From Antedon mediterranea (Eukaryota > Animalia > Echinodermata), in contig NC_092678.1 of NCBI RefSeq assembly GCF_964355755.1, positions 15,605,881-15,669,880 on the forward strand: a stretch of 64,000 nucleotides of DNA, in the 5' to 3' direction. The notes beneath the pieces are model-generated. The model saw nothing but the letters and a program-made list of their open reading frames with translations. It made no database searches and had not been told where the DNA came from. The translations under genes and the position numbers were made by a program. Numbering within the stretch: position 1 is the stretch's first letter; every line of letters begins with the position of its first letter. This document shows positions 1-64,000 of the stretch, one piece after another.

Positions 1-188
1 ATAACAATGTGTAAATAATATGGAGAACAAGAACACAGGAATGAGTGATATTGCCAAACCTGACATAAAATAAATGTACTCAATGCTTAATTTGTAAATT
101 GTGAGATTGTGGTTAACTATATTTCGCAGTTGTCCTTGTTTTATTTTATTTTCACAAAACCAACAGCTATCACAAAACTAAACAATTA

Positions 189-857
189 CCGTACTGATGC
201 GGGTATAAGCCCACCCCCCTTGAACATGAAATCACGTCAAGTTTGGGGGGTGGGCTTATACCCGAGGATCCAAAAATGCAGATCGTCAAAAACAGCACAT
301 GTACACTGTGTGTATTCCACCATGCGAGCGAGTGCCCTCACGTGTACGACGTTGCCTCTAAAATACACGAGGTGTAGAGTATCGGAAAATTAAGCTTATA
401 GTTCGTGTAATTTATCGTAGAATATCTTATTTTAAACATCAATTGAACAAGAATTTATCAAGCAGGAAAGCAAGTATACAATGTTCGTTAAATAGAAATG
501 TACCAAAGAAATTTAATAAGCTTGTTTATGGCAGCCGATACCAAATAGTGGTTTTCCGTTTTGGCGACTTGTAGCGTCGTGTGTGAAGCGATCTTCGACC
601 GCGATGGAGTGTATACAAAACAGGACCGCTAGGCCTCATATGGCCTAGCGTATATTAGCCTAGCTTGGTTATGATCAAAGGTAGGTGTATTCGGTGTATG
701 GACGTCGGCAAATACAAAATAATGTATTACGACACACACTGTAGATCTTCGAATTAATGGGTGGGCTTATACCCGAGTGCCTCATTTTTCATGAAAATTA
801 GTCAAAAGTCGGGGTGGGCTTATACCCGAGTATGGGCTTATACCCGCGTCAGTACGG
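189..857. mobile_element. Non-autonomous Tc1/mariner-type DNA transposon (MITE)
   Basis: TIRs CCGTACTGATGCGGGTATAAGCCCA ... TGGGCTTATACCCGCGTCAGTACGG; TA on both flanks (187-188, 858-859); internal repeats of GGGCTTATACCCG. Confidence 0.85.
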
Positions 858-927
858 TAAATGATGAGAAACCATGTTTTCAAAACCAAGTCCTTGAGGA
901 ACTGAATTCCTTTTATATCAAGTATAC

Positions 928-1535
928 TTCAAGTTCAGGTTCAGGTTCAGATTTATTCACATAATGCAAATACATACAAAAATATAATAGATACAAATGG
1001 TTGGAAATTAAGTAAAGTAATAGTTGCATTATGCCTGGAGAATACCATTTAAACTCCAAGAGGCTTTGAGCCTGGATCCACCAGAAAGAATAAAGTAGAG
1101 TTAAAAATAATAATAATAAGCATTGTGACAGAAAGGGACGGACATGTACGACGATACAAACACAACAGGAAGGACAAACAGTATTTATATGATTCGCTTA
1201 ATTAAATTTAATTTTAGTATTAATATGATCGAAATAATTAATTTACTTTATATTTTGATATTAGATAAGATTTGTAGTTTATTTTTAGAGTATTATTTTG
1301 TTTTGCTATTAGTTATTGACGGATTAAGAGAGTTCCAGAGTAGGGGACCGGTATGTAGTATAGAGTTGTTAAGTATTTGCTTACTATTATAGTTTTTAGA
1401 AATGTAGTTGTTTGCGTTCCTAGTGTTATATGTGTGTAGTTCGTTATTTTTAGTGAAGAAACCGTTGAAAGCAATTGGAAGTTTGTTATTTGAGTACCTA
1501 TACATGAACTTAAATTGTTTATTATAAAATAAAAA
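928..1535 (-). mobile_element. 5'-truncated LINE (CR1/L2 group), ORF2 C-terminus plus 3' tail
   Basis: Minus ORF FKFMYRYSNNKLP..F..N.ELHTYNTR..SILHTGPLLWNSL is a typical CR1/L2 ORF2 end; element finishes in AATAAA + (CTGAAC)n microsatellite at ~930-958. Confidence 0.75.
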
Positions 1536-1747
1536 CCTTTGCAACAACATTGATAATAATCTCATTTGTTTTTCGACATTGTTGAGCAGAATGAGAAAAT
1601 TGAGATAAAAGTGGTGTTACAAGAATCTAATTCCTTATTATATTTAGTTACAAAGGTTCAAAGAATTTTGTATAACATATAAGAAACAGGAATTTTAAAC
1701 AGCTAAGCTTTGACATTAATTTGGCAATCAAGTAATCTGAAGCCTAC

Positions 1748-4700
1748 CTGGACACCGTACCAGCTGGAAACAGGTTGTTAGCCTTGATAAGAAGCTGTAA
1801 GTCTTCATTGTTCCAAGGAGATGAGTCACTTCCTCCTCCTGTTGCTCCTTTGCCTGCAGATAGTTCTTGCTGTCGTTTAAGCTCCTTTTCTCTCTCTTGT
1901 CCAATCTGTTCAGTTACCTCTTTCAGCTGTAATGAGATAGTTTATAAGTACGTTTCTTTTTATTTTATTATTATAATTCAGCACACACAAAAAAACCCAT
2001 GTTATATTTTGGAAAGAGTACTCTATAAAGAACAAACTAACTTTCATGAAAAAAATGCTATTTAATTTTTAAACTATTACTACTCTGATTATCTGTGTAT
2101 TATGTGCATTTGGCGGGGCGTTTATTTCTTAGTTTGAGTATTCTTCATTTAAATTAAACACCACCTTATTGTATTTCTATAAAGTTCTGCGGTGCTGACG
2201 TCATGATGGTAGGTAGCGCTGCATGGTTGCTAGCCAACCAAAATATGTGTTCAACCTGCCTGAGTGACTCCTAGTTAACCAATGGTTTAGAATAAGTTTA
2301 TTGAAGCAGTCATTTTAAAATTTCATACAGTACTTTTCAATAACAACAAACTAAAATTTCAAAAGATCACTAATTACAGTATTTGTTTTTAATAATCTAT
2401 TCATTCTTCAACTACAGTTTAAGTTTAAAAAAAAAAAGATACATAATTTGATAGAAACACAAATCTATAGTGTTTACCAACATATAGCATTGAACACATT
2501 TTTTGTTGTGCTGGCAACCACGCAGCGGCATCTAGCAATGTGACGTCACACCGCAGAACTCTATACAAACCTGTGTTTCAAACACTGTCTTTGATGAGTC
2601 CTCTGATGTCATTCCTGCATTCAGTTTCTGCAAACTAATACAAATGTAAAACATTTGTTAATAGGGAGGTTTCTCGCAATCTTACGAATACGATAACAAA
2701 AACGGATACGTATTCGTTTTTCGTAAGCCAGTAAAAATCTGTTTCGCATGGCAACGAAATATTGAGGGCGCCGTCCAAAATATGACTGCGGTAAATTTGA
2801 GCGAAGCGCAGGTACGTGTTGCTTGGTGTTCGGCTGCTATTTATCCAAATTGACCTGCCATTTTATTAAATTACTTTCAATAAAAGTATAATTATAATAT
2901 AATCATGAATCATTCCTGATTCAAATGCAAAATGTGCAAAATAGATCAAAAACTATACTCGTTTTGTAGTTACAAATATGACTGGTGATATTCGTCAACA
3001 CGAATACGCTTTACGAATATGAAATGGGGATCAGGTCCAAAAGTTTCACAAATGTGTGACGTATCCGTTTTCGTTATCGAAAGGTTGCGAAACCTCCCTA
3101 TTAACATACATCAAGTAAAGTAATATAATGTAACTCGATATTCAGTTTACAGAATGCATGTTACATATAATAGAACAAAAACAAATTGGGGACCCTGCAG
3201 AGGATATAAATTTATTTTTGTTTTTTTTATTTCAAATTTATTTAGAGCTAGTTACCCTTCCAACTGTACCAGCAGGCCAGTCGATTTAGGGCGCTCATTA
3301 AAATGACAATACATAAAGATCTATACTTAACGAAACTCAATACAATATAAAAATTAAGACAAAATACATTTTTTAAACCAAAATTTCAAGGAATTAAAAA
3401 TATTTATTATTACGCTAGAAACATTGCGTAAGAATAAGATTTTTAGTGCAGTTTTTAAATTGCATGAAGGACTTACTGTATACTGAATTCAAAGTCTTTC
3501 TTAAAACTCACTTTTTTAAATAGAATTTTACTCTTATAGCACTTTATAAATGCTTGTGTATGTGTATGTACGGCCATACTGCGTTGAAACCCCGGTTCTC
3601 TTTAGATCACCGAAGTTAAGCAACGTTGGGCCCGGTTGCATTCTGGATGGGAGACCGTCTAGAAATAGCGGCGGGTGCTGTATATACTGGAGAGTGATGG
3701 TGTAATGGATCGCACTTAACAGTGCATGTTAAAGAACTTAATACACTATTCCAAAAGAGTAGGGGATCATCTCCCGGTGTGCTGATCTGGTAGGCGCTGC
3801 ACTGCTGGAAGGCCTAATCTGAATTTGAGTTTCAATTTAAACTTGAGGACTAAGAATAACACATTTAACAGTTTTTATTTGTGTATTATAATTATAACCT
3901 ATTACGAGTACTGACCTTTGTAAATCTAACCTTTGACATAATGTTTCAACCGCTTCCAATCGCTTTACTAAATCGCCATCTTCACCAAGAAAATAGTTAT
4001 ATTTCTAAAACAGTAGAACAAATATATTAAATATAAATAAAAGATAAAAGTGGATGAAGGAACGAATGAAATAGTAGTAGTTGGCAGCACCGTAACACAA
4101 ATGGGGAAGCATGAAAAGTGCAACATTAGTCTACAGCGCATTGAGATGTGTGAAATACACTGTAAAGATACATTAACTATATAAAGCTAAGCCAAGAGAG
4201 CAATAAATGTCAAGTGAGGCTCACCTTACAAGTGTCTCTAAGAGCCTTTCTCTCCCGTCTCATTGCTTTCTTCAAAGCTTCCCTTTCTTTCTTAGCTTCA
4301 TCGGCCTAAAAAATGTACATAAAATCACATAATGAAGAATGCATTGAAAAAAATGAAGAATTCTCGAAGGTCAATCATCATATTATGAATTATAATAAAA
4401 ACAAATTATCAAAACAATTATCGCACTCGGAGAGGCTCAGAGAAAGACCAAAAAGAAGACCAAAAACAACATGGATGGCAAACATAAAAAAGGAAACACA
4501 ACTTTTCACATGCGGACCTAACACATGGTTGCTCAAAAACGTACTGAGTGGCGAACACAAGTGAGACACGCAATGTCTAACAACGATTAGCGTTTAAGAT
4601 GATGACGATCAAGCATAGTTCAGAATAATCAAGTAGATTGTGGTCAATGCTTAACAGAATTATATATAACATTTATATAAATATCTCTTGTATTTTGTTG

Positions 4701-7700
4701 AATGGTTTAAATGAAACAGCAAACACACACTATTACAATATTTCAGATTTCTTGGCATTTAATTATATACATTTTGAGTACAGCGTCTAGGCTTTTCAAT
4801 GTTCTGTTTGTTTTTACACTGTTTTCTTCCAAGCCGAAAATACAATGCAGTACAAGAAAATCACCCCGGCATCTACACAACAACTTATAAATTTTAATCC
4901 ATCAAGTTTTTATAACAAATGTAAAAGTACTTAAAGTATAGTATTGAATAAACGTTTTTCACTTTGTTTATTAAATTTACCTTAGCTTTTTCTTCTGTTT
5001 CTCTTTTTACTTTAGCTAATCTCTCAGCTTCAAGTACAGATTCTTTTTCCTTCAAACAAAAAAATAAAAGTTTACATTATAAATCATAATAAAACTCACA
5101 CAAGTATGGGCTATAAACCGTAGGTCTAGTGTACACAAAGTGCTTGTGTGTACTTTAAAGAACCTAGTACATCTCTGAAGAAAGGAAGGGTTACCTAGGT
5201 GTACTAGTTCACACAGCCAATGTCACACACAGCCACTACTTCTAGTAGGCCTCCTAGTTCCATAATAATTGATAGGACAATGAATAGTGATAAGCCGTTG
5301 TTTTGAATTTGCGCAAATTAATTTGTCAGGACTAAAAAGGTTTAAGATGAACTAAATCTGGGGCGGATTGCTATAAGCGGTCTTAGTGCTTAGCCGGCTA
5401 TATTTCATGACGTAGACAATTGCTATACCACTGTTTAAAATTAAAGCCTATGTACAGAAGAAACTATATTATTGGAATATATTATGTGTATATAATTACG
5501 GAGCCAAGTAGGCTATAAGAAGTTACTAATGATATTTGGACCCAATGCATGCTCTCACAACACAGTATAGTGGGTAAGTTGGATCTCACTAAACCTACTC
5601 GAAGGAGTCTTAAAACAGTCTTAAACCTCTCTTTTTGTTGATTTTACATATTAAATATCGTGAAAGACAACAAATTGAATGTTGAATTGAATTGATTGTT
5701 AAATCAAATAATAACGGTGATTTTATTCGTGTATAGGCCTAGAATAGATTTTCTCGCGTAAAAATATACGTACTGTTATGATTGCGATTTGAACAAGCGT
5801 GACGAACATTACCTTATTTGGTATTCTACGCGCAAATACGCCCTCAATTTGTACCTTTACGTGGTCTTAGCTAAGACTATTTCATAGCTCCTGTTCATAG
5901 CTTCACAGCTTACCTTTTTTCTTGCCATCTCAGCAGCTTTAATGATGTCTTGCTTGGCTTTCTTTTCGGCAGCTTTTCTTTCTTTTTCATCATCTTTAAA
6001 TTTCTTAATTCTAGGATCACAGGCATATGCGTTATCTGTTTCATAAAATGTTAAACAAAATGAATGAATTCATCACATTACTTGAATATTTACAAAGTGG
6101 CATTTTAAAAGACCAAGTTAGATATAAATATTTTAAAACATCTGACAAACTGAGTGACTGGAAAAGCAATTCAATTATTTTTCAATCAATCAATAGTTTA
6201 TAAAATTAATCAATAATCTGTCTGACATAAAATAAACACATTGTATTAAGAATAAAAATAAAAGTAGTCAGAAACTGAGTGAAGTACTTGGCAAAATATA
6301 TCAGGAAAAACTACATTCGGAGAGAGAGGGCTCACTACTTGATATTTCGACATATGTTAAAAAAAATACAGAGGGCGTGCTTTTTAATATTTTTAGCTTC
6401 ATATTTGAATATAAGTTTTTTAGATGTCACCATATCAATTTTCCTGAAAACCAATAGGCATGTTCTGCAAGTATGTATCTGTATAACACCAAAACATTCA
6501 GGACGATATCTTGAAAATGTGTGCGAACAAAAAAACAAAACAAGTGCTATACTTAAAAGCAAAATTATATTTTACCGAATAATGACGTTATTATATTTAA
6601 TTGTATTTTTCGGACATATCCCAAGAGTGAGAAAAAATGTGTTTAATTAGTATATTTGATATATAATGGTTTAGTCCAATGAACTTCAACCAACACCATA
6701 GAACACAAATCAATGAATCATATATTGTATATCCCACAAATTAAAACAAAACATGCTAATGATCTACATTAAAAAGTCGTTCATTCAGAAAAGACAGATT
6801 GGTAAACTTACCTACAAGTTGCCTTATTCTAGCTACTTCTTCCTTTTTCCTTCTTTGTCTTTCAACTTTATTCTGTTTCTCAATCCACCTCCTCTCCTCT
6901 CTATTTTCTCCCTTTTCTTTTTCCTCCTCATCTAAGTAAGAAAATTCTCTCCAAGACTGGAAATTATACCTATAATATCAAATTATACCAGAATATCAAA
7001 TTATACCAGAATATCAAATTATACCATTTATTTCTTTCAGATTTCAAAGTAAATACAGATTAAAAATTGAAAATATAGATTTTAAGTTTAAAAAAATGTT
7101 ATGACTATAAAAAATGAATTATTTAATATAGTCTATTTCCTAGAAAAACAATACATTTACATTAAATACTACAGTTGAGAATAAAGAGTATAATCATTAG
7201 CTTATACAAGATTTTAATTTTTGTTTATATTTATAAGCAAGAAACTAAAATAATTTTTTTTTTAATATCTAACCAGAAATTGTAGAATTTGTTGACTTCA
7301 TCAAACGTAGCATTTTCACCACCTAACGCTGGCACTCTTGGTTTCAGGGACCACCTGAACAAAAAAATACAATTATATCATTTTATAATATTTAATAAAT
7401 TATAATAATAGGGAGGTTTCGCAACCTTACGAATACGATAACGAAAACGGATACGTCACACATTTGTGAAACTTTTGAGCTGATCCCCATTTCACATTCG
7501 TAAAGCGTATTCGTGTTGACGAATATCACCAGTCATATTTGTAACTACAAAACGAGTATAGTTTTTGATCTATTTTGCACATTTTGCATTTGAATCAGGA
7601 ATGATTCATGATTATAATATAATTATAGATTTATTGAAAGTAATTTACTGAAGTAATTTACTAAAATGCCAAGTCAATTTTGATAAATAGCAGTTTTTAA

Positions 7701-10700
7701 AGTCCTCACTCGCTTTGATGTTACGCTAGGCCTAGGCAGCCAAGCACCAAGCAACACGTACCTGCATTTCGCTCAAATTTACCGCAGTCATATTTTGGAC
7801 GCGCCTCAATATTTCGTTGCCATGCGAAACAGATTTGTTTATGGCTTACGAAAACAAATACGTGTGCGTGACGTATCCGTTTTCATTATCGTATTCGTAA
7901 GATTGCGAAACCTCCCTAATATTTACTGAATAATTATAAAACATATTTATACTTGACAGACACAAAAAAACTCAGTTCTTCGTTGTAGTAACAATTACCA
8001 TCAGGTTGGGTTCGAATATAACCCATCAGCGCAAGCTCGGTGGTCAAAGGTTATGGGTTTTGCAACTTTTTATACAAGTGAACGAGCTAAGTATTATGCT
8101 ATTGTTAAGAAATTCAACTTTATATTGTGTTTAATTGGTTTGGACACAAAAACATCATACATTCCAATGTGTAAACTGAAACAATAATACACCTAAAAAA
8201 GGATGATATAAACAATATATTACCTAGAATTCTTTTTAAAAACATCTCGGAATACTTGATAGAAGTTTTCTTTTGAATATGTATTGACGCTTGGGACGTC
8301 ATCCTCAAACTGAGGATCAACACTATCGTATGACTTTCTTTTGGTTGGGTTGCCAAGGATATCATATGCTGAGAAAAAGAAAATCTAAATAAAAATGTTG
8401 CATAAATAATAAATACAAAAACAATCTTAAAAGAAGGTGGATGTATTTTTATTTAAGTAGTGAGACAAAATACGAATCAAATCGGTATATTAAAGCTCTG
8501 TCTACCCTATCCAACTTTATGTGACAAAAAATATGATGTGCATGTGCATATATGGACATGATGATGTCATCAATACCATATTTAAGCATTTCACTATCAT
8601 ATTTAGGTACACCACACTTTTTGTCACATCAATTTTCATAGTATAGACAGAGCTTTATACATCTTCAGTATTATTTAGTAAGCAAAAGTCTAAATTGTTT
8701 GTAGTAAAATAAAGTAAGGTGTATAGCATGGTATAAACTTGGATCTCCATTAAAAACCACTCAGTGAAAGTCAACTACTATGTATTCGTCAATGAATACA
8801 ATTACTTACAACCGTAAGTAATTGTATTTCATTTTTTATAACTTATTTTTCAATAATAATACACCACTATTTATTTCATTAGCTGTTTTGAGCTTTGTAT
8901 AGTAAGCATTATTATGTTGTTTCTAAGAGCAAGAATTAACATGACTAGCTTTTAAAATGAAGGATATAAATTTGATTTAAATACATTTTTAGTTTACTTG
9001 GTAATTATGTTATTTAATAAAAATAATATTAATAAAATAATAATATGGATATATTTGGAAATAATGAAAATAAACTGCTACCTTTTGTGATACATGTGAA
9101 GTAATCATCATCTTCACTGACTTGCACAGTGCCTTCAAGTTTCTTTCGTTTATCTGGGTGATGCTTTAACACTTTATGTTTATCTGAAAATATAATAAAG
9201 TACATAAAGTACAACTCATAAGGTTGTTTTAACAGCATATTTTTTTTACCGTCGAAATGACGGTTTACCACAACATCATCTGCAGTTTCAAGGCCCTTTC
9301 TACAGCAATTGCCGTCGATCTTCATATTATTATTAGATATTATTGTAATGTGTGGTGTGATATTGTCAGTACAAGGGTCCGTTAAATGAGCGTTTAACGA
9401 ATATAAAAACGATCTGTTAGGTCGGCGTTTAACGGACGAAAACAACGGACGTTGTTCTTCCGTTGTACGCGTTAGATAGTAAATTCAATTTCATTGTACA
9501 GTATTAACCATGATACGCTCTGCTGAGTACAAACCGCCCAACTCATTAACGTTTTGCATATTATTAACGCATTTAAACGTCTATTAACGGAGTAAAAACA
9601 TTTGGGCACGCTCCCTTACAGAATCATGAGTTAGCATCAAAAAGTAAATAAATATCAAACCATTAATACATTTTAATAATATATAAAAAATTTATAAACA
9701 ATAAAAAAAATAAAATTAGGAATTGAAATTTTTAGACAATCATGAATAAGTATTAAAGTGCAACTTACCAACCAATCATGAATAAGTATTAAAATGCAAT
9801 TTATCAGTCAATCATGAATAAGTGTTCAAGAGAATAAGTATTAAAACACAATCAAATGCATCACAGTTTTGAAAATTAAGTAAATCAGTAAAATGTATTA
9901 AACACTAATGAATTTCTAGTAACTTACATGCTTTCTTAATGTCATCCTCAGAGGCTCTATACCTTAGCTTAGAGAGGCCTAAAACAGCATAGTGGTCTTG
10001 GTCCTGTATCAATAAAGATTTAACTAAATAATTAACAATATGAATTTCTATTAAGAAGCTATCAACTTGTGACCACTGAGGACTGACAACAAATCTAGGT
10101 CAGGTCAATCACCTGGAACTCGAAACCATAAAACCAGTGACAAGGTTTGGAGCGAGGACACACAAACTAACATGGCAAAGTTTGGTTGTCAGTCATCGCA
10201 AATCATATGCTCCCTAGACCAATAGTGTCTCTAGGATGTTGGGGAAAGCTAGAAACCATAAACTGATATTGGACATCCTCACAAATATGCCTTTTTGCAT
10301 TTTTTTACTTTTTAAATTGGGAAGGTCTGTTTTATGGTAAAAGAAATCTAACATGTGACCGGATTTGAACATCTATGCCTGGGAATGGTAGCCAAGCATT
10401 CCATTAAGTTGCAATCTCACTTACTCACAGTATTTTATATTTTAAAACCATTGTTATACCTTCCAATCTTTTGGATTTAGTGTCTTAAGCATAGTGTCAT
10501 CTTCTTCGTCGAATATCGTTTCCTCTTCTTCGTCAGATGAGCTACTGGATTGTACAGATTCATTGTGCGATAGAGTGAGTCTATTGCGACGACGTTGAGA
10601 GAATGCCTCATACCACCTGCCTACTGGTTCAATTTTAACAGTTATCGGACCTGAAAATAATAAAGTTTTGCACGATATAAGATTTCAATAATCTGATTAA

Positions 10701-12945
10701 CAAAGGATGAAAATGTTAAGATTATATATGCTAGGCATAGGCCTAGACCTTTACTAGCTAGGCCTAGAGGCATAGGCCTATACAATATTATTGTTAGACC
10801 CAGGACAGGTCTAATAAAATAGTAATAGTTACTAGCTAGGCCGGTGTCTGATCATTTCGGCCGCCAGTCATTTCGGCCGCCGGTTATGGAACGCCAAAAA
10901 TTATGAAACGCCAAAAAAGACAAAATAGGGTGTATACATGTGCCTATCGCCTGAATAGACGTGTGTAAATGGTGTCAGATGAAATCGGTCGCGCTTGAAA
11001 TCGATCGCGTTTGAAATCGGTCGCGATAAAATAAACATCCGGTATTTTGTATGGAGCGCCGCTAGATACGCTTTTTATCCTATTAGTTACGTTTGATATC
11101 GGTCGCGTTTTATTTTGGTCGCGCTAATTTGTATATGGCGCATTAGATACATTTTTAATGAAAACGTTCATTATGTTTTTAGTTAATTTTGAATATTGGA
11201 ATTTCTAATAATAGGCTACTGTTTGACATTTTTTAAACCTCGATCGTTATTTTTTAAGTACAGTAAATATAAATATTTATCTCATTATTTATAAATAATT
11301 TGTGTTTCCATTTTATCTTACAGGTTTTAATGAATTGTAATGTGTTCTTTTAGCATTCCGTTATTTAAGGTTTTGAAAATGAATATTAATTTAATAGTTA
11401 AACAAGTAGACGCGCCTATTGCGTATTTTTTAATCACAGTTAATTACGAAACTCGTTCTATACCTGCAAGTGGATACCAGCTCAATGAGGTTTATGCAAT
11501 AAAGGAATTTGATGCATGATGATGATTTTTGCATTCGATATCCGCCACTCTGACGTGAGCATGGTTTAGGATAATAATAAAATATATAGATAATATTCCG
11601 TTATAAATCAATCTACCAGCCCTACAGTAGGTCTATGATGTACAATGACGATAGATGTGAGAATAATGTATTGATAATAAAGGTGGACACGATTCTCAAA
11701 GAGGTACTGATATTTAAACATTTAGATATTTACGAACGTCGTATGGATGTTATGTGAGACTACTTACTTAATTATTTACATTAAATGATTATTGTAAATA
11801 AAAAAATAAAAGATATTTTTTCAAATTAAAATCTATAGTATTGACGTACAGTATACGTAAATTATATACATCGTTTCACAAAAACACGTGCAGGAGGCCT
11901 ATACCTAGACGTTTTAAAAGTATGGTTATTAGTAATAATAGACGTCATCTTTACCTGGCCGGCATGGACAACGATCGTACGTGTTTTGTCCATGATTTGA
12001 CACACTAACAAGTGCGTGCTTTTTAAAAAGGGGATCGAAACCCCGTCAGCAAAATAACGCATTGTTAGAGGAAACAGCTGCACGATCATAGAAGGCGCAT
12101 CTCCAATATGGCTTATTCGGGGGTTTATTTCAGTAACTCGCCTTTTAACCAGCCGCATATAATGATCATTTTTACTAATAGTAACAACTATTTTTAATCA
12201 CACAGCCGATTTATGACTTATGGGGGGATTAGTTTAGTAGTTTTAACTAAAGTATTTCTACACGACTTATTTTATTTCACAGTGGTTGTTGTGGGTGGGT
12301 GGAGGGGGGGGGGCTGAGGGGTTGTAGGGCTCAGGGAAGAAGCCGGCGAATGATAGTAAAATAGCGCAACTCTATACAAATCAAAAAGTATGATCGTTTT
12401 TGTTGATTGCTGCTTGCTGTTTGAATACGCACGTCTATTATTCAGGCGATAGGCACATGTATACACCAATTTTTATAATTGAGGCGTGCCATACATTAAC
12501 AATATTGGCGGCCGAAATGAACAATACATATTTTGTCCTTTTTGGCGTTTCATGATTTTAGGCGTTCCATAACCGGCGGCCGAAATGACTGGCGGCCGAT
12601 ATGCACTGTGACCGCTAGGCCTAACTAGACTCTAAAATACGTCTATACACTATGATTGTTACTCTGTGTGTAGGCCTACTAGCCTGACATAGGGCTAGGC
12701 CTAGTACTAGTAGGCCCAGAGGTAGGCTATGGCTAGGGTAGCCCGGTTGCCGCCTACTAAAAAAACCCACCTAGCTAGGCCCTCTAGCATAGATAGCTAG
12801 GCCTAGGCCTAGCTACTATAAGTATAATATTAATGCCTAGGCTAGGCATATTATGAATATATGGTTTTATTGTACTTATATAGTTAAAAAACTCACATGG
12901 TAGTCTTCCATATACAATAGACTGATTGTTCTCGTTTAATAACAT
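1748..12945 (-). CDS. DNAJC2: DnaJ homolog subfamily C member 2 (zuotin/MPP11); 13 coding exons in window, 3' part lies beyond the left edge
   Basis: GT-AG exons with consistent phase: 12897-12945, 10460-10650 ([17 protein letters not shown]), 9928-10003 ([10 protein letters not shown]), 9082-9183 (LKHHPDK J-domain HPD), 8224-8368, 7274-7354, 6812-6969 ([15 protein letters not shown]), 5914-6035 (NAYACDPRI), 4981-5049, 4225-4305, 3916-4004, 2571-2634, 1748-1926 (SANT start [20 protein letters not shown]). Confidence 0.95.
2177..2565. mobile_element. MITE
   Basis: Inverted termini TATAAAGTTCTGCGGTGCTGACGTCA / TGACGTCACACCGCAGAACTCTATA. Confidence 0.65.
2663..3099. mobile_element. MITE (PIF/Harbinger- or ISL2EU-like), copy 1
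   Basis: TIR AGGGAGGTTT..CGCAA / TTGCGAAACCTCCCT; internal sequence is the reverse complement of the copy at 7410-7917. Confidence 0.85.
3566..3860 (+). mobile_element. 5S rRNA-derived SINE (SINE3) with Nin/Deu-like central domain
   Basis: Head TACGGCCATAC..GATCACCGAAGTTAAGC..GGATGGGAGACCG..GGGTGCTGTA matches 5S rRNA with A and C boxes; reads on into GCATGTTAAAGAAC..AAAAGAGTAGGGG..CCCGGTGT with no T-run terminator. Confidence 0.8.
7410..7917. mobile_element. MITE, copy 2, opposite orientation to 2663-3099
   Basis: TIR AGGGAGGTTTCGCAA / TTGCGAAACCTCCCT; shared internal sequence. Confidence 0.85.
8492..8656. mobile_element. Short Harbinger-like MITE family; other copies ~16037-16152, 23160-23270, 38216-38353, 42490-42618, 43002-43161, 47313-47432
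   Basis: Recurrent TIR AAGCTCTGTCTACACTATCAAACT / AGTTTGATAGTGTAGACAGAGCTT with shared internal GATGTGCCCA/ATATGG motifs and TWA-type flanks. Confidence 0.8.
10843..12613. mobile_element. Non-autonomous DNA transposon with 8-bp TSD (MULE- or Merlin-like) in DNAJC2 intron 1
   Basis: ~85-bp imperfect TIRs containing ATTTCGGCCGCC repeats; GG..CC ends; direct repeat GCTAGGCC at 10835-10842 and 12614-12621. Confidence 0.85.
10929..12467. mobile_element. Second TIR element nested inside 10843-12613
   Basis: Perfect 29-bp TIR GGTGTATACATGTGCCTATCGCCTGAATA / TATTCAGGCGATAGGCACATGTATACACC; no clear TSD. Confidence 0.7.
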
Positions 12946-13289
12946 TTTAAGCTCCGTTTTTCCTCGTAAAAAAAGTCTACCTTCACCACCCAGAAGAGAC
13001 ACACACATGTTGTCAAAAACAGCAATAGCGCCCTCAAGAACGTGAAAATGTATCAAAGATCGAGCAGGGTAGGAAGGAGGGGTTACCGTGCACCCCCATG
13101 ATGTATTTTTTAATGTACATTTTTGTAATCCTGAATATATGTATTAACATTTTTTGATGGCCTTGTGAGAAACACTCATCCACTAAATTTAAAAATTTGG
13201 GTCCGATATTGGTCTTTACGTTTTTGCTGTACGGAGGATTGAACCAAATGATGTTTCTGTTTCGGTTTTCTTTTTGGTTGCTTGTTCAG

Positions 13290-13830
13290 GTGTAGGCCTT
13301 GAATGTGTTGGCAACCTCAAATTGTTAGGGGTTACTATTCAAGATAATATGAAATGGGACATGCATGTCACAGACAGTCTCTAAAGGCATCTCGAAAGAT
13401 GTTTGCTTTATTGTGATGAAGAGGTCTGGCGCGTTTGTGGATGACCTGATCAAGGTGTTCTGTTGCTATATTAGACCTATTCTTGAGTATGCATGGTGCA
13501 ATTTTACTAAAAAATTTGCACATAAAATTGAAGCTGTTCAAAAAAGAGCTCCAAGAACTATCCTGGGAAAAAATTATATATCGTACGATTTAGCTTTAGA
13601 GGAGACGCAACTCCTTTCGCTTGCGGCAAGGAGGGAAAGTCTGGTGCTTTCCTTTGGTCAGGGTCTCATAAAATCGGATTTGCACAGGAATATGCTCCCT
13701 CCTTGCCGCAAGCGAAAATTAAACCTTAGATCCAATGGTGGAAATCCGGAAGTTGCCTAAATGCAAAACCGACAGATACAAACGGTCTGCTGTACCGTAT
13801 ATTGTTAATCTGCTTAACTCGAAATAATTT
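13290..13830 (+). mobile_element. Degenerate LINE reverse transcriptase C-terminal fragment (CR1/L2/Rex1 group)
   Basis: KLLGVTIQDNMKWDMHV, YIRPILEYA, IEAVQKRA, LSLAARRE, PKCKTDRYKRS across frameshifts. Confidence 0.8.
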
Positions 13831-14123
13831 TGTTTTATATAGGATTTTTATAAGTAAATAAATAAATTCATTTAAATTAATACTATTGTATATATTGCTT
13901 AAAATAAATTAAAACCTTGATAAATATATTTAAAATACTAGATAAATTTTTATGATTAATGTACAGTATATTTATTTTTCTTATGCATATTGTAAATTGT
14001 TTTGTATTTTTTATCTGTAGGCCTAATGTAAATTTTTTATATAATGTGCTACAATAATTTCAGACTTGTTCTGCTTTTTGTAATGTTTTATATACCGGAA
14101 TAAATAAATAAATAAATAAAAAT

Positions 14124-14306
14124 GTTCATATCCATTATTTCTAAGTGCTTCTTGGTACTGAGGTATTGCTGCATTAAACGAATTTTCATCGGATGAGATG
14201 TTTGAGAGTCGTTTATTTATTGCTAGTGGTATATTGCGTAATTGATGGCCGATGATTACTTTCACGGTGTACATATAATGGCGTATTGTTTGGTTTGGTG
14301 TATAGT
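14124..14306 (-). mobile_element. Penelope-like element RT C-terminal fragment
   Basis: YTKPNNTPLYVHRESNH (frameshift) RNIPLAINKRLSNISSDENSFNAAIPQYQEAL..GY, characteristic of PLE ORFs upstream of the GIY-YIG domain. Confidence 0.75.
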
Positions 14307-14994
14307 GTTATGTCAAGAATACCATCCACGTGTAAAATACAATTATCCCCTTTTCTTTCCCTAAATTTTCTATTATTTAATGAAGAATAGAATTTGATTA
14401 GAATGTATTTTTGTAGCCGTCTATCAGTACTGTTTCCAAAATAAATTAAGATTATGAAGATGTTGACGTTAATTTTGTTATTGTCTCTTCCAATTGGACA
14501 ATAAACACATTCTATTGGATAAAAGCTGTTTGCACACCTAAAAGTAGCCACCTTTAATTATGAATAATTATGTAATGAAATGTGTTATCAGACACTTTTT
14601 TTAAATTATTTATCAGATACTTTACATTTTACCATTTTGTTTGACTTTTTTCTTATTTGAGAATTGTTAAGAATTCTCGCATTATATGTAAATTATATTT
14701 AAATAGGGGTCAAAAGTAAAAAATGACATTTATTGTCAGTTTTTGAGGATAAATCCTCATTAGAGTGGATAGCATGTATATTCAAAAGTTTTTTATAAAG
14801 TCTGTAATTTTCCCTTTTTCTCAGCATGTTGTTATTTTATTTACATCTTTAAATTTATTTTTACTTTAAAACAGAAAAAATTCTTACTGTATGAGAATTC
14901 TGTGGATCAAGGTGTTAAATGTGACAATTGACATTTAACATTTATGATCATTGTTTTAAATAAATATTCATTAGAGTGGATAGAAATATGTATG

Positions 14995-15830
14995 TTTTGA
15001 ACAATCTAAGACAAACAAAATGTGTTACCGAGATATGACCATCAGGTGAAAATAAGGTCAAAAGTTGTATTTCATTAAATGTTATATAAATATGGATATT
15101 CTGAACAATTTATGACAAAAATAAATTCTTTATGACCAGGGGTTACCGAGATATGACCCTCAGGTGGAAACAAGGTAAAAGGTCAAAAGTTGTATTTCCT
15201 GCCAACTTTCAAAAATATGTTTCATTAAATCTTATATAAATATGGATATTCTGAACAATTTATGACAAAAATAAAGTCTTTATGACCAGGGGTTACCGAG
15301 ATATGACCCTCGGGTGGAAATAATGTCAAATGTCAAAAGTGAAGGATACTCCGAACAATTTAAAACAAAAATAAAATCGTTATGACCATTGGTTACCGAG
15401 ATATGACCCTTATGTAAAACGAGGTCAAAGGTCAAAAGTCGTATTTTCGGTCATTTTGTATGAAAATGTTTTATTATAGTACAAGGAAAGTGCATATTCT
15501 GAACAATATAAGACCAAAATCAAACCTCTATGACCACTCGTCAAGATATAGGTCGAATCAAAAATGTCAAAGGTCAAAAATGATATTTCCCGTTAAATTA
15601 AAAAAATATTTTCCATTAAAGCTAATATAAATATGGATATTCTGAACAATTTAAGACAAAAATAAAATCTTTATGACCAGGGGTTACCAAGATATGACCC
15701 TTATGTAAAAACAAGGTAAAAGGTCAAAACTGGCATTTACGGCCATTTTGAACGAAAACTTTTCATTATAGTACATAGAAATGTGCATATTCTGAACAAT
15801 TTAAGACCAAAATCAGACCTCTATGATCAG
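14995..15830 (+). repeat. Imperfect tandem array, unit roughly 100-150 bp
   Basis: Repeated GGATATTCTGAACAATTT..ACAAAAATAAA..TATGACCAGGGGTTACCGAGATATGACCC..AAGGTCAAAA. Confidence 0.85.
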
Positions 15831-17167
15831 TCTTTGTCAAGTACCGTCTATATTTATGATTTTGATAAATCCAAGATGGGCACCAAAATGGCCCCCAAAA
15901 AACCCCATGGGACAATATTTCGTCTTGGGAACATCAAAAAATGTTAATTACATATATTCAGGATTACAAAAATTTACATTAACAAAATACATCATGGGGG
16001 TGCACGGTAACCCCTCATTCCTACTAGACTAATCTCAAAGCTGTCTACTCTATCAAAGTCTATAATGACAAAAAATATGTGATTTGCCAATACGGACACC
16101 ATGACGTCAAATCACTACCATATTTGGACAAACTAATTTGATAGTGTAGACGGCGATATCTGATAATATCCTGTTGTTTACGCGTGAATAAAACTGCAGA
16201 ATCGCTGCAACTAGATGAACTTGCACGTTGATGTTGGTACTGACGTACATGGGTTAGCTTATGATATTACAACCCCACAACATAAACAAACAAAAACTAG
16301 AGATGCATATTCAAAAATTGGCTGGAGCTGTTACACTCATTGTTTTTATGTTCTTACAGTACATTGATTATCTAACTTTATTTAATGCTGGGAACACAAA
16401 CAGCAATAATTGCATAACATTAAAAATTGATTCAAAAGTGTGTTCAAAATCGAAAAAGGTTAACATGGATTATTGAAAGCTTAAACATATAGTCTTCTCA
16501 ATGCAAGCAAACTATAAATAAATACTGTAAATTTTAAAATTTACCATCAGTTTTTTGTTTTGTTTAGATATTTTATGGTAAAAAAATCTCTTTGTATGTA
16601 TAAAATGATTTAAATATAATGGAATGATGAGATGTGTATATTACATTATACAAGCTTTTAAACGGAATTAAACAAAATGTACAGCCTACTTCTACACAGT
16701 GGTGGTCAAGCGGAGTTAGACACCCTCTTGTCTGCCTCTTAATAGAAAGCTTTCATTTTGAGAATGAGTGGAATGTGTACTCTGTCCAGGTACTACAACC
16801 TTATACCACATTATAGTCTTGAATTCTTCAATACATAACAATTGATTTCAAATGTAAATTAAAGCATACGGTTACATTTTGTATATCTTTTGTACATAAA
16901 CAGAGTAAAATATAGGTTGCATAGACAAACAATTTTAAACTTGATCAACAGCAGTTTTTTATGTAGTTCAATGTAGACCATCCAATATCTAGTATTGAGT
17001 ATAGATTTAACCATTTTATTTATTGAAAAGGCTTTTATTACATGTGTAAAGCAGCACCACCAATCACAAGCTATAGTTCAGATGATCAATGTTTCTTGCA
17101 TTGTGGTTTTGTCCCTGTATTGTGTCCAAGCTGGAAGCAAGCCTACGTTGTATCAGTTCATTCCAAG

Positions 17168-33248
<16,081 letters not shown>

Positions 33249-33249
33249 A

Positions 33250-33546
33250 TCGTTTGTTCTGATGTGCGAAGTTCAATTCAATGTTGTTAAAAAAGTTTAC
33301 AAAAAGCCCATGTGATCGTTTTCCAAACTCGCCGCGGGAAAATATTGAATGGCCTTTAAATGAGGTCAAAGTTTATTTTTGTATTGGTCAAAGGTTATGT
33401 TTCTGATCTAAAAATCATCACACGCAAAAAATCGTACGATAACGATCTGAAAAAAGAAGGGAAAGCGTTTTGTACAGGCGATATATTACTTTGTAAAATG
33501 TGATATTTAAACGAATAATAAATAAGCGGCATTAATAAATAATAAG
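33250..33546. promoter_or_regulatory. Bidirectional MCM2/TPRA1 promoter region and probable TPRA1 non-coding exon 1
   Basis: E2F site GCGGGAAA (TTTCCCGC on minus) at 33334-33341; ATTGG CCAAT box ~33384; donor AAG|GTATGT at 33546. Confidence 0.7.
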
Positions 33547-34405
33547 GTATGTTTCTTAGTATTTATTTTCAATGAATTGACTCACAATAACTACTAGCCT
33601 AGGCCTAGCCCTAAATATAACTTCCTTGTTCGTCAGTCAGTGAGTGTATCTAGCCTAGGCCTTGGCCCTCTACTATCTATCCATCCGTGTGTACTACACG
33701 TCGTAGGCCCTTGTAGACGTGACCTAGTTAGAATAGGTAGCCTAGCTAGGAATATAAAAACAGGAATATAGATAGGCCTAAACTAGAGGACAAGGTCTAG
33801 CGTAGCTAGCCTAAATGTATAAAACTAGGGCTAGGGATACAATTAAATATCACAAATTTCATTACATTTTAATATTATTAATGTTAGCATAATGTTTTTT
33901 TCATATTATAAATAATAATTAATATATGACCCAGCGAGCAGGGCCATATACTGTATAATTGATACGGAACAGTGAACTATTTATTATTAATACTCGTAGT
34001 TAGTACATCAGTACAGTAGGTAGCGGGACGATTCGGCCCTGAGACGATTCGATCCGGGTTGATGAATTAATTTCTTTTAGGGTGTAAGTGGAACAGATCT
34101 CTCAGATTTGAGATCTAAGGCCTGTAAAAAATGTTTAATAATAATTTCTAATTTCTTAAGAACATATTTTTTATGGTGATATCAAAACTGACAGTTCTTT
34201 ATGACTTTGTCTTTACCGGCTGATTTTAAAATCCTAAGAACTTACATAGATATATTATACAGATATTTATTTAAATTACCACCATACCTCGCAATGGAAT
34301 GTTTTCCACTATTAAATATTAACTGCATTTTTCCAGTTTGCAATTCATTTGTGTGTTTTACAGTTTACAATTCTACAAAAAGGACGGAATTCTGTGTAAA
34401 ATAAA

Positions 34406-48117
<13,712 letters not shown>

Positions 48118-48148
48118 AATATTAAGGATGTATAGAGTTCATAGTTCA

Positions 48149-48686
48149 TGGGTCGTACCATTTAGTAATAGGGGTGTTCATAATAGGGATATTGTCTTAG
48201 ATGCTAAGGTAGTATATTATCCACATCAATCCTATATAACATGATTACAATATAGTTTGTAAAATACTAAATGTAATAGCATATAATGTATAGGCCATGT
48301 TTAAACATTGTAAAAATAGTAGTGCTCAGAAACTGAGAACATTTTCGGCTAAATTCACAGAGCAACAAAGCCTGTGCTATTTTATATTTTGGCCCATATT
48401 GAAGATACAGATAACTATACAATTTTAAGACGTAACCAATACAGTATATCGATCCTGAAAATCAACGGATCAATAGAAAATTGTGGATGTTATCATGCAA
48501 ACAAAAAAAAAAAAAATCAAAATAATATTTATAAGCAAATAATTTAATTGTCAAAATACATAATTACAACATTTAATAATCTACAATAATAATTATGTAA
48601 TTTGTATCTGTAAGATTCTTGGCTTTGGATAAAAATAACTATACATCCCTATTATAAACATCCCTATTAATAAATGGTATGACCCA
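48149..48686. mobile_element. MITE starting ~30 bp after the TPRA1 stop codon
   Basis: ~45-bp TIR TGGGTCGTACCATTTAGTAATAGGGGTGTTCATAATAGGGAT / ATCCCTATTATAAACATCCCTATTAATAAATGGTATGACCCA. Confidence 0.75.
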
Positions 48687-51056
48687 CAGACTGGCATTGT
48701 TTCACTGTGGCAACATTTCTGATTTCGAGATGTAAATGGTGGAGAACCTGTTACTTTGCAGACTTTATTAAAGATATGGAAGATATTCTTTTTTTTTATT
48801 CCTCAGTAACAGTGAAGATAATTGTTTTAATTTGATGATACACCATTAAAGCAAAAGGTCCATGGCTACAGTGTTACTAGGCCTACAATTGTCCCTGGTA
48901 CCACCATGTTGAAATGTCACCAGAACTCACACAGTTGACTGAACACTCATGCCTACTTATGTACCACTAATAGATTGACTTTAAATGTCAGTGGGTTTTA
49001 AGAACAGACAGGATTACTACCGGTTTTTATTTTTGTACCTTGAAAATCTTTGGGGCAGAAAATTGTAAATACGCACGTACACAGCAAGACGTCACACTGC
49101 TTATTGTACTGTAAATCTCCTATGCTGAAAGTTTCAGGAAATGTTAAAAAATAATGACCAAATACAACAGATTATTTTCCTATATTTTTACGCTACCTTA
49201 TTTTTAATTGCAATAATATTTCATAATGATTAATATTATTATGATAATATAAATATGGCAGGATATCAATAGATAACCTGCATATAAAATTATATATGTT
49301 ATGTTTATGTTTTCTTTTATGCTTATTATTATTATAGAAAAAATATTTATCGATCAATTATCATCAAAACATGTACGTACTTAGAAGTAAATTAAAAGAT
49401 AAAATGAAAGTAACAACAACACTTATAGAAGCTCCTATGCGTGTAGAACTAAATAGCATATACAAAATAACTTTTAAAAATTGTATGTTGTACCCGTTTT
49501 GTAAAATACAAATTATTATCAGTTAAAATGATTGATAAGTTATTCCAATAAAACAAATACAGTGGAAACTGTCATATGCGACGCATCTATTCAAGGGACA
49601 CTCCTAGTAATGGTACATTTCATAAGAAACAAATTAGAGGCAATATTATGTTTAAATTATAGGCCTAAATGTCAACCATGCTCAAGAGACACTTTGTTGC
49701 ACCCTAATGTTATACTGTAGAAATAGCGCATGGCTTACAATTGAGAAACTATAATCTAAATAGTTGACATAGGAAATTAGTTTGTCGGTATTTGTTGGTT
49801 TTTATCAGTTTCCTTCTAAATACCAAGTTTCTATTTGGCGAATAAAATGCAAAATCACGCGGATAATCGTTAATTGTTGTGTTGCTGGTTTATTTTTGTC
49901 AACAATTAGAGATATTCTAGAAAGATTATATTGCGATTCGTGAAACGTGTACGGATGGTTGACTTTGTTTATCTAATAATAAGTGAATGACTTTGTAAAT
50001 GCACACACCGTAAAACTATTCCAAACTGTTGTCATAATACAATGAAAAGATATACAGTACAGTAATTGAATTGTTGATAAATGATTTGTTTGGAAATTCT
50101 GTGCTTATTTTCTTTTCGCTACAAATGAAATATTAAGTTTCTTTATGAGGTTATTGTGCTATGATTTCAACAGGTCTTCAGTATAATACGCACTTTCTTT
50201 TAGGACACCCTAAGTAAGGGGACACTTTGATGGTCCTGAATAATATTGGAAAACAAGTGAAAGTTAACATGCTTCAAGGGGCGGATTTAGGCGAGGGCTA
50301 AACAGGCTTTACAACACCCCCCCCCCCCCCCCCCATCCTCACTAAAATTTAACAGCCATATCTTTTTTTAAATAGCAACTTCAATTTCTCTGTGTATAAC
50401 ATTCCCATCATGGGATATTAAACTCAACACAACATGTAACTGTAGGCCTACTACAGTTTAATCCAACTCACTCAATAAAGTGTGCTTGCTTGTTAGTTAT
50501 GGTAATGAACATTTATTCTTTCAATAGTGCGAGAGCAAAGTTACAACCATCTTCTCGAATGGGTTTATCGTAATATGATTGAAATGATGACCATTTTTAT
50601 ATTTTCTATTATTTGTATTTGTTTTAATTAATTCTTTAATAAATGTTTTATAATTGATTGAAGAGTCTTACATGTTTATAGAAATCTATAAGTGTATTGT
50701 TACCTAAGCTTTTAACTAGTTGTAGCCAATGTAAGAAAATTACAATACAGAAAATGTGATGTTTAAAGATGTATTGTCTCCCAAAAAACATGAAAAATAA
50801 TTAAAGCAGACTTGGAATAGGTTATTCTGTAGTTTTAATAAAGTTAATCACTTCCGTAGGAAAAAACCCCGAAAAAACAAATTAAGTTTTCCCCTTATAA
50901 TATGACAAAATAAATGGTTAAATTCAACAAAAAATCTATTGGCTGGCAGCCAATTCAACTATTTTTTGCTTTAAGTTTTTTCAGGTAACTAATTTTTGGT
51001 CGAAGTGGATAATTATTATATGACATTAAAATGGCTTATTCAACAACAACAATTTA

Positions 51057-54000
51057 AACTAGAATTTAATTCGTCACTTTGACGAATTATAGGTGATCAT
51101 TGTTATCGTTTTAATGAAATTAACATTTTTTAAACATGCATGTACGTTAACATACGATCGTAAAAAGTTGATGTACGCCATCCTATGACATGATTGCATA
51201 TACACTTATAGTGCTGAGTTCTACCTATGTGTCATACAATATGTACAGTATATACTGTATATCTATATACAGTGTAGCATAGGTGAAATTACGGGACTCA
51301 TATCGTGTTCTAATTTTTTGGTATGATGGAATTTTCAAAATAAACTCGAAGATGACAATTTCGAAAGATAATGAATTGAGCAAATAAATATAAGGATTGG
51401 AAGAAAATTTGACACGTAGAAGCGCAATGCGCGGTCTTTGAAATTTGTATAACTTTGACTAAAGAAATTTAAAAACTACTTTTTAACTTCAACTGGCCAT
51501 ATGATAACATCACAACATCCGATAGGCTTAATTTTAATATGAATTCATATCTACATTTCATCAGCTTTCATAATAAGTTATAATCTTCAAGGTCACCTTT
51601 AATTCTGAAGAGCTATAAGATATTCAAATGTATGGTGTAGCTGAAATTACACGACCTAGGTTGTTCAAGTTTTTACGCGTGATGACGTCATCAAAATAAA
51701 AATGTTGACAACTCCTGAGAAAGATAATTAATTGAGCAAGCACATACTAAAATTTCGGCGAAAATCGGGCTCAAATAACGGAGATGCGCTCTATTGAATG
51801 TGATAACCCACACAAAAAGATAAAAATTACTAATTTTTTAATTCAAGTGGCTATTTGATGACGTCATACCATTTTGTACGTCTAATGTGTACATGAATAT
51901 GTATCTACAACCCAATGGCTTCCCGAATAAGTTAAAAAAATTGGGGGTCACCTGCCATTCTGAAGAGTTATATTCATTTTAAAAAGGCCTTATTTTTCAC
52001 CATTTTCAGCACTTTGATGCAATTAATTTGCGCATTTTGTTATTTTTAACCTGCTCGTATAGTGTTATTTTAAGTCGGAACTTACTCAAATTTGGTGAAT
52101 GTACTAAGGATGGTGAGTAGAACGCGATTTGTATAAAAAAATTGCAATTTTTACGCTTTGTAAGTATCGCGCGCGCAAAATATTTTTTTTGCGCAGTAAT
52201 TTTTTGAAACACGCAAATGGCCTAATTCATGCTCTAAATTGATTAAAACGTAATTTTGAGCTTTTTAAATTTTTACTGCGCGATTCCACACGCATGACCC
52301 TACGTGCGCACGCGTTTTTACTTGCTAATATTTTTACCCTTGACCTGAAGTTTACGTGTAGTGAATTTCATAAATATGTGATAATGAATTATGGATATAT
52401 GATTGATAATGTGATTTCACAAAATGGCGTATACGTGATGTCACGGATGAGTGATCACGCTGAAAAGCTTATTATGGCTAAGTTAAAGTATTTGAAAGAC
52501 ATTGTCAATTTTTTGTGATCATTGCTATTCAACTTTTTGAGATATTTGACGAACAAAAAGTGTACAGAAAGAAGAATAATAACTAGATCTAAACTCGTCA
52601 CTTGAGGACGAGTTTGGTTATCCGCCCGCAACAAAACATATCTTGCGCATTCAAGTACTTTTCAGTTGTGACTTTTCCAAAAAGTAGCCTATTCAAAATT
52701 AAAACTGTCCTTTCAGTGTATTAACCAAACAAATCTTTTTATTTAATTGCTTTCCCGTGATGGGATTCGATCCCGGTACCTCTGATACCAAAGTCGGTTG
52801 CACTACACATCGAGCCATATGAGCACCTGCTGAAGAAAATCCGAAGAAAGAGTCCTCGTTCATTCGGTATGTCGTGAACCCCCTCGATGCAAGTTGATTA
52901 TTACATATCAAACTTAAATCATAATTTTTACTATGATGAAATCTTCACAAATTTTAAACAGTTACATATTATGAAAGTGCATACTTTCAAGTTTTATATA
53001 TTAACATGTAAAGAAAAAAGATAAACGTTATGTATATTGTTTTACTCTTTGAATATGTTTATGTTAGTTTGATGATAATTATTTCAAAAATTACATTTAA
53101 TATGCAAATAATGTAGCTATCAAACACTTTTTAACATTCAAGACTATAATAAATTAGACCTATGATTAATACACTGCAAGAAAATAAAATAAAAAATGGG
53201 GGTAACCTTGCATTCTGATGAACTGTTTCATTTTTAAAAGTAGACATATTTTGCAACATTTTCACAATTTGTTGACGTTTTCGTGCGCAACCTGTCATGT
53301 TTAACGTGCTCGTAGAACGCCATTTCAAGTTGAAAAGTGAATAAAATAACGTAAAATTGTTAACCGAAGATTTAAAAACACAAATCGTGCAAAAGAAATG
53401 TTCATACGTGTTCTCTGCGTCGTGCGCGCGTAAAAATGTGCGCACCAGTGGCAATTTTTTTAACGCTTAAAATGACCTGAATCGTGCTCTAATTTAATCA
53501 GAAATTGATTTGAAGCATTTTAAAATTTCAAACGCCATTTACGCGCGCACTTTCTAATGTTACAAATTGGGGTAGCGTTAAAAAAGTTAACTATTGATGT
53601 GAAGCAAACGTGGCTGAAAATGACGTTAAAAAATATTCATTTGTTTCGAAGTTATAACCAATTTAAGATTTTCAGAAAATCACGCGTAACTTACGCTACG
53701 CGGCTCTGACATCGTCAAAAAGCTTGGCTGGACAACTTCAGTAAAATGTCTAAATGCTGAACAAGTTACAACATATTATGTTTACACGTTGAAGAGAAAC
53801 AGCGTGCACAAAATAAGAAGAGTAAAATATTTCAAACGCAATTTACGCGAAAACTTTCTAATCTCCAAAAATTTGTTAAACATTCCAAAAGTTAGCCATT
53901 GATGTGAAGAAAACGTGGCTGAAAATTTCGTTAAAAAATATTTATCGGTTTCGAAGTTATGACCGATTTAAGATTTTCAGAAAATCGCGCGTAACTTACG

Positions 54001-54258
54001 CTACGCGGATCTGACATTGTCAAAAAGCTTGGCAGTACATCTTCAGTTAATTGTCTATATGTTGACCAAGTTACAAAATGTTATGTTAACACGTTGAAGA
54101 GAAAACGCGTGCACAAAATCTGAGAAAGAAAGAAGAATAATAAAAAAAAAAAAAAGTAACACTACAACAACAAATGCTTATCCGCTTGAGGCGGATAACC
54201 AATAAAGATTTTATACAATAACAATAGGTGATCATTTTATTCTAAATGATCACCTAAT
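51057..54258 (-). mobile_element. Non-autonomous Helentron/Helitron2-type (DINE/HINE-like) element A
   Basis: Minus 3' end: subTIR AATGATCACCTA, hairpin AATTCGTCA-aag-TGACGAATT, CTAG (51059-51101); 5' end TAGGTGATCATT..AATGATCACCTA inverted pair (54225-54256). Confidence 0.75.
52581..54203 (-). mobile_element. Non-autonomous Helentron-type element B nested in element A
   Basis: CTAG 52583-52586, hairpin AAACTCGTC..GACGAGTTT, subTIR GGTTATCCGCC; other end TTATCCGC-ttgag-GCGGATAACC; internal ~300-bp tandem duplication (~53520-54120). Confidence 0.75.
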
Positions 54259-54282
54259 AATTATTTTTTTCAGTGGGACAAT

Positions 54283-54730
54283 TGTAATAAATTACCATTC
54301 CCTAACATATAGAGTAACATAGTATTTACATGAACATTCTAGAATAAGATGTTTTGATTTAATAAACCATGTATAATTAATAAGAACAATCAAGAACATT
54401 CCAGAAGTGCTATTAATAGAAACTGTAATCATGTAATAATGAGAAGTATAAAGAATGATCTAGAAGGATAGGAGCATCTTGTATATAAAGGGATGTAAAC
54501 TATTGTAAGGTTGTTGGATTAGAGGTTGGATGTTATATTGTAAAGTCATTGTGAAGCTGTTGTTTAAAGTGCTTACTGGATTGTTGAAAGTTGAAGTTGA
54601 TTGAAATTAAAGCTTTGTTTTTGAGTTATTTTACAACTTTGTGGATTTTGTGTGTATACTTTTATGTCACAAGGGAGTTCCTAAAGTATTTTCAACCGCT
54701 CGGAAACATACGTGAGAGGAGTTCGTGACA
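54283..54730 (+). mobile_element. Solo LTR, 448 bp
   Basis: TGT...ACA ends; 5-bp TSD ACAAT (54278-54282, 54731-54735); TATA-like GTATATAAAG at 54481; ATTAAA ~54606. Confidence 0.85.
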
Positions 54731-55169
54731 ACAATAAATCTTTAAATATTGTTTATTAGAAGTTCTTGGTGGTTTTCACCATCTCAATGTTAGAGTATGC
54801 AATATTCTATTAAAAGGTATCCATGATAAATGTGTATATATTTGTATAATGTATAGGCTTAGAAGTCAGTTTACAATTTGTGTAAATAGGCCCGAATACG
54901 TAAATAGGTCATATCTCGACAAATGACCAGATATTATATAGATTTATGTTAAATAAAGATAATTTTGTGAATTATAGCGAGTCCGTTATCTGTGTTTTGT
55001 TTACATAAGGTCGCACAGTGGGCCAGAATCAATTCAAAGTGTGTCAAAAGTCCAAAATGGTATAATGTGGAAATCCAAACTTTTTAATAATGTATTAGGA
55101 AGAAGTCACCTTAAATTATATAAATCCACTAATAATTTATTATTTTGTAAATTTGCATAGTGTCTTGTA

Positions 55170-55311
55170 CGAATTAGTAATTCGTTATTTCGAATTAATA
55201 ATTCGAAATTTCAAATTAGTAATTCGAAATTTCAAATTAGTAATTCGTTAATTCAAATTTTTAATTCGTTATTTCGAATTAATAATTCGAAATTTCGAAT
55301 TAATAATTCGA
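55170..55311. repeat. Array of short palindromes upstream of the transposase
   Basis: ~21-bp unit CGAATTA(G/A)TAATTCG + (AA/TT)ATTT, about 7 copies. Confidence 0.85.
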
Positions 55312-55376
55312 CCTCTGCCCTTTCTAATGACATCCCAACCATCCCGGATTACTTTAGCTAATGCAATCTGGTCACC

Positions 55377-56722
55377 ATGCGTCCTGAAAACCATTGGATT
55401 AGATTATATTTCAATCGTAGCTTAAATTATCAAGAGATTATTGAAATGTTAGCAGAAGATCATGATATTTTGATAAGTAAACGAACATTAAAGCGAAGGC
55501 TGAAAAAAATGTGCCTTAGTCGAAGAAAACGGCATTCTGACGAACTGGAAGTCGCTGCGTTCATTGAAAGTCAATTACAGACGTCAGGGATGCTACATGG
55601 GTACAGGTGGATGCACATTCGTTGCACACAAAATGGGTTAAACATAGATAAAGAGACGGTCAGAATAATTTTAAACCTTCTTGACCCAGAGGGTGTCGAA
55701 GCAAGAAGAAGACGACGACTACACAGAAGAATTTATCATGTACCTGGCCCAAACTATATCTGGCATATCGACTCGTACGACAAACTTAAGCCATACGGCA
55801 TTTGTATAAATGGCTGTATAGACGGATTCTCTAGACACATAATATGGCTAGAAGCTTACTTTACTAGCAGCAATCCAAAAGTTATAGCCGGCTATTACGT
55901 AAATTCTGTTCGCCAAAAAATGGGTTGTCCAAAGTCTATTAGAACAGATTTCGGAACTGAAAATTCTATTGTTGGTCCAATGCAGCAATTTCTTTGTAAT
56001 GAGAACAGCAGTTTTATACAAGGAACAAGTCAGCATAATCAACGAATTGAGAGTTGGTGGGGCATTCTCAGAAAACACTTTACTCAGTTTTGGATGGACG
56101 CCTTTAAACAACAAAAGAATGACGGTAGATATGATGGAGGTCTTATAGACAAATCTTTATTACAATTTTGTTTTATGAAAATTATCCAGGTAAGCAGTAC
56201 AGCAATTACATTGTGTGCTATGCATTATAGTCCCCAAGTACGACAATTATAATAATAATTTGGGCTTTCGCAACAATTTGAAAAGCAAACAATATTAGCC
56301 TAGAATTAAATCACTCCTCTTTTATTTACGATATTGTTTTTTTTTTCACGGTCTAAACTGTCATTAAACTATTTGTTTTTACAATATATTTGCCTTTTTT
56401 AAAGGATGAACTGGACACGGTTGCAAACGAGTGGAATGCCCATCGCATCTCAAAATCGAGAAATAGCCATGGTCCGTTTGGACGCCCGACATTGATGTAC
56501 AATGTACCATACTTATTCGGGGGACAAGAGTGTATTATTCCCGTTGATGTGGCTAAAGTTGAAGTTTGTGAAAGTGAATCCATCTTCAAAAGCCAGATTC
56601 CATGCGATAAGGACGTGTTCGACTTATGTTCCATATTCTTGGAAGAAAGGCAGCTATCGATGCCGAAAACATGTGATGAAGGTTTGCAGTTATACAGCAG
56701 TCTTAGAAAATATGTTTCTTGA
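55377..56722 (+). CDS. Integrase-core (rve/IS3-like) DDE transposase, 376 aa, two exons
   Basis: Exon 55377-56189 (CAG|GTAAGC) + 56405-56722 (AAG|GAT), phase 0, no stops; N-terminal HTH-like ISKRTLKRRL, GYRWM, RRRRLHRRIY..PGPNYIWHID, IDGFSR, IRTDFGTEN, NQRIESWW, WNAHRI; acidic triad in HID / RTD / RIE. Confidence 0.88.
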
Positions 56723-57404
56723 CGTCATCTGATCAAATGCCACAGCAAGCACGTGATATCACATTATCATGTTATAAATCGTTTTTTTTATTAATTAATT
56801 GTCGCTGTGATATTATTTCCAATACAAAGTTAGAATTGCAACGAACACAATGTAATGAATACAATATAAACAATTATATTTATAGTATTATGTTCAGTTG
56901 GTGATGATCAGACAGAATTGTGTTATGTAGCTGTACAATACAGTAAAACAGATGTAATTTAACAACAACATTTTGTTTATTGAAACTTTAATAACAGTAT
57001 TTTATTTCTGAAACAATTACAAAACTGTTGGCTACTAAAATTTGATCATAATTTAAAGATATATTGTCCCCCTGAAAAAATATTTTTTTTTAATTGTTTT
57101 GTTGAATATGTTATTTTAATGTCACATAATAGTTTTTCACTTTCACAAAAAAATGGGTCTGAAAAAAAATTATTTACCTAAGAAAACTGTAATTTAAAGC
57201 AAATAAATGGTCAAATTGGCTGGAAGACAATGAGTTTTGGGGTAATTTAACTGTTTAACTGTTTTGTCTTTCTATAGGTGAAATAATTTTTTTTTCTCGT
57301 TTTTTTTTCTTATGGAAACAACTTCATTAAAACTGCAAAATGGCCTATTCAAAGTCAGATTTAAAAAATCTTTATTCTTCATGATTTTGGGGGACAATAC
57401 ATCT

Positions 57405-60400
57405 TTAAAGTTTTCCAAAACCCTTGCCATTTATGATGGCTTCCTCCATTAGAGTTGTGAATTCCAATGGATCGTCATATCCACGGGGGAGGTGTAAATC
57501 CAACCCACATGTACTGGCTGTCGGGTAACCTCTCATCTTTCGCTCCTTACTAAAAAAAATTATATGTATCTGGTTGCTAAAACCAAGAGGGGGAATTGAG
57601 TCAGCACCAGTAACAAATGTTAGGAAGTCTCCAAGGGATGTCTTGGTCTTTTTATCTAAAATGCATAAAAATAAAAATGTTAAACATTATGAAATAAAAA
57701 ATGTATACTTTTTTCGTCTACCATTTACCCTTTCACCGCTCTTATTAGCATACTTTCGTTTGGTACAAGGAATTACAAATAGGGTATAGCGGTATAGTTC
57801 TTCAAGGTAAAGTTTGTTCGTGAATACACACAACCTTGTTTCTCTCTCGAAGGGCTATATTATATAACTGTAAGGAAATACGGTATTGTATCGTTTCGAG
57901 CCCTGGGGGTACCTAATTTTACTTTGGATATTCATTCTCAGCCCGAAGGATTGGGGGGGGGGGGTATCTCAACACCCCTCCCCTCCCCCCTGCATGTAAC
58001 GCCCCATCTAGAGTTTACTTTAGTTTACATTAAAATAAAGATATAAATACTGTATACAATACCTTCCGACTCTTGTAAGAAAACCTCCAGACAATACACT
58101 GTGTCCTCCTCTTGACTTCGTAAATTGGAGCCTGCCTCTGAATATTCAACTGTCATTAGTGTCTTTAGTACTTGCCGTGTCAGTCTTTTCCCCTCCAGAG
58201 TGAAAAGTGGGACAAATTGGTTTGGGTAATCTCTTACGTTTTCCCAAAGTACTCCCAATCCTTCAGTGAACTGTCGGATTTCACTATGTGTTCTAGATTA
58301 GGAGAAAATGAATGCACCATGTAAATTATAATCACAATTAGCAAATAAAATGTGTTCACATTCATACGACCTGTACAATAATTCCAAGCCTTGATTTAAA
58401 GTTCAGCAATTTTACAGAAGAATCACCCAGAGCAGCCGTCAACCGACAAATAAAAACCAAAGGAGAATTTCATTTGGATGGATTTCGATGGATTTTCCTT
58501 CACGATGCTTTTAAATCCTAATGCCAAAATGTTTCTCCTGTCCTGAACTAGACTTAACCCCTTGTGATTTTCCTTAAGGAAATATGCATAATGATACCGT
58601 ACTATTTCTTGGATTAAAAAGGGCTAGTAACTAATTGTTTACATACATACATATCTATATCTAGTTTACCCGCGTCTAACACTGAATAACCATGTGCTTA
58701 AAATATATTATCATTATTAGGCCTGTTACGTTACCTGTAAAACAAAAAATGCTTTAACAGACTTGACACGACTTGTTGTTTTTGATTGAAATCCGAGTTA
58801 TACAACGTCATGACTCCTTGATCTGCCGCCCAATCCGATAATTCATGTGAAATAGTACGGTACTCATCCGTCGTTTGGCAATTTGCAATCTGGATAAAAA
58901 GATACTGTTACCATCATTCACAAATTAATCAGTCGAGTCTCGTACGTAGGTGTAGTATAATGACTACAACATTCAGCCAATTTAGGGTTTAACAGGGGGT
59001 GGGGGTGGTGGAAGGTGTGGGGGGGGGGGGGGGGGTTGTTTGGACACAAAACCGAACCATGAACCCCCTTGGCTACAGGCCTGTTTAAGCGTCTCCTGAA
59101 ACATTTGGTACACAAACCTTGTTTCCTGGGATTCCACTAAACTATTTTTAATAGCTTGTTGTAGTTGTAAGTCTTCTTCATCGTCTGTATCGTCAGAGTC
59201 TGAACATAAATTCACATATGATGTATATGCCGACCTGTAAACAAAAATAAAATTAAAATTAAAAATCCTTAAAAGAAAGTTTATATGCATAACAGAATAC
59301 TTCTCATACAAACGATCACGGGTAATGTTCGGAAAATTTTAATCGTTGTTCGTCAATCACACCTTACACAGCATTGTGGCATATTTCGAATAATAAGTTT
59401 TTCGATTGACTGGATGTTGAAGGCATATGCGATTGACTTGTCGAGGCTAAATTCATCATTGAGTCAGTAGGTCTATCAGGTACCTGTAAATGGAGCAATT
59501 CATTATAATGCTGGAGTTTACTTTATGAATATTGTATTATAAGTGCACGATGAGTTATTTCACCTTTCTGAACAAGGTTATTTACTACCAGAAAAGATGG
59601 ACTCGGTCTTCTGTTAATTAACAAAAATGAATCACACTAGTATATCATTGAGTTGTACCACAATTATACAATGTATAACTTATGGGTTCCAATTACAATT
59701 TTAAATATTACCTACCTTAAACGATACGGTTGGTGTGTCGGGCTGTACAAGTGGGCGTGTTGGATGGTCTATTTCTACCAACGGTACATCATTATCCCCG
59801 TCGTCGTCATCAGATGACTCGCCACTTCTCTTTCGTTTTACGGCTTCATCTTTTCTGCCAACTGGAGTGGTTTGAAGGTAGAACCTTAGAACTGCCATTT
59901 TGCATTCAGCATACAGCTCCCCAACGCTCATGTCTTTTTTCAAGGGATGTTGTCGAAAATCACATAGCTTGCAGTTGAATTCGCTTAGCTTTCCTTTAAA
60001 TGACAGTCCATCCTTAAAAAACAAGTTAGTGGCAATTTCTAACAGTTCATTATAATTTGTGGACTTTGGCACTATTAGCTGTCTTGTTCCTCCTCCTTTT
60101 TGTTTGCGAACTTGTTTGAAGCATTTTGATTCAGCGTCGTAGTCCAACCACCCTATATCGATTTTCCGATTTGTTTTTTGGGCATTTTTGTTCCCTAACA
60201 GCGTGCTTGAGCGCGTATCCCAAAGATTTCCGTCCTCTTCCACGTCCTCTTCATCGTCCCTTCTCTTGTTCAATTTTTGTTTGAGTTTTTGTAGAACTGT
60301 TTCTTTTTTACTTTTACCTTTGCGTCTTTTGTCTTTGCAAAATTCGCGTACAGCAATTCTGTCCCCAAGGAGAGGAATAAATTTCGAAAGGTCTTCGTCA

Positions 60401-61112
60401 GTCATGGCTACTATAACTACTGAATCAATCTGCAAAAACAAAAGTTGATTAACATCATGCATTACATAGTCACATTAAGGGGTCGAGTGAAAGTTTCAAT
60501 ATATTTGATTAGGCATACCAATGATTGATCTAAACATTAAACCTTTTAAAATGTGTGCGTACTGTGTAAAACATCGTGGCATGCAAGCGACCCGTATGTG
60601 CTACGTTAAATTATGAATTTTCTTAACAGATTAGGATAAATCATGTATATGTACATATATCAATTTTAATATTGATTAGATAAACACTACAACTTTAAGG
60701 GAAACAGTTTATGGAAACAAAATTTGAATTTGATGTACGTTTGCCTTTTATTGGGTGAAAAACTTCAATATTTGGGAAAATTACAGATTTCACAGTACAA
60801 ACCCCCTTTTTACGCCGCTTATTAGGGGGTTCACAAAAACCCTAAACATTCCCCCTCTCCCTGGATTCGCAACTGGGCGTCGTGTGAACGTTTCAACCTC
60901 ATACAACAAAGATGCAGAATAGGACTATAGGCCTATATTAATCTTATAGAGGATACAATATTTAATGACAAATATAATTACAGTATAATATTTAGTATTC
61001 CCATGATTTAAGCATCATAGACATTGTTTTTTTTTACCTTTTCATCCCTCATTCTCTGTATGTACTCCTCTTCAATTCCTCGTTCCTCCATGTATTCATA
61101 TAACTTATCCAT
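57405..61112 (-). pseudogene. SAM-UIM-HECT (G2E3-like) E3 ubiquitin ligase gene, apparently internally deleted or disrupted
   Basis: Exons 61038-61112 + 59716-60429 (SAM-like: YIQRMRDEK|IDSVVIVAMTDEDLSKFIPLLGDRIAV; KGGGTR), a broken segment ~59300-59483, 59118-59234 (UIM-like DEEDLQLQQAIKNSL), 58735-58889, 58063-58292 (QFTEGL), 57405-57655 (LTFVTGADSIPPLGF..YPTASTCGLDLHLP..GFGKL*); start of the HECT N-lobe missing and phase mismatch between 59118 and 58889. Confidence 0.78.
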
Positions 61113-61494
61113 CGCCGTATCTTTCGTGAATTTAATGTAGGGCCTATGGTTTTATTCCCCAGTAGAGCTTCTTGTACCGCCAACCGAATTAAGCCCTAAT
61201 GATTGCACAAACAGACTTTGGTAAGCGAATGGCTACTTTTTTGCGTAAAAGTTGGAGGCTTCCCCACTATATTATCATGGGGTAATTCAAGTGTATAGCT
61301 ATAGCGACTTTAGCCTAGTATAAAAGTACAGTTATTGGTTAGTAATATAACATTAATGTATTCTATTTTTTAAAAACTTATTCAGATTAAATTAAGGTAT
61401 GATTAAGTGTTAATGTTAATAGCTAGCCGTAATGTGTGTACTCTCCAGTCAAAAAACGGAATACACAGGGATGTGCCTTCGCTATTGAAATTTA

Positions 61495-61741
61495 CTGGGT
61501 GCTCAAAACAGAGACCTCGAAAACAAAGATCAGATACCCGGGTCTCTGTTTTGGAGATTTTATAAACAGAGACCCCCCACCCCCACCAAAAAAAAAAACT
61601 TCTCGATATTACATTATTTAAGGGGTATCTGTTTTCCAGAAAATTTCGAAAACAATCGAGAAAATCTCTAAAACAGATACCCCCCTATATAACGTAATAT
61701 CAAGAAGTTTTAGTGGGGGTCTCTGTTTTCGAGACACCCTG
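61495..61741. mobile_element. MITE
   Basis: GGGTGCTCAAAACAGAGACC / GGTCTCTGTTTTCGAGACACCC inverted ends with internal AAACAGAGACC repeats. Confidence 0.6.
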
Positions 61742-64000
61742 AATTTACCATAACACTTGATTGTTTTTGCAATTAAATTCACGTTTTGTTTTATATGTAT
61801 TGTTTCCCAATTACTTATACTTCTAACAGTTATGAAATGACACTGTCAAATGTAGCAAATCTGTCAAATAAAAACTTGATTTCCGACGAGATAACACACA
61901 TTTACGTGATGCGATTTATGAAATAATATGAAGCTTTCATGCCTAGTTATTCATAATCCGACAATTATTAGTGGAGATAATTTTAAAAACCGTTTAAAAA
62001 CAGTGATTTTAAACAAGGTCGCGTTTCGGGATGCACAACGCGCGTGTCGCTTATTTACGGAATACAATTGATATGTGCCCCATTTGCACTCATTTAATAT
62101 CCTTCATTGAAATGGGACATAACTTACATAAGGTTTCGATACTATAACTAACTAACTAAGTTTTATTATGATAAAAGAAATATAGGCCTAACTTAATATC
62201 GGTATGCACGCACATGGTTGACGTTGAGTTGTGCTAAATTACGAATAATATTATAGTATTGGAATTGATATTATCGAATGAAATTATTAAGACTAATTCA
62301 TTTAAATACGTAAAATTAATCAAAGTAATATTTATTTTGAAGGATATAAATATGTATACATATATTCTTTCTATTAAAGTTAATGTTAAAACTGGTCATA
62401 CAGTTATTAATTGCTGACTATTTGCCATAGTCCTACAGCGAAGCCTAAAACTTTAAACATTCAACTAAAATAATATGTTAATTCATTTTCGATGATTGAG
62501 TTGAGTTCAACAAAAACAAAAGATAAAACGTACTTACTGAAATATAAAATATGCTGGAATTTCACTGGAACCGTAGGATAAAACAAACTATTTATTTTGT
62601 AAGTTTGTATGAAGCAGCAATGGTGATGGAAATTAATCTTACGTATTTATAGTTTTAATAAGTAATTGCTTAACCAATCAAATTGTCGGAAAATGATGTA
62701 AACCTAACATCAATCAAATAAGACAGTGAATTGGTTTTTATCAACCCGGCACTTTTTTGGGCATGATTCATGGTTTCCCTTCCATTCCATATTTACATTC
62801 CTCGTGGTTTATATCATGTCCCTTATTTCCTTGTCTTCATTTTCCACATGCTCTAATCCATCATATGCCTATGTTTACATTCCAAAAAATGACACTCATG
62901 GAATCACTCTAAACTTATGAGTTGATCACTTCTTGTAATGAAATAGATGCGATTTGTAATTATATAATAATAAAATAACATCAGTACGTATATTGTTCGT
63001 TTTACTATACTAAATCTTCAATTTTCAACTATTGTACAATTCTTGATTTAAACTGTTTTGTTTTTACTTAGATGGTCTGTGATTAGTTTTTTTTGTTTAA
63101 ACTGTACCGTACTTTATCATCTAGGGGCGTATCCGGTGGGTTGGGTGGCGGGGGGGGGGGGGGATGCTGTCGTTCCCCCTTCTTTTTTCAATAAAACAAA
63201 TTGAAATTGAAATTGAAATTGAAACGGTCGGCGAATCAAAATTTCACAAACTCACATTAAGGTTGACACCCCCACCCCTCTTTATATTCATTGTTGGCTA
63301 ATCTATCATCCCTTGTCATTAATTTAGAATGTTTACACTCTTATGTTTGACAATAAAGTTGAAAGTTAAGAAAATATTGTCATATTGATTCGAATATCAA
63401 TACAGTATCAAGGGCGGGTCTACTACCTTGTCATCTGCCATTTGGCAAGTCCATGAGGGGGCGGGTCAAAGAATTTAAAATAGAAGGGGAGAGGGAGCAG
63501 AGGTAATGTTTCTCAATATGACATGTTCATTTCAACTGAGAAGCAAACAAAAAAGAGGAAGGTAAAATTTCCCGGCTATAAGATTTCAATTTCCAACAAC
63601 ATTTGTCATTTAGCGTCTCGGACGTAAATTGAATCCGCCCCTGAGTATTGTACGTTTTGTATACCATTTGTTTGAAAAAAGAATCCGTGTACTATAGTAG
63701 GCCTACAGGAATTTTTTTGAAAATGGCCAAAATATCACCTTTTTTAAAATACAATTATTATGCGATAATATTGCCATATGCGTATATTGTGTTATCAACA
63801 TGTTATAGAGCTATAGTTGCATTCCTCTATAATATTTTTAAATAACTGGTGCAAGACATAATCTGTCAGTCCATGGCAGTATTTTAAATATTAAATGTAT
63901 CATATTATTTTCATTGACAGAATATCGTAATCCCATAAACTCGTTATGATCGATGAAATCAACGGCTAAGCTGCAACGACTTGTTGCTATTGTAATGTAT

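Follow-up and report, generated by a model that had tools for sequence, protein, structure and literature searches.

The gene pair and its surroundings

The window analyzed here is a 64,000-nucleotide stretch of the Antedon mediterranea genome. In its right part, a transposase gene on the plus strand and a spliced ubiquitin ligase gene of seven exons on the minus strand (61112 to 57405) converge on a short intergenic segment (Table 1). The transposase reading frame is free of stops, encodes 376 residues across two exons joined by a GT–AG intron, and matches Pfam rva_4 (E 4e-29), with a catalytic triad of D132, D191, and E225 (DD33E). The first-pass annotation had described a two-exon DDE enzyme of this length without gag, RT, or RNase H nearby, and this description holds: among open reading frames of at least 100 aa near the transposase, none resembled those proteins by eye. 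Nor was an HHCC zinc motif seen by eye in residues 1–130 or in alignment A1. Judged by these sequence features, the enzyme is of the IS3EU/GingerRoot type and does not classify as an LTR retroelement or Ginger1 integrase. Of its first 33 core residues, 29 match IS3EU-1_CGi_2p, as counted by eye. The same annotation had called the transposase intact, but all three sister proteins end in a different seven-residue stretch, and by this comparison the tail of the window copy carries a frameshift.

Table 1. Features of the transposase–ligase locus, in window coordinates
Feature	Position	Strand	Basis
Short higher-copy repeat, ends CACAGTG...CATAGTG, abutting the array at the expected left tip	55014..55161		sequence, depth
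Quasi-palindromic 21-bp array, 6.8 copies; likely left subterminal array	55170..55311		repeat analysis, similar arrays in relatives
Transposase exon 1: helical N-terminal part plus DDE core	55377..56189	+	ORF, Pfam, alignment
Transposase exon 2; last 4 residues unlike the sisters' 7-residue end	56405..56722	+	ORF, sister alignment
High-copy MITE bounded by TTAA, inserted at the ligase stop codon	57053..57408		loose contig ends at 57053 and 57408; sister copy
Ligase exon 7: HECT C-lobe, catalytic Cys (PTASTC), stop	57405..57655	-	gene model, Pfam; spliced joint in X5
Ligase exon 6: HECT N-lobe end	58063..58292	-	gene model; spliced joints in X5
Ligase exon 5	58735..58889	-	gene model; X5 joint and loose end
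Internal deletion site: exon(s) for ~165 residues of HECT N-lobe missing	58890..59117	-	sister comparison, phase clash
Ligase exon 4: acidic region plus a UIM-like motif (by resemblance)	59118..59234	-	gene model; no Pfam match
Ligase exon 3: low-complexity linker (uncertain donor site)	59368..59483	-	gene model, sister proteins
Ligase exon 2: remainder of SAM-fold, helix, ubiquitin-like (beta-grasp) domain, acidic linker	59716..60429	-	gene model, structure prediction/fold search
Ligase exon 1: SAM-fold start	61038..61112	-	gene model; P0133 starts with exon 1

The array that had been noted 65 bp 5' of the transposase ATG is present there with a period of 21 bp, and one of its units has nine matches at three or fewer mismatches against 0.02 expected. 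The repeat adjoining it reaches a depth of 3637 at 55044 in run X1, compared with 21.6 at 54820–54858. This repeat contains no TACGG-type tip and is probably an element other than the transposon; its ends may resemble those of Transib/Chapaev elements. Between the genes, the stops lie 682 bp apart and 356 bp of this interval is the MITE, in agreement with the earlier estimate of about 680 bp, half of it MITE. The MITE, described earlier as a later arrival, is inserted at the ligase stop and is not private to the window copy: an expressed sister carries the MITE end too. Depth in run X1 is ~22–26 per allele in the flanks, 273–463 in the transposase, and 107–223 in the ligase, which is a hint only, as contig depth does not equal copy number. 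An Rfam search of 54500–64000 gave three weak miRNA matches on palindromes, below the gathering threshold, and no histone 3' stem-loop.

The ligase combines a SAM domain, a ubiquitin-like (Ubl) domain, a UIM-like motif, and a HECT domain. The convergent HECT gene with its PTASTC motif had been recognized before, and Pfam supports the C-lobe (HECT, E 6e-11). The suggested SAM-like and UIM-like regions fared differently, since neither has a Pfam match: the SAM domain is predicted from fold alone, and the UIM is a motif resemblance with a similar counterpart in P0135 that is not general among family members. As a family trait the UIM was rejected; the search pattern occurred in 2 of 70 partner proteins and also missed the window's own motif. 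Structure prediction places the Ubl domain, which had been overlooked, after the SAM domain. RING/PHD-like zinc fingers gave no Pfam match in P0281, P0133, or P0135, and another member of the family, P0157, has a kinase where the others have HECT.

The window copy of the ligase is damaged. Between 59118 and 58889 it lacks the counterpart of residues 307 to ~470 of the 688-aa sister P0281, which itself covers Pfam HECT positions 26–304 of 306, and the exons on either side are out of phase. As read from this alignment, the copy is without most of the HECT N-lobe, the E2-binding part, has no whole N-lobe, and cannot make a working ligase. An open reading frame at 58426–58623 was considered as the start of the N-lobe and rejected, as it has no Pfam match and is unlike P0135 and P0281. 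Longer proteins were also sought with exon 6 as the query, and none matched.

Sister copies, distant relatives, and element ends

Two sister pairs are annotated on two other chromosomes: transposase P0002 with ligase piece P0285 on a 39.0-Mb contig, and P0322 with P0282 on a 28.6-Mb contig. Their adjacency is judged from consecutive accession numbers rather than from DNA. They are ~98% identical to the window genes (95–100% against the window exons), and several annotated sister ligases are fragments, like the window copy. In run X5, presumed to be RNA, spliced joints occur at both predicted C-terminal ligase introns, with a spliced-contig depth of 369–427 compared with 5–23 for unspliced contigs; a sister ligase is thus spliced. 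Around exon 5, small indels distinguish the spliced contig from the window, so the expressed copy may be out of frame.

We then consider 71 non-redundant metagenome loci (groups), in which HECT was sought by BLAST and then by HMM. A convergent downstream HECT was found in 7 of the 7 loci with at least 5 kb of downstream flank, in 11/16 with at least 3 kb, 15/23 with at least 2 kb, 17/32 with at least 1.5 kb, and 18/71 overall. No same-strand HECT occurred among the 71 loci, and no upstream HECT in the 14 groups with at least 1.5 kb upstream. By BLAST, 5 of the 16 groups with at least 3 kb downstream are HECT-less; one was rescued by the HMM search, which added locus L011 to the HECT-bearing set. 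Across 19 distinct loci, whose transposases are 38–83% identical, the side and orientation of HECT are fixed. The catalytic Cys is kept in 19 of 19 distinct C-lobes, though C-lobe identity drops to 9–57%, and locus L012 encodes an intronless, open ligase of 600 aa. Transposase and ligase distances are correlated (Mantel rho 0.32, p 0.001, 20 pairs). The congruence of trees proposed as a check is partial: in L012 and L056 the HECT gene is of the "other" type. Ligase homologues are patchy and multi-copy in starfish, oyster, fish, and firefly; no relative was found in the viral contigs searched.

Linkage of the two genes elsewhere had been set in advance as the test of whether they form one mobile IS3EU-type unit, and the pair does recur, at unrelated loci and in sister copies. 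Because the pair recurs in many distant relatives, the element likely carries the ligase as a constant component. The first-pass term "cargo" understates this position, which from the sequences compared looks like that of a standing second gene of the lineage and not a recent capture. The ligase may nevertheless be dispensable in cis, as indicated by the HECT-less groups and by locus L046, a complete 2.9-kb element with both tips and a 6-bp duplication but no ligase.

Relatives also indicate where the element ends. Transposase-upstream arrays of a similar kind occur in 26 of 80 loci. Of the 16 loci examined for tips, 12 have TACGG no more than 60 bp upstream of the array, against a background of 3.7%. 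Loci L040, which carries HECT, and L042 share 4460 bp at 99.8% identity; this homology begins exactly at TACGG, and their flanks differ. Locus L012 has inverted arrays at both ends enclosing both genes, and its right tip is also present. Both tips together were found in none of the ligase-bearing loci, and the 6-bp target-site duplication (TSD) is known from the ligase-less L046 only. Given the TACGG ends, 21-bp subterminal arrays, and single 6-bp TSD in these relatives, the palindromic array in the window is likely the left end of the element, and its 21-bp units are putative transposase-binding sites.

The window copy itself shows no element end, as had been anticipated: the top tip score in the window is 12.9, compared with 20–34 for 14 of the 15 training tips. 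Its left tip has probably been lost and replaced by another repeat. Its right end may be located beyond 64000, up to which contig depth remains higher than the flank level. With no working ligase possible and the left tip probably gone, the copy is likely immobile. Two candidate ends were rejected. The CCGTA at 61115–61119 scores 8.2, has no array, and is passed by near-identical contigs that run on beyond it; the 246-bp inverted repeat in locus L005 is unlike the TACGG tips and belongs to a different element.

Possible roles of the ligase

Our preferred reading, to which we assign a probability of about 0.45, is that the damaged copy in the window belongs to a likely IS3EU/GingerRoot transposon with a fixed HECT second gene and a weakly predicted docking of the ligase on the transposase. 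Its parts differ in strength. By analogy with the relatives, the transposase would bind the 21-bp subterminal arrays and cut at the TACGG tips, leaving a 6-bp duplication, and we are highly confident that the two genes move as one unit. Conservation suggests, with good probability, that the ligase of whole copies is active and benefits the element. More tentatively, the SAM–Ubl head would dock the ligase on the transposase of its own element; the docked ligase would ubiquitinate the transposase or proteins beside it, and this could remove the complex once integration is complete or limit how much transposase is present.

The docking step comes from a complex model of the ligase head alone with the transposase lacking its first 78 residues, run without interface output. 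It scored 0.59, compared with 0.00 for the best of three controls; at least 77% of contacts recur between runs, and the partner pLDDT is 76. Of 78 solved complexes, 51 attain the mark used, as do 2 of 108 mismatches. Scores of 0.60 or below comprise just five solved complexes and all four mismatches that passed, a range in which a passing score is more likely to be false than true, and the support for docking is accordingly weak. Extending this scheme to animal IS3EU in general, as obligate two-enzyme elements whose own E3 docks via SAM–Ubl and ubiquitinates the transposition complex, with many "G2E3-like" expansions being these transposons, is more doubtful still.

A serious, if somewhat less probable, alternative keeps the same mobile unit and directs the ligase at host silencing or chromatin proteins, in which case SAM and Ubl would mimic host modules such as those of Polycomb PRC1 and recruit a silencing factor to HECT. 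A SAM domain is also found in Polyhomeotic. Among fold matches to the Ubl domain, the PCGF/BMI1 ULD ranks first (Z 9.7, rmsd 2.3, 80 aligned) and the fourth is the RING1B C-terminal domain (Z 8.6, rmsd 2.9, 90 aligned), while the SAM domain matches tankyrase and BICC1 (Z 7.7). However, USP11, ATG5, and ATG12 are tied within 1 Z unit for the Ubl domain, Foldseek ranks SATB1, UFM1, and LC3 at the top, and identities are 8–14%. A common fold is no proof of function. A precedent for acting on host silencing is the TET/JBP genes of fungal IS3EU, for which an escape from methylation has been proposed (PMC12730594).

We consider it improbable that the ligase is a passenger of neutral effect, derived from a G2E3-like host gene of which a fragment was captured, with no role in the element. 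Gene-fragment capture by GingerRoot elements (PMC6839031) and the description of the human and mouse G2E3 HECT domains as non-functional (PMC3673628) would fit such an origin, as would the fragmentary window copy and sisters. The fixed side and orientation across divergent transposases, the invariant catalytic Cys, the correlated distances, the open L012 ligase, and the spliced sister argue against it. A chance neighborhood, in which an unrelated insertion beside a host ligase gene was multiplied by segmental duplication, fits the window's lack of termini and its raised depth to 64000 (also expected from duplication) but is very improbable and largely refuted by the linkage counts, given the recurrence in distant organisms, the end-to-end enclosure in L012, the sister pairs on different chromosomes, and the patchy, multi-copy homologues.

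Comparison with known elements

The designation as IS3EU-type made in the first-pass annotation is borne out by the rva_4 match, the DD33E triad, the likeness to IS3EU-1_CGi_2p, and the tips of the relatives. The superfamily itself is already known (PMC10045372, PMC6839031, PMC12730594, PMC10853768); the second gene found here is a HECT ligase. In the passages covered, IS3EU/GingerRoot elements have TAYGG..CCRTA tips and a 6-bp TSD. Relatives of the window pair have tips of this kind, and the ligase-less L046 has such a TSD; the window copy has no visible ends. They encode two proteins (PMC10853768) with the second gene in opposite orientation, the layout also seen in the window. The second genes of fungal IS3EU noted in those passages are an alpha-kinase and TET/JBP, in contrast to the SAM–Ubl–HECT ligase here, and 21-bp subterminal arrays go unmentioned for IS3EU there. 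Among the papers searched, none was found that names HECT or a ubiquitin ligase as an IS3EU second gene, and "HECT" and "ubiquitin" are absent from the main text of PMC10045372, PMC12730594, PMC6839031, and 10.1101/2021.09.26.461848.

Other DNA transposons of two genes also have a fixed helper, namely a Myb/SANT protein in Harbinger and an exonuclease in ISL2EU. Here, too, the element contains a second gene that is conserved, but those helpers are DNA-binding or nuclease proteins, whereas this one is a protein-modifying enzyme. Among host proteins, G2E3 and GL-Metazoa belong to the divergent Class IV HECT ligases (PMC3673628). G2E3 has three RING/PHD-like zinc fingers; the window ligase family has a SAM–Ubl head instead and, unlike G2E3/GL-Metazoa, is multi-copy and transposon-borne with its catalytic Cys kept.

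That a widespread transposon lineage keeps a catalytically conserved HECT domain suggests that ubiquitination matters for transposition or for survival in the host, and the IS3EU–HECT pair offers a simple two-protein system for probing ubiquitination in transposition. As the window copy is broken, it serves as a lead to whole sisters. If the reading is correct, many multi-copy "G2E3-like" genes annotated as adaptive host expansions would be transposons. A hadal sea cucumber is reported to have 20 G2E3 copies, read as adaptation (PMC9700323), and in Cottus the repetitive elements whose copy number has changed include G2E3 matches (PMC5638112); by analogy, both sets may be transposons.

The gene pair in the window

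The two-exon DDE transposase described by the first-pass annotation holds; it matches Pfam rva_4 (E 4e-29) and has the catalytic triad D132, D191 and E225. With exon 1 as the query, 1772 of 1913 candidates matched, and those with a name belong to a crinoid (75% and 95%), further echinoderms, bivalves, fish and a firefly. The tail-to-tail layout with a spliced ligase gene likewise stands, with stop codons 682 bp apart. The ligase stop coincides with a repeat of 356 bp that has TTAA at each end, in agreement with the earlier reading that a MITE fills about half of this gap.

Features of the element and its surroundings (window positions)
Feature	Position	Strand	Remarks
Presumed MCM-family helicase exons	23804-28239	-	GDPGTAKSQ motif
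72-bp tandem array	27073-27943		95-99% identity; repeats an exon end of the MCM-family gene
Cluster of very high-copy repeats	50670-54700		directly left of element
TTAA MITE family, further copy	50762-51058		inside repeat cluster
305-bp tandem pair	53522-54119		inside repeat cluster
148-bp repeat	55014-55161		asymmetric CACAGTG / CACTATG ends, no clear TSD
Array	55170-55311		period 21, 6.8 copies
Transposase exon 1	55377-56189	+	open frame, GT-AG intron after
Transposase exon 2	56405-56722	+	two-exon product 376 aa
Ligase gene	61112 to 57405	-	seven exons
Palindromic repeat	61595-61711		upstream of ligase; raised contig depth; Rfam miRNA matches weak, under the gathering cutoff

The transposase had been called intact, a description that does not fit this copy: the window copy is broken. 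The window exons agree at 93-100% with a sister ligase of 688 aa, P0281, whose residues 307 to ~470 have no match anywhere in the window. The absent segment includes the greater part of the HECT N-lobe, and the exons flanking the gap are mutually out of phase. In a spliced contig from sequencing run X5, exon 5 runs on into sequence missing from the window, which codes for the end of the lost part; X5 joints at both C-terminal introns indicate that a sister ligase is spliced. Compared with its sister P0322, the window transposase has 4 substitutions and a divergent tail, where 4 other residues stand in place of a 7-residue end common to 3/3 sisters.

By eye, the left of the window is mostly occupied by repeats together with the exons of a presumed MCM-like gene. 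The 72-bp array in this gene may have expanded recently or may be an artefact of assembly.

Recurrence of the convergent pair

A scan of metagenome contigs (25 of 64 parts) yielded 466 confirmed transposase loci, the best 80 of which were fetched and then merged to 71 groups. In 18 of the 71 groups, the downstream flank bore, on the opposite strand, a match to HECT or to the ligase head (its N-terminal SAM and Ubl part). By downstream flank length, such a match was present in 7/7 groups with at least 5 kb, 11/16 with at least 3 kb, 15/23 with at least 2 kb and 17/32 with at least 1.5 kb. No same-strand match was found among the 71 groups, nor any upstream match among the 14 groups with at least 1.5 kb upstream. 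One additional HECT locus, L011, was gained by HMM. In the crinoid, contigs of 39.0 and 28.6 Mb bear two transposase and two ligase records whose accession numbers are consecutive; to judge by these numbers, the genes are adjacent. The pairing, which the first-pass annotation had proposed to seek at unrelated loci, is real and recurrent. At L075 (2582-3256), neither BLAST nor HMM picked up a convergent open frame that is HECT C-terminal-like by eye; the linkage counts are therefore probably too low.

Congruence of the two gene trees, also proposed as a check, was borne out in part. Transposase and C-lobe distances correlate (rho 0.32, p 0.001; 20 pairs including the window, with L006 and L030 left out as duplicates), a correlation that could partly come from common ancestry of the hosts. 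Loci L012 and L056 are clear exceptions, as their HECT type departs from the transposase tree; this suggests that ligase domains have been swapped between element families.

Element ends and relation to IS3EU

The array reported upstream of the transposase is present and far beyond chance. Of 80 loci, 26 have a tandem array with a period of 20-22 (or half or twice that) upstream of the transposase, and TACGG occurs within 60 bp ahead of the array in 12 of 16 hand-picked loci with flank (background 3.7%). Two loci, L040 and L042, share 99.8% identity over 4460 bp from TACGG with unrelated flanks. Inverted arrays enclose both genes in L012, and L046:296-3180 is a complete element of 2.9 kb that encodes a transposase but no ligase, has TACGG at both tips and is flanked by a 6-bp TSD. 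At L031:2297-2752, a 456-bp unit with inverted TACGG tips, possibly a non-autonomous element nested in the terminus, lies immediately ahead of a transposase; a third tip is at 4813.

According to PMC10045372 and PMC12730594, IS3EU ends are TAYGG..CCRTA with a 6-bp TSD, and the ends of the relatives agree with both. Because the relatives' arrays and tips fit, the window array probably represents the subterminal array of the left end. No tip-like site scored well anywhere in the 64-kb window, consistent with the earlier remark that the true termini are not visible there. The left tip is absent, and the 148-bp repeat, of a different kind and in higher copy than the transposase (organism B runs), adjoins the array. 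Contig depth in run X1 stays above flank level as far as 64000, which hints at a right end beyond the window.

On its transposase and layout, the element belongs with IS3EU/GingerRoot and would work like it, with termini and TSD seen in relatives only. Between them, PMC10045372, PMC12730594, PMC6839031 and PMC10853768 describe IS3EU elements as encoding two proteins and name an alpha-kinase as the second in fungal families; here the second is a HECT ligase. A HECT link to IS3EU was not found in the literature searched, including the accessible portions of PMC3673628, PMC9700323, PMC5638112 and 10.1101/2021.09.26.461848; Repbase, subscription journals and other supplements may state it.

Ligase architecture and possible role

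We modeled the ligase head from P0133 (70-sequence alignment, mean pLDDT 80.7). Residues 1-62 adopt a predicted SAM fold resembling tankyrase and BICC1 SAM (Z 7.7, rmsd 2.4-2.5, 61 aligned), and residues ~102-217 a ubiquitin-like fold (best Z 9.7, rmsd 2.3, 80 aligned), for which nearly all matches listed are Ubl folds. In the proposed SAM-UIM-HECT layout, the SAM part is supported by its predicted fold and the HECT part stands, with the UIM a motif resemblance only. The catalytic Cys is present in 19/19 distinct C-lobes; judged by sequence, the ligase has kept its enzymatic character.

DDE enzyme chemistry is established; by its logic, the transposase would bind the 21-bp arrays, cut at the tips and then integrate. 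We favor self-regulation of the transposase as the ligase's role, at a probability of roughly 0.45. The ligase may instead act on host silencing, which we consider somewhat less likely. When the sister transposase P0002 was modeled in complex with the ligase head, the score was 0.59, and none of 3 controls exceeded 0.00. The mark was reached by 51/78 solved complexes and 2/108 mismatches, but the passes at 0.60 or under comprise just 5 solved complexes together with every mismatch that passed (4). Runs agree in at least 77% of contacts (partner pLDDT 76), weakly suggesting that the head could dock on the transposase.

Among 50%-identity representatives, 1146 proteins are related to the head (E 0.001 or better). 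Full-length relatives mostly carry HECT, of two types, at the C-terminal end, and one carries a kinase: in P0157, the SAM-Ubl head is joined to a protein kinase that replaces HECT, recalling the alpha-kinase gene of fungal IS3EU. In P0248 (4970 aa) and P0267 (5924 aa), 14 stretches each resemble the Ubl part of the head.
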